Shown here piece after piece: positions 1 through 64,000 of a stretch of 64,000 bases of DNA. The notes beneath the pieces are model-generated. The model did not search any database, had not been told where the DNA came from, and saw nothing but the letters and a program-made list of their open reading frames with translations. This stretch comes from the human T2T-CHM13v2.0 reference genome, Homo sapiens. Each line of letters begins with the position of its first letter. The first letter of the stretch is position 1. The stretch lies in assembly GCF_009914755.1 (NCBI RefSeq), contig NC_060933.1. One strand, written 5' to 3'. The translations under genes were made by a program, and so were the position numbers.

Positions 1-604
1 CAAAGCAATTTATAGATTCAGTGCTATTCCCATCAAACTACCATTGACTTTCTCCACAGAATTAGACAAAACTACTTTAAATTTCATATGGAACCAAAAA
101 AGAGCCCATAGAGCCAAAGCAATCCTAAGTAAAAAGAACAAAGCTGGAGGCATCATGCTACCTAACTTCAAACTATACTATAAGGCTACAGTAACCAAAA
201 CAGCATGGTACTGGTACCAAAACCAATATATAGACCACTGGAACAGAACAGAGGCCTCAGAAATACCACCACATATCTACAACAATCTGATCTTTGACAA
301 ACCTGACTAAAACAAGCAATGGGGAAAGGATTCCCTATTTAATAAACAGTGCTGGGAAAAAATGGCTAGCCGTATGCAGAAAACGGAAACTGGACCTCCT
401 CCTTACACCTTGTACAAAAATTAACTCAAGATGAATTAAAGACTTAAACAAAAGACATAAAATCATGAAAACCCTAGAAGAAAACCTAACCTATACCATT
501 CAGGACATAAGCATGGCAAAGACTTCATGACTGAAACACCAAAAGCAATGGCAACAAAAGCCAAAATTTACATATGAGATCTAATTAAACTAAAGAGCTT
601 CTGC

Positions 605-642
<38 letters not shown>

Positions 643-1592
643 AGTGAAAAGGCAACCAGCAGAATGGGAAAAAAATTTGCAATCTGTCTGTTTTACAAAG
701 GTCTAATAACCAGAATCTCCAAGGAACATAAACAAATTCACAAGAAATAAACCCCATCAAAAAGTGAGCAAAGGATATGAAAGACACTTCTCAAAAGGAG
801 ACATTTGTACATCCAACAAACATGAAAAAAACCTCATCATCACTGGTTATTAGAGAAATGCAAATCAAAACCACAATGAAACACCGTCTCACACCAGTTA
901 GAATGGTGATCACTAAAAAGTCAGGAAACAACAGATGCTGGCGGGGATGTGGAGAAATAACACTTTTACACTGTTGGTGGGAGTGTAAATTGTTTCAACC
1001 CTTGTGTAAGACAGTGTGGCTATTCCTCAAGGATCTAGAACCAGAAATACCATTTGACCCAGCAATCCCATTACTGGGTATATACTCAAAGGGTTATAAG
1101 TCATTTTACTATAAAGACATATGCACACATATGTTTATTGCAGCACTATTTCCAGTAGAAAAGACTTGGAGCCAACCCAATTGCCCATCAATGATGGACT
1201 GGTTAAAGAAAATGTGGCACATATACACCATGGAATACTATGCAGCCATAAAAAAGAATGAGTTCATGTCCTTTGTGGGGACATGGATGAAGCTGGAATC
1301 CATCATTCTCAGCAAACTATCACAGGAACAGAAAACCAAACACTACATGTTCTCACTCATAAATGGGAGTTGAACAATGAGAATATATGGACATGGGGGA
1401 ACATCACACACCGGGGCCTGTAGGGGGGTGGGGGAAAAGGGGAGGGAAAGCATTAGGATAAATCCCTAATGCATGTGGGGCTTAAAACCTAAATGACACG
1501 TTGATGGGTGCAGCAAATCACCATGGCATATGTATACCTATGTAACAAACCTGCACTTTATGCACATGTATCCCAGAACTTAGAGTATAATT
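1..1592 (+). mobile_element. L1PA7-PA10-like LINE-1, 3' part of ORF2 plus 3' UTR (cut by window start)
   Basis: ORFs 44-310 and 777-1373 translate to ORF2p C-terminal sequence (…RCWRGCGE…HCWWEC…[13 protein letters not shown]…). G-rich 3' UTR at ~1412-1447; ends in GTAACAAACCTGCAC…CCCAGAACTTAGAGTATAAT. Confidence 0.95.
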
Positions 1593-1669
1593 TTTTAAAA
1601 GTCTTGTTTACATAGAAAAAAAGAATTTACAAAGCTGTACTACATGATATCTCTTATAATCTGTTTTAA

Positions 1670-2880
1670 CATCATTGTGCACCATTTTTGTGAGTATTAA
1701 TAAATATATGCACCCATGAAACCACAATAAAATCAACATACAGAACATTTCCATAATACACAAATACTCCTTTTGCACTATTGTACTCAGTCACTTTCTA
1801 CATGTTTAGCTTCAAATAATCAACAATGTGCTTTCTGTTTCAGTAATTCAATTTCATTTTGTAGAAATTTAATGCTGAGTAGCACTCTATTGCATGGGTA
1901 TAACACATTTGTTTATTCCCTTTTTGAGGGGCATTTGAGTTATTTATACTTTTTGGCTATTGGATGTAAAGCTACTATGGACATTCTTGCTAATTCTCTC
2001 TGTGGCCTTATGCTTTTACATCTCTTGGTAAAGACCAACCTCCTATGAATGGAGCATACTGAACTTGGTAAGAAAATACCAGTTTTATCTAAAGTGCTTG
2101 TCCCATTTTAACTCTCTTCTAGAAATGTAACAGAGGTCCAATTGCTCTACTTCCTATTTAACATCTTTTTATGTATTTATATAAATAGTTTAGCAATTTG
2201 TCTATTTTTACTGTTTTTGGTGTTATTAAGTTTAAGAGTTTGTTATGTTTTGTATATAATAATGGTTGTCAATATATACATAGATTAAAAACATTTCTCT
2301 GATTTTGTGGACAATTTTTTTTTATTTTTATACCAGTGCTTCAAAAAGCTAATTGATTATCAATATTTACTTAAAATTGTTTGTGTGACTGTGTACTATT
2401 TGAGAAATATTTTGTCCACATGTAAGATAGAGTTTTCATTGTTTTCTTCTACAAGTGTTACAATTATAAATTTTGTATCAAGTCTTAAGATTCATGTGAG
2501 ATCAATGTTTATATATGGTGTGAGACATGTGTCCTTCATTGCATTAATCTGGCATTTTTATTGAAGTCATTGTGTCACTTATTGGTCTTCAATAAAATTG
2601 AAGGTCTATGGGTATATCTATTGATTTTATATATCTCTCCTTTTACAAATAATAATAATGGTCTTGCATTATTTATATAGTCTAATTCATTCATTTTTTT
2701 ATTTTAAAAATTGCTTTAGATTTCCTAAGTAATTGGCATTTACACTGTATTTTAGAATGAGCTTTTGCATTTATATTAAAAAGGCTGGTTTAAAAGTTTT
2801 AATATAATTTTTTTATTGTCACAAGGAAGTGTATGTTTAACTGTATAAGAAACTAGTAGCTGTTTTCCAAAGGATTGTAC
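1670..2880 (-). mobile_element. Old L1M (L1MC/ME-like) 3' fragments
   Basis: Degenerate antisense L1M motifs, e.g. TTTGAGGGGCATTTGAGTTATTT…GGCTATT…AAAGCTACTATGGACATTC. Boundaries approximate. Confidence 0.6.
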
Positions 2881-4247
2881 CATATTATTGAATAAATTTA
2901 TTTAGCATGTTGGTGTTTTAGAAATAAAATTAACCTGGCTCAGAGTTGATAGAATTTCATTTGGAGGGTCAAATTATTTTATATACATATATGCAGTAAT
3001 AACTGAAAAGAGGCTTGCTTGATAGCAGTAATTAATAATCACCAGGTGAACACAATATGATTCATGAAGGTGTGCAGAAAAAGAGGCATTTAAAGGAAGG
3101 TACCATATCTAATAAAGAGTTTTTCTGAGCTAGAAAGAGTCAGAAATAACCTAAAGTCTACTAAATTGCATTTTAAATAAAAAATTTTTTGGTATTTATA
3201 CATAATATTTAGCTTGATAGATTTCATATTATGTTTTGTGAGATAATATTTTAGACATACCTTTAGCCTTAAGTTTTACAAATGAATAAAATACAATGTG
3301 TGTGTGTTTGTGTGTTATACACACAGGAGTTCACTTGCACTGAAGTATTTTTTCATTTTAATGGCAAACTGAGGTGTCTTTAAAATTCCAGAGTGAAAAT
3401 CATGTGAATGTCCTTAGTATAATCTGTAGAAAATAATAAAGGGAATTCTAATGATGGGATACATTTGCCCTATGATTGTTTGTGAATGCCTTTCATCAAA
3501 TGAAAAATTCTTTTGTTCCAGGAATGAGAACTAAAGTGGATAACACTTAAATTGCACTTGAACTGATAAGCACAGCAAAATAAAATATTTCTGAAAACTA
3601 TTAATTTTATGTTTATACATTGTCACTTGTATACATTCAGTTTGGAAATTCTTTTGGCTTAATAATGTTATTTCATTTACACATAACCTATGACTATCAG
3701 AAGTTATAAGAGAAAGCAAAGCAAATAACCTTAACATTAAAAATGAAGTCTACATCACTATTGCTTCTTCCAAGGGGCTTCACTTTAAATCCTAGTTTAA
3801 AATTGAGTTGCCAATAGTATGATTAATAATTCTGAGAGGTCTGTAAGTCAACCTCAAGCAAGATCATCTTACAGTCATTTCTGAACTGAATAGTACAGTC
3901 TTTCATGCATGATGAGCCTGTCCATAAATTATAAATTAAATGAATTATAGGGATTCCTATTACATAGCATGTTTTCCTTTTTGGTTTCCTGTATTTGACC
4001 TACTTTTCATTACCATTTCAGCAGTATTGCTTCCTTGCAACTCTTAAGTAGACATGACATTTTTAAACACTCACAGCATTTCTTATATTTCTTCATTTAA
4101 TGACATTTTAGGTTTAAGCGGAAATAAACTATGATTTCCAGATCGTGCATATTTGAAAGCCATGAAACCCATTTTAATATGATTATGTCAGCTTTATTTA
4201 GGTCCATCTACTTTTGTATTTTGAGCATTTCACCCAAATTAGGGTAT

Positions 4248-4249
<2 letters not shown>

Positions 4250-4291
<42 letters not shown>
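4250..4291. repeat. (GT)n microsatellite
   Basis: Uninterrupted run of about 21 GT units. Confidence 0.98.
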
Positions 4292-4294
<3 letters not shown>

Positions 4295-4984
4295 GGGCAT
4301 ACACTATTATGAACATTTCTATTTGAACACAGGAATTTTGATATTTTATATGTTTTTTTCTGAAATTGTGTCTTAGTGATTAATTATTGCATTATGTTTT
4401 AGCCCAATACCCTGCTTAGCAATTGTAAGTATATTCATCAGAATTGTGGGATATGATTTGGAAAGACAGATGGATATATTACCAGTCAATATGCATAGGT
4501 TTTATTTACCTCAATTGGTTTGTCTTCAGATCCTCATGTCTGCTCTCAGCTCAATCTTGTTTCTCTTCGTTCAGATCTTTTCAGCTTCCATATTTGCAGA
4601 CAGTAATTCTCCAGTCTTCTGCTGGGGCAATAACCCTGATAGCACCGCTGCAGAGGGTTTTCCAAGTGTACCTATATGTGTTTTAACAATCCTTCTGTTT
4701 ACAGTCTCACATTGTACTGTTTCTTTCAGAAACAACCAAGGCCTGTAGTTCCTGAGGCTCTGGAGTTCCTCAAACAAAATTATGATTTCCCTCGTTTCAT
4801 TAAATACAATCCAGCTTCATCTGCTTTCATAACTTGGTTACCATTTGTCCATCACTTTACCATCTTCCAAACTTTGTTGACACTTTCTCTGTTCTCTTTG
4901 CATTGCAGATGCACCCATTCTTTTTTCTTTTACTTCCTTTTACTGGGGAGCAGAAGTATACATGTGTGTCTAAAAAGATTGTTT

Positions 4985-4986
<2 letters not shown>

Positions 4987-5015
<29 letters not shown>
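4987..5015. repeat. (GT)n microsatellite
   Basis: GT run directly beside the 3' end of an antisense L1MA. Confidence 0.95.
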
Positions 5016-5665
5016 GTAAAAACAGTTAAGTGGGAGCTATCCTCAACAAACTTTTAGTGCACCACACAATATTGTTAAATATAGACACAATGCTGTACTG
5101 AGAATCTCTAGCACTTATTTATCTTGTTAACTGAAACATTATGCCAGTTGAGGAGCAACTCCCCATTTCTTCTGTTTTCTAGCTCCTGGCAACCAGAATT
5201 CTACTCTTATATCAGTTTGACTGCTTTAAATGCCTTGTAAAAAGGAAATCATGCAGTATTTGTCCTTCTGTTACTGACTTAGTTCACTTAGCTTAATGTT
5301 TTCCAGGTTCATTCATATTGCCTTTTATAGCATGATTCTCATCTTTTTAAAAGCTGGAATATCATTCCCTTGTAGCATACACTGCATTTTATTTATCCAT
5401 TCAACCGTCATTGGACATTTGGATTGTTTCTACCTATTGGCTATGGTGAATAATGCTTCAATGAACATGGGAGTGCCAATATCTCTCCAATATCCTGATT
5501 TTAATTCTTATGGATGTATACCCACCATTGGAACTACTGGATCAACTGATAGTTCAATTTTTAATTTTTTGAACTAATGATTAGGTTTCTAATGATTAGT
5601 TATGTTGAGCATATTTCATATGCTTATTGGCCATTTATATGTCTTCTTTGGAGAAATGTCTATAC
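5016..5665 (-). mobile_element. L1MA9/MA10-like 3' end
   Basis: Antisense L1MA 3' UTR motifs (CTCCTGGCAACCAGAATTCTACTC; ATCATGCAGTATTTGTCCTTCTG; TTCTTTGGAGAAATGTCTAT). Confidence 0.8.
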
Positions 5666-7139
5666 AGATAATGCTTAGTAGCAGCTCAAATTAAGACAGT
5701 TCAACATCTAGAATCCCATTTATCTGTACCAAACATTTCAGCAGAGCTTATTGGCCACACAACAAGAGTCCCAATTCAATTGAAATTACTTATTTCAGTT
5801 AACAGACAATAAAAAACAAATACTTCAGTTTAGCACTCAGTATCATTGGACAATTTATTTTAATTTTATTTAAATATATTTTAATATAACCTAGTCATAT
5901 GAACTAATTATTATATTTAAATATGCAAAATATGATTATTATTCTAATTAAATGCTAGTAACTCCCTCGTGCTGTGATTTACACTGCATAAATTATATCT
6001 CTTGAATCATATTTGTGCTTAAAAAAGTCTTCCATACATTTCACTTTTTTCACATATCTTCTCTCCAAACCATATCCTAAAGCCCTGCCATACAGCTCGT
6101 AATTTTAAGTCAGAGAAACTGCTTATAACAAACCTATTGTAACAAACTCGTTTCTTTATGTTTTTTTCCTGGAAAACAGACTCTGTATATACTTTTTACT
6201 CTCAGAACATCTTATGTTAATACATAAGTTAATTTTAATTTATATCTACAGACTTACTGGCATTCTATTTTCATTTGAATTGAAGATCATTTGTAATGTG
6301 TACCATCTCTCAAAGAAAAAAAAAGTCCAGACATAGGACATAGGACATGATCCACAAACATATGCCAGTAGAAATATATATATATATACAGTCAAGTTTC
6401 AAAAAAAATTCACTGTTCAAATGATTTTATTTACTAGAAATCTTATATTGATTGGCACCTTCAATTTAATAAACACATAATTAAATATATCTACTCTTTG
6501 TTAAGGGAAATAAATGGAACTTATCAGTGTGAAATATTCATTTCTTTTGGTTTTTACAAAATAAATATACCATTTTAAAAAGTAAATCTTTAAGCATCTA
6601 AATTTACTTTAAATATTTCATTATTTATAAGTTTAGTAAAGTTTAACAATCATACTTAAGAGGACTATGTAGTTAAACTTCACTAAATATTATAAAGTAC
6701 ATTTATACATGTTCTTTTTCCGTACTTCAGCTGTCTAACAACAAATGTTCCTTAAGTATTTTAGAAATGAATATAATTGTTTCCCTAAATATTATAAAAT
6801 GCATATGTGTATTTTATTTTTAGCAATCTAACAAACATATCCTTCCCAAACTGCTATACAGACTTATTAAAAATTCCACAAGTTAAATTTATAAATGTAG
6901 TTATTTATAAGTTTTTCCAAACACTAATTGTTTGCAAAGTTTGCTAAATTTTGTTTTGTCTTAAAAACACTTGCTTAAAATAAAGTATTTAATTAGTATT
7001 TTACATTGGAATAAAAATATATGTCACCATTTATTGTCAGATTATCTTAAATAGTATATTTTAAATACCAAATAGTTAAAATTACTCAACTTATAAAAAA
7101 TATATTAAAGATGTAGATTTGATTAAAGCTATTATTCTA

Positions 7140-7438
<299 letters not shown>

Positions 7439-8249
7439 GTTACCATTCTTTATTTACTTGTATGCTTTTTCAGGCTGTTAAATCCTTATGTATTATACAT
7501 CAGGTTAATTTGGGGTTAGAATTACAGACCAGAGAGTTTTAGTGTGAGTTTCTCAGTGTGTGTGGGTTGCCCAGAAATGAGATTTTTGATCAGTCAATGG
7601 GATCCAGAGCTGCAGGGATTTCCCTGTAATCATAATTAACAGTTTGATCCCTGCTATAATCTCTGAGCCAATACAGAATTAAAATGCAATGTCTAAAAAC
7701 CAGAATCCTTACACAGCCTGAATCTTTTCACTTCAAGATATATTATTTTTAACTACTTTGGACTTTATCACCTAATTAAGGTAGATGAAATATGGCAAAC
7801 CTAGCTCACGTGCTTTACCATTTGATAAGATCTCACTAAATTATTTACCACTGATTTAATTTTTTAATAATTTGGATCCTCTCTCTGGTCTTCCACATTT
7901 ATTTTTTAACACATATAGGCAGAAATCTAGCTTCGAGAAAAGTACAGATTGTGCCTGGTTAAATCTCAGTTATTAATTTGGCCATTTTCACATAGCATGT
8001 TAAAATTCTTAATAAATATTTATTGTTTAATAAAACATTATAAGGATTATAGCTTCATGAATAATTCTATGGCTATATCATGCCTATTGTGAACTAATTA
8101 TTAAAATGTGGTTATGCATGCCTCAGTGTTTTCAAGCACCCTCTCCCTCAAAAACACATACACCTTCCATGCAACTGAAATGAATGTCAAAAAGATAGCT
8201 AATACTTGTTAAATATTATACAGACTTTTCAGTCATTAACTGGTGTATA

Positions 8250-9610
8250 TGCTCCTGGTCACATTCTCCTTCTTGAAATATTTCATATCCTTGATTTCAG
8301 CCTCTCCTCCTTTAAAACTTCATGGTATTTTCCACAAGTCTTTTAAATTGTATCTTCTCTTAAAATTTCTTAAATGCTAGTATTTCTAAAAATTCTGGTT
8401 TAGCACTCCTTCAATCCTCAACTACAATCTCCCCAGTTATGACACATACTGAGAAAGATAAATTGGTTCCTGGAGTTGACTTGTTACTAACATTCAGGTC
8501 CTGCTATTGCTATATGCTAGCCTGGTACTTGACTATGCAGCTGATTAAACTTCACTAAATATTATGAAGCACATTTATATGTGTTCTTTTTCTGTACTTC
8601 AGCTGTCTAACAACAGCTAGGTCTTGGTGTTCCCTTGATGAGCAGAAACAATTCAGTAACAGAACAAAACATCAACATCAGACAAGGCCAATCTGACCAT
8701 AAAGAATCAAGATAAAAGTAAGACCACTCATAATGATGTCTGAATACAGAGAAAACTAAAAGACTTTCCAGGCCACAATGTACCAAAGATATCCCTATCA
8801 TGGCTAAAATGAGTGACCACCTGCTCCTTTATTAATTATAGCTTTAGCTTCACTCTCATTTCCACTCCTTATAAATAATATTTTTAAAGATACTGAACCA
8901 TAGTTTTAACTATACTTTGTAACAGCATCCCATCTAGAGCAAAGCCCTGCTATTATTAACGCTTCCCAAATTCACCTAACAAGACTAAAATCTTTTTTAC
9001 CACCCAAGTATTGAGGTAGCTCCACATGGGGTATGTTCTCCTTTGCCCCAGTGAGTAAAACACTCAACTATTCAACAACAGGTGTGTCCCTAGTGGTCTT
9101 GGTGGGAATCCATTGACAATATTCATTAAAAATCCATGCTTTGGCATACCACCTATGGACTTAAAACTGTCCAAGTAGAGACTTCTATTCTAGATCAAAA
9201 CTCACCTAATCCTTCTTTGCTAAACTTGTTCACTTACATGATCCACAGGCACACCGATTTCAACATACTTAAATTGAACAGATTGTTAGCTTCTCCAAAA
9301 AAGCCCTTGCTCTTACGTTTCATATCCTGTTGAAGAAATGGCTTCTATATCCAGAAATCCAAGAGGCAGCTTTGACAGCTTCCTAACTCACCACATGCAA
9401 CTTTCATTTCCTGATTTCTAAATATCTCCCTTTGTTTTACATTGCCACTGCTGCTTCTCAAGTCAAGATCCTCATTATTTCCTATCCAAGTAGCCAACTG
9501 ACAGCGTTATTGTTTGTCTGGTAGCATTTTGTTCCTACTATGTCAGATGCCCAAGTGATCTTTTTAAAAGGCAAAACTGATCAGGTCAATTTTTTACGTA
9601 CCTTCAATTA
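8250..9610 (+). mobile_element. L2 fragments interrupted by the LTR at 8450-9118
   Basis: L2-like motifs on both sides of the LTR (CTCCTTCTTGAAA…; CCACAGGCACACCGATTTCAACATACTTAAATTGAAC; CCAGAAATCCAAGAGGCAGCTTTGAC). Confidence 0.6.
8450..9118 (+). mobile_element. MER67-like ERV1 solo LTR
   Basis: TG…CA termini with ATAC/ATAT flanks. Recalled MER67 motifs: AACATCAACATCAGACAAGGCCA, CAGCATCC…AGAGCAAAGCCC, CAGGTGTG…GTGGTCTT…CATTGACA. Confidence 0.75.
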
Positions 9611-10302
9611 CTTCCCAAACTTACAGGATTGGAGAATTTGCAAGCCAAATCATCAGTCTTTTCCTATTTCTCACCTTTTATCTCTAGCGATTTCCAAAAG
9701 ACAGTTTCAGAACAATGTTATTGTACTTTACTTCTTTATATTTCTGCCATTTTGAGCCTGTTTTCTAATTAATTTTCATTGAATATAGGGTAAAATTCTA
9801 AGATCTTAAGTGATCAGTTATATGAATTATGAAATTTTTCTATACCTGTGTACCACAATATAAAATATGCCTTTTTTCAGTCAATTTTGCTGTTACCCAA
9901 CAACCAATTTCTAGTTACTGCCCCATTAAGTTAATTTGCATTCTTCTTGGACTCATATAAGTAGAGTATGGGCTTTTAAATTTTAGCTTTCATCTAATAA
10001 AACTTTATGGGTTCTTTTCTTAGTTACTTAGAAAATCTTAGTTACTTAGTTGAAAATCAATTCAGTGTTTATGTAGAGATCTACTTTTGGCCAATCTATG
10101 CCATTCTACTAGTTTGCTTTTCTATTTTTATATGATATTACACTGCCTTAATGAAACTTTATAGTAAGACTTGAAATGAAATATTTTAGCCCTCTAATTT
10201 CATTTTTGGCCACATAATTGTACGGCCTATTCTAGGTCCTTTGTGTTTCTTATCAAATTTATAATGAACTTGTTAATTTCTTCAAAAAAAATTGGGTAGA
10301 CT

Positions 10303-10856
10303 ATGTTAGAGATCTCTAAGTTTCTTTGGAATAACAGAACCCATAGGATATGTGAGAGGATTTTTTTATGGGAATTGATTCACATGATCACAGAAGTGGA
10401 GAAGTCCCATGATAGGCTGTCTGCAAGATGAAGAACCAGAGAAGGTGGTAATGTGGCTTGTCTGGAGCCTCAGAACCAGGGAAGCCAATAGTATAGCCCC
10501 CAATCTGAAGCCAAAAGGCTGAGAGTCCTCAGAAGGCCACTGGTGCGAGTCCTGAAGTCCGAATGCTAAAAAACCTAGAGTCTGATATCCAAGGACAGGA
10601 GATAAAAAGGTGTCCTGCTTTGGAATGGGGACAGACGAGAGTCATATTCCCTTCTTTTACCTGTATTTCTCAGCCCGGCCCCCAGCTCATTGGATGTTTC
10701 TCATCCACAGTGAAAGTGGGTCTTCCTCTCTCAGTCCACTGACTGATGTTAATCTTCTCTAAAACCACCTCATGAACACACCCAGAAACAATACTTCATC
10801 AGCCATTTAGGCACCCTTCAGTCCATTCAGGTTGACACCTAAAATTAGCCATTATA
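10303..10856 (-). mobile_element. MLT2 (B/C-like) ERVL LTR
   Basis: AACAGAACCCATAGGATAT…GAGAAGTCCCATGATAGGCTGTCTGCAAG; ends GTTGACACCTAAAATTAGCCAT, the reverse complement of the MLT2 start. Confidence 0.85.
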
Positions 10857-10902
10857 GTAAGTATGTTGAATCTATAAATCAATATTAGAAAGATGAATAT
10901 CT

Positions 10903-11150
10903 TTTTTAAAATTTCATCTCTTTTGTATTTTGTATTTTTGTTAACATATAACAGATGTAAATATTTTGGGGGTACATGTGATATTATGATGCATTCATAT
11001 AATGAAACAGGGTAATTGGGATATCCATCACATTAAATATTTATCATTTTTAATGTTAGGAATATTTGAGTTTTTTTCTTCTAGCTATTTTTGCATGTGA
11101 AATTGATTAATGTTAACTGTAGTCACCATGCCGATCTATGAAACACCAGG
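10903..11150 (-). mobile_element. Short L1MA 3' end
   Basis: GGGGTACATGTGATATT…GGGTAATTGGGATATCCATCAC…, the typical L1MA terminus. Confidence 0.75.
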
Positions 11151-11843
11151 TGGATGTCTTAACAATATCGAATTCTTCAATCAATAAACATAATATATAT
11201 CTTCACACATTTAGGATTTTCAAAATTTTGTCATTAACATTTTGTAAATTTTAAGAGAGGGAGTTTGACTAAAATTTGGAACATTTATTGCTAATCATTT
11301 GATAATTTTTGAGGCTACTATAAATGATAGTCTTTTCTTATTTCTATTGTTTGTTACTAACATAGATATTACATCCTGTTCTTTTATATCTTGACTTTGT
11401 GTATTGTATGTTTTTCTCGTATGTCTTGATATTGATAAATTTGTTTATTTTCGATTGTTGTTGATTCTACAGAGTTATCTATATCTATAGTCATGTCATT
11501 TATGAATGATGGCGATTTTACCTCTTCCTTTCACATGTTTATTTTGTTTATTGTCACTTGCCTTTTTGAACTGCCTAGGCTTCCCGGTATAATGTTAAAC
11601 AGAAGTGATGATTTTTGTCTTGTCCCCTGTCTTGTAAAACACTCAATGTCTCACCATTAAGTTTGATGGAGCTATATAGATTTTACTAAGATTCTTTTCA
11701 TCAAGCTAAGAATGCTTCCTTCTATTTGTGTTGGCTAAATGTTATCATTAAGGGGTTTGAATTTTTTTTGGTATGCTTTGTAAAAATCTGTTTATATATC
11801 TTGCATATTTTTCTATTTTATTTTATTTATATGATGAATTATC

Positions 11844-12198
11844 TGTATTACTTTGCTTTTATACTGCTATAAAGAAATACCTGAGATGGGATAATTTATA
11901 AAATAAAGAGGTTTAATTGACTCACTGTACCACATGACTGGAGAGGCTTCAGGAAACTTAGAATCATGAAGGAAGGGGAAGCAGGCACCTCTTATATAGC
12001 AGCAGGCAAGAGAGAGAGCAGGGAAACCCATCACTTATAAAACCATCAGATCTCGTGAGAACTCACTCACTATCATAAGAACAGCATAGGGAAACTGCCC
12101 CCGTAATCCCATCACCTCCCACCAGGTCCCTCCTGCAACACCTGGGGATTACAGTTCAAGGTGAGATTTGAGTGGGGACACAGAGCCAAGCCATATTA
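11844..12198 (-). mobile_element. THE1D/MSTA-like MaLR solo LTR
   Basis: TGTATTA…CTGCTATAAAGAAATACCTGAG…CCATCAGATCTCGTGAGAACTCACTCAC…GGGGACACAGAGCCAAGCCATATTA. Confidence 0.92.
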
Positions 12199-13150
12199 AT
12201 TACATTAATTTTCCAATGTTAAACACAGCTTGCTTTCTTGTGATAAATACTGTGTCATAATATATTCTCTTTATTATAAACGCCAGATTATATTTGCTCA
12301 TATTTTGTTACTGTTGGTTAAATCTATATTTAGGGGAAAATTGAGTTTTGTTTCCTGTCCCTATACCAAATTTCTTTCGGATTTTATATTATGATTTTTC
12401 TAATATTAGAATATAGGTTAAAAACTGTTCAATTTTCTGGATTTTCTGAAATTGTTTGTATAAAATTATCACTTAATTCTTGAAAAGCTTAACATTTAGT
12501 ATAAAATTGTTCTGGCTGCTAGTGTCATACCAGAGGCGTGGTAAAAATAGATACACGCAAAAGTTTTTCACTGGGATACACTTGAAAAGCAGTTGAAAGT
12601 AATACTAAAGACTAAGTGTCTCAACATATACGGAACTTATGAATGAGAGTATAAGCAAGAAATTACGCCATCAGAAATACATTTTCCAATATATAATCGG
12701 GAAGTATTGTAACCAGCAAAAATGAAACATAGATTGAAAAAATAAAGAATGGAAGTTTTGATAAAGGAAGTTATAATAAGAGTGTACCTAAAAATTCTGA
12801 GGCAAATGTGAAAATGAACAAATTCTTCCGCCTGACTATATACTTGGACATTTACAGGAATATTGTTTATAATAGTCTGAGACTAGTAATAACCTCAATA
12901 TACATTAACCGAAGTGTTAAATAATGATTTTTATGATAAAAATCATACAAAATAATAATAAATGAACTACGACCTGGTTAAAAATTGGAAAATGTATACA
13001 GTAGAATTCTATTTTTATAAAGACAAAATACAAAATAAAAAAGATATACAATTAACAGAAATAATAGTGATCTCATGCCTAATGAAGATAAATGCAATGC
13101 ACAAGGGCAAAATGGGACTTTCAAAGTATAAGCAATATTTTGTTAACGTG

Positions 13151-13534
13151 TCACATAGTTTGAATGTTTGTCCCCTCCAGATTTCATGTTGAAATGTAGT
13201 CCCCAAACACCTCTGTTGAGAGGTGCTTGGTAATTGGGACGGAACCCTTGTGAATGGCTTGGTATAATGAGTGAATTCTCCTTCCCTTAGCATGAGAACT
13301 GGTTGTTTAAAAGAGCCTGGCATCTCTCTTGCTCCCTCTCTCTCCATGTGGCACGCCTGCTCTTGCTTCACCTTCTGCCAGGAATAAAAGCCTCTGAGGT
13401 CTCACCAGAAGCTGAGCAGATGCTGGTACCATGCTTGTACAGCCTGCAGAACCATGAGTCAAAAAAATCTCTTTTCTTCATAAATTACCCAGTCTCAGGT
13501 ATTAGTTTATAGCAATGCAAAATGGACTAACACA
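13151..13534 (+). mobile_element. MSTB-like MaLR solo LTR
   Basis: ATAGTTTGAATGTTTGTCCCCTCC…CTCACCAGAAGCTGAGCAGATGC…AATTACCCAGTCTCAGGTATT…GGACTAACACA. Confidence 0.92.
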
Positions 13535-13611
13535 ATATGGTTGTTGGGAACATGAATATTCATACCTTTTGTATTCTGTATATTTAGTTTACAGATTGTT
13601 TTTCGTATGAG

Positions 13612-13904
13612 ATTGAGACAGAGTTTCGTTTTGTCTCCCAGGCTGGAGTGCAGTAGCCTGATCTCAGCTCACTGCAACCTCCGCCTTCTGAGTTCAAGCA
13701 ATTCTCTTGCCTCAGTCTCCTGAGTAGGTGGGACTACAGGCGCGTACCACCATGCTCGACTAATTTTTTTTTTTTTGTATTTTTTTAGTAGAGACGGGAT
13801 TTCACCGTGTTAGTCAGGATGGTCTCGATCTCCTGATCTCGTGATCCGCCCACCGTGGACTCCCGAAGTGATGGGATTACAGGCATAAGCCACCGCACCT
13901 GGTC
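13612..13904 (-). mobile_element. AluS (Sc-like)
   Basis: Antisense dimeric Alu with GGATGGTCTCGATCTCCTGATCTCGTGATCCG; tail almost absent. Confidence 0.93.
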
Positions 13905-14646
13905 TGTATGGTATATTTTAGTAAGTGCAATTAGAGATTATGTTAATGTATTCAATTTTTGAACAAGGCATTAAAAGCTCAGATAGGTTACAAGACATGC
14001 TCAAGAGTCAGAAGTAGGTTTCGTAGCTGAAGTTTGTTAACCTTGATATTTCTTAACATTTCATTTGTTTCAGGCTAAAGGAGTAGTCTAGCAGTCTTAG
14101 GGATTATAAAGTGTCAAATCAATTATTTGGGGTAATATTTAGCTTTTTATTTATATGATTGTTGTTCTTTTGATGGTACTTAAGATGTTTTAACTTAAAA
14201 CATATAAGATGTTTTCAAATAATGTCATACTGTTCATGTATTTGCCAGTATAGGTTTTTGGCAACATGGATAAAATAACTACAAACTGAACTAAATTTGC
14301 TTATCTCACTACATTAACTTGAAAGAATGCAGTTGATAAAGGCTTAGTGGTACTTTCCTCAGCATTAGGGCTGGCTTGATGCTAGAAAAGAGACATTTTC
14401 ATTTCTCACAAAATGACGAAGTACCCTTATTCTCCAACTACCCAGCACCTTGTTTCTTATAAATTCCGTGTGATTAATTACATGATAGTACCAATCTCCC
14501 AGGCTATGGATGTCCATATATTGCACCACCACAGCCTGTACTCTAGGGAAAAAAAATAAATTGTATAAACTGTATTCCCACTTGGGGGATTGTATTAGCA
14601 GCAGTCTTTCATCAGTGTAGCTGTAGAAAATCTAATTCTCCTCTGA

Positions 14647-14739
14647 CGTGACCCCCCAGGAGGCGGAGCTTGCAGTGAGCCGAGATCACGCCACTGCACT
14701 CCAGCCTGGGCGACACTGCAAGACTCCGTCTCAAAAAAA
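14647..14739 (+). mobile_element. 5'-truncated AluY-like fragment (~90 bp)
   Basis: GGAGGCGGAGCTTGCAGTGAGCCGAGATC (Y-type GCTTGC) with a short A tail; degenerate TSD AAAATCTAATTCTCCTCT / AAAATCCAGTTATCCTCT. Confidence 0.85.
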
Positions 14740-14777
14740 TAAAATCCAGTTATCCTCTTTATCTGTCTCTTTCTCAA

Positions 14778-14880
14778 TATATAAATGTATATATATACAC
14801 ACACACACACATATTTTTCTATGCTGTGTGTATGCATATATATGTTATATGTGTGTATATGTATATTATATATATAACAT
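14778..14880. repeat. Compound (TA)/(CA)/(TG) low-complexity tract
   Basis: Alternating purine-pyrimidine runs. Confidence 0.85.
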
Positions 14881-16442
14881 AGAGAAAGATGTTTTAATAT
14901 CTCAAATCTTGATCAGTCTTACATGAAAGAGACTATATAGCATGTCCAATTCTCTTACCATTTATGATAACTCTCTACTGATTTTGATGTGATCATATAT
15001 TCCTGCATCTTCCTTATGATATTGCTAAAGCTAAGAGTGCTCCATTCTCTAGGAAAATGCGTTGTCATATTCCTAAATGTTGACTAATACTCTATATATC
15101 ATTTATGAAGAGGTTATTATGCCAAAGTAGGAAATAAAGTGAATTTTCATATGTCATATATTGGTAGTCTTAAGGCATCATTACTACAGTCAAAAAAAGT
15201 TTACACTGTGCTATGTGCATAAATTTAGTAAACATTTATAAAATGTGCTGTGAATTTTAAAGTATTTTTAAAGAATATTTTATTTGATATATTCATGAGT
15301 TTGAATCAGTGTTCTCTACATTATAACTGAGAAGACGTAGAAAAATAGTTACTGAAAATATTTTACTTTCTTAGTTTAAAAATGGAATACATGTAGTATA
15401 CGTGGCTTTTTTTCCTCCTATTTTTTCAAGATACATGTCCTTTCCACATTGGCTAGCTCAAGTACAGGTTTGCCTAAAGAAAATTTCACTGAATGAGAAC
15501 CGCGCAATTTATAATATTAACTCCTTGAGCTGTATCCTGTCAATGTCACAAGCCCATTAAAATTAATAATAAGTAATTAATTAAATAAATAAATTTATTA
15601 TTTTTATTAATAGCCTATATTTTCAATCTTCACAACTTATTTTTACTTAAACAGTGTAAAGATCTTGTACTCAATGAAACATGGTAATAAAACATAACCA
15701 AAGATTAGAAGTGCTCTAATCCTTTAAAGTAGATTTAACTTAATCTAACCTAAATCTAAAATATAAAACCACTTTTAATTATGTAATTATAAGTCAAGTA
15801 TTGGCTCTCATTAGATGATGAAAATTAGCCAAAACTGCTTTGCACACTTCAGCTGATGATCACAGCACCATATTATTTCTACTTCTCCAGTTAATTTCTA
15901 CTTTCCTACCAATGTAATGGGCAATAATATACATTATATATAAATATACATTAAAAGTAACTATGTTTCAATTATACATGTAATTAAATTTGAGCACCGC
16001 TTTCTTATATATTAGAATAGGTGACTTCAAGTTTAGCCAAGTGGTGGTCAAATTCAGCTGCGTTTTGCCAGCATTTCTAAATGACAAGGGACATGTATGT
16101 ACATATAGCCAGAGAATCTCTTTGAAAAATAGTCCTTCAAAAGTGGAATTGTTTTGAAGACAATAAAAGTTTAGGTCTGGATTGTTGCTTGCATACCAAA
16201 GATAGAAATACAGACATAATACATTGGTTAATGTTTAAGCTTGTAGAATAAAAAGGTACATTGAAAAAATAAGTAAGGAAATAAACCTCATAAGATTTAT
16301 TTAAAGCAGGGACAGCAGGAAGGAGACAAGTAATCCAGGGAGACAAAGAAAGGGCTATAGAGTAATATGAGAAATACCAGCATAAATAAAAGTATAGAAA
16401 ACATTTATTCAGTTTTGATCTCTGCCCAAGGATTTTCATACA

Positions 16443-17232
16443 TTTTATTTTCTATTTACTTATTTTTTTAATGTACACAGTGTTTATTGGTTTTTTAGAT
16501 TTTTAGAATCAACTGGTGAACAAAGCATGAAAGCCTTATGTTTATAAGACAGTATATAAAAATGATCAACTCTGACAGTATAAAATTTAAGGTATGGCTG
16601 AGAGAAACTAATCTATTATCTGAAAACAATAGACCAAGAAATGGATAGACAAGAGATTGCAAGTTAGAGAGGCAAACAACAGAAAACTAAAAATAACAAT
16701 GTAACTGTGAAAATTTAGCTGATGATATAGTGTCAGTCAGCTAAAGCCTTGTGTTTCATGGCAAGCAGTCAATAGAGCCTCAGTTGAATATCAACATAGA
16801 GATGTAAGGACGCCATGTAGAATGAGGGTGCTAGCCACCAGAAGAACAAAATGCAGAAATGCTGAAAGGTGGTGGCCTCTGGGACTATGGGTAGGACAAG
16901 GGAATGGAGTGGATGATTTTTGTTTTAATAGTATGCCCTTCTCGACCATGCGTATTCTGAGAAACAGTTTTAATGCTTTAAATGAATAAATTAAAATGTT
17001 GAATTGTGAATACATTCATGTTCTGAAAACCAGATATGAAAACATGCTGATAGTGAAAAGCAGTTTTTTAAGCAATCAAGACAGGAGGGTATTCAGCATC
17101 TGTCATGCATTTGTCATCAGGTTCCAGAATGGTGGTCTCGCCAGAGGGTGGGAACAGTTGCTTCCTCATTAGTACTTCCAGCCCCAAAATTAAACATAAG
17201 CTTACCGTGGATATGAAGTATTAGTTTGATGG

Positions 17233-17268
<36 letters not shown>

Positions 17269-18103
17269 GAAAATTACAGGAAAAAATAAAGCATCTGAAT
17301 TTTGAATCAAAATTGCCATGCTGTTTTTGTAAAATGTGATTCAGAAGACCTAAAAAAGATTAGATATAAGATAAGTTCCACTATTATGACTTTTAGCAAT
17401 AGAGCCAACTGGCAGGTGCGAGCCTCCATTTTGGCAGGATTCTACGGAAGCCTCTGGTCAAGAGAGGCCCTGGTGTGCTGTGCTGGGCTTATGAGACAGT
17501 CATGTGATCTGTCCCAGTTTCGTGGAAGAGACTGCATGTCCTTTTTGTTTCTCCTTTACATAACCAGTCTGCCACCTCTGGGTTCCAACAGACAGACCCT
17601 CTGTGGAGTTGTCCACCTGCTTTCCACCTGGAAGGTGCCAGTGACCTCTTGTTCTCCCAGTTCTCCCTGCCCTCCCTTGTGAGAGAATGATCCTATTTTG
17701 TATTACTTCTTATAAACATTGTGAGCAAAACGTTCCATGGACCACCCAAGCGGTTCAGACCACAGGCAGTGTCCCAGAGACCCTGAAGCAGCAGGCACGT
17801 GGGTGCAAACACCCAGGGTGAGTCTACCCCATGCCTTTACACCCAGGGTGAGCCTCCCATGCCTTCACACCGGCTACCCTGCCAGTCATATTGCAAGGAT
17901 GATGAGGGCAGCCTGGGGAGTCCCCCAAATTTCAGCATCAGTGAGTGCTCTGACCTCACTGATGACAAGGTCCTGTAGGTCTCTTATACAGGTCACATAG
18001 AAAATGTTCTCCCGTGACCAAAAATGCAGGCCATCTGACAGTTTCTGGCTATTTTCAGTATCATTATCTTCTCCACCAACACTGACAATTTTACCATGGT
18101 TGT
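16443..18103 (-). pseudogene. Candidate retrocopy of a polyadenylated non-coding or 3' UTR RNA, parent unknown
   Basis: Minus strand: AATAAA (16483-16488), 13 nt, then a decayed A tail (16443-16469). The 17400-18030 part is GC-richer than the flanks. Possible degenerate TSD at 16430-16447 / 18104-18119. Right boundary is tentative. Confidence 0.5.
17234..17265. repeat. (TG)n microsatellite
   Basis: About 16 TG units. Confidence 0.97.
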
Positions 18104-19949
18104 GGTTTTCTTCGTTTTAACAACAATTTTATTATTTGATCGTGACAGAAACGTATATGAGAAATATATCTCAACTTTGTAGATATTTTTAAAAATATGA
18201 TGTAAATTTAATTAATGCATTTAAACTTAAATAATTTGTACAGAAACAGCAATCTCACCCACTCCATGGCACTGCTTTGATAGTACTACCAGAAACAATA
18301 CAGGAGATTTTAAGAGAAGAAACAAAGTGTATCACATAATGTAGAATTATCAAGAAAAAAATAATTAGAGGAAGTTGTTTGTTTAGACTGGTAGGCAAAG
18401 GAACATTTTAATTATTGGGATGAAGTGTAACAATGAATGATGGGGAAAGGCAGCTTCACAATAAAGACCTTCCAGTGAAGTCTTAGTTAGGAAATCATGG
18501 TTGTCAACAATAGAGGGTTTTTGTTTTTTCATTTCTTCATTTATAATTGTTTAAAATGTAACATAAGTTAATAGAAGTAGGAATTAAAGAAAGTATTAAT
18601 AAATATAATATCAAGTTCCCATAGGAAGAAGTATAAAATTTAAGTCTAGGGAACATCATTTTTTGAGACAGGATAAAATATAAAATACATGCAATTTTGT
18701 AAAGAACACATGTTGAAATTCTAATTTGGGGAGATAACGGTTCTCTTCTAAATACCTAAATTCAGTGGTCATATTCATAATTTTTTTATTTCCACTTACA
18801 AATGAGGGCAGTGAAGTTCCTGGGAAGAGTACACACAACAATACCTTAAATTAACATTGGCTATCACAAGTGCTTATAAACATTGACAGAAACAAATTAG
18901 TTGTTACTTATTTCATCAAATCTATACAAAACAAATCTATACTAACTAAATTTGTTAATGAATATTTATTTAAAACTGGAATAATTCCAAAGAGGAATTC
19001 TTATCCCAGGAATATGGGTTTTGTTAGCACCTGAGTTAAACACAACATTTTGAGATAAAAGGACTGTATCTGTCAGTATGCTTTCACAGTTATTTGATCT
19101 CCCTGTGGAACATGCTCTAAAGTTAATATGCCTTACTGCAAATTTCTCTTTAGACTGTCTCACAGGTTATTTTAAGACAGTGAATAATTTCTTTTATCAT
19201 TCAAGAAGTTTTGTCATATCTTATGCACATCTTCATATATGGAAATGTATCAAACCCAGTGATATTCAGGGTTCTGAACCTCACTAAGAGTGGCTATATT
19301 TCTCCATTTTCAGAAGTTATGTTGAATGTCCACCTCATTAAAAGATATATTACCATGAAAATACTTTTAATGTGCTAACACAGAAATATTTTTTACAAAA
19401 TTCAAAAATGCAAATTATAAAGAATAATTTAAAATATGCAAAATAATACCATCCAGACATAACACCACGAACAAATTCTCTAGCCCATCAGTATTTGCTC
19501 TTGAGGCACAGTTACCATTGTTAAATAGGTAAACCTGCTGCTACTTGTGGTAGAGCACTTCCCACAAGTGGCCATGTGCAAAGTGACTGCCTTGTACATC
19601 AAAGCCTACAATTGAGTTTACCTACCCTAGTGGTTCCAGGACTCAGATGAGGAAGTACAGACTTAGTTTTCAATATTTGTGGTCTTAATTTATATGACAT
19701 TCATTTCTAAATGAGCAGCCATATAGTCTCGTGCTTGCTTTAATTTGCTTGGAGAATGAGTGCCTAATTCACCAAGACACACTCGCAACACAGATCAACA
19801 TCTCTGAATGAGAACTTCATTCATAGGCAACATGGCTTACGAAAGTTGAATTACCAAAACCATGAATTTACAAATTTTAAATTTAGCAAAAGTCACATAA
19901 TTCACTAAAACAAATAAAAGTTTGACTGTGTTTTATTCGTATCTATTTC

Positions 19950-21550
19950 ATATATTAATTACACATGCTAATAAACTATGTAACCTGCCTTTTTTCTTAA
20001 AAAAGCACATCACCATATGCTAATTAATATGTCTTACTAGATTTCATCATCTTTAAGAAATGCATAGCAATATAATATTTGCTATTGTCAATCCATTATA
20101 TAATCTAATTCATTGTATGCCTTAATGCCAATCCATTATATAATCCAATCTATTATATAACTTAATACTAGATTTTATTAGTCTCTATTTCTTTCACTTT
20201 ATTTTTACTCTCTTAAATAATCCCGTGATAATCTATTTTTGCAAATGCATTTTCATGCCCTTGTCCAATTATCTTCTCAAATGAATTTCTAGAAATAAAA
20301 TATCTGTTTAGGAATATACATATTTTAAATTTTATACACATTTTTGAAGCTGCATGCCTAAAAGGGAGTTTCCATTCACACTACCAGGAGACTGCTCTTT
20401 TCCCACATTTCAGTCCACACAAATATTATTCATTTTGTTTTAATTTTTCAACTATGATATGTTAATAAAAACTGTATACAGTTAGTTTTATTTGCACTTG
20501 CATGATTCCTATTAAGGCTGAATATCTCTTTGTAGGTTTGTCACTTTTCATACTGCTTCACTTTTCTCTTGAATCTGTGCTAATTAATATTTTTCTTTTC
20601 CCTTGTAAACTATTTATATTTTATCTAATTTATTTGTATATTAGAGATTTTTCTCTTATGCAGAATTAAATATTCTAAATATAGTTTGCTTACTAATTCC
20701 AGGTTTTTATGGGGCTTTCCATTATATGCATTGTTTCATCTGTCAATTTCTGAACCAATATCACACTTTTTAGTTAATAATACTACAATATATTTTTAGA
20801 TCTGATTGAGCTGTTTTCCTGTTGCTCAATTTCAATACCTTCAATTCATTTATTTTTCAAAAAATAATGTTTCAAAAGAAAATGTTCTAAGAACAAATTA
20901 TTTTTTATTAATTTAAAACTTTTATTCTGTCATTTAATAGACTTTTAGAGGTCACTTATATTTTCTGCCTTTTTTTAAGCTTAATCTTAATCTTTTTATA
21001 TATTTGTATTTCTGATGTGATAAATTGTTCCAATTGCATTTACAGCTATTGTGGAATAGAACTATTGATCCTTCTTCACAAATTAATATTTTTCATAAAA
21101 CATAGGGAATATTCTTATGTCAAATGATTTTAACTTTATTCTGTTAGATATTTAAGACATAAAGTCATGTTATTTGCAAATAATATAATTAATATATTTT
21201 TCATTTTTTTAATAATTGCATATATCATTTCATTTTCTTTTGGCAATGCAGAGTCTGGCGCTGGTGTAATAGTACTTTTTAATATTATGGTTTATTCATT
21301 ATTTTTATTTTTTATACATATTATTTTTTTTTCTAAATATACAGTCTAGCACTAATGAAACAGTGCTAAATAGTAAAGATGATCTGGACCTTCTTATATT
21401 CCTGGTTTTCATGTAAATCATCTTAATAACAACTCTTTAGTAACATTTTTAGATACAATATTTATGAAACATGTTAAGAATATCTATTTCTATATTTTAA
21501 TACATTTTAAATTGAGTAATAAATGTTGAAGATGAGATGCTTTTTCAACA
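19950..21550 (-). mobile_element. L1ME-like degenerate fragments
   Basis: Antisense L1ME motifs (TTTCTAGAAATAAAATATCTG…; TTTTATTTGCACTTGCATGATT…). Heavily decayed. Confidence 0.5.
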
Positions 21551-21554
21551 TGTA

Positions 21555-22690
21555 TGCATTCATCAAATATTTTTGGTGTATGCAAGACATTGTGCTGTCA
21601 GTAAGACTACAACCATGAGTTGAAACAAATGAGGCTTCCAGAAGCCCTATGGAGATTAAATTTCAATTGGAGAAAATATTTAACATATAAGCTTAGAAAC
21701 AAATAGAAAATTAAAACTTTGATAAGTGTCCCTGAATATAAAGATATTCTTATGAATACGCAGGAGAACCTGACATTATGGTTGGAGTTAGAAATGGAGA
21801 TGGTTATTCAGTAAAGTTATCCTAAGGAAAGAAATATGGCAGTTGTTTTCTGACTATAGGATTTCTGGAAATTTATTACTTAATATAGAGAATGAATCAC
21901 AGTAGTTCAGGTAGACATCCCAACAGGTACATAGCTTCCTAACCAGAGAAAGCATGAAACGTGTGGAATGAAAAGAAAGCCTGTATGTCTGGAAGATTGA
22001 AAGCCACAAGAAGCATGATGCAAGATGAGGCTGAGAGAGGTCATTAGGATAAGATCATAAAGAGGAATGTCAGAGGAGGTGTGTGGAGCTCAGGGCAAGT
22101 GGGGAAGTTGTCTACTGGATCAACTTGTGTTATATTGAAAGTAAAAATATAAAGGTTTTGTGAATTGAATGGAGGTTAGTGGAGGTACAAACCTGAATGA
22201 ATTCAAGAAATAAAATAAATTAAACTCAGTGAAGGACTTAACAGAAGAAAAAGACAAGGATCATTTCTAAGTTTGGGCACTGGTGAATGAGAAGGTTGAT
22301 GACGTCATTCCCTAAGTAAAGAAACACTTGAGAAAGAACCATGGAGAGAAAATTGTGATTTAAATTTTAATCTTTGTGAGATTGAATTTTTTTAAGAAGT
22401 CAATATTGATTTGTGAAATAATTATGGAAACCATGCAGCAGTTTTAGGGAGAAGGCTAGCAGTTGGTTAATTTTGATTTTATCATAAGAAACAAAATGGT
22501 ATAAATGTGACACTCTAAATATACAATACAGTATAGAATGAATAGAAAATAAAGACTAGGATGCAACATTGAGGAATTCTAGCTTTTGAAGTCTAAATGA
22601 GGGAAGATTAATCTTAAAAAAGACTAATAAATAATTGCTTGATGTGCAAAGTAAACCAAAAGAAAATGGCATTTCAGAAACCATGTGTGT
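21555..22690 (-). mobile_element. L2 3' region
   Basis: CATTCATCAAATATTT…ATGCAAGACATTGTGCT, followed by a purine-rich L2 body (GATGAGGCTGAGAGAGG…). Confidence 0.65.
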
Positions 22691-23998
22691 AGAATGTTTG
22701 ATGAGAAATAGTTGAGTAATGAAGCTCATTGCATATTTTCTAGTAATGTAAATGTATCTAGCAAATAATATTAATAGACTATATTCATCTTCAAATTATT
22801 TGCGTAAACTACAGTTGGTGGCAATATATTATTCTTTCAATATGCTACTTAATTATATTCCAATAGTGTGGTGTTAATTTTTACTTTTGATGTATATAAA
22901 TAGATAGCAATCAATATTTATGCAACAAAATATAATATTGATGGATAAGACAAAATATACTTTATTTAATTTTTCTTTTAGCTTTGTGGTTATGTCATTA
23001 TTATGTATATTTTTAATATAATCAAATTTACATATTCAAATTTTCTTGGAACAATATTCACAAAACAAAAGCAATAATAAATAGTAGGATACTTAAGTAA
23101 AACTCAATGACATTTTTGGGTCTGCAGAAAAATTTAAAAACATCTAGAACCCCTTAGTTAGAATTTCAGAAATTGAAATGACAGTCGTGAAATAAGTTTC
23201 GAGCAAACACCAGAGCCACTTATAACACAATCTTATATGCAAATTAATATCATGTGTCTGTCAACATGTTATTTACATAAATTTACATATACGTCTATAG
23301 AAAGAAATTAATGTTAGTGTGATGTTTCTCTTATTGTCATTAAAAAAAATTTTTAACTTCTCTTTTTGAAATGAATCTAGAATTTCAAGAAGAACACCAT
23401 TAGATATATAGGAAGTTAGATTTTGCCTTGTCATTTGTTTGCTTTGGTTGTGCTGTGGGGTGTGCCTAGTCTCAGGGTCATAGATCAGTTGGATGATGGA
23501 TGAGGCCCTCTTTGTTCTGTGCCTGAGCATAGTGTTACTTAGCCAAAGTCATCAAGCTTCCTCAATAACTGTTCAATCTGCTATTTGTTAGACTTGGTTG
23601 TTATTACAAACTAGTTGATTGTCTTGAATTTTCATGGCCAAGCACACAACAGGGGGATCTTGATAATAGCCATTGGTAAGTCAATTTATATTTGGTTTTT
23701 AAAAGCAGATATTATCAACAATCATTTTAAATGTAAGTAGCCTAGATACACCAATTAAAAAATACAAATTTTCAGATCAAAAAACAAGATTCAACTGTAC
23801 GTTGTGTGTAAAAAATTCACTTTTAATATAAAGATACGTATATCTAAAAGGTAAGTATATGAAGAAAGATATACCATGCTAATACAATCAAAATGAAAGC
23901 TGAACTAAGTGTATTAATTTCAGACATAGCAGACTTTAGAGAAAAAAGATTATAAGAGATAAAAAGGCATTAAATAAAAATAAAGGAGTAAATTCTCA

Positions 23999-25210
23999 GT
24001 TGCTCTGCTACTTTCTCATCTGTGTCAGCTGATGTTACTTTAATCTTTGAAGTTGCTATTCTTTGAATGGGGCGTTTTGATTTTATATTATTTCATGCCT
24101 TTCTGGGTTTGACTGTGGTATAAGTCAAGTTTAGTCAAATGGCTTTGTTTCTGGATGATTTTAAGGTGCCAAAGCTGAACTCAGCACTCCTGAGCTTCAT
24201 GCTCTAACCCTGAGAGGCTAGAACCAGGCCCACAGCATTTTTCTCTGGCCCCTCAAGGTTAAGCGTCTGCTGTGCTAAAGGGTCAGAGGTGTTCCCAGTC
24301 CATTGGCAACAACACTCTAATGAAAGGTGACAGCAAAATCACTTCAGGAAGGAAGTAGGTGGCATTGGTTCCTGCGTGTGCCCATGTGCCAGTAGTGCAA
24401 GGTGACAGTGGATCCTGCGCAGGCCAGCAAAGCAGAGTGTGGAGGCTGCGAGTGAGTGAATGGCAGCAGGAGAGGGTTGTAAGTGGTTCTTGTCAGTAGG
24501 CGCCTACCTGTAGAAGCTGTCTAACTGTTATGTGGGGTCTCCTAGTGAAAGAGCTATGGCATTGGCCACTGGCATGTACCTTGCCTTGTCACCTGAGGCT
24601 ACACTGCAAGTGGGTGCAGCAAGACAGGAACCCTGGGATAGGCTGGAAGGCCAAGGGGTGCTCATATCAGTCTGGTCCCATTTCACAGGCAAAATAGTCT
24701 AGCTCTGTTCAAGTCTAGCAGCCAACAAAGGCTAAAGCTACCTAGAGAATCATAGCAAGTCTTGAAGAATGGGCACCCATGGTCATGTTCTATTGCACCC
24801 ATTCCTGTGCCAAACCCTCTGGGCTCCATACAGACTGGAATTCTGCCTCTGTCAACTCTCTAGGCAGATCCCCCTCCAAAGTTCTAATGTCCATGGGGGC
24901 CATGGGGTCTCCTGCAGTTAGGATTGTGTAATTCTGTGGTGAGTGTCGGCCACTTCACACCTATTTCACTCACTTTTTCCCCAGAAGCTACTTGGGGCCA
25001 GAAATGAGGCCTGGTGCTTGAAAACCCCATGCAGTATTCCGAGCTTCCTTGCTTTTCTGCCTGGGGTCTGTATCCTTTCTCCTTCCACTCTAAATGCCTC
25101 TTTCTGAAGATCTGTTCAGAGCATGCTTGTCTATTTGATGATCTGATCTGTCTTGGAGGGAGATGCTCTTCCTGGCTGTGTCTAGTTGACCATCTTGGCT
25201 CCCTCCTCTC
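23999..25210 (-). mobile_element. L1 5' UTR-only fragment (L1PA15-16/L1PB-like)
   Basis: Ends at TCTAGTTGACCATCTTGGCTCCCTCC, the reverse complement of the GGAGCCAAGATGG 5' terminus. GC-richer UTR sequence; no poly-A tail. Confidence 0.75.
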
Positions 25211-25964
25211 AACTGATTTTTGACGAAGGCCAATCACCATACACACAAAAATAAGTAGATAAGGTGACAGATATATAAAATATTTTTACTGAATGTTTCT
25301 ACATTGTATATATAGATCAAAATATAATATTGTACTGCATAAATATGCACAATATTCTGTCAATAAAAATAAGTTAGTTTTAAAAAGACCACAGGCTTTA
25401 ATATGAAAAAATATGGTCACTGTTTTTAATAAATGGTCTGTAACAATTGGATAACCGCATACAAAAAAAATCTGGATATAGGCCTTTCATCAAACACCAA
25501 AAAACATGAAAACTCAGCATGTTTCATAATCCTAAATGTAAAATGTGAAACTATAAACTCCAAGAAGCTAACATAAGAGACCCTCTAGATGACCTTGAGT
25601 TTGATGATGGCTTTTTTGATACAACACCAAAGTCACAATCTGTGAAGGTAATAATTGACAGGCTATACTTCATTGAAATTAAGAACTTCTACTCTGCACA
25701 AACAAATGTCAAGAGGGTGGATACACCGGCCACAGAATGGAAGAAAATATTTTCAAAAGATAAATATAATAAAAGATTTTCATCTAAAATATACAAAGAA
25801 TTTTTCAAGCTCCGCAATAAGGAAATAACAAACCCAATTTAAAAAATGGGCAAAAAAATCGAAATAGATATCTCAGAGAAGACATATGCCTGGCCAATAT
25901 GCATATGAAGAGGTGATTACATCATATGACATTAGGGAATATCAAATTAAGATAACAGTCTGAC

Positions 25965-26470
25965 CTAGCGTTAGACAGATCAGCAAGGTGACTATAATTT
26001 ACAATAATCTGTTGTATATTTCCAGTTAGAAGAAGGCCAGGCATGGTGTCTCATGCCTGTAATCTCAGCACTTTGGGAGGCCAAGGCAGGCGGATTACCT
26101 GAAGTCAGGAGTTTGAGACCAGCCTGCACCAACATGGTAAAACCCCATCTCTACTAAAAATACAAAAATTAGCTGGGTGTGGTGGCACACATATGTAATC
26201 CCAGCTGGGAGGCTGATGCACGAGATCACTTACACCCTGGAGGCAGAGGTTGCAGTGAGTTGAGATCGCGCCATTGCATTCCAGCCTGAGTGGCAGAGCG
26301 AGACTCTGTCTCAAAAGAAAAAAAAAAAAAAAAAACGAAAGAAAAGAAGACAAATATTTAAGATGATGGATATATGAATTATACTGATTCTTTATAAATT
26401 ATATGAATGTATTAAATTATCACATATACTCCCAAAATATGTACATCTATTATGCATTTTTTTAATACTT
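25965..26470 (+). mobile_element. Short L1MA 3' end split by an Alu
   Basis: GGTGACTATAATTTACAATAATC before the Alu; GATGATGGATAT…AATTATCACATATACTCCCAAAATATGTACATC after it. Confidence 0.7.
26035..26345 (+). mobile_element. AluS
   Basis: Dimeric Alu with a small right-arm deletion and an A-rich tail. Confidence 0.95.
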
Positions 26471-26805
26471 AAGAAGAGAATTTGTTAACACCACACATCT
26501 ATTAGAAACAGATACCATTACATACCTATTAGAATCAAATACCCCTACACACCTGTTTGAGCAAAATCCCGAATAATACCCAAAGCCGGCAAGGATGTGG
26601 AGCAACATGAACTCTCATTCACTGCTGTTAAGAATATAAAATAATTTTGGAATATACTTTGGCAGTTAGTTACTAAACTAAAGAACATCTTATCAACCCA
26701 GCAGTTGTTCTCCTGGTATTTACACAAATCAGTTGAAAAGTTATGTGCACATAAAAACCAGCACATAGATGTTTATAATAACTTTATGGATAATTACCAA
26801 AACTT

Positions 26806-27194
<389 letters not shown>

Positions 27195-29197
27195 TCAACA
27201 CTCTAAAGAAATGAGCTTTCAAGTCATGAAAAGACACAGAGAAAACTGAAATGCATATTATTAAGTGAAAGCAACTAATCTGAAAAGTTTAACACTGTAT
27301 GATTCCTTATATGACTTTCTGGAAAAGGCGACACTATGGAGAGAGCAGAAAGATCAGTGCTTACAAAGGATTAAGGTGAAGGAGGAATAAATAGGCAGAG
27401 AAGATAAAATTTTTAGGGTGGTGAAACTGTTCTGTAAACTTTACTAGGGGATACATGTCAATATACATTTGATCTGACCCAAGGAATGGACAACACCAAG
27501 AATGAATCCTAATGTAAAAACAGAGGACTTAAGGACTTTAGGTGATAGTGATGTGTCAATGTATGATCATGGATTCTAACTAATGTACCACTCTCATGAG
27601 GAATGTTGACAGGTGGGCATGTTGATATGCATGTATATGGACAGGGTAAATTGAGCTCTGTTCTTTCCACTCAACTTTTCTGTGAACCTAAACCTGCTCT
27701 AAGAAATAAATGTATTTTTAGAAAAGGGAGGTACTATTAAAATGTAATGAATAACATTTAAATACTCATATATATTTAATATAATTAATGGCAAATCCAT
27801 TTAATGGTATCTAAGAGAAAATAATTATTAGCATTGCTATAAACTGAAAATCAATTATCATTGAAATAAGCAATTGAGACATGCTTTCCATGTAGTTTTC
27901 TAGTTTTTTTATGCCTACACTTTGAAAAACTAAAAGGTTAAATGATTGAATATATTTTTCTTAAAAAATGGTATATAACTATTCCTCTCACCTTTTTCAG
28001 ATAAAGTAAGTTAAACCAGACTATTGCCTAATATCCAAATAAATTAGATACTGATCTATATGGAAAAGTTTCTTCCTTACTTTACTCCAGAGACGACAAT
28101 GTTCTCACAGTAATGACCAAGTTCTCTTTTCAAGGAAGTAATCTTAGCATATTTGGGAGACCAACATTGTAAGCACGCCAGTTCAAACGAGATGACTTTG
28201 TAGATCACGTTTCTTTGAGTAAATGAAAGTTGTGTAAAATGCAAGTTTCACAAAATTAGGAGATCTGAATGAGATAAAATTATTCTTGATATATTTTAAC
28301 TATTTGATTTTTCCTTTCTTAATACCTAAAAAAATGTTAAGGCAATATATTGTATGGCAATCATTAAAAAATATTCTCAGTGAGCATACTTTAGTTGATG
28401 CTAAAGTATAATGTATTCAGAGTTCTTATTTTCAGAATTAAAATGTTCTTAACAAAAGAAAATTTTATAGAATTGGAGGGTGTGTCATATTGGTGCTTGT
28501 TATAGTGTTTTCTTTAATTTATGTAAATATCTTGCCCTTCTAATCACCTCCTTAATGCAATAAAAGTGTATCTAAATGCATAAAGCTCCAAGACTTCCTC
28601 ACTCATAAATATTTACTCACCTTACTGTACCATATGTGTGGTTAGGAAATATGATGGTCTTCTTAATCACAAAACCTCCTTAAAAAGATAGCACTATCAA
28701 AGTATCTGGCAAAAATGTCTGATTCCAAGGAAGGAACAAACGTTAGGCAAAAATGTAGGCTTAGATTTAATTACACAGCAGAAGGTAACATGCTGGTTTT
28801 AGGTATATGGAGCAGAACTATTCCAGTAGATGTTCACTTTAGTCTGTGATGGCCATTTTTGGTATGAACTCGCTGATTTGTACTTAAAAACCACACAGCA
28901 GCAGCATGGACAATAAAATAAAATGAATCTAATATATCAAAAAATAACATTTCCATAGTCCCTATAAAATCTGGAAAGATTTATCTGGAATATTTCATAG
29001 TAGTTTCTCAGGAGCAAACAGAATCCTTTGCCTATATTTATTGTGAAATGAACAGAAAACATCAACCACATCTATAATAGATAAAAGCTCTAAGGAGTTG
29101 AGTAATTATGTTGAAAACCAGTTCGATCTTGGAATTAATAAAGAGTCTGAGATATCTTCATTATTTTTATAAAATATCATGTGCTGTGCTAAACTTT

Positions 29198-29465
29198 AGG
29201 GTAGTTAAGAAAATAGGAACCAGGGTCACAAAGAAACCTGATTTGAATCCTGGCTTAAGCCTTATAAGCTATAGGCAAGTAATTAATTTGAGTCTCCTTG
29301 GACTTTCTGTTTCTGAGTCTCATTTTTCTAATTTATAAAATAGATATAACAATATCACCTACCTCATAAGGATACAGTGAATATATTGAATATTAATTGA
29401 GATATTCCCGGCAACCTACCTAACAGAGTAACTGGCAAGTAGTGAGTGCTCAATAAATGTTTATT
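29198..29465 (+). mobile_element. MIR
   Basis: TTTGAATCCTGGCT…TCTGAGTCTCATTTTTCTAATTTATAAAAT…CCTACCTCATAAGG…GTGCTCAATAAATGT. Confidence 0.85.
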
Positions 29466-29809
29466 TAAAATGACTTGAGGAATCATGAAACAACAGAAAC
29501 TAAAATAATATTTCCTAACAGTCTCCTCCTTCTCTGAGGCTTCTAGTCTGAGGCAAACTTCAGGCTATTAAGGAATTCGAAATACAGCTTCTGGAGAGAT
29601 TAGATCCACCAGTCTTTCTCCACTTTGAGTCAATTCTATTAAATAAAGAAATTATATTTTCAAACAGCTCCAGCTGGTTGCAGGTATTTCACATTTACAA
29701 CATATGTTCTAACTTATTTTCATCATCTACAATAAAAAACTGGTATGTTTAATCATATATTTCAAATAAGTTATCTGCATTACTGACAACACTAGCATAC
29801 ATATTTTCT

Positions 29810-30070
29810 TTTTAAAAAATTTATCTTTTAAATTGACAAATAATAATTATATATATGTATGTACAATGTGATGTTATGATACATGAATAAATTGTGGAAT
29901 GCTTGCATCAGGCTAACATACCATTACCACAGAAAAATTCATTTCTTTGTGGTGAGAACATTTAAATCTACTCTTTTTGTCATCATGCTACACAATATAT
30001 CATTAGAATTTACTCCTTTTGTCTAATTCAAATGTACCATTTGATTAACATCACCCCTTTCCCCATCCAC
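29810..30070 (-). mobile_element. Short L1MA 3' end
   Basis: AATTGACAAATAATAATT…TTTGTGGTGAGAACATTTAAATCTACTC. Confidence 0.75.
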
Positions 30071-32137
30071 AAGTGTATTGAATCTGTAGAATAATATTAA
30101 ATAATATCAAAAGGGTAGCTATTTTAATGATATTGAGTCTTGTAATCCACTAATGTGATATACTTCCTCATATATTTAGGCTTTTAAAAATCACTTTCAT
30201 TGTATTTTTTAAATTGAAAAGTAAAAGCTATATATATTTATGGTGTATAACGTGACATATTTATATGTTATGGAAGGGCTAAATCAAGCTAAATAAGATA
30301 TGGATTATCTTACAGAATTTTGGTAGATAAACACCAAAAATCTACCATCAGAAATTTTAAGTGTAGAATACCTTCTTATTAACCATAGTCATCACATTAT
30401 ACAATAGAGCTCATAAACTTATTTCTAACTGAAAGTGTGTACCCTTATACAGACTTCTTCCTGACACCACAACCCCTGAGCTCCTGATAACCACTATTCT
30501 GCCCTCTGTTCTTTAAGTTTGTCTTTTTTAGATTCCACATAAAAGTGATATCATGAAGTATTTTTCTTTATGTATCTGGCTTATGTCACTTAACATAGTG
30601 TCATTCAGCATCATTCGTGTTATCACCAATGACAAGATTTTCTTTTATTTTTAAAGACTAGTATTCCATTGTACAAATATACCAGATTTTCCTTGTCCAT
30701 TCACTACCGATTGTTGAATATATAAGTTAATTTTATATCTTGGCTATTGTGAGTAATTCTGCAATAAACATGAGAGTGCAGACATCCCTTTGATATATTT
30801 ATTTTATTTTATTTGAATGTATACATAGCAGTGGGATTACTGGATCATACGGCAGTTCTATTTTTAATTTTTTGAGGAATCTCCATATTGCTTTCCATAA
30901 TGGCTGCATTAATTTACATTCCCACAAAGAAAGCATAAGGATTTCCTTTTCTCCATGTTCTGGCTAATACTTGTTGTCTTTGTCTTTTTAATACTAGCCA
31001 TATTAGCCTATATGATATCTTATTGTGGTTTTTATTTGCATTTCTCCGATGATGAGTGATGTTGAGTACTTTTTCATACACCTGTTGGCCATTTGTATGT
31101 AGTTTTTTTCTGAGAAATATCTATTCACATCCTTTGCTCATTTTTAGTATGGTTATTTGTTTTCTTGTTATTGAGTAGTTTGAGTTTGTTATATATATTG
31201 ACTATTAGCCTCTTAGCAGATATGTGATTTAGAAATATTTTCTCCCAATCTCTAGGTTCTCTCTTCACTCTATGAATTTTTTCTTTGTGGCAACAGGAGA
31301 TTGTAAGTTTGATTTCATTACATTTGCCTATGTTTGCTTTTCTTGCTGGTGCTTTTAGAGTCATATCCAAGAAAGTATTGCCAATACTGGTGCTGTGGAA
31401 TTTACTCTCATGTTTTCTTCTAGTGGTTTTACATTGTCAGGTCTTACACTTACTTCTTTAATCTATTTTGAGTTGATTTTTGTGTAAGGCATAAGATAAG
31501 GGTCCAACCTCATATTTTTGCAGGGGGATATCCAGTTTTGCAAGCAGCACTTATTGAAGAGACTATGTTTTTCCTATTGTGTGTTCTTCGTACCTTTGTA
31601 AAAAATCAACTTAATATAAATGCGTGGATGTGTTTCTGGGCTCTCTATCCCATATTATTGGTTGATGTGTCTATTTTTATGCCAGTGTCATTTGTTTTGA
31701 TTATTACAGCTTTGCATTATATTTTGAAATTAGGTAGTGTGGTGCCTTCAGTTTTGTTCTTTTTATTCAAGATTGCCTTGGCTATTCACGGTCTTTGTGG
31801 TTCCATCTGGATTTCAGAATAGTTTAAGTTTCCTATTTCTATAATAAATGACATTGGAATTTTGATAGAAATTATGCTAAATATGTAGATCACTGTGAGA
31901 ACTAAGGACATTTAAACATTAATTCTTCCACTCCACTAATATGAGAAATCTTTCTCTTTATTTGTGTCATCTAAAATTTCTTTCATCAATGTTTTATAAT
32001 AGTTTTTGGTGTACAGCTCTTTCATTTCTTTGATTAAATTACTCCTAGGTGTTTTATTTTTTGACACGACTATAAATGTTATTATTTTCTTAATTTCTTA
32101 ATTTCTTTTTCAGATACTTTACTGTTAGATATAATAC

Positions 32138-32447
<310 letters not shown>

Positions 32448-32455
32448 AACACTGA

Positions 32456-33545
<1,090 letters not shown>

Positions 33546-35215
33546 TTATGTTGATTTTTGTTTCCTGCAACTTTACTGAGCTTAATCACTGAAGGTGTTT
33601 ATCGGACCAATAGTTTTTTGGTGGAGTCTTTAGGGTTTTTTGCATTTAAGATTACATTGTGAGTAAGAAGAAATACTTTCTTTGTTTGTTTGTTTTTGTC
33701 TATTTTGATGCCTTTTCTTTTTCTTACCTAATTACTCAGGCTAAGACTTCCGGCACTACATTGAATCAAAGTGGTGAGAGTGTGCATTCTTGTCTTTCTC
33801 CTAATCTTAAAATGAACAGGCTTCAACTTTCATTTTGAGTATGATGTTAGCTGCAGGCTTGCCATATGTGTTTTTATTTTGTTGAGAAACGTTTTATCAA
33901 TGCTTAATTTGTTGAGTGTTTTTATTGTAAAAGGAGGATAAATGTTGTCGAAAACTTTTTATGCAGTTATTAAGATGATTATATGTTTTTCGGCCTTTAT
34001 TCTGTTAATATGGTGAATTACATTTATTGATTTGCATATATTGAAACATACCTTTATCCCAGGAATAAATCCCACTTAATTATGATGAATGACCCTTTTA
34101 ATTTACTGTTAAATATGCATTGGTAGTATTTTATTAAGGATTTTTGCAAGTATGTTCATCAAGGATATGGCTTGTAGTTTTTATTTCTTGTAGTGCCTTT
34201 GTCTGGCTTCAGTATCAGGATGATGCTGGCTTCATAAAATGAGTTTGGAAGTAATAATCCCTTTTCTTCTATTTTTTGGAAGAGTTTGAAAGGATTGATG
34301 TTAGCTTTTTCAATGTTTGGAAAATTCAACTCTGAAGCCATCTGGTCCTGGCTTTACAAGGACCAGAGTATATTGATGGGAGACTTCATTTTTAATTTTA
34401 TCTCCTTACTCAGTATTATCTGCTCAGATGTTTTATTTAATTATGATTCAGTCTTAGTATGTTATGTGAGTCTCTAAATTTATCCATTTTCTCAAAGTTA
34501 CTCAATTTTTGGACACATAATCGTTCACAGTATTCTTTTGTAATCCCTTGTACTTTTGTGGTATCAGTAGTAATGTATCTTCCTATATTTCTGATTTTAT
34601 TTATTAGAGTCCTCACTCTCTCTCTCTCTTTTAAGTTAGTCTACTAAAAATTTGTCAATTTTGTGTAAGCTTTTCTAAAAAACAACTCTTAGTTACATTT
34701 CTATTGTTTTTATAGTCTGTTTTATTTATTTCTGTTCTGATTGTTTTTATTTTCTTCCTTCTGCTGACTTTTGGCTTAGTTTTTGTTTTTTTCTAGTTCC
34801 TTGAGATGTAATATTAGGCTGTTTATTTAAGATCTTTCCTTTTTTTATATGTAGATATTTAATGCCATAAAATTCCCTCTTAGAACTACTTTTACTGCAT
34901 CCCATAAGTTTTGGTATGTTGTTTTTCCATTTTTATTGTCTCAAGATATTTTTAAATTTTACTTTAATTTCTTCTTTGATGTAATTATTGTTCAAGAGTA
35001 TATTGTTTAATTTCTACATATTCATAAATTTTCTATGATTTATTCTGTTATTCAGTTCTTGTTTCATACCATTGTGGTTAGGAAAGATATTTGATATTAT
35101 TTCAATCATTTTAATTTTTAAGGCTTATTTTATGTCCTAACATAAAATATATTTTGAAGAATGCCTATTGTATTTGAGAAGAATGTGTATTCTTTTGCTA
35201 TTGGGTGGAATATTC

Positions 35216-35720
35216 CTGGTATTTTACGGTGCCTTTTAAATGTTGTGTTTGCCCGAACTACGTTTCCATTTCTGGTGTCTCCCCAGAAGTTTAGGATGTA
35301 TCAAGTTCTATCAGTACCCTGAGACAGATATGGATGCAGCTGGAAGGGCTGAGGTGTTAACTGAGTGTTCCAGTGTATTTTATCCTCAGGATGAAACTGA
35401 GAGGGAGTTTATCTCCCACTGTCTCTGGACTAAGCTGTGAAAAGAATCTGTGGCAAATGCCAGCACTCTCATTCAGACCGCACCCTGTGATACTGGTGGA
35501 TAGCTGCTGGAAATGGGCCCGTATTATGTCTTTCTTTGTCCTGATATTGGGGAATAAAGCCCCTGGAAGTGCTTGTGCACTCATACAAAACTACTACTAT
35601 GTTCTGTGGTGGAGGAAGAGTTCTGTATGCCTAATCCCTTCTCCTCCCAGACATAAGTGCCATTAGGAGCCAATGCATGGGGAACCATAAACTTAAGGTG
35701 CTGTATGTGAGATCCAAAAT
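35216..35720 (-). mobile_element. Possible old L1M 5' region fragment
   Basis: GC-richer block abutting the L1MA; weak resemblance to antisense L1M 5' ends. Confidence 0.35.
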
Positions 35721-36282
35721 GAACACAGACAAAGTTATTTTATCTGACCCATAAATTAATGGAAAAACCAACAAGAGGATAAAAATCACCTCAGATGGGA
35801 ATCATAATAGCAGACATACATATAGAAAAAAATAAAAAATATTAATAGAAAATAGCTTATTATGAGTAAGATGGTTTGCATCCTCACCTAAAATTTTGAC
35901 TTGCCTTGGTATAGACAATCATTTATATAACCAGCAGTTTTCTACAATTTGAAGAGTTGCTAAATAGCTCAAAGACAATAAAAAATGTGGACTTCTATAA
36001 AATCAGATAAGGAAGGAAAAGGAAGTGTGCACTAGGCAACATTTAGCTCTCTATTTCAAACATTTTCATATTTTTTTCTGAAAGAATTTAGAAGCAGTGT
36101 GACATGAGTAAGTTAAAGAACATTATATTGATTATATTGCATTTTCACACTTATTCACATGCTACACAGAGGAAGAAGTGGGAAAGTGAGATTAACATTG
36201 AGTGCCCACCATGTATAGGCTCTTTGCCAATCTGTTTAAGTATTCTATTTTACTTTAATTTTTTAAACAGCTTTTTGATGGG

Positions 36283-36740
36283 TATTTTGGTAGTTGAATT
36301 GTGTCATCTCCCCTCCCCAAAACAATATATATTGAAGTCCTAACCCCTAATACCTATAAATTTTATCTTATTTGGAAATAGGGTTATTGCAGCTGTAGTT
36401 AAGACATGAGTTATGATGAGGTCATTTGGGAGTAGGGTGGACTCTTATAAAAAATATAATACATAGAGACAGACACACATGGGAGCACCGTGTGATGATG
36501 GAGGCAGCGATGGAAATGCAATGAGTACAGGCCAAGGAACTCTGAATTTTGCCAGGACACCAAAAGCTAAGAGAAGGGCATTAAACTGATTATCCCATAA
36601 CACTTTTAGAAAGAGCGTGGCCCTGCCAACACCTTCATTTTGGACATGTGGCCTCCAGAACTGTGAGAGAGTAAATTTCTGTTGCCTTAAGCCATCCACT
36701 TTGTGCTAATTTGTTAAAGCATCCCTACAAAGTAAATACA
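36283..36740 (+). mobile_element. MLT1C-like MaLR LTR
   Basis: GAAGTCCTAACCCC…TTATTTGGAAATAGGGT…GGCCCTGCCAACACCTT…GGCCTCCAGAACTGTGAGA…AAGCCATCCA. Confidence 0.9.
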
Positions 36741-38641
36741 GTATCTTACACATATTTTATAATTTCGGATAAATGTATCAAAAAGAACGAAGTAATTTTG
36801 GCAAACTGCACAGATTTTACTTGTCAGAGTAGAAAATTGCCTCAGGTATATTCAATCCAGATTTCACTTTTCATTCATGATGCCCTGAAACAGTTTTTGA
36901 TTGAGAGAAGTTTTAGGTGGTATCAGTATTTTAGTTTTCATTAAATAATAATATTTTTTATTTGTAAATCTTTTCCAAACAGCTAATTATATTTCGTTAT
37001 AAAAAACCACATTACTAGTTTTTCCTTTCTTTTATTGTATAACATAAGAAAATCCCCACTTAAATTGGGCTATATTTTGTTTTCGATATAATTTTGAATA
37101 ATTAGAAAACATCCAAAATGAAAAAAAAAAATTAAGTCCAGGAATTATGATTGGGCCTAACTCATATTTATTTACTTTTGCTTCTTTTTATAATGTGATA
37201 ACAATTTATCTGATAAGCCAAAATAATTATACATTACTACTGAGAAAATTAGACATAAATGTAGTTATAAAGTTTAAATGATTTTTAGTATTTTAGGGAT
37301 TTGCTACGGTAAGACGTTTTCAATGTCACATCTGTGAGCTTTGGTTTTATAGTTCAAATAGGTAACTGAACAGAAATATAAATTTTTGTTTCAGGCTTGT
37401 GAAAACTAGCCATAAAAATGATCACAAATGAAACAGTAAAATATTAAAACCATACATAGTTTCACCAACCAGACATATTTTGGCATATTTGGCATATTTT
37501 GGAACATAAAGTTTTGCTATATTTTCTAATATGCTTGAAATCACTACACATATACATATACACAAACTTTTTCTTTTCAAGACATCATACAATTTAAATT
37601 CTATGATTAGAAAATACGTACATTTTTTTGAAAGCACAATATTTCAGTTTGGTGTTTATATGATTTAACGGGAGAGTACATTTTATTTTAAGTATAGATC
37701 TTATAATAATCTGTACTATATATCTATATCACAGCATATTTATTTCTTAGGAGTTATAATATTTTAAAAGTTTTCTAAGAGTCATGAAAATAAAAGTTAT
37801 TTAAATATATTCATTTTTAAAAATTTTCTTAATGACAATATTAAAAATGCTATATTTATGTTTTTACTACTTTAGTGTTAGGTGCTATCTCAGTAGTTAT
37901 ACAGTAATAATAAAGCCACAGCTTTGTTAAGAATGCCAAAGCCATAAGTAAAGAGTAATGTTTATTTTTCACTTAAACTGTTACTGATTTTATTCTTATA
38001 GGTGCTAATAACTGAGTCTATATGAGTCAAGTGTTTTTTGTTCACTAATTTCTTATCTGTCACAGTGTATTATTTTGGGATCTATCTAGTCTCTATTACT
38101 GCCATGCAAACAATACAGAATTACAAGTTAATTTTAAAAACTATCAGAGAGAAGCTCAAACATAAACATTTCCCCTTGATCTTAAAGCCCATTAGATATT
38201 CCTACCCATAAAATCAGGCAAGAAAATGCTGATGTTTCAGCACAATACAACATACTCCTATATACTAATCTCATTGAAAGAATGTAAAATGTATCTGGCT
38301 GAAAATGAATTCAGAGAACTACAAAAATCTTTATTAATAGAACATCAGAAAATAAACACACTAGTTTTTTTTCAGTTATATTACTGATTGTTGACTCAGA
38401 AAAGAGTTAGATAAGGGGAGAACAAAATGTCTTTCTTCTTTCAACCCATTAATTTGCTATGAATATCAAAGGAAGAACATACACATGTATAGGAGCCCAC
38501 AACATTTTCTAAAGTAATAAAGTTATTCCCTTTGTCCCTGTGAATTTTTTTTCTCCTGCTTTCAATAAATTTGTAATAGCAAAATAAATCAAGACAAGTG
38601 CACCTATACATGATGACAATATAACTTTAGGGCAAAATATT

Positions 38642-40968
38642 GTTTTAATCATTTAGGTTGAGAAGCACATGTGGAAGTTTGTTATATAGGTAAATTGCAT
38701 GTCATGGGGGTTTGGTGTACAGATTACTTAGTCACCCAGGTAATAAGCATAGTACCTGACAGGTAGTTTTTTGATCCTCTGCCTCCTCCCACTCTTCTCC
38801 TTCAAGTAGACCCAGGTGTTTTTTGTTCCCTCCTTTGTGTTCACATGCACTCAATGTTTAGCTACCACTTATAAGTGAGAACATGTGGTATTTGGTTTTA
38901 TTTATTTTATGTATTTATTTAGTTTGAGACAGATTCTTGCTCTGTCGCCCAGGCTGGAGTGCAGTGGCGCAATCTCGGCTCACTGCAACCTCCTCCTCCT
39001 GGGTTCAAGCGATTCTACTGCCTTAGCCTCCTGAGTAGCTGGAACTACAGGCACCCGCCCCAAGCCCGGCTAACTTTTGTATTTTTAGTAGAGATAGGGT
39101 TTCACCATATTGGGCAGGCTGGTCTCGAACTCCTGACCTTTTGATCCATCCGCTTTGGCCTCCCAAAGTGCTGGGATTACGAGCATGAGCCACTGCGCTC
39201 AGCCAGTATTTGGTTTTATGTTCCTGCACTAGTTTGCTTAGAATTGTGCCCTTCAGTTCCATCCATGTTGCTGCAAATAACATGATATTATACTTTTTTG
39301 TGGCTGCATAATATTCAATAGTGTATACACACCATGTTTTTTTTTCTATCCAGTCTATCATTGATGGGCATTTAGATTGAGTTCATGACTTTAGTTTTGT
39401 GAGTAGTGCTGCGATGAACATAGGCATGCGTCTGTGTTTATGGTGGAATGATTTGTATTCCTTTGGGTGTATACCGAGTAATGGCATTGGTGGATTAAAT
39501 GGTACTTCTGTTTTTAGTTATTATGAATATCTGGTTGTATAGTTGCTTTACAGCATCAATGATCTATGTACTTAAGTGTATTTTTCTGGTGGCCAGTAAC
39601 AGTCTTTCCTTTCCATATTTAGCATTCCCTTGAGGACCTCTTGTAAGGCAGGTCTGGTGGTAATGAATTCCCTTAGGATTTGCTTCTCTGAAAAGTATCT
39701 TATTTTTCTTTTGCTTATTAAGCTTAGTTTGGCTGGATATTAAATTCTTGGTTGGAATTTTTTTTTAAGAATGCTGAATAGAGGCCCCCAATCTCTTCTG
39801 TCTTACAGTGTTTCTGCTGAAAAAGGTCTGCTGTTAACCTGATGGGTTTCCCTTTGTAGGTGACCTTTCCCTTCTATCTAGCTACATTTAATATTTTTTC
39901 TTTCATTTTGGACTTGGAGAAACTCATGACTATGTGTCTTGGGGAAGGTCACCTTACATAGTGTCTTGCAGGTTTTCTCTGCATTTCCTGGATTTGAATG
40001 TTGGCCTCTCTAGTGAGGTTGGGGAAATTTTCATGAATGAAATCTTCAAATACGTTTTCCAAGTTGCTTGTTTTATCTCCTCTTTCAGGGACGCCAATGT
40101 GTCATAGATTTGGTTTGTTTGCATAGTCCCATGTTTCTCAAAGGTTTTGTTCATTCTTCTTTATTGGTTTTTCTTTGTTTTTATCTGGCTGTGTTATGTT
40201 GGGGAACTGGTCTTTAAGCTCTGAAATTATTTGTTCAGCATGGTCAATTCTGCTGTTAAAACTTGCGACTGTATTATGATATTCTTGAAGTGAGTTTTTC
40301 ACCATGATCAGTTCATCAGTTCAGTTTGGTTCTTTCTTAAAATGGCCATTTCGTCCTTTGTCTCTTGTATCTTTTTTTTTTTTTTTGTATTTTTTAGATT
40401 CCTTCAATTGGTTTTCAACTTCCTCTTGAATGTTGATAATTATATTCCTATTCATCATAGGATTTCATTACTATCCAATCAGTACCTATTCTGAATTCTA
40501 TGTCTGACACTTCAGCTATTTCAGCCTGGTTAAGAACCATTGCTGGTGAACTAGTGTGATCATTTGGAGATAAGAAGACATTTTGGCTTTCTGAGTTGCT
40601 AGAGTTCTTATACTGGTATTTTCTCATCTATGTGGGCTGATATTCCTTCAGTCTTAGAAGTTGCTGTCTTTCCGATTTCCTTGAGGGTTTGATTGTGGTG
40701 TAAGGTGGGTTTAGTAGACTGGTTTCTATTAATATTCCACCCTTAGGACTTGGAAGCACCCCTGTCGATTACTGTCTCTGTGCCCACATATCTTTTATTG
40801 GGTATTCTGCTCCATGAGGTTCCCTTTGGCAAGGACCACAGTTGACAAACAGGGCTTATCCTTGCTGGTTCAGCCCTAATTTCCTCTCTGAGTGTTTCTT
40901 GGGGGAACACAGGGTTGCACCTGACTGCAGATGTCAGGCAGAAGTGGGACCATTAGGCTGGAAGCTCT
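38642..40968 (-). mobile_element. L1PA15/16-like element with a large internal deletion
   Basis: 3' UTR and end of ORF2 at 38642-39520 join directly to ORF1/5' sequence at 39520-40968. Confidence 0.8.
38900..39204 (-). mobile_element. AluS
   Basis: Antisense Alu; TSD GTATTTGGTTTTAT on both sides. Confidence 0.96.
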
Positions 40969-40969
40969 A

Positions 40970-41025
40970 TTAGGGATTACATTTCAACATGAGATTTGGG
41001 CACGATATAGATCCGAACCATACCA
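40970..41025 (-). mobile_element. MST-type LTR terminal fragment
   Basis: GGGATTACATTTCAACATGAGATTTGGG…ATCCGAACCATACCA. Confidence 0.75.
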
Positions 41026-41835
41026 TATGGAATAAAAATAGCTCTGATATTCAATACATTCCTATAATGAAACCAAAATATTAGAAGAGGGCTGTGATCA
41101 AAAACTATGTGTTAGAAGTTTTTATTAGTTAAGCTCAAAGAATGTTTACAAATCTGCAAATTTTATCTAAAAGCTTGTTTTCCAAATTCCTTTGTAAGTT
41201 ATCTTTTATATTCCAAAAAGAAAAAAAATAAATAAGACAAGAAAATTATGGGAACAAAAGTAGTTTTTTTATGTTTTGATTTTCATGAAGACAGTAGACA
41301 AAATACAATTACTTACACATTAATTGAAATGACTCATTAGAAAGAAAAACAATGATATAAAAAATAAAATTGCTAGCGTAAGTGCAAGACAGTAGATTTG
41401 TTCTCATGAACAGCGGTGGGGAATTAATTTTATATTAATAGTTTCGCTGTCATAACATATGAGGAAACAGAGTGTGGATTCACTTATACATATATGTAAG
41501 ACATAGAGAAAGAAAATAACACGGAGGAATATAAACTGTAGAAGCTAATTCTTTGTATAGATTTTTAATTTTTACTAACTGACATTAATAATTAGAAATA
41601 TCTGTGGAGTACTGTGATGTTTTAATACATGTGTACAATGGGTAATAATCAAATCAGGGTGATTAGCGACACTACCACTGCAAAAAATTTTCATTTTCTT
41701 GTATTGGAAACGTTCCAAATTCTTTCTTCCAGTTATTTGAAAATATGCAGTAAATTATTAACTATGATCATGCTACAGTGCTATAGAACGTTAGAAATTA
41801 TTCCTTCTATTTAGCTGCAGTTTTGTATCAGTTAA

Positions 41836-42197
<362 letters not shown>

Positions 42198-45069
42198 TCT
42201 ACTTTCTACTTTTATGAGATCAACATTTTTAGCTTCCACATATGAATGAGAACATACAGTATTTATTTTCCTGTGCCTGGCTTATTTCACTTAATGTAAT
42301 GCCCTCCAGGCTCATTCATGCTGCTGCAAATGACAAATTTTTATTCTTTTTTTATAGCTGAGAAGTATTTCATTGTGCATATATATCATATTACCTTATC
42401 CATTCATCTGTTGATAGGCTTTTAGGTTGATTAAATATCTCAGAGACTGTGAATGGTGCTGCGATAAACAGGAGTGAACATATCTCTTTGACATATTGGT
42501 ACCATTCCTTTGGCTATATACCCACAAAGCAACAGCATTACTGGAAGATATGTTAATTCTATTTTTAGTTTTCTTGAGAAAGCTCCATGCTGTTTTTCAT
42601 AATGCCTGTACTCGTTTACATACCTACCAACAATTTATCAAAATTCCTTTTTCTCCATATCCTCACCAGCATTTATTATATTGTTCTTTTTGATAATAGC
42701 CATTCTAACTGGAGTAACATGATATCTCATTGTGGTTCTGATTTGCATTACCCTGAAGATTAGTGCTTTTGAGCATTTTCAAATATACTCGTTGGCCATT
42801 TGTATGTTGCCTTTTGTTGTCTCTAGTTTATTTGCTTGTTTTTTAAATTTGGATTATTTATTTTATTTTCGTTGTTGTTGAGTTGAGTTCCTTATATATT
42901 TTTATATCAATCCCTTGTCCAATGAATAGTTTAGAAATAATTTATCCTATTCTAAAGGATTTCTCCTTATTCCGTTGATTATTTGCTTTGTTGTACAGAG
43001 ACATTTTAGCTTAAAATTTCCCATTTATCTAATTTTGCTTATGTTGCCTGTGTTTTGAGGTCTTATTTGTAAAATCTTTGAAAAGGCCAGTGTCCAAAGT
43101 GTTTCCCCTGGGTTTTCTTTTATTAGTTTTATAGTTTTAGGTCTTACATTTACATCTTTACCAATTTTGAATTTATTTGTGTCTATGGTGAGAGATAGGA
43201 GCCTAATTCTTTTTCCATATATAGATATTCAGTTTTCCCAGTACCATTTATTGAAGGTACTATCCTTTCCTCAATGAATGTTATTGGTGACTTTGTAAAA
43301 AATCAATTGGCTGCCAACACATGGGCTTATTTATAGGTTTTCTACTCTTTTCCATTGGTTTATGTATTTGTTTTTATGTCAGTATCATACTGTTTTGTTT
43401 ACTGTAGCTTCATAGCATATTTTGATGTCTGGTAATGTGATGCCTTTAGCTTCATCCTTTTACACAAAATTTCCCTGGCTATTCAGGATCTTTTGTGGAT
43501 CAATACACATTTAGGAATTTTTTTGTCTTTTTGTGAGGAATGTCATTGATATTTTGACAGGAATTGCATTGAATCTGAAGATCACTGTAGGTAGTGTGGC
43601 TATTTAACAATATTAATTCTTCCAATTCATTATTGGATGTCTTTCCATTTTTTTGTCCTGTTTAATTTTTTTGTAAGTATTACATAGTTTCACTTGCAGC
43701 AGTGTTTTACCACCTTCATTAAATTTCTTGGATTTTGTGGGTAGCTATTTTAAATGGAATTACTTTTTATTTCTTCTTCAACTAGTTCATTGTTGGTATA
43801 TAAAAACACAATTTTTCTCTGCTGATTTTATATCCTGCAAATTTATGAGTTTGTTAGTTTTAAGAGTTTTTTTTGGGGAGTCTTTAGGTTTTTCTGTATA
43901 AAAGATATTACTGTTCGCAAACGGGCAATTTGACTTCCTTCTTGCCAGTCTGAATGTCCTTTCTTTTTTTCTCTTGCCTTATTGCTCTGTCTAGGGCTTC
44001 CAATGTTATTTTAAGTAAGAGTGTTGAGAATGAGCATCCTTTTCTTGTTTCAGCTCTAAGAGAAAAAATTGTCAGCTTTTCCACATTTGGAATGGTGTTA
44101 GCTATGGGTTTGTCATATATCATCTTTAATGTGATGAGATACTTTCCTTCTATACCTAACTTGTTGAGCATTTTTAGCATAAAGGGTTATTGTATTTTAT
44201 CAAGGGCTTTTTATATGTCTGTTGAGATGATCATCTGGTTCTTGTCCTTTATTCTGTTGGTATGATGTATTGTGTTTATTGATTTACATGTGTTGAGCCA
44301 TACTTGTATTCCTGGAATAAGTCCCACTTGGTTATGGTGTATAGTCTTGTTGGTGTACTGTTGGATTCTGTTTGCTAGTATTTTATTGATAATTTTTGTA
44401 TCTATGCTTATCAGCAAAGGTACTGCTCTGTACCTTTCTTTTTGTGTTGTATCTTTGTCTGCTTTTGGTATTAGGGTAAAGCTAATCTTGTAAAATGATA
44501 TTGAAATAATTTCTTCTTCGTATTTTGGAATAGCTTGAGAAGAATTGGTATTATTTCTTCTTTAAAAGCTTTGTGGAAATGAGCAGTGAAGCCATCTAGT
44601 CCTGGATTTTTCTCTGTTTGGAGACATTTTATTGACTCAATTTTATTACTTGTTATTGGTATGCTCCCGTTTTCTGTTTCTTCTTGGTTCAATATATGTA
44701 AGCTGTATGTTTCCAGGAATTTACCCATTTTCTCTTGTTTCCAATTTGTTGGTATATAGTTGTTCATAATAGTCCCTAATTATCCTTTATGTATGTAGTA
44801 TCTTTTGGAATATCTCCTTTTCTGCTTCTGAATTTATTTATATGAGTCTTTTCTCTTTTTTTCCTCTTAGTCTATCTGATGGTTTGTCAATTCTGTTTAT
44901 CTTTATAAAGAAAAACTCTTTCATTTTCCTTGATCTTTTTGATTTGTAGTCTTAATTATATTTCTGCTCTGATTTTTATTATTTATTCTACTATTTATAG
45001 GATTTTTGTCTTGCTTTTCTAGCTCCTTAAGGTGCATTGTTTAGTTGTTTATTTAAAACCTTTAAACTA

Positions 45070-45317
45070 TTTTTTAGAGACGGGGTTATACTCTAAATAC
45101 CAGGCTGGAGTACCATAACACAATCATGGTTCATTTCAGCTGTCGGGCTCAAGTGATTCTTGTGCTACATAGCAAGGACTACAGCTAGATTCCACCAAAA
45201 CTGGCTAATTTATTTTAATTTTTTAATTTTTCTTTTTTAGAGATGGAGTCTTGCTATGTTGCCCAGGTTTTTCCCAAACTCCTGGACTCAGGTGATACTC
45301 CTGCCTCAGCCTCCCAA
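45070..45317 (-). mobile_element. Degenerate AluJ
   Basis: GAGATGGAGTCTTGCTATGTTGCCCAGG and GGGCTCAAGTGAT (J-type), highly diverged. Confidence 0.8.
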
Positions 45318-46428
45318 TAACTTTTTGTGAGGTAGGCATTTATTGCTATATAGTTTTCTCTTAATACTACTTTTGCTGTATTACATAGGTTTTGGAATGC
45401 TGGGTTTCTATTTTAATTTGTTTTAAGAAAATTTTAATTTTTTTCATTAATTTCCTTATTGACTCATTGGTCATTTAGGAACATGTTGTTTGATTTCCAT
45501 GTATTTGTGCAGTTTCAAAAATTCCTTTGGTGGTTGATTTTTAGTTTTACTTCATTGAAGTTAGGAAAGATACTTGATATGATTTCAGTTTTTTGTACAT
45601 TTTGTTGAGAATTTTTTGTGGCCTAACATAGAGTAAATTCTGAATGATGTCCATGCACTGATGAAAAGAATGAGTATTCTGCAGGTGTAAATATCTGTTA
45701 AGTCAATTTGGTCTATAGTGTAGTTTAAATTGGATGTTTCTTTGTTGATTTTCTGGCAAGATGATCTGTCTAACACTAAAAGTTGGGGGTTGAATTTCCT
45801 AATTATTATTGTATTGGAATCTATCTCTCTCTTTAGTTCTATTAATATTTGGCTTGTAAATCTGAGTGTTCCAGTTAAGTACTATAGTTCTGTACCATGA
45901 AAAGCTTTTGGTTCACATGTTGCATGACAACTATAGTATATATGTTATATTAAGTAGCTAACAACACCATACAAATACATACACAGCTGTGTTCTTCAAG
46001 GCATATCTGTAATGCTAGGATGTTAGGTTCCAGTTGCTAGATGAGCCCAGAGGCAGCCCTCACCTATTATATCTATTCAACCTTTAAAAACAAAGTCGTT
46101 CATCTATCAGTACCAATAAAAATAACAAGATATTGGTTTTCCTTTACAGGATATATCTGTACCTTTGCTACACATACTTTCTTATTCATGGTTAATTTTA
46201 ATATCTTAGAGATGTTAAGTGTTTTCCAGGAAAGAAAAAAATATTGGTTAAACGATAATCCTTCTGTTGAGAAACTACAATTCACCAATATTCTAAAAGC
46301 ACTTAAAATATTTCTTCTTATTTACAATTGTAGACAGCATGAGCTCAATAATAATAAGAATAAAAGGAAAACAAAACAAAAAAAAACCCAGATTCCAATA
46401 TTCCTATAGGATTAGAAGATAATTTTAT

Positions 46429-46638
46429 CCTTCGGCCAATATGGCGAAACCATATTTGTAAAAATGCAAAATACAAAAATTAGCTCGGTGTGTTGGCAGG
46501 CGCCTGTAATCCCAGCTACTCAGGAGGCTGAGGTAGAAGAATCGCTTGAGTCTGGGAGGTGGAGGTTGCAGTGAGCCAAGATCACGCCACTGCACTCCAG
46601 CCTGGGAAACAGAGCGAGACTCCATCTCAAAAAAAAAA
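46429..46638 (+). mobile_element. 5'-truncated AluS
   Basis: Begins in the middle of the left arm; TSD GAAGATAATTTTATCC / GAAGGTAATTTTATTC. Confidence 0.92.
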
Positions 46639-48109
46639 GGAAGGTAATTTTATTCTGGTGTCTTAAATCCTTTTCTACTCCAGTGGCAACCTGATTGTAG
46701 TGCCTTCTCCATTCCTGGAGCTTTTCCAAAAGCAGATCGAGACATCCCTAAGCAAATTCTCGTCTGCACGAAGGCTATTATTTCTGCTACTACTTGTCAT
46801 GAATCATGTTTGTTGTGCTTTGATCTGGATTCCTATTTGATGTTGGCTATAAGAAGGCTGAAGTACCATCTCTAAGTTTATCAAGACCTAGGTCATAGTT
46901 TCTATTATCTCTCAGAAGCCGATATGAAACTTGTAAAAGGTGGCTTCTTGGAATTATCATGCCGTATTTAGAGGCATTAATGATTCAGTGCCAAAGCATA
47001 GCTGTTTCTGCTTGATTTTTTAAAGTCTCATAGGTTTTTCTTCAGAACAGAGGACTTCATTCACTTACTATACTTCTGGTATTGCACTCTGCTATCTCAC
47101 ATATAATTTAATTTATAAAGTGGCTTTTACTCACATATCAATGCCATCTTCTCTCCCTATATCTCAAGTGTATGTCTACATGTCATAGGACAATCTAAAA
47201 TTGGTTGTGTACTATAGTCAGAAGAATCTTTCTTTTCCTACACTGAAGCATTGTCTTAAGCCAGTGTTCACATATGTTAAAACTTACTTTGATATAAGTC
47301 TTTTCCACATGTTTCCACAGTCCTAATGAGAAGTGGTAGCTGTGTCCTCAACACAAGCCCAAGTATGTTTATTCCTGGGGAAAATATACCTCAGATTTCC
47401 AAACCAAGATCTGTGCTCACTTGTGGTTATTATATGAAATTGTATTTGTAATATACAGAGTTGGGAGATGGATGATAGAAATGTTCCTGATCCTATCATC
47501 CATCTTATCATCTCCAATAGAACATGTCCAAATCCATGTCAAAGTCTTATGACTGAAAAATGCCTTTTAATTCCTGGAAAGCAGACATACACATAATTTC
47601 ATGTCTTAATCCACTTTCTACTTCCTTATAAATTACTTCTAATTGTAACTCATTTCTCAAATAAGGAACTCAGATTTTTATTATTTCTTGTAAGTTAGCA
47701 ACTCCTAATATAAGACAAAACAGTCTTATGAATGTGTAATTAACATAGGTATTTTTACTCAAGAGATAGTGATGGGAGCTATGATTTAATCCATTAAATA
47801 ATATTGTAAAAATGGTTTTACAAGAGGCTTTTAGAACTTCTTGCATCTTAAAAATTCTCTCAATATACCTCACTGAAGTGATATCATCTTCCAGCCATGA
47901 TTTATGCACACACTCTCTTTTTCACTAATATTAAATATTTTGTCTGTATTCCTTAAACTTCATTTTCTTTCACCTGGATTGCCTAGGGAAATCCAATTTG
48001 TCTACAATACTATGAAGGCAAATTGATTTACTCTACTTCATGAATTGGCATCAGCCATCATCCAGTTTCTTAGTACCTTCCATTTATCTTGATTACTCTC
48101 AAGTTACTT

Positions 48110-48304
48110 ATATAAACAAAAATTGTTTCATTTTTTATTTCACTTCCAGTAGTAACTCTTTTGGACATACTTAGCCTAATTTTGTTTAATATACTCTAAC
48201 ATTGTGTATTGTAGCTATATAAAAAGAGAACCGTAGATATTAAAGAGATCATTGGTGCCCAGAAATGTTAGGAAATTACACACACACACACACACGCACA
48301 CACA

Positions 48305-48337
<33 letters not shown>

Positions 48338-48467
48338 CTTTTTCTCACAGAGATTTTATTTATTTTGAGACGGAGTCTCACTCTGTCACCCAGGCTAGAG
48401 TGCAACGGCACTAACTGGGCTCACTGCAACCTCCGCTTCCTGAGTTCAAGCGATTCTCCTACTTCCA
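48110..48467 (+). repeat. Left arm of near-perfect inverted duplication
   Basis: Reverse complement of 49338-49686; includes unique DNA, a (CA)n tract and the 3' part of an Alu. Confidence 0.96.
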
Positions 48468-48646
48468 CCTCCTGAGTAGCTGGGATTACAGGCACTTGCC
48501 ACCACTCCCAGCTAATTTTTGTATTTTTAGTAGAGACGGGGTTTCACCATGTTGGTCAGGCTGGTCTCGAACTCCTGACCTCGTGATCTGCCCACCTCAG
48601 CCTCCCAAAGTGCTGATATTACAGGTGTAACCCACCATGCCCAGCC
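48354..48646 (-). mobile_element. AluS (Sg-like)
   Basis: Full antisense Alu with CTCGAACTCCTGACCTCGTGATC. Confidence 0.95.
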
Positions 48647-49337
48647 TATTTTTGTAAATGTTTAAGCTTTAGAAAGACATATTATATATTATCTTTTTCC
48701 TCTGACCATGCAAACACTCTAGATGGTTGGTTACAGAATATCAGAAGATATTGAAAAGTGAGGTTAAGAGAAAATTGTGAATCTTATAGCAAAATGATAA
48801 GAAACCAGTTGACTTATCCTTTTATAACCAGTCAAAACTGGTTGCCATGGTGTTCTTTTCTTCTTAAAAAAAAAAGACTGTAAAATAATAAAAGATACTA
48901 GGATATTTGGAAATAAGTCACCAACTTTTTAATTATGCACGAGCACTATTTTTTCTTCCTCTTAAGAACATTTGTAAGTGACTTTTAGCACTTGCATTTT
49001 TTTCTCCTGTAAAGTTTCTAATTCCTAATAACAAATAATAACTGCACTTTTCTTTGTAAGAAGATAGGCCCAACTTTATTGACACAAGATGCTTTCAGAG
49101 ATATGTTGGCTTTGCCTAACTGAAGTAGTTAGTAATATGATTTCACATGCATTTTTCTAAAGAAGTTTTTTTAAATTTCAAATAATCTATAATAGGTAGA
49201 ATATGAATCTTTTTTGGACTAAGCTGTGTAGATAGTTGGGAAGAAAAACCTGGTTATACGGCTGAGAATGAGAGGGAATTCAAGTAATAGGCACATGGTT
49301 TCATAAGGTTAGATAAATCTGAAAAGCCAGATCCATA

Positions 49338-49487
49338 TGGAAGTAGGAGAATCGCTTGAACTCGGGAAGCGGAGGTTGCAGTGAGCCCAGTTAGTGCCGT
49401 TGCACTCTAGCCTGGGTGACAGAGTGAGACTCCGTCTCAAAATAAATAAAATCTCTGTGAGAAAATGTGTGTGTGTGTGTGTGTCTG

Positions 49488-49518
<31 letters not shown>

Positions 49519-49686
49519 AATTTCCTAACATTTCTGGGCACCAATGATCTCTTTAATATCTACGGTTCTCTTTTTATATAGCTACAATACACAATGTTAG
49601 AGTATATTAAACAAAATTAGGCTAAGTATCTCCAAAAGAGTTACTACTGGAAGTGAAATAAAAAATGAAACAATTTTTGTTTATAT
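49338..49686 (-). repeat. Right arm of inverted duplication (partial Alu copy plus (TG)n)
   Basis: Carries the same private Alu variants as the 48354 Alu (GAGCCCAGTTAGTGCCGTTGCACTCTAGCC) and the same unique flank. Confidence 0.96.
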
Positions 49687-52514
49687 TAGGTTTTTTATAT
49701 AAAAATCCCAGTTGACATTGAATCCTGTATACCAAGATTCATAGAAATTTTAAAAATCAGTAATGATGAAAAGATATTATTTGGATTCAAATGCATTCTT
49801 AAAAGATACATCTTTCCAAAAAATGATGAAGCATGAATGAAATCGAGTTCACATATAAAAGGTGAAGATGAAGCAAAGTTTCGAAGCAATCTCTTTCCAT
49901 GAGATTACAATTCCTAAGGAGATACTAGGAGCACCATGCATATCTGTCTTCACATTTTCAGTACCATAAAACTGCTATGAAAGAATGAACAGCAGAGTCT
50001 ATGTGATAGGAGAAAGCCTGTTTCCACTGGCCATTCTGAATATGGGGATTCCAAAAGTTCACCTTAGCTAAATAAACAATTCTCTCCCCAGTTGTTCCTC
50101 AGCAAGTATTTAGTTATAAGGAACAGAATCCACCCAAGCTGAGGTAAGTATAATAAGAGAATGTGTTTGAAAACTACAAGAGGATTGTCATACAGAAGCA
50201 AAGTAAGTACAAGTTCTTAAGAAGAACTGGAGCCAACTCCAGCCCATTCTTTGCTGAACTTGAATAAAGGAGAAATACAGCCATTTCAGCCTAGTATTTA
50301 AATTAATTCCTAGGTTTTAATAGTTAGAAACAAACTGAATTTTATAGGTTGAAAATCTAAATTTCTGAGGAGGCAATCTTATTTGATCCGATTGAACCAG
50401 AGGTCTATCCCTAGTCCAGTCATTTGTGTACTAAGGGTTCAGAAAGGTGAACATTTCTGAAAGGCAGGCAGACAGCAAAGCTGGGTGTGGTAAGAATTTT
50501 TCAGAGAAGTTAGTAAAAGAATCTCGGGCATTACCAATCAGAGTGTAGAAGAAAATCTGTTTTCTTTATAATAAGCGTTTATAAGGTAGGGGATACTGAT
50601 GGGACCTGAGATGATTTGATAAAAATCCCAACACAGAGAAACTCTGTATCTGTTCGGCAATGAACACAGAGGTCTCTTTAAGAACAAAGGCACACAGAGT
50701 GTGTTGGTGCCTGTTTGTGAGGGGAAGACAGGCACCTTGTTCTGTCCTAGTGGTCTGGTTCTCAGAACTTAGCATCTTCCACATATTTTTGTTTAACAGA
50801 ACCATAAGTCTATGCTAGCACACAAAAATGCAAAACAACGACCTGCCGCCCTTAACATCTTTCAAATTACTGCTGGCTTCCCGGCAGCACTGACAGCTCT
50901 GGCTGCCTCAGAGAACGTAGTTAGGGACTCAAACCTTGAGAACTACAGCACATTGCGGTGACATTTGACCTTGTTCCCATCACTTGGAGATTGCTAAAAG
51001 GAATTCCCCAACCATTTGTCCTACATGCTGAATAGTGTTGTTAGAATGGTATTCATGGACTTTGGAGAGGATAACTAAATGTAGGTTCCATATGCCAAAT
51101 ATAGCCTGGCACCAGCTGGTTATAAATCTGTTCTCATCTCTCTGAGTAAGTTCTTTTTAAAATTCATGACTTAAAATAATCCCTTTTATAGTGTGCATGT
51201 GTGTGGATTCATTTACATTTTCACTAAAAATCTCAGTATTTATTTCCCTAATATAAACTATATTATTTAAAAAATAAAAAGTAGCATAAAATATATATAC
51301 TGCAGAGGGTATTTCTGATATTCAGTCCTGAGCTGTCATTGTATTGCTTAAACTCAGACCCAATTCCAGGAGAGACTGGGCAGGTGGTATGCAAAATAAA
51401 AAGGGTCATGCTTTTCCCAGAAATTTTTCTTTTCTGAGTCCAAGATAACTGGTCTAAGCTTATTTGAGCAATCTTCTTTTAGTTGAGTTTTCTCCTAGGA
51501 AATTTATTGGGTTATAGATAAAATATGAAGGAAGCATCATGTTAAAAGAAAATCTGTTAAATATTGATACATAAACAATGCTGCTTTGAAAACTACCCAA
51601 AAGAATGTAACCCACAAGGGAGGATACAATCTTTTGTTTCTCACTTCAGAACACGGGGAGTCTATATTCCTTTTTTCCAGAAAAAAATGACCACAGACCA
51701 TCAGTGATGGTACAGGCCCTGAGGATGAAGAGGTGCCCAGTCCCATTAGCAACAATGCCTGTTGTGGCAGCACATTTATTAGTAGGAAAAAGGGGCTCAA
51801 AAGAAAGAACAGAGATTCAAGAATTTAATATCACACAGCTAATAGAGAGCAAAGTTAAGCTTCGAAACATATTCTGTTGACTCCATAAGCCATCCCAACA
51901 TTAACAAAACTTGACAAGTCTTCACAAAATTTCTGAAAAAAGTAGGAAGAACATTAATTTTGTCACAGGAGATTAGTTTTAGCTCTAATGTTTCCTTTTG
52001 GGTAACCTCAGGCAAGTTTCTAAGCCATGTATTGGTTTTATTGTTTTCTAGTTCATTTCCCAATAGCTATGAAAATAATGTAAGACTAACACAGTTCATC
52101 CATGTTAAATACTACAAATATATTAAGTTGTGAACCTAAGTAGTACTGGTTAAAATAATAAGCTAAACAAGAAATGCCAAAATAGGAAGAAAATGGGGAC
52201 AGAGATGGTAAATGCTATCTCCTCGTTTGGGGACTTTATGTTAGCCATGAATTTGCCTTCTCACTCTGTTATTTTTGATGCTGAGGACATTTGACTCATT
52301 ATGGACAAGTCTGAGGCTACATGTGATGCTGTGTTTCTGTGGCATAGTCATTAAAACATTTCTGACCAAAAGAAAAAATAATGATTTTTTAATGAGTCTT
52401 CAGAAAGAAGTAAAGGCATGTTTATTTTTTTCAGAATACATTTAATAGCAGTGTATAATAAGCACCAAGGATTTAAATTTGGGCTTATGCTTACAAGGAG
52501 CAAGAACTCGTAAC

Positions 52515-52715
52515 AGTTAAAGGCACAGGATTTGGAATAAGCAGACACAGTTCAAACCCTAGCTATGCCACTCAATGACAACCTGACTTTCATTAAATTA
52601 ATAGGCATTTTTTCACGGATGAATTGGAGATAATAACTCTTGTAACAATTAAATTAGCTAGAATATATAAATCAGTTATCACAGTGCTTAATTACTGTGT
52701 AGCAAAGATTCAGTA
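52515..52715 (+). mobile_element. MIR
   Basis: GTTAAAGGCACAGGATTTGGA…GTTCAAACCCTAGCTATGCCACT…CACAGTGCTT. Confidence 0.7.
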
Positions 52716-53124
52716 AGTGACTTTACCATTCCTGTTTTTATTTTAAATTTCCATATAATTGGAATAATATTTAAGTGATAATATTTAGAACCAATACATT
52801 TAAATAACAGTATTTAAAACAAAAATAAAAGCCTTGGTGACTGAGAAAAATAAACATCTGCTAGGCTTTATTTTTTTTTTTTTTTTAAGTCATTTAAAAA
52901 CTCAAGGCCTAACTCTAAAAAAGAGAGTAAACACATCTTCACAGAGCTTAAATTAGTAACAGTATTCTCTATGAAGTTTTATTTCTCTTTTGTAATAAAT
53001 TTTATAATAAATTTTAATATTCAGTGTAGAACCAAATGCTATTGGAAAATGCTTACAGAATCTTCCAATGTAGTAATTAAACAAGGCCAGTTGATAGAGT
53101 GACTATTACCCTTAATCCCTGGTT

Positions 53125-53638
53125 GTATACTTACAGAATTAATTTGCTGAGAAAAGTGGCTTAAAAGCACAACTCTAGTTTTCTTAAAGCAACAAACATT
53201 TTCATTTCTTAAAATCCTGTGACTTAAATAAGCAATTCTCTTTCCTAAATTTTGTGTGGTTGGGTGATTCAGGATAGCCTCACTCACCTATCTAGCTGCA
53301 GACAGCCTGCTTGGTCTAGTGGGATTCAGAAGGGAGGGCTCGCATCTGCTCCATGTTATCTCTTTAGATCCAAAAGACTATACTAGTATTTTCTATACAC
53401 AATGTCAAGATTTGAAATAGCAGAGAGAATGTAAGTGCGAATGCACAAGCACTTTTTACGTCTATAATTACATCACAATTACTAATGTCCCATTGAATAA
53501 AGTAAGCCAACTGGTAAAGCCTAGATTCAACTAGCAGAGAATTTGACTTTACTTCTTGTTGAAAGGAATAGCAAAGAGATATTAGAGAATTGTAATGACT
53601 GTGTGAAAGAGTGTGTGGCCATTTTTGTGCTCTAACAT
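53125..53638 (-). mobile_element. MLT1G/H-like MaLR LTR
   Basis: TTAAAGCAACAAACATTT…GATAGCCTCACTCAC…CTAATGTCCCATTG…AAGCCTAGATTCAA…GGCCATTTTTG. Confidence 0.65.
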
Positions 53639-53724
53639 GCTGACTATTTGAGATTGCTCAAGTTATTTACTTAAATTATGCTGCATAAATGATCAATTAT
53701 GAGGTTTTGATTTAAGGGCAAATA

Positions 53725-55135
53725 CAGGCTTATATTGAAGAAAATATGTCAGCTAGACTTTCATAGCTACAGAGAAGGCGATATCTGGCTTCAAAACTTC
53801 AAAGGGAAGGCCGAGTCTTTAATTAGGAGCTAATGCAGCTGGTGCCTTTAAGTTGAAGCCAATGCTTATTTACCATTCTGAAAATTCTAGGGCCCTTAAG
53901 AATTATGCTAAGTCTACTCTGCCTTTTCTCTATAAATGGAACAACAAAGCCTGGATGACAATATATCTGTTTATATCATGGTTTACTGAGTATTTTAAAC
54001 CCACTGTTGAGAACTACTATTTAGAAAAAGCTTTTCCTTTCAACGTATTACTGCTCATTGACAATGCAATGGCTCACCCAGTAGATCTGATAGAAATGTG
54101 TAAGGAGATTAATTTCATTTTCATGCCTGCTAACACAACATTCATTCTGCAGTTCATGGATCAAGGAGTGATTTTGACCCTTAAGTCTTATTCTTTAAGT
54201 AATGCATTGTGTAATGTGTTCCCTGCCATATATATTGATTCCTCCAATAGAACTGGGAAAAGTAAATTGAAAACCTTCTGGAAAGAAGTTTCTAGACGCC
54301 ATTGAGATCATTAGTGATTTATTGCAAGTGGTAAAAATATGAACGTTAACAGAAATTTAGAAAAAGTTGATTCCAGCCTTCATGGATGACTTTGAGGGAT
54401 TCAAGATTTCAGTGGAGTAAGTTACTGAGATGTGACAGCAATATCAACAGAACTATAATTAAAATTGAAGCCTGAAGATGTGACTGAGTATGGCAATCTC
54501 ATGATAAAACTTGAACTAATGAAGAGATACTTCTTATGAATGAGCAAAGGAAATGATTTCTTGAGATGAAATCTACTTCTGGTGAAAATGCTATGAACAT
54601 TGTTGAAATGACAACAAAAGATTTATAATACTATGTATACTTAGTTGATAAAGCAGTGGTAGGATTTGAGAGGATTGACTAATTTTGAAATTTTATAGTG
54701 GGCAAAATGGTATCAATCAGTGTTGCATGCTACAACAAAAGCTTTTGTGAAAGGATGAGACAATCATTGTGGCAGACTTCGTTTTTACCCTATTTTAAGA
54801 AATTGCCACAGCCACTCCAACCTTCAGCAGTCACCACCCTCATTGGCCAGTAGCCGTCAACATTAAGTCAAGAGCCTCCACCAGCAGACAAATTGCAACT
54901 TGCTTAAGGCTCAGATGATTTTTAACATTTTCTAGCAGTGAAGTATTTTTATATTAAAGTATGTACATTGTTTTCTTAGACATATTGCTACTGTGCACTT
55001 AATAGACTTCAGTATAGTATAAACATGACTTTTATACACACTTGGAAACAAAAAAATTGTACAATTTGCTTTATGGTGATATTTACTTCATTATGGTGTT
55101 TGAAACTGAACCTGCAATATCCCCAGGTATGCCTG
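53725..55135 (+). mobile_element. Tigger1 DNA transposon, 3' ~1.4 kb
   Basis: GCTAATGCAGCTGG…AAGTTGAAGCCAATGC; right terminal inverted repeat (TIR) CCTGCAATATCCCCAGGTATGCCTG. Confidence 0.93.
53853..54305 (+). pseudogene. Tigger1 (pogo-like) DDE transposase fragment, 150 aa
   Basis: [16 protein letters not shown] and PANTT…LQFMDQGVI motifs typical of pogo/CENP-B-family DDE domains. Confidence 0.85.
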
Positions 55136-55991
55136 TTATTAGAATCTAGGAACAGAGAACAATGAAGTGTATACTAATTGATAAAATTTATTATTATAAA
55201 GTACTAAGTTATTAAAATTTGTATTTTCTCAATCATTTGGCCTTCATTATTTTACCTTACATATTACTAAACCCCTCATATGCTTATTTCTTTCTTAGCA
55301 TACTTCTCATAGAAAACATGCTTTTGAATAGATAACTCCGAGTATATCTAGAGTATTATGATAAATGTCACACTTGTGCTTTAGAAATTAATTATGCACT
55401 AAGCCTTTATTTCAGATGACCTCTGTGGAACGTTTGCTTGGTACTGCAAATTAAAGGAAATAAAAGACTCCTAGACTTGAGGAGCTTATAGTCATGGTAA
55501 ATTCGGATATGAAAACAGGTAGTTGTAGTAAACTCTGACACATTTATCCATCTCAATGGAAAGATTGATTGACCAATAGAAAATTAATTCAGGTTTATAG
55601 AATTATTGGATGCAGTACGGATGGAGAAGGGTTATTCCTTTTAGAGAAACTGAGTAAACCGTTGCCTCATCACTTTGTCACATCATGACTTTTGTGAGAG
55701 CAGCATGGTTAGGTACATCTGATAGAACATCTGGAGGGATGCCAGCTAAGTTCTTGAGATAGTCATTTTCAAGGTATTAACTTCAACAAAGAGGAACTTC
55801 GCTTCCAACAGCAATGATTCTTGCACCTCTGGGAAATAATAAAATAATATTATTACAAATGAAAATTGTGAAGGTAAATATTGACCTCGAATGAAGTGGC
55901 ACTAATAAAATTCAAGAAAAAATGCGTAGAAGAACACATTACCAAACCTGAAAACACAAGGCAACAACAATAACAACAAATAATATAATTC

Positions 55992-56745
55992 ATGTAAATT
56001 AGTAAAGCCACTGTGGAGAACAATAGAGGTCCCTCAAAAAACTAAAAATAGAACTACTGTGTGACCCAGCAATTCCACTGCTGGGTATATATTCAAAAAA
56101 TTAAAAGAAAATTAGTATATTGAAAAGGTGTCCACACTCCCATGTTTATCGTAACACGATTCACAATAGCCAAGACAGAGAATTAACTTAAGTGTTCATC
56201 ACATTATAAATGGATAAAGAAAATGGGTATATACGCATACACTGGAATAATATTCAGCCATAAAAAGTGAAGTTTTTTCATTTGCAGCAAGATGGGTGGA
56301 ACTGGAGCACATTGTGTTAAGTGAAATAAGCCAGGCACAAAAAGACATACATTACATATTCTCACTCATATGTGGAAGCTAAAAAAGTTGATTATCATGA
56401 AAGCAGACAATAAAATGTTGGTTGTCAGAGGCTGGGAAAGGTAGGGAGAGGTGGGGATAAAATGGGATTGTTTAATAAGTACAAAAATACAATTAGTAGA
56501 AGTAATGAGTTCCAATGTTCAATAGTACAGTAGAACTACTATAGTTAATAATAACATATTGTGTATTTCAAAATAGACAGAAGAGAAGATTTGGACTTTT
56601 CCCAACACAAATAATACTTTTTTAAGGTGATGAATATCACAATTATTTTGATTTGATCGATTTGATCATTAGACATTATTTGCTTGTATCAAAATCACAC
56701 ATGTACAGCATAACAGGTGCAACTCATGTATCAGTTTTAAAAAGC
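55992..56745 (+). mobile_element. L1MA 3' end
   Basis: GACCCAGCAATTCCACTGCTGGGTATAT…AAGTGAAATAAGCCAGGCAC…ATTTCAAAATAG…AGAAGAGAAGATTTG. Confidence 0.88.
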
Positions 56746-57999
56746 TAAAAAGAGAATAGAATCAATTCCATAAGTTGTAGAAGTTATGGGGTCCCCAAAA
56801 AAAGAGAACAAAAGGAAATGATGATCAAGTCCTACTTAATATTTTAGTATTTGCAAATATAAACTACAAATGAGATTGGAGATTTAACTAAACAATATTT
56901 AGTTAGAATCTGTAATTTTTATTCTGTAGTTAAAATGTGTTATTCACTTAAATTTGTTGCATAGATGGATTACAAGGATTAAGATTGAAAGAAGTGTATT
57001 AGGCAGAAGAAGGAATATTATTAGAAATTTGGAAAGGAAATGTTCGCAATTGCCATTTTGAACTCTTATTCTGAGAATTTAATTTAAAAGTGAACCATGA
57101 TTTAGAAAATCCAGCAATGTGTTGGGCACCTATCTTGGTAATTTCCTCATTTGAAGTAATGCAGAGATGTTTTTGGTTTAATTGGGTTTAAATAAACTGC
57201 AATACGCCGCAAAGGGCATCCACTTTTGTTTAAAGGGGGACTAAAAATAAGTATATTTTTAACTAAAAACAAACTGTTATTTCTAGTAATTTTGGACATA
57301 TTCAACTTTTTAAAATAGTTCCCTGATAGGAGAGTCAATGCTTTATGTTTTCCCTACAAAATATTGTGTGAGACAGTGATTTTCTCTGATACACAATTTG
57401 TTTCTTAGATATATTTATCAATAACTTTTGAAAGTACCCTGAGATTTGTATTCTGTTTACTGCTTTAGAGCACTAACAAAATTGTTTCCTTTGGAGTAAT
57501 TCTGTTTTATTGATGTATTAAAAATGTGGTGCAGGCTAATGTGGAGAATTTGGTCTGCCACTTTAAATCAATAGTGATCTATAGAACTATATGAGGTCAA
57601 GCACTGTTCAGCCTACCCTTGCAACAAATCATAATGTCACATTAAGTACTTACAGAGTGTTATTAACCAAAGAAAACCTCCTGCGGAAAGAAGATGTTTA
57701 TTGAAGGTAGCATACGGAAAGCTCTATAGGAAGATATTCAAAAATATTGCATCAGAACAGAGATCTAATGCAGCGGGAGACAGAAAACTGGAATAATAAA
57801 TAATACCAGGTTTTATTGGTTATCATGATAATGTTTGTATTTTTTAGAAAGACATTTATTTTTAGAGAGAAAAAGGAAAAATATCATCTTCTTACTCAGA
57901 GAAGTTCACGAATCTGAATAAGTAAATGTGTCTTTTGTTCCCTAGTCGACTATCAGAATCACTTCTCTCATTTAGAATTTTTTAAAATAAAGGGAAAAA

Positions 58000-58002
<3 letters not shown>

Positions 58003-58042
<40 letters not shown>
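58003..58042. repeat. (GT)20 microsatellite
   Basis: Pure GT run. Confidence 0.98.
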
Positions 58043-58043
<1 letters not shown>

Positions 58044-58130
58044 TGCATGGAGTCAAAATGAGATTGGACTGATAATTTATCAAAATATTTCTTTGTGTAA
58101 ATGTAATTTACTATGTCTGTTATTTTAATT

Positions 58131-58275
58131 TCACTCCTTCATTCATTGTCATGTATTTCAGCCAACTATGAGCCAGGTTCTGTGCCAAACTGAATACATG
58201 GTGCAGAATAAAACAGATACAGCCTTGGTCTCTGCTCTTATAAAACTTAGTAACAGCTTATACTCTGGTAAGGGG
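58131..58275 (-). mobile_element. L2 3' end
   Basis: TTCATTCATT…ACTATGAGCCAGGTTCTGTGC…GAATAAAACAGA…GGTCTCTGCTCTT. Confidence 0.7.
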
Positions 58276-59158
58276 GAACATCGTAAGGCGATATGCTTGA
58301 ATCTGAGGAAGCAAACACATTCATTTGGGGGGAACACAAAGTTCCAATAAAGTAATGAAACAGTAGATGAATCCTTGGATAAGAAGATACAACAAAAGCA
58401 GTTGTGGAAAGTTACAGAAGCTCATGTGATCTGGTTGTCTTGGTTATACCTCAGAAGTCTGTATCCTCTGCTCTTTTCTCTGGTGATCTATCTCATCTTT
58501 CTCCACTTCTGTCCACTTCTATTTCCATTCATTATCCAGCTTTGCTTCTGATTCTGTTTTTCTTCTGTCTCCGTGTCGTATTCTCAAGTCTATAAAAGAG
58601 AGGCTCAGGATAGTTATGTACCAGCTATATCAATCAGAATTCTTATTTATGAGCAACACTATATACTTCAATTATTTTAATTTTTAAAAACTATTGGGCA
58701 ACTCACAGAATATACAAAAGAGAGCAGATGATCCGGTGTAGGGCAATGAAGACAGAAACAATGTCCAAATTACCTGCAGAGGTCTCGTTTAGCATAGGAT
58801 ATCAGCACTTCAGGAGTCTGCACGATCTGAACACTGGATGATGCTCTTACACAGCTACCTTAGGAAGTGGATATATCTGCTAATCTCCTTAACAGAATGA
58901 ATTATCTGCTGTATATTCTTCATGAAATATCCTAAGCATAAGAAGGGGATTCAAATATGGTTTGGTAGCCAAAGATCTGCTATAATTTTCCAAATGGAAG
59001 TCTCCTATTGTGCATGATTTTGGTGTCTTACAACTTAAAGTTTCCTGAACTCCATGAAATCTATAGAGTGTTTTGTGGTTATTTAGCTCCCATTCCTTTA
59101 TCAAATTACTAGAGGTAATGGTAACAGTCTCAAATGACCCAAATGAACTTACATAGAC

Positions 59159-59362
59159 TGTGTGTGTGTATGTGTGTATGTGTGTGTCTGTGTATATACA
59201 TATATATGTGTGTATATGTATATGTGTGTGTATATATGTATATATATACATATATACACACATATACATATATACATATATATGTATATGTGTGTGTATA
59301 TATACACACATATATACACACACATATACATATACACAGACATACACATATATATATATATA
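59159..59362. repeat. Compound (TG)/(TA)/(CA) quasi-palindromic microsatellite
   Basis: About 200 bp of alternating purine-pyrimidine sequence; source of the overlapping low-complexity ORFs. Confidence 0.95.
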
Positions 59363-61621
59363 TTTATCTGTTGGCTATATCTCAGGGGAAAACATGGCTT
59401 TAAATGGTTAGGGTTTCATGAATTTATCTTAAATAAAATAGGCTTAGTAATTTCTCATCTTACACTTTGATTGTGAATAATAAGCATAATGCTTTTAAAA
59501 ATATATATTCTATCATATTCCAAAAAGTTTTTATAGAAAAATATGAAATATATGTAACACAGTGGTAGAAAGTAATATAAAATTGAAATATACTTTTGAA
59601 AATAATATTAAGTAATATAAAGGTGGAAAACAATTGTTTTGATATCTTGTCTACATGCTATGTGTGACCTCCAATTCTCAAAATTAGATTCTGAGCATTT
59701 CAAAAGACAATCCAAACAAGGAAGTCTAAGAAGTTACATTATCAATGATGTTCATGATTCAAAACAAACAATACAGATTACTCAGTATAAGTATAACAAT
59801 TACCTTTTAAAACTCAAAAGAAATAGTTCAGTGATTGTATTCCTCATAAAAAACTACTATGAAATAAACTGTAGTAGCAACAAAGTTATGAAGCTAATAA
59901 CCGTTTCCTATAAACAATTCTTACAATGTTTCTCACAGTAAGTTGATAGAATGTGCTAAAGCCTAATTTTATTTTTAATAATTCTAAGAGATTTAAAATA
60001 TTATATATATTAGATTATTATAAAAATAAAAACTATACAAAGTAAATATTGATAGATTTTTTTTTTTTACTGGTAGATCTGTGCAGATTAGAGCCTGAGG
60101 AAACGTTGTAGGGAATTCAAGAAAAACTGATGTAGAGGAAATGTTAGACTGCATATTCTCTAGGTCAAAGTCTATTAATATGAATCTTTTCAACTATTTT
60201 GCAAATACTAATCAGATGTGATTTTTGGATTACACTCTGGCAATTATTTGGAGCACACATTTTCTATTTTGCTAAATGCTTTAACAGACAACTAAGCTTG
60301 ATATAGGTTTGCTAGGCTAAGTAACATAAAAACTCTGAAAATGATTTTTACATTAATGCATCATAATATGTAAAACTATTACTATCCTTTACCTTATCTC
60401 AAGATTAAGAGTGAACTCTTCTTATCTCAGTTCTAGCTTATGGAAAAAGATAATAGGCATTATATTTCACAGGTTCATCATGAAGATGTTTCAAAATAGG
60501 TTACTGAAAAGAAGCTAGTTGATTCCAAAGTTAACACCCTGGAGGGAATATAAAGTCAAGAGTGTGAATACCTTAGAGAATAAATAGCAAGTAAGTATCA
60601 AGAGAGCAGGGAGAGTTACCTTTTTTTAAATCTCAGCCTGGAGTTGGAAACTTAGAACCAATGGAGGTGTTGGGGGTGGGGGGTGCAGAGTGGGGAAGAG
60701 TGGATTTGTGTCTTCAAACTAAAAAATTCAAAAATTATAATATAGGTGAGCCAGATGTACACAGATCTACTGAAGACTATTTGGGGGACAAAGCTATATT
60801 ATGAATATATTCACATATTCACATATATTGTGAATTATATGTGGTCAAGAGTGAGGATAGCTAGCTCACTTGTAATTGCTCTCTTTGGTCCTGTAGTATA
60901 GGCCCACCTATAGGAAGGAAACAGGCTCAAAAGAGGGAAGTAATAGTATCTCTGGCCTCCTGCATTAAGCAAAGGAAGTCAGGAAACAGCAGAAGGAGCA
61001 ATTCACCAATATCATCAAATACATTACCAGTAAAAATTTCTAATAATGGGGGTTAATTCTCAAAAACAAACAAACAAAAAAAGAAACAGAAGAAATTGCA
61101 AAATACTTATTAAAAGAATGAGTTAGTTTAGTTGCATGTCAAGCCTAACGATGGTAAAGCCGAGTTCCAATAGTGCTAGCAAAATTAGAATGATTTTGAT
61201 GAGATTAAATTCTTATCACATTCTGATTCTTAATAGGTGTGGAGAAAGAGATATGGTGTCAAAGAAAAAGTCAATAGCGATCTCTAGCATGCTGTAAGAT
61301 GTCTTTCTTCCTGACTACAGATCTCTGAAAACAGATGGGAAAAAACTGTATCTTTGAATTTTAAAAAGAAAATGTATATTGTATTGGTCTGAACACTTTT
61401 AATTTTCTATCTGAGACAGTATTTTAAGACTTAAAATATTATAGGGCTTTTAAACAACCTAACTGTGAACAAAAAAAAAAAAAAATCACTGAAACTACAA
61501 GAACTTTCATCTAGGGTCAGGGAAAGAAGTCTACTAAATAATTGTTACAGGGGCAGCAGTTGAAATCCAAACTATAGTTTTATTTGACCGTGTCCTAAAT
61601 GTTATGCTTGCTTAGAAATCT

Positions 61622-61622
<1 letters not shown>

Positions 61623-61657
<35 letters not shown>

Positions 61658-61762
61658 TGTGTGTGTGAGAGAGAGAGAGAGGAAGGAAGGAAGGAAGGGC
61701 ACGAGAGAGATTGAGAGAGAGAGGGGAAGGAAGGAAGGAAGGAAGGAAATAAGGAAATAAGG
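61623..61762. repeat. Compound (GT)n-(GA)n-(GGAA)n microsatellite
   Basis: GT run, GA run, then (GGAA)4 and (GGAA)6. Confidence 0.95.
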
Positions 61763-62719
61763 ACATTTTCAAAAGAATCTGTAATCAAAACTTTACAGCA
61801 TCAAGGTCAATTAGATGTTGATATCATCTCGCCGTGAAATAATTTTAAAAATCAGCTTCATTCATGTTTAAAACACATTAGCAAATCACTAAAGAAAATA
61901 AATCCTGATGGAGGATGTATATAATGATCTTATCAACATTTAACACTTGCAATACTTATGAATGAGAAAGAAAGGAAGCTATATTAATATCTGTTTACCA
62001 CATAGAGTGTAATAGCAGTTTACTGTCATGAAATCTTGGATATTTGTACTTGTTTCAGAATATCATACATATAACACACAGATGGGTGTACTTACATATT
62101 TTTAAGTGTCTTAAAACAGTTGGTGTCATACCTAAGGTCAGGGCAAGTGTTCAAAAGATTAAATTTAGAATAACTGGAGCATAACTAAAAAGGGAAAACA
62201 CATTTCTCTTTTAATATATGTTTCTACACTGCTCTGTTCCTAGACATCACACCTAAACCCAATATAGCATTCATAAATATCTACCTCAGCCAAACGGAGC
62301 ACAATTTACAAGCAAAATAGATTTTGTTTTCTTCATTCTGTTTCCAAATAACGAATTCTCTTTTATTTCTTCCACTGCTTATAGTTCCAATGGAACAAGC
62401 TATGGAATGAAGCTTGTTATAAAAGTGGACTTCAGGGTGCATTAAAAATGATTGTGTATAGACAATAGAACATTAAAACATGTTTTCTTAGGAACAGATG
62501 CCAGCTGGCAGGGAATAGAGCACTTAATTTAATTTTTTAACCAAGACAGCTTATGTGTACTCCTCAAATACACTATTACATATAGGACAATTTATTGCCA
62601 CCATTGCAATGGAAACAACTCAAAACTGTTTGGGTAGACATATTATTTTGTATTTCTATTTTGTTTATAGTAAAGATAAACTGTTTCATGCAGTTTATAG
62701 TAAAACAGCAATTATTAGT

Positions 62720-64000
62720 AGAATCTGGAGGTTGAAAGCAGGTGAACTATCCTTCTGGATACTGGAGTAGCCATTTCTGTTCTCCTATTCAATCCGGCCT
62801 CCCCTCGTTCCTTAGCATGACCATGAAGGACATCTTAGGAAAGTGTTTTACTCGATATTTTCCCCCTCAGCTGTAAATAGGAAAGCCTCTTGTTTAATTC
62901 ATGCCTTATTAATCATACATAAAAGTCCAAATCCTCTGCTAGACAGGAATTCTCTAGTTCATATGGGTTCCATGGTTCCTGGACAAACCCTCTGCCTTGC
63001 TCTGGTGGAGACTGATGCTGATCTGGAGGTTTAGAACACGAGGCTCGCCTAGCCAACAGCCTGAAATCAGGCCAGGAACTAGCAAACAGCCTTAAATCAG
63101 GTCAGGAAATAAGATGGTTAGTTATATCTTTCCAGGGTCAAGCCTGTAATACCTGAGGCCCGAGACCTGCAACCTGAGGCTCCCATCAGCTACTACAATA
63201 GCAAACCTGTGGAAGACCTAAAATACCTGTTTTTTAAACAGCCAAGAGATAAGTAATTACTTACAGGCTTCCTTTGGTAACTTTATTACATAGTTACTGT
63301 AGACTATAGTAACCATTTTATATTGTACAGTTTCATTGCTTCCTTCCAAGCAACTGAACTCACTTCTTTTGTAATAATTAAGTAAATGTTTTAATTTGTT
63401 TCTATAACAAACAGTTTTAATAGCATAGGTATCCACCCCCTGAGTTTCCCATTCTATAAAACAAAATAACAGATATTTTTGGGTCCCATGTGGTTAACCA
63501 TGGTCTGTGTATACTGGGGCTATGCATACTGGGAATCAGTTTAATTTTACAGCAGAGTTTATCTTGTGGAGAGCTTGGATGACTTTTCCCATAGTATCAT
63601 TACCATACAAAATTAAATAGACTCCTTGGCAGTGGTCACTTTACAAAAGAGAAGAAATCTAGATCTTCTAACAGCTGAAAAGGGCAGCGTATGTCTTTTT
63701 CTAGAGGAAAAATGCAGTTTTATGTCAATCAGTCAGGAATATTGAGGGATATTGCCCAAAAACTAGCCGATTGAGCCTCTAGGAGATGACTACAGCTTTC
63801 TGAGTCATGGAACTTTTGGTAAAAAAAAAAAATGTGGAGTTGGGGTTCATGGCTCCTTCCCCTAGCCAGCCCCCTATTAATAATTACACTTTACCTGGTT
63901 TTTGGACCATGTGTGTTACATCTTTTAGCCAAATTTGTTTCTTCTTGCATAGAGGCCATCAAACTCCAGATCATGATGCAGATGGAACCCTGTGTGAAAG
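62720..64000 (+). mobile_element. Class I ERV (HERV9/HERV-W-related) internal remnant: pro, end of pol, env TM
   Basis: Hand translation: LLDTGVAISVL from 62752; HALLIIHKSPNPLLDR; integrase tail PVEDLKYLF near 63205-63235; env [33 protein letters not shown]…YVNQSG…FGPC…IEAIKLQIMMQMEP. Confidence 0.88.
63569..63990 (+). pseudogene. ERV env transmembrane subunit relic with immunosuppressive domain (stops and frameshifts)
   Basis: [15 protein letters not shown] at ~63641-63685; in-frame stops and a frameshift at the CX6CC motif. Confidence 0.85.

What the first reader, a model, noticed from the sequence alone, without database searches (positions are those of the whole stretch)
48110..49686. 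Recent near-perfect ~350-bp inverted duplication flanking an 870-bp spacer
Seen: 48110-48467 is the reverse complement of 49338-49686. By eye I find only two substitutions (GGACATAC/GGAGATAC; TTCCTGAG/TTCCCGAG) plus length differences at the (CA)n tract and its edge. The right arm holds only the last ~110 bp of the 48354 Alu, with its private variants, so it is a DNA-level copy rather than a second retroinsertion. Its inner junction sits in the palindrome CCATATGG (49333-49340). Inference: a replication template-switch product. The arms could mediate recurrent inversion of the spacer, be homogenised by gene conversion, and form a long dsRNA stem (ADAR substrate) if transcribed.
Basis: partly seen in the sequence, partly recalled or inferred. 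Interest (0 to 1): 0.8.

Follow-up and report, generated by a model that had tools for sequence, protein, structure and literature searches.

The report
Small local inverted duplication, gene desert
A 355-base piece of human chromosome 9 was copied backwards 870 bases from its source, most likely by a one-off DNA copying error a few million years ago, and nothing here suggests it has a function.

Summary
48107-48467 is the reverse complement of 49338-49689, with an 870-bp spacer. The arms differ by 2 substitutions, 1 mismatch at the outer edge, one 3-bp indel and two run-length changes in the (CA)n tract. The non-repeat part of the arm occurs exactly twice in the T2T genome, as the two arms. 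The copied unit joins unique DNA, a microsatellite, and the A-tail and last 101 bp of an old Alu, so it is a DNA-level copy and not a retroinsertion.

The best reading is a single switch-and-return copying error, either a replication template switch or fold-back-primed repair synthesis. Two ancestral states give the same product: insertion of an inverted copy, or a 1.2-kb inversion with a one-sided duplication. I could not separate them without ape sequence.

Divergence suggests about 3-7 Myr (95% interval 0.4-24), so "recent" is relative. A 41-genome T2T inversion table has no call here. The arms would form a ~340-bp RNA stem, but no transcript is annotated over them.

This is an ordinary member of a known class of structural change. 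Interest is low.

The parts
48107..48467 (+). Left arm (361 bp). It runs on into the rest of the Alu at its inner end. Contents: unique DNA 48107-48277; (CA)n 48278-48336; 17-bp flank 48337-48353; T-rich run, which is the Alu A-tail on the minus strand, 48354-48366; last 101 bp of the Alu 48367-48467.
48468..49337 (.). Spacer (870 bp). 48468-48650 is the remaining 5' part of the same minus-strand Alu. 48651-49337 is single-copy DNA.
49338..49689 (-). Right arm (352 bp), the reverse complement of the left arm. The Alu piece stops abruptly at 49338 against non-Alu spacer DNA.
49332..49341 (.). 10-bp palindrome TCCATATGGA across the spacer/right-arm junction (49337|49338). It could reflect a 4-bp TCCA/TGGA inverted microhomology with the left-arm end at 48464-48467, if the ancestral site already carried TGGA.
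   Evidence: 1.8% of junctions in the window lie inside a palindrome of >=10 bp; as a hairpin it is negligible, -0.5 kcal/mol
49692..49705 (.). 14-bp A/T palindrome TTTTTATATAAAAA, starting 3 bp outside the right arm. It shares TTATATAA with the outer end of the left arm (48108-48115).
   Evidence: 3.1% of junctions lie within 3 bp of a palindrome of >=10 bp; hairpin -2.1 kcal/mol
48108..48115 (.). 8-bp palindrome TTATATAA at the outer end of the left arm. It is spoiled in the right arm by the edge mismatch.

Best explanation
This is a genuine, single-locus inverted micro-duplication. A 355-bp stretch was copied at the DNA level in reverse orientation and placed 870 bp to its right. The stretch holds 171 bp of unique DNA, a (CA)n tract, a short flank, and the A-tail and last 101 bp of an old Alu.

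The copy arose in one switch-and-return synthesis error. A growing 3' end left its template near 49337, primed on the opposite-sense strand at the Alu breakpoint (48467), copied back to 48107, and rejoined at 49690. The end could have been at a stalled fork or at a resected break that folded back on itself. In the four-point template-switch model this is type 3-2-1-4. In structural-variant terms it is an inverted interspersed duplication.

Shown: the structure, its uniqueness, its DNA-level origin and its later decay (2 substitutions, a 3-bp indel, microsatellite slippage). Inferred: the copying mechanism, the direction (left arm as source), and an age of roughly 3-7 Myr. No function is indicated. 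The arms are a passive by-product that could pair in RNA or recombine, but neither is seen.
For: - Near-identity over a composite unit: 2 substitutions in 296 non-microsatellite columns, and shared GC...AG interruptions in the CA tract.
- Only two copies in 3.1 Gb. The flanks and the spacer are single-copy.
- The Alu is intact across 48467|48468 but truncated at 49338, so the spacer|right-arm junction is new.
- No target-site duplication.
- At the 48441 column the right arm keeps a CpG. The 8 other window Alus show CG, TG or CA in 6 of 8 (C followed by G in 1, T in 3, C followed by A in 2). This fits one copy made from a CpG-bearing source, followed by CpG decay in the left arm.
- Published classes match. 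The four-point model type that creates an inverted repeat makes up 31% of human-chimp events (PMC5453318, passages). Switch sites are enriched for AT-rich and poly(dA:dT) DNA (PMC7954356, passages), and T6 and A5 runs flank 49690. Fold-back duplications have spacers of 766-70,466 bp and 2-8 bp of inverted microhomology in 13 of 21 junctions (PMC3907307, section 8); 870 bp lies in that range.
- Junctions lie in or beside palindromes more often than the background rates of 1.8-8.4%.
Against: - No ancestral allele was available, so neither the direction of copying nor the ancestral order is shown.
- If nothing was lost at the target, both new junctions have 0 bp of microhomology. That looks more like end-joining than microhomology-primed synthesis.
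- The copy (355 bp) and its range (about 1.2-1.6 kb) are far larger than the tens of bp in the published short template-switch sets.
- The palindrome statistics are post hoc. The palindromes are too weak to fold: -0.5 to -2.1 kcal/mol, and 11, 99 and 72 of 200 shuffles fold at least as well.
- The age rests on 2-3 events and on mutation rates recalled from memory, and gene conversion could make it an underestimate.
Confidence: 0.5

Rival explanations
1. Inversion with a one-sided inverted duplication (INVdup/dupINV; four-point type 1-3-4-2). The ancestor read: left flank, inverted spacer, right arm, right flank. A 1,225-bp block (right arm plus spacer) was copied or rejoined in reverse, and the right arm was then used a second time. 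On this reading the right arm is the original and the left arm plus spacer is the flipped segment. The mechanism is either switch-and-return synthesis or staggered breaks with fill-in.
For: - The final structure is identical to what is observed. The Alu stays contiguous across arm and spacer, and the spacer|right-arm junction is new under both readings (reasoning).
- The four-point type that creates an inverted repeat with an inverted spacer is 23% of human-chimp events, against 31% for the plain type (PMC5453318).
- Inversions flanked by copy-number changes were 77.2% of complex structural variants in PMC5338099 (passage).
- Junction microhomology is 0-1 bp, no worse than for the insertion model.
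Against: - It needs a longer reverse copy (1,225 nt against 355 nt).
- It needs a return point inside sequence that was already copied.
- Nothing in the sequence favours it. The flanks carry no repeat that could show which outer junction is old.
Confidence: 0.33
2. Non-replicative break-and-join. A copy of the fragment was captured at a double-strand break 870 bp away and ligated by non-homologous end joining, with no templated switch at the junctions.
For: Microhomology is 0 bp at both junctions under a no-loss ancestor, and there is no target-site duplication.
Against: - The source is retained, so a copy still had to be synthesised or taken from the sister chromatid.
- Microhomology cannot be scored without the ancestral allele.
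- A 4-bp TCCA/TGGA overlap is possible if TGGA pre-existed at the target.
Confidence: 0.1
3. Assembly artefact. The right arm was created by a chimeric or palindromic read or by a mis-join.
For: None found. It is listed only because reads could not be inspected.
Against: The arms differ by substitutions, a 3-bp indel and microsatellite lengths, and they are separated by 870 bp of unique DNA. Read-level palindrome artefacts would give perfect, adjacent arms (general knowledge).
Confidence: 0.03
4. A functional element: an invertible segment that flips by recombination between the arms, or a transcribed long hairpin that serves as an ADAR or small-RNA substrate.
For: - As RNA the locus folds with 348 (+ strand) or 337 (- strand) arm-to-arm pairs. 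The minimum free energy is -831 kcal/mol, against -203 for the spacer alone.
- Template switching is reported to create RNA hairpins and miRNAs (abstract starts of PMC8794818 and 10.1101/2023.04.19.537475 in the listing).
Against: - No annotated transcript covers it. The nearest is a predicted lncRNA that ends 5.7 kb away (hub annotation).
- There is no inversion call within 196 kb among the 20 chr9 rows (widths 325 bp to 1.59 Mb) of the T2T inversion table.
- The longest perfect identity tract is 128 bp. NAHR inversions in PMC6748972 used repeats of 654 bp to 24.2 kb.
Confidence: 0.04

Closest known systems
Template-switch mutations under the four-point model (Loytynoja & Goldman 2017, PMC5453318; Walker et al. 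2021, PMC7954356)
   Same: [quoted passage not shown] Types 3-2-1-4 and 1-3-4-2 give exactly this layout. The junction context is AT-rich with poly(dA:dT) runs.
   Different: The published events involve tens of bp within one fork. Here the copy is 355 bp and the range is about 1.2-1.6 kb. The authors state that they do not model long-range switches.
Complex structural-variant classes dupINV/INVdup and interspersed duplication (iDUP) (Collins et al. 2017, PMC5338099)
   Same: Same topology: either an inversion with a flanking inverted duplication, or an inverted duplicate placed nearby. The paper proposes MMBIR/FoSTeS or repair of simultaneous breaks.
   Different: Those events were detected at multi-kilobase resolution as polymorphic or de novo variants. 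This one is about 1.6 kb in total, of unknown frequency, and partly decayed.
Fold-back inverted duplications with a disomic spacer (Hermetz et al. 2014, PMC3907307)
   Same: A single-copy spacer lies between the direct and inverted copies. The 870-bp spacer falls in the reported range of 766-70,466 bp. A short inverted homology at the spacer boundary is possible.
   Different: Those duplications are large, terminal, and form dicentric chromosomes with a terminal deletion. Here the synthesis stopped after 355 nt and rejoined the same chromosome.
Inverted repeats that drive recurrent NAHR inversions (Giner-Delgado et al. 2019, PMC6748972; Porubsky et al. 2023, PMC10150506)
   Same: Highly identical inverted arms flank a short unique segment.
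   Different: The arms are 355 bp with at most 128 bp of perfect identity, against 654 bp to 24.2 kb in that set. No inversion is called at this locus.

Membership tests
Four-point template-switch event that creates an inverted repeat | A fragment is present as a reverse-complement copy near its template. | tested here: met
Four-point template-switch event that creates an inverted repeat | An ancestral allele lacks the copy, so one event explains the whole difference. | not testable with these tools
   No ape or second human sequence was at hand. The genome search reports no relatives. Scans of other collections with the junction sequence found 0 matches.
Four-point template-switch event that creates an inverted repeat | Short range: the fragment and the distances are tens of bp. 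| tested here: not met
   355-bp copy and 870-bp spacer, against the scale described.
INVdup/dupINV complex inversion | The segment between the arms is inverted relative to the ancestor. | not testable with these tools
   This needs an outgroup. No repeat spans either outer junction that could orient it.
Fold-back inverted duplication | A single-copy spacer lies between the direct and inverted copies. | tested here: met
   870 bp, single-copy outside its Alu part; published range.
Fold-back inverted duplication | Inverted microhomology at the boundary between spacer and duplication. | tested here: inconclusive
   0 bp if nothing was lost at the target; 4 bp (TCCA/TGGA) if the target already carried TGGA.
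Fold-back inverted duplication | Large arms running to a terminal deletion or a dicentric chromosome. | tested here: not met
   The event is interstitial. Normal single-copy sequence resumes at 49690.
NAHR-competent inverted repeat of a polymorphic inversion | Both orientations are seen among human haplotypes. | tested here: not met
   0 of 20 chr9 rows in Table S1 of PMC10150506 overlap the locus; the nearest starts at 12,025,889. That table covers 41 genomes only.
Second Alu retroinsertion or L1 twin priming | Only element sequence is copied, with its own tail and a target-site duplication. | tested here: not met
   The copy includes 171 bp of unique DNA and the microsatellite. The longest direct word shared by the 20-bp flanks is 4 bp.
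DNA transposon or MITE with terminal inverted repeats | Multiple copies in the genome, with a target-site duplication. | tested here: not met
   2 of 2 genome matches are the two arms. The flanks of the whole structure share no direct word.

The most novel reading that the evidence does not exclude
This is a hominid-lineage template switch over a kilobase range, an intermediate scale between the published short switches and MMBIR-size rearrangements. In one step it created a locus able to form a ~340-bp near-perfect hairpin. That locus may be transcribed, for example by read-through from the lncRNA 5.7 kb away, and act as a long dsRNA source, or it may flip in some human haplotypes.
Probability: 0.06. 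Interest if true: 0.5.

Novelty: new member of a known kind. Interest (0 to 1): 0.2.

Why it matters
The locus is a clean example of a one-step inverted duplication at a scale of hundreds of bases. That scale lies between the well-catalogued short template switches and large complex rearrangements. All junctions are readable and sit in or beside short palindromes. With ape and pangenome data it could show which of the two known switch topologies operated, and whether microhomology was used. Beyond that it lies in a gene desert with no sign of function, so its wider importance is small.

Tried and rejected
- **Old repeats at the outer junctions.** I looked for interspersed repeats spanning either outer junction, to tell which is ancestral. 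Three genome searches returned only the locus itself and the other arm. A low-stringency BLAST against the rest of the window gave only matches of 32 nt or less with E >= 0.008.
- **Independent copies of the inner junction.** Scans of genome contigs and viral contigs, in case of contaminating human DNA, found 0 matches each.
- **Retroinsertion, twin priming, transposon.** All rejected (see membership tests).
- **Small palindromes as fork-stalling hairpins.** Rejected on energy: -0.5 to -2.1 kcal/mol.
- **GC and AT skew as a clue to an inverted spacer.** Both ancestral orders give one smooth transition, so this is uninformative.
- **Lists of ape lineage-specific structural variants.** Another paper had no readable supplement. 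I cannot say whether this event is already listed there.
- **Whether the locus is in print.** The only locus-specific search was for the neighbouring lncRNA name. It found 1 paper, unrelated by its title. Searches were topic searches. I therefore make no claim that the locus is undescribed.

Full report
**Observation.** The repeat finder returns two collinear inverted blocks: 48107-48330/49466-49689 (224 nt, 97%) and 48340-48467/49338-49465 (128 nt, 99%, 870 nt between the arms). A gapped local alignment joins them into one arm pair, 48107-48467 against 49689-49338. BLAST of the region against the window gives 48110-48467 against 49686-49338 with E = 4.9e-169. It is the only pair of at least 90% identity and 80 bp in the whole 64-kb window.

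**Differences between the arms.**
- Two substitutions: 48166 C/G and 48441 T/C.
- One mismatch three bases from the outer end: 48109 T/A.
- One 3-bp indel at the edge of the CA tract.
- Two run-length changes in the tract. The left arm reads (AC)9 GC (AC)3 AG (AC)15 and the right arm reads (AC)12 GC (AC)3 AG (AC)9.
- The shared GC...AG interruptions show that the microsatellite was copied, not grown twice.
- A 'mismatch' at 48317 is a register artefact inside the tract.

**What the copied unit is.**
- The left arm holds 171 bp of unique DNA, the (CA)n tract, a 17-bp flank, and the A-rich tail and last 101 bp of a full-length minus-strand Alu. The Alu runs on to 48650.
- The right arm stops abruptly inside the Alu, against non-Alu spacer DNA at 49338.
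- Its Alu piece is 99% identical to the left copy, but matches other Alus of the window at 78-87%, and it carries the same private variants.
- The unique part of the arm has 2 of 2 genome-wide matches in the 3.1-Gb T2T assembly, both at this locus.
- The left flank, the right flank and the non-Alu spacer are single-copy.
- There is no target-site duplication.
- The copy was therefore made from DNA, locally. It is not a second retroinsertion, L1 twin priming or a transposon.

**Direction of change at one site.** At the 48441 column the right arm has C followed by G. The eight other window Alus have C in 3 (once still followed by G, twice by A), T in 3 and A in 2. That is the usual picture of a decayed CpG, so I infer that the source still had the CpG when it was copied and that the left arm mutated afterwards.

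**Age.** Two substitutions in 296 non-microsatellite columns give K = 0.0068. With assumed neutral rates of 1e-9 or 0.5e-9 per site per year this is 3.4 or 6.8 Myr, with 95% Poisson intervals of 0.4-12 and 0.8-24 Myr. The rates are recalled from memory, not taken from any call. Counting the edge mismatch gives 5-10 Myr. 'Recent' is therefore relative. The event may predate or postdate the human-chimpanzee split, and gene conversion would make it older than it looks.

**Mechanism.** Two ancestral orders lead to the observed structure.
1. The ancestor read left flank, left arm, spacer, right flank, and an inverted copy of the arm was inserted at 49337|49690.
2. The ancestor read left flank, inverted spacer, right arm, right flank, and a 1,225-bp block was reversed with the arm used twice.

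- Both orders keep the Alu contiguous across arm and spacer, and both make the spacer|right-arm junction new.
- They correspond to two described outcomes of one switch-and-return event in the four-point template-switch model. One type creates an inverted repeat (31% of human-chimp events). The other creates an inverted repeat with an inverted spacer (23%) (passages of PMC5453318).
- They also correspond to the complex structural-variant classes iDUP and INVdup/dupINV (passage of PMC5338099).
- The geometry resembles fold-back priming at a resected break. Human fold-back duplications have single-copy spacers of 766-70,466 bp and 2-8 bp of inverted microhomology at 13 of 21 junctions (section 8 of PMC3907307). 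Here, though, synthesis stopped after 355 nt and the end rejoined the same chromosome.
- I could not separate the two orders. No outgroup sequence was available, and no old repeat spans either outer junction.
- I give the insertion reading 0.5 and the inversion-with-duplication reading 0.33. The reasons are the shorter reverse copy and the 31:23 ratio.

**Junctions.**
- Under no-loss ancestors the microhomology is 0 bp at both junctions of the insertion model, and 0 and 1 bp in the inversion model. That would look like end-joining.
- Microhomology cannot be scored properly without the ancestral allele.
- The inner junction lies inside a 10-bp palindrome, TCCATATGGA (49332-49341). If the target already carried TGGA, the growing end would have had a 4-bp match to TCCA at the left-arm end (48464-48467).
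- A 14-bp A/T palindrome starts 3 bp outside the right arm (49692-49705). It shares TTATATAA with the outer end of the left arm (48108-48115).
- Background in this window: 1.8% of junctions lie inside a palindrome of at least 10 bp, 3.1% lie within 3 bp of one, and 8.4% lie within 3 bp of one of at least 8 bp.
- This is suggestive but post hoc.
- As hairpins the palindromes are negligible: -0.5 to -2.1 kcal/mol, and 11, 99 and 72 of 200 shuffles fold at least as well. If they mattered, it was as self-complementary microhomology, not as fork barriers.
- T6 and A5 runs at the right junction fit the reported enrichment of AT-rich and poly(dA:dT) DNA at switch sites (passages of PMC7954356).

- *Hairpin RNA.* As a single RNA the 1,583-nt locus folds with 348 (+ strand) or 337 (- strand) arm-to-arm pairs. 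The minimum free energy is -831 or -825 kcal/mol, against -203 or -192 for the spacer alone. As single-stranded DNA it forms 342 arm-to-arm pairs. The stem is real on paper. No transcript is annotated over it, and the nearest is a predicted lncRNA ending 5.7 kb away (hub annotation). The single paper naming that lncRNA is unrelated by its title. Editing could not be tested.
- *Recurrent inversion.* The longest perfect identity tract is 128 bp. I recall thresholds of about 200 bp for efficient mammalian homologous recombination, but no call here supports that figure. The NAHR inversions in PMC6748972 used repeats of 654 bp to 24.2 kb (one passage). In the T2T-coordinate inversion table of PMC10150506 (Table S1, 41 genomes), none of the 20 chr9 rows overlaps the locus. 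Those rows have widths of 325 bp to 1.59 Mb, and the nearest starts at 12,025,889. This argues against a common polymorphic inversion but does not exclude a rare one.
- *Instability from the repeats.* Distance and divergence between inverted repeats lower their capacity to cause rearrangements, except in long single-stranded DNA (abstract of PMC10164571).

**Context.** Inverted repeat pairs as such are common. 627,791 pairs of at least 200 bp and 80% identity are reported for T2T-CHM13, mostly Alu-sized, with a median identity of 84% (PMC11794170, sections 6 and 12). A near-identical, close-range pair containing non-repeat DNA is a small subset of these. I could not count that subset.

**Artefact.** I could not inspect reads. 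The arms differ by substitutions, an indel and microsatellite lengths, and they are separated by 870 bp of unique DNA. That is not what chimeric or palindromic read artefacts look like (general knowledge). I give this 0.03.

**Limits.** Published tables of ape lineage-specific structural variants could not be checked, and they may already list this event.

**Verdict.** This is a real but ordinary structure, a new member of a known kind. The template-switch reading is reasonable but unproven and has an equally known twin. The functional inferences have no support so far.

Noticed in passing
window 46468-46636 versus 48359-48527: A second Alu (46432-46648) lies in the opposite orientation to the 48354 Alu. 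The pair is 83% complementary over 169 nt with 1.7 kb between them, so this is an ordinary diverged inverted Alu pair next to the young duplication.
   Followed up: no
window 48467|48468: The break inside the Alu falls directly beside the stretch of the right monomer that I recall as the conserved Alu 'core', which has been linked to rearrangement breakpoints. This is recalled from memory and was not tested in any call.
   Followed up: no
window 4250-4291, 4972-5019, 17230-17266, 57994-58046, 61623-61667: Five further (CA)n/(TG)n tracts in the window match the arm microsatellite at 89-100%. They are ordinary microsatellites and are not part of the duplication.
   Followed up: no
window 47350-48700 versus 49000-49750: GC skew changes sign across the locus, from about -0.2 to -0.3 on the left to about +0.2 on the right. 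Part of this simply reflects the inverted arms. It did not help to decide the ancestral order.
   Followed up: partly
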